From: Octopus sinensis
Taxonomy: Eukaryota
DNA: 7,448 nucleotides
Reading direction: 5' to 3'
Assembly (NCBI RefSeq): GCF_006345805.1
Contig: NW_021828875.1
Span: 1-7,448, forward strand
Shown here: positions 1 through 7,448 of the stretch, piece by piece
Layout: every line of letters starts with the position of its first letter
How positions within the stretch are numbered: position 1 is the stretch's first letter
Position numbers and translations under genes: made by a program
Notes under the pieces: model-generated
Database searches by the model: none
Told to the model about the DNA's origin: nothing
The model's input: the letters and a program-made list of their open reading frames with translations, nothing else

Positions 1-3
1 TGA

Positions 4-797
4 GTGGAGGGGTTAGTCCATGAGGTCACATTCAGGGTGACTTGGGAACTGGTGGCCACACAGGAAATGAGAATTGATTGGAATGATGTGCTCAAGGATT
101 AGACAATGATCATATCATTACCGACGGACATAAGTTGGCCGCACTATTTTCATTGGCCTGCAATGATTTAAATATGTCACGAGCTGGACCCGTTACCGAG
201 CCGGACGCGTTAAAATTCAACTTTAATTTCTCAGGTGATTTTGTCAATAAAAATTTATAAATTGACAAAATACCGACAAGTACAAGACAGTTTTATTTCC
301 CAACAAACCCATAAATTAATGTTAGGAAAAAGCCAAGAGCAGAAAAAGAGGCTAATAATGTGGTTTGATTTCATTGTATAGGGTCATTTTATGAGACACA
401 ACATGTCTCTTCTTAGCATATACCCAAATTAGAGATTGAAACGAGAAATAGCAATGAGATCTGTCAAATTATTACCCCCCTCACAACCTAAACCAAATTA
501 GCGTTCAGTATTCATTGATTTTACTTTTTCTATTAAGGTCTACTTATAAATTATTTTAAGGGATTCAATGGAAAACTTAAGTTATTTCAATTTTAATTTT
601 GAATCATGTTAAAATTTTAAATCTTTTAATAAAGAGATATCTTTGATCTGATTCCACACTCCTCCCGAGTGCTTTTAATCGAGAAAATAAACGTTCCCTT
701 CTTGGACTCGACCAAACGACATCTCATTTGGTGGTCCCCTGAGATGTTACGATTAGGACTTGCACTGAATGTGTTGCCTGTCTTATTCGCATGTCGA
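4..797 (+). CDS. Probable upstream exon fragments of an unidentified spliced gene (frameshifted, boundaries uncertain)
   Basis: Protein-like open stretches: 4-99 (VEGLVHEVTFRVTWELVATQEMRIDWNDVLKD), a shifted frame ~102-257 (DNDHIITDGHKLAALFSLACNDLNMSRAGPVTEPDALKFNF...) and 633-797 (RDIFDLIPHSSRVLLIEKINVPFLDSTKRHLIWWSPEMLRLGLAL...). Candidate 22-23 nt GT-AG introns lie at 360-381 and 538-560. No continuous frame was proven and no family motif recognised. Confidence 0.3.
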
Positions 798-1037
798 TAG
801 CTCAGGAAATGCGTTGCAGGGAAATATAATCAAGTTGTTCAATCCCCGATGGAGTTGTGTTCATAGCAATTGTAAATTGCGGGCACAGTTGTGATTGCGT
901 AACTTTATTGCAGGGGATGGGCGCAATCCTCTCAAAATGAGTCTCGTATGCTCACTAATTAGGTTTTTTCCCAAAACAAGGATATATGGTCATTTTCCGT
1001 TTTGCTGTGTAGGTTTGTCAGAGTATTATTATTTTAG

Positions 1038-1792
1038 TTGGACGTCGATGTCGTGCATGCAATAAAGAAGGCGTTGGAGATGATTTGGCCATCCACTAGG
1101 GATTATTTTGAGGCAATGTACAGAATGACTGCAATGTCGAGGTAGTTCTCGATTTTACACGTAGAAATTACACGACATTCGTTTTTCGACGAATTATTCT
1201 CTTCAGTACTACTACAACCGCTATTGTTGCGCATGACAAACATTGGACGCTCGACGGGTGGTTGATGGGCAACGTGGAGAATACGGGAATGGTGATTTAT
1301 TTTTCTCATTCCAGGAATCATTAAGAAAATCATCACATGGTCTACTCCGTTTTCTCAAACAGAATGAAAAGGAAGATTACACGCTCATGATTGTGCACTC
1401 AGCACTCCGAATCACCAACACTCCACAACTCTCCAAACTAAGGGCTCATATTAGCGTCCTCTTCTTCTCAGTCGTGTTGTTATAAATAGTTTTAGAATAA
1501 AAAGAATTCATCTACCGCCGAAGGGCAGCCCGGAAGCTGACGCGTCTTCCCGAATGTGGTTGCCCTATCTGCTAATGATGACGACCGTTCAACAGCGTAC
1601 GACACATTGCTGAGGGCAATCAAGACTGGTTACATTACCCTTGACCACTTTATTCCTTATTTCACCAAAGTGTGTTCTTCAAGAGAAATTCAGAATACGG
1701 TTGAAGCGTGTTGTGCTATTTCAGTCTCACTACAATCTGTAATGTCCACAAACAACCAAAGAAGAACTATACAGCCTCCACACCTTCACGTT
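1038..1792 (+). CDS. Spliced coding segment of an unidentified protein (best-supported part)
   Basis: Removing GT-AG introns 1142-1164, 1292-1314 and 1471-1495 joins four pieces into one frame: LDVDVVHAIKKALEMIWPSTRDYFEAMYRMTAMSR-NYTTFVFRRIILFSTTTTAIVAHDKHWTLDGWLMGNVENTGM-ESLRKSSHGLLRFLKQNEKEDYTLMIVHSALRITNTPQLSKLRAHISVLFFS-NKKNSSTAEGQPGS*RVFPNVVALSANDDDRSTAYDTLLRAIKTGYITLDHFIPYFTK... One internal TGA sits at 1538-1540. This accounts for the 3' part of ORF 1243-1485 and for ORF 1556-1795. Confidence 0.6.
1142..1164 (+). other. 23-nt spliceosomal micro-intron
   Basis: gtagttctcgattttacacgtag. Removal (AG|A = Arg) avoids an in-frame TAG and joins two long open stretches. Confidence 0.65.
1292..1314 (+). 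other. 23-nt spliceosomal micro-intron
   Basis: gtgatttatttttctcattccag, pyrimidine-rich and phase 0. Removal switches into the ESLRKSSHG frame of ORF 1243-1485. Confidence 0.7.
1471..1495 (+). other. 25-nt spliceosomal micro-intron
   Basis: gtcgtgttgttataaatagttttag, phase 0. It contains the TAA ending ORF 1243-1485, and removal leads into the frame of ORF 1556-1795. Confidence 0.5.
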
Positions 1793-2726
1793 TAGCGTGA
1801 TTGAGAACCTGACTGTTACTCTGTGGCAATGTACACATACAAAACTATACACGTATTGTGTTACATTTAAATTGCAGTCCAGATGCGTGGTCTTTCTTAT
1901 GCAGAGAAGGGGACTCGATTGCCTTATCCTCGAGGGGAGAGAAAAGGTTTAATTCAGTGGCGCAATGAACATCTTCTAAATTCTATAAGGTTTTTATTCT
2001 TGCTATTTCAGAATGTGGGATTCCTGTGCGAAGGAGTATATTAGTTTATGGATTATTACTCTCTAATATTGGAAAGGACCCTTTCATTGGACGAACACTC
2101 CGGACATATGTCCCTATAACATTCGGAGAACCACTTGATGCTCGATCATATGGCATATTCAAGATTTTGTGATTGTGCTTGAACAAGTCATTAACGAGAT
2201 TAAACAAGGACAACATGGTTAAATGGTTGTGTCCCACGTCACAGTGCAGGTCATCAGATGGTCGGACATCGAAGAATGACGAAGAACTTGTGTAAATCTT
2301 TACACAAGTTTTGCTAAAAAAACTGCTGCGAATTGAAAGCAGATACACCCTTATTGCGTGTCCTTGCACTTGATCACGAATCTGGGACCTCCGATCTTTA
2401 CGACATGGTCCTCTTACAAACACTCCAGACTAGAATGTATGTTCGATGTCGTTCATTATTATAGTTTGATGGTTAAAGTTCGGGAGGGGACGTCTCTCCA
2501 CATTCTGAGTATAATGGGCATTGGTTGGATGTCTTACTATTGCCATCGACCGAGGAATTCCCTCTCACTGTTCTACTTCCACTACAATTTAGAACTATAA
2601 TCCGTATCACATGACTCAGATACTCTATTTCTTCCAGCTGGCGTCGTGTTGAATGCTCACGTGCTTTTTATAATCGAATTCTGAAATGTTCAAAATATTC
2701 AGAAATTGTATTGTGAGGAGTATTCA
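1742..2726 (+). CDS. Continuation of the spliced gene (copy A), with small indels
   Basis: Frame CPQTTKEELYSLHTFTFSVIENLTVTLWQCTHTKLYT | intron 1853-1877 | PDAWSFLCREGDSIALSSRGEKRFNSV.. | intron 1990-2011 | (R)MWDSCAKEYIS.. An A/B consensus then gives ..DYYSLILERTPFIGRTLPDICPYNIRMNHLMLDHMAY..QDFVIVLEQVIN.. and ..ADTPLLRVLALDHESGTHSDLYDMVLLQTLQTR. Several single-base corrections taken from copy B are required. Confidence 0.5.
1853..1877 (+). other. 25-nt spliceosomal micro-intron (identical copy at 3719-3743)
   Basis: gtattgtgttacatttaaattgcag. Phase 2 removal joins KLYT to PDAWSF in copy A. Confidence 0.6.
1990..2011 (+). other. 22-nt (probably 23-nt) spliceosomal micro-intron
   Basis: gtttttattcttgctatttcag. 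Removal gives ATA AG|A ATG TGG (I-R-M-W). Copy B has the homologous sequence from 3853, lacking the terminal AG. Confidence 0.6.
2218..2244 (+). other. 27-nt candidate micro-intron
   Basis: gttaaatggttgtgtcccacgtcacag. It contains the TAA that ends the QDFVIVLEQVIN frame, and the donor is phase 1 in both copies. Confidence 0.4.
2437..2464 (+). other. 28-nt micro-intron; its TAG acceptor contains the Tc1 target TA in copy B
   Basis: gtatgttcgatgtcgttcattattatag, with a strong GTATGT donor and a T-rich TAG acceptor. Confidence 0.55.
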
Positions 2727-2798
2727 GTGTAGGTCTTTGCAATGCAAATCCTTATGTGCTGGGAATAATGAATTGATTATGTTACTGCATGTGCAGGG

Positions 2799-3715
2799 AA
2801 GATGTTACGAGACATTCTCAAGTCTTTTTTCTGGCAGCCGGGGGTTGTTGTGTGTGAGTTAGTGAATAGGAGGCAAGGTTGAAAGGATTGTCATGTCACA
2901 AACAATTCCAAGTAGTTTGCAGCAAAGATGACTAATGTTCTGCAAAACACTTTAGGCCAGTTCTACAACCTTGACGTAACCTGTTGTGGTTTATTGTAGT
3001 CGGAATCTATTCTTTCCAAATGTAATGAAATTGGTTTTCAAAATGGACTCTATTTATCGATACTATTCGATTTACTATGAGAATTACTTGGAACACTACA
3101 ATTTTCTGCGTTTGGTAATTCCAGCGGAGATGTACAATTACTACCAGTCATACCGCCCATCCCAACTCCTCAAGTAGCCAACAAAACGGAGGCACAACGA
3201 CGAAAGATCGTGGAGTTTTTGATGGAAATAAACGACAAGATTTAATGCAAGGAAATTATCAAGGACATGTCTGGATAGAATGATCAGTGATTAGATAAAG
3301 TACAACTCAATAACAGAGGACAAGTCCTTCTCTCGTCAGACTTGTAATTGTTAGTTTCACCCTAAGACCATTCACGTCTTTTTCCAGTATTCAGTGGACA
3401 GTTCTTTAAAGGAAGACAGTTCGAGTCAAACTATATTTCTGACTTTATGCTCTACTTTTTCCGTATTTGTACCACGAGACTCCCTCCACAACATCTGTTC
3501 AACAAAACTTCCTCATGTATTTGCAGGGTTGTAGAGTTCTAGTTATGTGTGGGCCGAGGATGTCTCTATTCGACGTAATTTGGAGGCCAATTGTTTATAG
3601 TCACATACATTGTTCCTGTCACGGAATTTGACGACTTTATGTCCCAGGTGTGTCTGTTTTTATTTTAGTCACTATCGTAAGGGAGCCGGATTAATACTTG
3701 TTTTTCATAGCAGTT
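2799..3715 (+). CDS. Further probable exon fragments of the same gene
   Basis: Protein-like stretches: KMLRDILKSFFWQPGVVVCELVNRRQG (2799-2879), SESILSKCNEIGFQNGLYLSILFDLL*ELLGTLQFSAFGNSSGDVQLLPVIPPIPTPQVANKTEAQRRKIVEFLMEINDKI (3000-3242, following a TAG acceptor) and VFSGQFFKGRQFESNYISDFMLYFFRICTTRLPPQHLFNKTSS (~3390-3515). Candidate 21-nt intron at 3648-3668. The joins were not resolved. Confidence 0.35.
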
Positions 3716-3918
3716 CACGTATTGTGTTACATTTAAATTGCAGTCCAGATGCGCGGTCTCTCTTATGCAGAAGGTGGACTCGATTGCTCATCCCTCGAGG
3801 AGAAAAGGTTTAATTCAGTGGTCGCAATGAACTATCTTCTAAATTCTATAAGGTTTTCCATTCTTGCTATTTCAATGTGGGATTCCTGTGCGAAGGAGTA
3901 TATTAGTTTTATGGATTA
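3716..3918 (+). pseudogene. Duplication copy B, left part (ends at the Helitron-like insertion)
   Basis: Homology to 1850 starts abruptly at CACGTATTGTG and ends at ATGGATTA. It contains most of ORF 3749-3949, whose last residues (RQLASLTAT) come from the inserted element. Confidence 0.9.
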
Positions 3919-4211
3919 TCGGCAGCTCGCTTCGCTCACCGCGACCTAGCTCCTGCGGAGGGCCTGGTTCATCAAACAACTATAAGTTATGTAGATGTAT
4001 AAAACTACTGGTTTAATGTAACCCTATTCTATCGCCTGTTGATAAACGATGTTTGTCGTCCGTCCTTCCTTGGCATATATGAATAAATTTTCTCTTCTGC
4101 CTACCTCGAGCATCCCCATACAGCTGTCCATGTGAAAAGCACTCACTCTCTAAAAATAACCCCAACTACCTTTAATGACTGTCCCTGGGCCTTGTTATTG
4201 TCATTGCAAAC

Positions 4212-4312
4212 TTTTTTTTTCATTTTTTGTGGTTTATTTTTTTTTATATTAATTTTTTTTCATTTTTTCCTTTGTAATTTCCTTTTTTTCTTTTTTTATT
4301 TTTTTGTTTTTT
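4212..4312 (+). repeat. T-rich low-complexity tract
   Basis: About 100 nt of interrupted poly-T runs. It produces the spurious Phe-rich ORF 4132-4404. Confidence 0.9.
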
Positions 4313-4599
4313 ACTGGCGGAAATGGGGCAGGGGGAGATGCGGCAGGCGGAAATTCGCAGGCAAGAAAGCGACACACAAAAAGCAACACACAAAAAAGAT
4401 TTAATTAATTACCTTATTAAGCTGACCGTTTTTTTCTTCAGCTTCGTTTTTCCTCCTTCGGTTATCTATTTAAAAAATTATTTTTGAATAATAAAAAAGT
4501 TTAGGAAAAGAGGAAAGAGGCATACCGAAAATAAATTCTATCTTTACGAAAAACTCAAGTAAATAGTTAATATTTTTACGCAAATTCTTTGATTGCGCT

Positions 4600-4802
4600 G
4601 TCAATTGGTGGTAAATTGTGTTAATGGTTGTGCTAATGTGGTTTCAACTATCAAAGTGTTTTTCAAAATCTGTTAATTGCACACTCTATTCAAGGTCGTG
4701 CGTCAATTGTGGTAAATTGTGTTAATGATTGTGCTAATGTGGTTTCAACTATCAAAGTGGTTTTCAAAATCTGTTAATTGCACACTCTATTCAAAGTCGT
4801 GC
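4600..4802. repeat. Tandem dimer of a 102/101-bp unit
   Basis: gtcaatt(g)gtggtaaattgtgttaat...tcaa(g/a)gtcgtgc at 4600-4701 and 4702-4802, differing by about three substitutions and one indel. Confidence 0.95.
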
Positions 4803-5010
4803 AATCTGTGATTGCACATTCTGTCAAAGTCAAATATGATAATAGCTTTAATTTTGATTCATGGTCGATAATGATATATGCATTTATTTTAAAGAGAAAA
4901 ACATAGGATGAATTGAATTTCTTTATCGCGAATAATTGGGAGTTCATCATTGTAATATTCTCGCTGTCGTTTTCATCAAGGATATTCTTAATACGTGAGA
5001 TTTTTGCCTT

Positions 5011-6179
5011 GAAGGTTTTAATGGACCTCATCATGAATGTCGAGGACATTCGCGTTGTTAATTTTAATCAAAATGCAGAAAATAATTTTTTGATTTTTTG
5101 GGGGAAGGTTTTAAGGACTTCATCATGTAAGTCGAGGACATTGTAGTTGTTCATTTTAACCAAAATGCAGAAAATTTTTTTAATTTTTTGGGGGGGGAGG
5201 TTTTAAGGACTTCATCATGTAAGTGAGGACATTGTAGTTGTTCATTTTAACCAAAATGGCAGAAAATTTTTTTTTAATTTTTTGGGGGGGAAGGTTTTAA
5301 GGACTTCATCATGTAAGTCGAGGACATTGTAGTTGTTCATTTTAACCAAAATGCAGAAAATTTTTTTTAATTTTTTTTGGGGGAAGGTTTTAAGGACTTC
5401 ATCATGTAAGTCGAGGACATTGTAGTTGTCATTTTAACCAAAATGCAGAAAATTTTTTTTAATTTTTTTTGGGGGGAAGGTTTTAAGGACTTCATCATGT
5501 AAGTCGAGGACATTGTAGTTGTTCATTTTAACCAAAATGCAGAAAATTTTTTTTTAATTTTTTGGGGGGGAAGGTTTTAAGGACTTCATCATGTAAGTCT
5601 AGGACATTGTAGTTGTTCATTTTAACCAAAATGCAGAAAATTTTTTTTTAATTTTTTTTGGCGAAAGGTTTTAAGGACCTCATCATGTAAGTCGAGGACA
5701 TTGTAGTTGTTCATTTTAACCAAAATGCAGAAAATTTTTTTTTTAATTTTTTTTGGGGGGGAAGGTTTTAAGGACTTCATCATGTAAGTCGAGGACATGT
5801 AGCTGTTCATTTTAACCAAATGCAGAAAATTTTTTTTAAATTTTTTTGGGGGGAAGGTTTTAAGGACTTCATCATGTAAGTCGAGGACATTGTAGTTGTT
5901 CATTTTAACCAAAATGCAGAAAATTGTTTTTTTAATTTTTTTGGGGGGGAAGGTTTTTAAGGACCTCATCATGTAAGTCGAGGACATTGTAGTTGTTCAT
6001 TTTAACCAAAATGCAGAAAATTTTTTTTAATTTTTTTTGGGGGGAAGGTTTAAGAGTAAGGACTTCATCATGTTAGTCGAGGACACTTGTAGTTGTTCAT
6101 TTTAACCAAATGCAGAACAATTTTTTTTAATTTTTTTGGGGGGAAGGTTTTAAGGACCTCATCATGTAAGTCGAGACAT
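5011..6179. repeat. Tandem array (minisatellite/satellite-like), ~94-bp unit, 12 full copies plus a partial 13th
   Basis: Unit gaaggttttaaggac(t/c)tcatcatgtaagtcgaggacattgtagttgttcattttaaccaaaatgcagaaaa(T)n aa(T)n(G)n. Starts at about 5011, 5104, 5197, 5290, 5383, 5476, 5570, 5663, 5761, 5853, 5949, 6044 and 6143. Length variation is mostly in homopolymers, and the first unit is the most diverged. Confidence 0.97.
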
Positions 6180-6211
6180 CGTATTGCCAATTTGAAGTTG
6201 GTGTGCACACA

Positions 6212-6238
6212 ACAGACAGACAGACAGACAGACAGACA
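6212..6238. repeat. (ACAG)n / (CTGT)n microsatellite, 6 units plus ACA
   Basis: acagacagacagacagacagacagaca, 27 nt from the right boundary of the inserted element. Confidence 0.97.
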
Positions 6239-6265
6239 CACAACCATACCATTTTATTATTAAGA

Positions 6266-6712
6266 TTACTCTCTAATATTGGAAAGGACCCCTTTCATTG
6301 GACGAACACTCCCGGACATATGTCCCTATAACATTCGGATGAACATTCGGATGAACATTCGGATGAACCACTTGATGCTCGATCATATGGCATATCTCAA
6401 GATTTTGTGATTGTGCTTGAACAAGTCATTAACGACGAGATTAACAAGGACAACATTGGTTAAATGGTTGTGTTCCACGTCACAGTGCAGGTCATCAAGA
6501 TGGTCGGACACGAAGAATGACGAAGAACTTGTGTAAATTCTTTACACAAGTTTTTGCTTAAAAAACTGCTGCGAATTGAAAAGCAGATACACCCTTATTG
6601 CGTGTCCTTGCACTTGATCACGAATCTGGGACCCACTCCGATCTTTACGACATGGTCCTCTTACAAACACTCCAGACTAGAATTGTATGTTCGAATGTCG
6701 TTCATTATTATA
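6266..6712 (+). pseudogene. Duplication copy B, right part (between the Helitron-like element and Tc1)
   Basis: Aligns to 2056-2463 and ends exactly at the TA preceding the Tc1 terminus. It accounts for most of ORFs 6554-6760 and 6598-6783. Confidence 0.92.
6330..6365 (+). repeat. Perfect triplication of 12-nt AACATTCGGATG
   Basis: Three exact copies here versus one (AACATTCGGA-G) at 2118-2128 in copy A. Confidence 0.95.
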
Positions 6713-6717
6713 CAGTA

Positions 6718-6922
6718 CCGGTCATATGTTTTAGACATTCTGAAAAAACCCAGTGTTTGATTTTTCTAAAGAAAATCCAATAAAATAAAAGTTTTTTAGT
6801 AATATTATCTATATTATTTATATTATTTATCATTTTCATATCTTATCTTCGCTTTATCTTCGACTTCTTCATTATGTTTAAGGATTTTGTCGAAATTGGC
6901 CCAGTCATATGTTTTAGACATT
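6718..6922 (+). repeat. Outer and inner direct repeats of an IR/DR-type Tc1 left end
   Basis: CC(G/A)GTCATATGTTTTAGACATT at 6718-6739 and 6901-6922 (21/22 identical, 183 bp apart). The outer copy lies 5 nt inside the terminus. Confidence 0.8.
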
Positions 6923-7012
6923 TTATTTAAATTCTTATATTTCAATAAAATTTATACTTTTTTTCTATTTTTTTCGTATCGGAAACGTGTTTTAAATTAA
7001 TTTGAAAGCAGT

Positions 7013-7448
7013 ATGCCACGACTTTCTGTTGAAACAGCGTCATAGAATTGTTTTTATGCGAGAAAATGGTCATACCGTACAGGAAATATCGATTTTACTT
7101 GGAATATCCAGATGCGCCGTAAATCACACTTACCAACGGTATTTGGATGGAAAGGGGTTTTACGACAGACCAAAATCTGGAAGAAATTGTATTCTTTCGG
7201 CACGTCGGCAGCTCAAAGGAATCTTGTACGTGAGTCTCGACGTTTTCCCAAAAAACAGCGAATGAAATCAGAAAAGACCTAAATATTACGGAAACCGTCA
7301 GTGTCGAAACTGTACGAAGATCTTACGCAAAAATGAACTTTTCGTAAGAATAGCAGCCAAAAAACTAGACTTTCAACTAATAATATCAAGAAGAGAAAAA
7401 TATTCTGCACTAGAAACATTTCATTCGATTGGAATAAGGTCATTTTTA
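7013..7448 (+). pseudogene. Tc1-like transposase, N-terminal DNA-binding region up to the start of the DDE domain; frameshifted as sequenced
   Basis: With about five 1-nt corrections: MPRLSVE(T)RHRIVFMRENGHTVQEISILLGISRCAVNHTYQRYLDGKGFYDRPKSGRNCILSARRQLK..LVRESRRFPK(K)TANEIRKDLNITETVSVETVRR(I)LRKNELFVRIAAKK(P)RLSTNNIKKRKIFCTRNISFDWNKVIF. It shows an HTH-like N-terminus, the GRPR-like linker (RPKSGR), VS..TVRR, KKP.LS and W.KVIF, which in Tc1 precedes (S)DE. Confidence 0.92.

Follow-up and report, generated by a model that had tools for sequence, protein, structure and literature searches.

Micro-introns and the source of the window

Very short introns have been on record in dicyemids since 2010 (PMC6543705, PMC6736024, PMC13644364), and their occurrence in these animals is already known and not new here. 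Published values are a median intron of 27 nt, a mean exon of 198 nt and about 5–6 introns per gene (Ogino et al. 2010; Lu et al. 2019, PMC6736024; Zverkov et al. 2019, PMC6543705), with splice signals reduced to GT(a)...AG (PMC13644364). In genomes with such a weak splice signal, chained GT..AG removals give long 'genes' by chance, and intron calls from sequence only therefore need support from homology or RNA. For D. japonicum, the host is O. sinensis, the GC content is ~36.7% and repeats make up ~49% (dicyemid literature: Ogino et al. 2010; PMC6736024; PMC6543705).

The stretch of DNA analysed here (7,448 nt, referred to as the window) has a GC content of 36.8% and ends in part of a Tc1-family transposon (6712-7448). 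Contig VCDQ01006019.1, deposited as Octopus sinensis, holds a copy of this element with 1 mismatch in 745 columns. On that contig, kinase genes of the Src-like and NDR-like types and a caspase gene are each interrupted by GT-AG introns of 24–31 nt. At least five of these micro-introns could be validated by homology, with conserved motifs of the kinases and the caspase pinning down their positions (MAGQ|IASGMSYL, DSR|GHIKIADFGLC, IPG|YVSVRD..GSWF and others). The near-identical shared Tc1 and the micro-introns on this contig point to a dicyemid source, and the window most likely derives from such an animal, an octopus kidney parasite with known introns of 20–30 bases. The earlier proposal of a host with a miniaturised-intron genome is borne out by the same Tc1 link and motif-anchored introns. 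In a tblastx comparison, the window and VCDQ01006019.1 gave no match beyond Tc1. The link to dicyemids hangs on this one transposon.

The validated introns of VCDQ01006019.1 are often not T-rich, and their sequence signal is too weak for calling individual introns from sequence alone. It appears that parasite DNA sits in a public octopus assembly and has received octopus gene annotations in which the intron models are distorted; parasite DNA filed as octopus can mislead comparative work on cephalopods. Taken as a whole, the window may represent a dicyemid-type animal genome in a long-read assembly whose 1-nt indels were left uncorrected, with a candidate gene at 1038-1792 and a duplication lacking coding signal at 1850-3745, a reading to which we assign a probability of about 0.45.

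Repeats, indel noise and the extent of coding signal

Half of the span of the proposed gene is duplicated DNA that looks non-coding. The repeats and insertions in the window are as follows (coordinates, strand, feature).

1850-3715, no strand, copy 1 of the tandem duplication (unit of 1866 nt), repeated from 3716 on
3716-3920, no strand, first part of copy 2, a repeat of the 1.87-kb unit
3921-6262, no strand, insertion of 2.34 kb splitting copy 2, with a 101-nt repeat (x2), a 94-nt satellite (x12.4, at 5011-6183) and (ACAG)n
6263-6711, no strand, second part of copy 2, ending at the Tc1 insertion at a TA
6712-7448, + strand, 5' part (737 nt) of a Tc1-family transposon, with a terminal repeat from CAGT, HTH_23 and an indel-broken frame

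After the tandem duplication, the 2.3-kb insertion and the Tc1 element would have landed in copy 2. Both Tc1 and Helitron-like elements had been attributed to the host: the former stands, on its terminal repeat and HTH_23 domain, but the Helitron hallmarks were not found at the one insertion checked. This insertion (3921-6262) starts with TC at the site TTA|TTA and has neither a CTRR end nor a significant hairpin (z = -0.55), and no Helitron or PIF1 domains were found in any frame of 1-4000.

Near-identical copies differ almost wholly by 1-nt indels, with 14 indel events versus 1 mismatch between the Tc1 copies and 27 versus 6 between the tandem copies. The window sequence carries ~1–3% long-read indel noise, which makes reading frames unreliable; from the indel rate between copies a frameshift is expected every 50–100 nt, and uncorrected indels of this kind can pass for frame-restoring introns. 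Both the tandem repeat of 1850-3715 and the indel-dominated noise are absent from the preliminary description. A consensus of the tandem copies favouring the shorter variants gained an ORF of 103 codons on the + strand and broke one of 127 codons on the - strand, neither of them convincing.

The preliminary description had placed one large unrecognised gene with 7–11 micro-introns at about 890-3745. All eleven of its GT..AG segments were found, with the positions and lengths given for them, and six (1853-1877, 1990-2011, 2218-2244, 2437-2464, 2604-2637 and 3648-3668) lie within copy 1; the interval 1850-3745 consists of copy 1 and the opening 30 nt of copy 2. If any GT-AG segment of 18–40 nt may be removed, the + strand is readable over 167-4000, as against 536 nt on the - strand, and some pieces of the unit (e.g. 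2139-2219, 2318-2461 and 3081-3242) score positive in a codon model trained on 709 validated codons of VCDQ01006019.1. This read-through, however, needs 35 'introns', is gone when the range is set to 20–32 nt, and is matched by shuffles. The best spliced pseudo-CDS in 1850-3715 scores -0.168 bits/codon, which is non-coding-like, period-3 power in the unit is 1.1–1.4, without a period-3 signal, and no continuous spliced frame with coding statistics was found in 1850-3745. The segments at 1853, 1990, 2218 and 2437, described as frame-restoring, and the weaker candidates give no continuous frame: under the full intron model dozens of stops remain in every frame past 1795, and the TAG at 1793 is bypassed by no proposed intron. 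A single large gene is thus very improbable; coding signal is confined to 1038-1792, and 1850-3745 is not a continuation of the gene.

The candidate gene at 1038-1792

The candidate gene is composed of the following segments (coordinates, strand, feature).

1038-1141, + strand, candidate exon 1, open from 1038, with the earliest in-frame ATG at 1080
1142-1164, + strand, candidate micro-intron 1 (23 nt, GTAGTTCTCGATTTTACACGTAG), moving frame 0 to frame 2
1165-1291, + strand, candidate exon 2, in which codon usage prefers frame 2
1292-1314, + strand, candidate micro-intron 2 (23 nt, GTGATTTATTTTTCTCATTCCAG), across which the codon-preferred frame goes from 2 to 1
1315-1470, + strand, candidate exon 3, in which codon usage prefers frame 1
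1471-1495, + strand, candidate micro-intron 3 (25 nt, GTCGTGTTGTTATAAATAGTTTTAG), with flanking open frames that do not overlap
1496-1540, + strand, candidate exon 4, to the in-frame TGA at 1538-1540, closing the minimal model
1541-1792, + strand, open stretch of 84 codons past the TGA in the same frame, with weak codon preference; stop is the TAG at 1793-1795

Once 1142-1164, 1292-1314 and 1471-1495 are spliced out, the joined exons span 228 codons, interrupted by a single in-frame TGA (1538-1540), in agreement with the earlier statement that these three segments join four fragments into one single-stop frame. The minimal model, from ATG 1080 to TGA 1540, is an intact frame of 129 aa, and the locus would be a small lineage-specific gene encoding this minimal product, or the recent relic of one; a longer version, reaching TAG 1795, would apply were the TGA erroneous. 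For the stretch 1541-1792 to be part of the gene, the TGA would have to be an error or to have arisen recently by mutation. Up to three GT-AG introns of 23–25 nt would be taken out by the ordinary U2 spliceosome, as throughout such genomes. A candidate alternative at 1471-1495 is that the segment is unspliced, the gene ending at TAA 1483-1485 with an AATAAA at 1496; this model would have two introns and a product of 119 aa.

With respect to frame length, the three segments do not stand out. When up to three GT-AG removals of 20–32 nt and at most one stop were allowed on the + strand of 651-3750, the best spliced frame was 764 nt, compared to 665±137 nt in dinucleotide shuffles, 6 of 40 of which gave a frame as long or longer; with unlimited introns the best frame was 797 nt observed versus 862±291 nt shuffled. 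Frame restoration by the three introns was not seen to be better than by chance removals in this comparison. The preliminary description had itself named equally long frames in shuffled sequence as evidence against its gene, and for frame length this is what composition-matched shuffles gave. A filter for T-rich segments ending in YAG retained 31 candidates on the + strand and 6 on the - strand (11.9±4.4 in shuffles). This strand asymmetry was discounted as evidence for introns, because validated introns on VCDQ01006019.1 are often not T-rich and the true genes there lack such asymmetry; a boundary-specific control left only z ~2. Counted in favour of the candidate gene is that GT..AG ranked 7 of 256 among boundary pairs of T-rich 20–32-mers on the + strand.

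These shuffle results are what would be expected if 890-3745 held no gene at all, and were repeat-rich non-coding DNA whose GT..AG pairs and open stretches, both arising by chance, have been chained into a frame. The tandem duplication, satellites and transposons that neighbour the interval fit such an explanation as well, as does the lack of a homolog, domain or confident fold; and the codon model, which scores some satellite-derived ORFs positive, is a weak discriminator for short pieces. Against it, 1038-1792 falls in the top 1–7% of matched nulls for codon usage, amino-acid composition and period-3, and the codon-preferred frame changes exactly at the three GT-AG segments; on balance we regard the absence of a gene as somewhat unlikely.

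In detail, the spliced frame of 1038-1792 scores -0.037 bits/codon, a value reached by 2.2% of shuffle-derived pseudo-CDSs (-0.129±0.044) and lying below held-out true genes (+0.01 to +0.06 bits/codon), and in each of the four exons the model frame outscores the two others. In a codon-usage frame plot that is blind to stops, the preferred frame runs 0→2→1→2, switching at the three introns as predicted: start mod 3 = 0 is preferred at 1036-1125 (exon 1), frame 2 at 1216-1305 (exon 2, +6.4 bits) and frame 1 at 1351-1440 (exon 3, +8.1 bits). Amino-acid composition gives a log-odds of -0.025, against -0.104±0.034 for shuffled sequence (1 of 93 shuffles reaching this value). Upon splicing, period-3 power goes up from 1.89 to 2.93 (p = 0.07 versus random removals), and outside the satellite no part of the window is more periodic than 701-1750. 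The weaker independent signals favour some coding character of 1038-1792. Codon usage, composition and period-3 have p values of ~0.01–0.07 each and are not mutually independent.

The indel noise of ~1% raises the question of the junctions themselves, as the frame changes at junctions 1 and 2 might stem from frameshifts in the assembly and not from introns. Open frames overlap at 1112-1142, so that a 1-nt indel error could also explain junction 1, and they overlap at junction 2 (1237-1321) too; near-identical copies differ by little other than such indels, and in the duplicated unit a frame broken in copy A is restored in copy B at ..SYGISQDFVIV.. However, the frames flanking junction 3 do not overlap, so that its stops need removal and one indel cannot join them. 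At junction 2, codon preference stays in frame 2 until ~1300, which puts the switch within the T-rich GT..AG 23-mer, and each of the three frame changes in 755 nt falls at a canonical GT-AG segment of 23–25 nt. It is therefore improbable that ~1040-1800 is real coding sequence in which all frame breaks are long-read errors and the 'introns' are coding or artefactual.

The claim that the protein belongs to no recognisable family was upheld by protein, Pfam and PDB searches. No homologs of the putative protein were found among 5.8 billion proteins, no Pfam domains above noise and no PDB relatives surviving a profile test; three- and six-frame Pfam and PDB scans of 1-4000 gave no match, an exact-sequence look-up of ten window ORFs no record, a metagenome scan with an exon-3 24-mer no match, and Rfam and tRNA scans only a sub-threshold match to an archaeal snoRNA. 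Homologs being absent from the searches, no conserved protein alignment spans the three junctions, a check that the control genes on VCDQ01006019.1 pass. An AlphaFold model of 143 aa, made without an alignment, reached a pLDDT of 39, which did not justify a fold search.

Weak matches to two known families were followed further. Phmmer against PDB matched mouse FANCI residues 1158-1203 (E = 0.016), and Pfam gave FANCI_S4 at E = 0.04 and CRAL_TRIO_2 at E = 0.04–0.07, as might be seen if the gene were a highly diverged member of a known family, with a FANCI C-terminal solenoid or a CRAL-TRIO/BCH domain. For FANCI (solenoid 4), the match, which falls in 1541-1792, has 13.5 bits in Pfam versus a cut-off of 25.3 and was rejected as noise. 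Of 81 relatives collected, a profile from 15 sequences gave 4.2 bits (E = 0.26 among 351 fragments) without colinear matches, and hhalign aligned a different region with a probability of 1.1%; moreover, the highly conserved FANCI block IPNLIFAIEQYEKFLI..SRDFRI is missing from the window, and the matching residues are mammal-specific, not family-wide. The CRAL_TRIO_2/BCH match (13.9–14.7 bits, where the cut-off is 23, over 47 of the 137 positions) was likewise rejected as noise: it depends on the splice variant, being lost with the alternative intron 3, and its score was not raised by alternative splice or frameshift mosaics. All these matches lie under the curated cut-offs and are about as many as the number of queries predicts, and membership of either family is most improbable.

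We tentatively propose that 1038-1792 is a real but unannotated dicyemid gene, with three introns of 23–25 nt, for a lineage-specific protein of ~130–215 aa. Judging by its sequence, it may be transcribed, spliced at these sites and translated. If so, standard gene callers would miss it, and it lies within DNA perhaps filed as octopus sequence.

Comparison with known micro-intron systems and transposons

Introns of similar length occur in ciliates, with ~25 nt in Paramecium and 15–16 nt in Stentor. The likeness to the present locus is in length class; ciliates differ in having reassigned stop codons and lacking Src-family tyrosine kinases and caspases, whereas the genes of VCDQ01006019.1 are metazoan. 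The myxobolid myxozoans are closer, with a median intron of 22–27 nt, minimal splice motifs and a compact parasitic-animal genome (Hadjez et al. 2026, PMC13644364), but these are parasites of fish and annelids, and the GC content of H. salminicola is 29% (PMC13644364). The tie of the window to a contig of an octopus assembly favours a dicyemid over a myxozoan.

The transposon at 6712-7448 shares with Tc1/mariner elements the TA target, the CAGT-type end of its terminal inverted repeats of ~200 nt and the HTH DNA-binding domain (HTH_23, N-terminal), and differs in that only its 5' 737 nt are in the window and its frame is indel-broken; the DDE domain lies outside the window.

Among dicyemids, transcripts or conserved exon junctions stand behind the published introns, whereas the three candidates here were called by sequence alone; a further difference is that no collection searched holds an ortholog of the putative protein. 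In other respects the locus resembles them: the segments 1142-1164, 1292-1314 and 1471-1495 have the GT...AG ends and the ~20–30 nt of dicyemid-type introns, with a variable third base here and on VCDQ01006019.1 as in GT(a)...AG, and their length of 23–25 nt, exons of ~100–300 nt, the host Octopus sinensis and the GC content are all alike.

A Tc1 element and a related contig

The preliminary description had placed a Tc1 element in the window, and indeed the 5' part of a Tc1-family transposon occupies its right end (6712-7448; HTH_23, E = 1e-8). A protein search gave one relative, annotated as 'tyrosine-protein kinase fyna-like [Octopus sinensis]'; its coding sequence lies on VCDQ01006019.1, a 670-kb contig (here L001) of GCA_006345805.1. 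Over 745 alignment columns, the Tc1 copies of the window (6712-7448) and of L001 (9699-10432) differ by 14 indel events and a single mismatch. Genes are densely packed on L001, and conserved protein motifs fix the positions of their micro-introns. In its region 7453-15540, an NDR-like kinase, a Src-like kinase and a caspase are encoded by compact metazoan genes whose homology-validated introns measure 24-31 nt.

Introns on L001
Src-like kinase: 27 nt, GTTCACATGTTAATAATGTGTGATTAG, between ..LGRMAGQ and IASGMSYL..
Src-like kinase, second intron: 31 nt, before ..SCVIVLDTKFPVKW
NDR-like kinase: 26 nt, between ..DNLLLDSR and GHIKIADFGLC
Caspase: 24 nt and 26 nt, the latter between ..ASIPG and YVSVRD.ERGSWF

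In the NCBI protein model on this contig (P0001), a Tc1 HTH exon is joined to the kinase, and a GC-AG intron of 36 nt is placed where a GT-AG intron of 27 nt restores the conserved MAGQIASGMSYL motif. L001 looks like dicyemid DNA that was included in the octopus assembly and whose genes received octopus annotations.

The duplicated unit and indel noise

A large part of the window is made up of two directly adjacent copies of an 1866-nt unit, a tandem duplication, or perhaps two haplotypes falsely joined during assembly. The end of the second copy lies beyond the window.

Duplicated unit and its contents
1850-3715: copy 1, recurring from 3716
3716-6711: copy 2, with two later insertions
3921-6262: 2.34-kb insertion splitting copy 2, at a TTA|TTA site
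4600-4802: 101-nt repeat, x2, inside the insertion
5011-6183: 94-nt satellite, x12.4, inside the insertion
6212-6242: (ACAG)7.8, inside the insertion
2046-2429, minus strand: longest plain ORF of the window, 125-127 codons, S/R-rich

The 2.34-kb insertion begins with TCGGCAGC, within a GC-rich stretch; it has no clear target duplication, and neither a Helitron-type 3' hairpin nor a CTRR was found at it. The Tc1 element interrupts copy 2 at 6712, inserted at a TA. In copy 2, a 12-nt motif has also grown to 3.2 copies (6330-6368).

The copies are near-identical, and their differences are almost all 1-nt indels (27 indel events versus 6 mismatches for 1850-2463 against 3716-3920 plus 6263-6711). 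Such indel-heavy ratios (14:1 for Tc1, 27:6 for the unit) are the hallmark of uncorrected long-read errors, not of divergence. Unpolished long reads typically show noise of this kind, and the reading frames of the window are therefore unreliable: at an indel rate of ~1-3%, any true ORF should contain a frameshift every 50-100 nt, and apparent 'frame-restoring' segments have to be judged against this noise. At 6397-6460, ..EPLDARSYGISQDFVIVLEQVIN.. is read in a single frame in copy 2, where copy 1 (2139-2219) requires a frameshift at the same place; the comparison shows that some frame breaks are 1-nt errors, and hints at a short coding remnant in the unit. The two-copy consensus contains no convincing ORF. 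The minus-strand ORF matches no family, is interrupted in copy 2 as well as in the consensus, and is roughly as long as chance allows.

The candidate gene at 1038-1792

A large gene at 890-3745, packed with micro-introns of 21-28 nt, had been described from the sequence. All eleven of its GT..AG segments are present with the lengths reported, and removal of 1142-1164, 1292-1314 and 1471-1495 does give one frame, of 228 codons with a single TGA. The further junctions (two upstream, and 1853, 1990, 2218, 2437, 2604 and 3648, these latter all inside the duplicated unit) yield no continuous frame, and stops crowd every frame of the spliced model beyond 1795. The segment 1853-1877 lies exactly at the left edge of the unit and occurs a second time at 3719-3743.

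Candidate gene, plus strand
1038-1141, 1165-1291, 1315-1470, 1496-1792: exons joined by the three removals into an open frame
1080: first in-frame ATG; ATG to TGA intact, 129 aa
1538-1540: in-frame TGA, the only stop within the 228 codons
1793-1795: TAG ending the frame

The open frames flanking junctions 1 and 2 overlap (1112-1142 and 1237-1321), so that a single indel could explain either; those flanking junction 3 do not overlap. The gene may instead end without intron 3: a TAA at 1483-1485, in frame with candidate exon 3, is followed after 11 nt by AATAAA at 1496, and stop and AATAAA have the same arrangement at 246-260; this ending would give 119 aa and two introns only. At the latter site, a 57-codon open stretch (87-260) of protein-like composition (+0.087 per residue) ends with TAA 258-260, with AATAAA at 246, and is followed by AT-rich sequence (to ~650, about 32% GC); here an upstream gene may have its 3' end and then give way to an intergenic spacer.

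Frame length alone is no evidence for a gene, because shuffled sequence reaches equal lengths. The preliminary description had itself named this comparison, and shuffled frames proved equally long in both settings used (dinucleotide shuffles; plus strand of 651-3750; GT-AG removals of 20-32 nt): 797 nt observed versus 862±291 nt with unlimited removals, and 764 nt versus 665±137 in the configuration originally described, i.e. up to three removals with one stop allowed (6/40 shuffles at or above the observed value). A permissive search (18-40-nt segments) even keeps the plus strand open through 167-4000, but requires 35 'introns', which shows that chains of GT-AG removals arise easily. An apparent enrichment of T-rich, YAG-ending candidates (31 on the plus strand and 6 on the minus, 11.9±4.4 in shuffles) was discarded as an intron signal, since this strand asymmetry is absent from the true genes on L001, validated L001 introns are often not T-rich, and GT..AG ranks 7 (z ~2) among all 256 boundary-dinucleotide pairs.

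The coding signals of 1038-1792 are each weak and partly correlated, yet all are in one direction. With a codon table trained on 709 codons from three homology-validated L001 genes, the in-frame scores of held-out L001 genes are +0.01 to +0.06 bits per codon, and their out-of-frame scores -0.08 to -0.22; the spliced candidate scores -0.037 in frame versus -0.23 and -0.12 in the other two, and in all four exons its model frame scores highest. Pseudo-CDS from shuffles, obtained by the same splicing search, score -0.129±0.044 and reach the candidate's score in 2.2% of cases. Some satellite ORFs, too, are rewarded by the codon model. A stop-blind sliding plot favours frame 0 (1036-1125), frame 2 (1171-1350), frame 1 (1306-1440) and mostly 2 (1441-1710), the order predicted from the three introns. 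By amino-acid composition, the candidate has log-odds of -0.025 per residue, versus -0.104±0.034 for pseudo-CDS (1/93 as high; Src kinase control +0.069). Period-3 power increases from 1.89 to 2.93 upon splicing (kinase control, 1.45 to 4.73), a value attained in 6.8% of random removals of the same lengths, and 701-1750 has the highest periodicity among the non-satellite parts of the window. The statistics of 1850-3715 are non-coding-like (best pseudo-CDS -0.168 bits per codon; period-3 power 1.1-1.4).

The putative protein indeed matches no recognised family: no homolog was found at E ≤ 1 among 5.8 billion protein clusters, nor any Pfam match above noise for the spliced peptide, its variants and six frames of 1-4000. 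AlphaFold without alignment gave a pLDDT of 39. If real, the protein would be an orphan. Hints of FANCI (PDB match to mouse FANCI, E = 0.016; Pfam FANCI_S4, E = 0.04) were rejected because the resemblance is confined to mammal-specific residues; a profile built from 15 diverse FANCI C-termini scored the fragment at 4.2 bits without colinear partners, and hhalign gave a probability of 1.1%, at a different position. CRAL_TRIO_2 (E = 0.04-0.07) was as unconvincing, and an Rfam match to sR4, an archaeal C/D snoRNA (1630-1683, minus strand; 26.7 bits, gathering score 50), was treated as chance.

The locus among micro-intron genomes

We propose that a small orphan gene, or a pseudogene, with no more than three micro-introns may lie at 1038-1792; the unit downstream of it is duplicated, transposon-riddled and apparently non-coding. 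Of the preliminary description, the GT-AG segments, the three-intron frame and the genome type stand; the later junctions and the large gene at 890-3745 do not. A host with a miniaturised-intron genome is supported by the validated 24-31-nt introns of L001, tied to the window by the near-identical Tc1. Such genomes and their micro-introns have been described before; at most, the locus adds one unverified member to the known micro-intron genes.

A dicyemid source fits, because of the metazoan Src kinases and caspases, the 24-31-nt introns and the location within an octopus assembly. Among animals, only dicyemids (median 27 nt) and myxobolid myxozoans have introns this small, and with 313 lineage-specific clusters reported for dicyemids, an orphan protein is not unusual there. 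Dicyema japonicum was collected from renal sacs of O. sinensis, and its genome, with 49% repeats, was assembled partly from PacBio RS II reads; its GC content is 36.7%, compared to 36.8% overall in the window, which is eukaryote-like.
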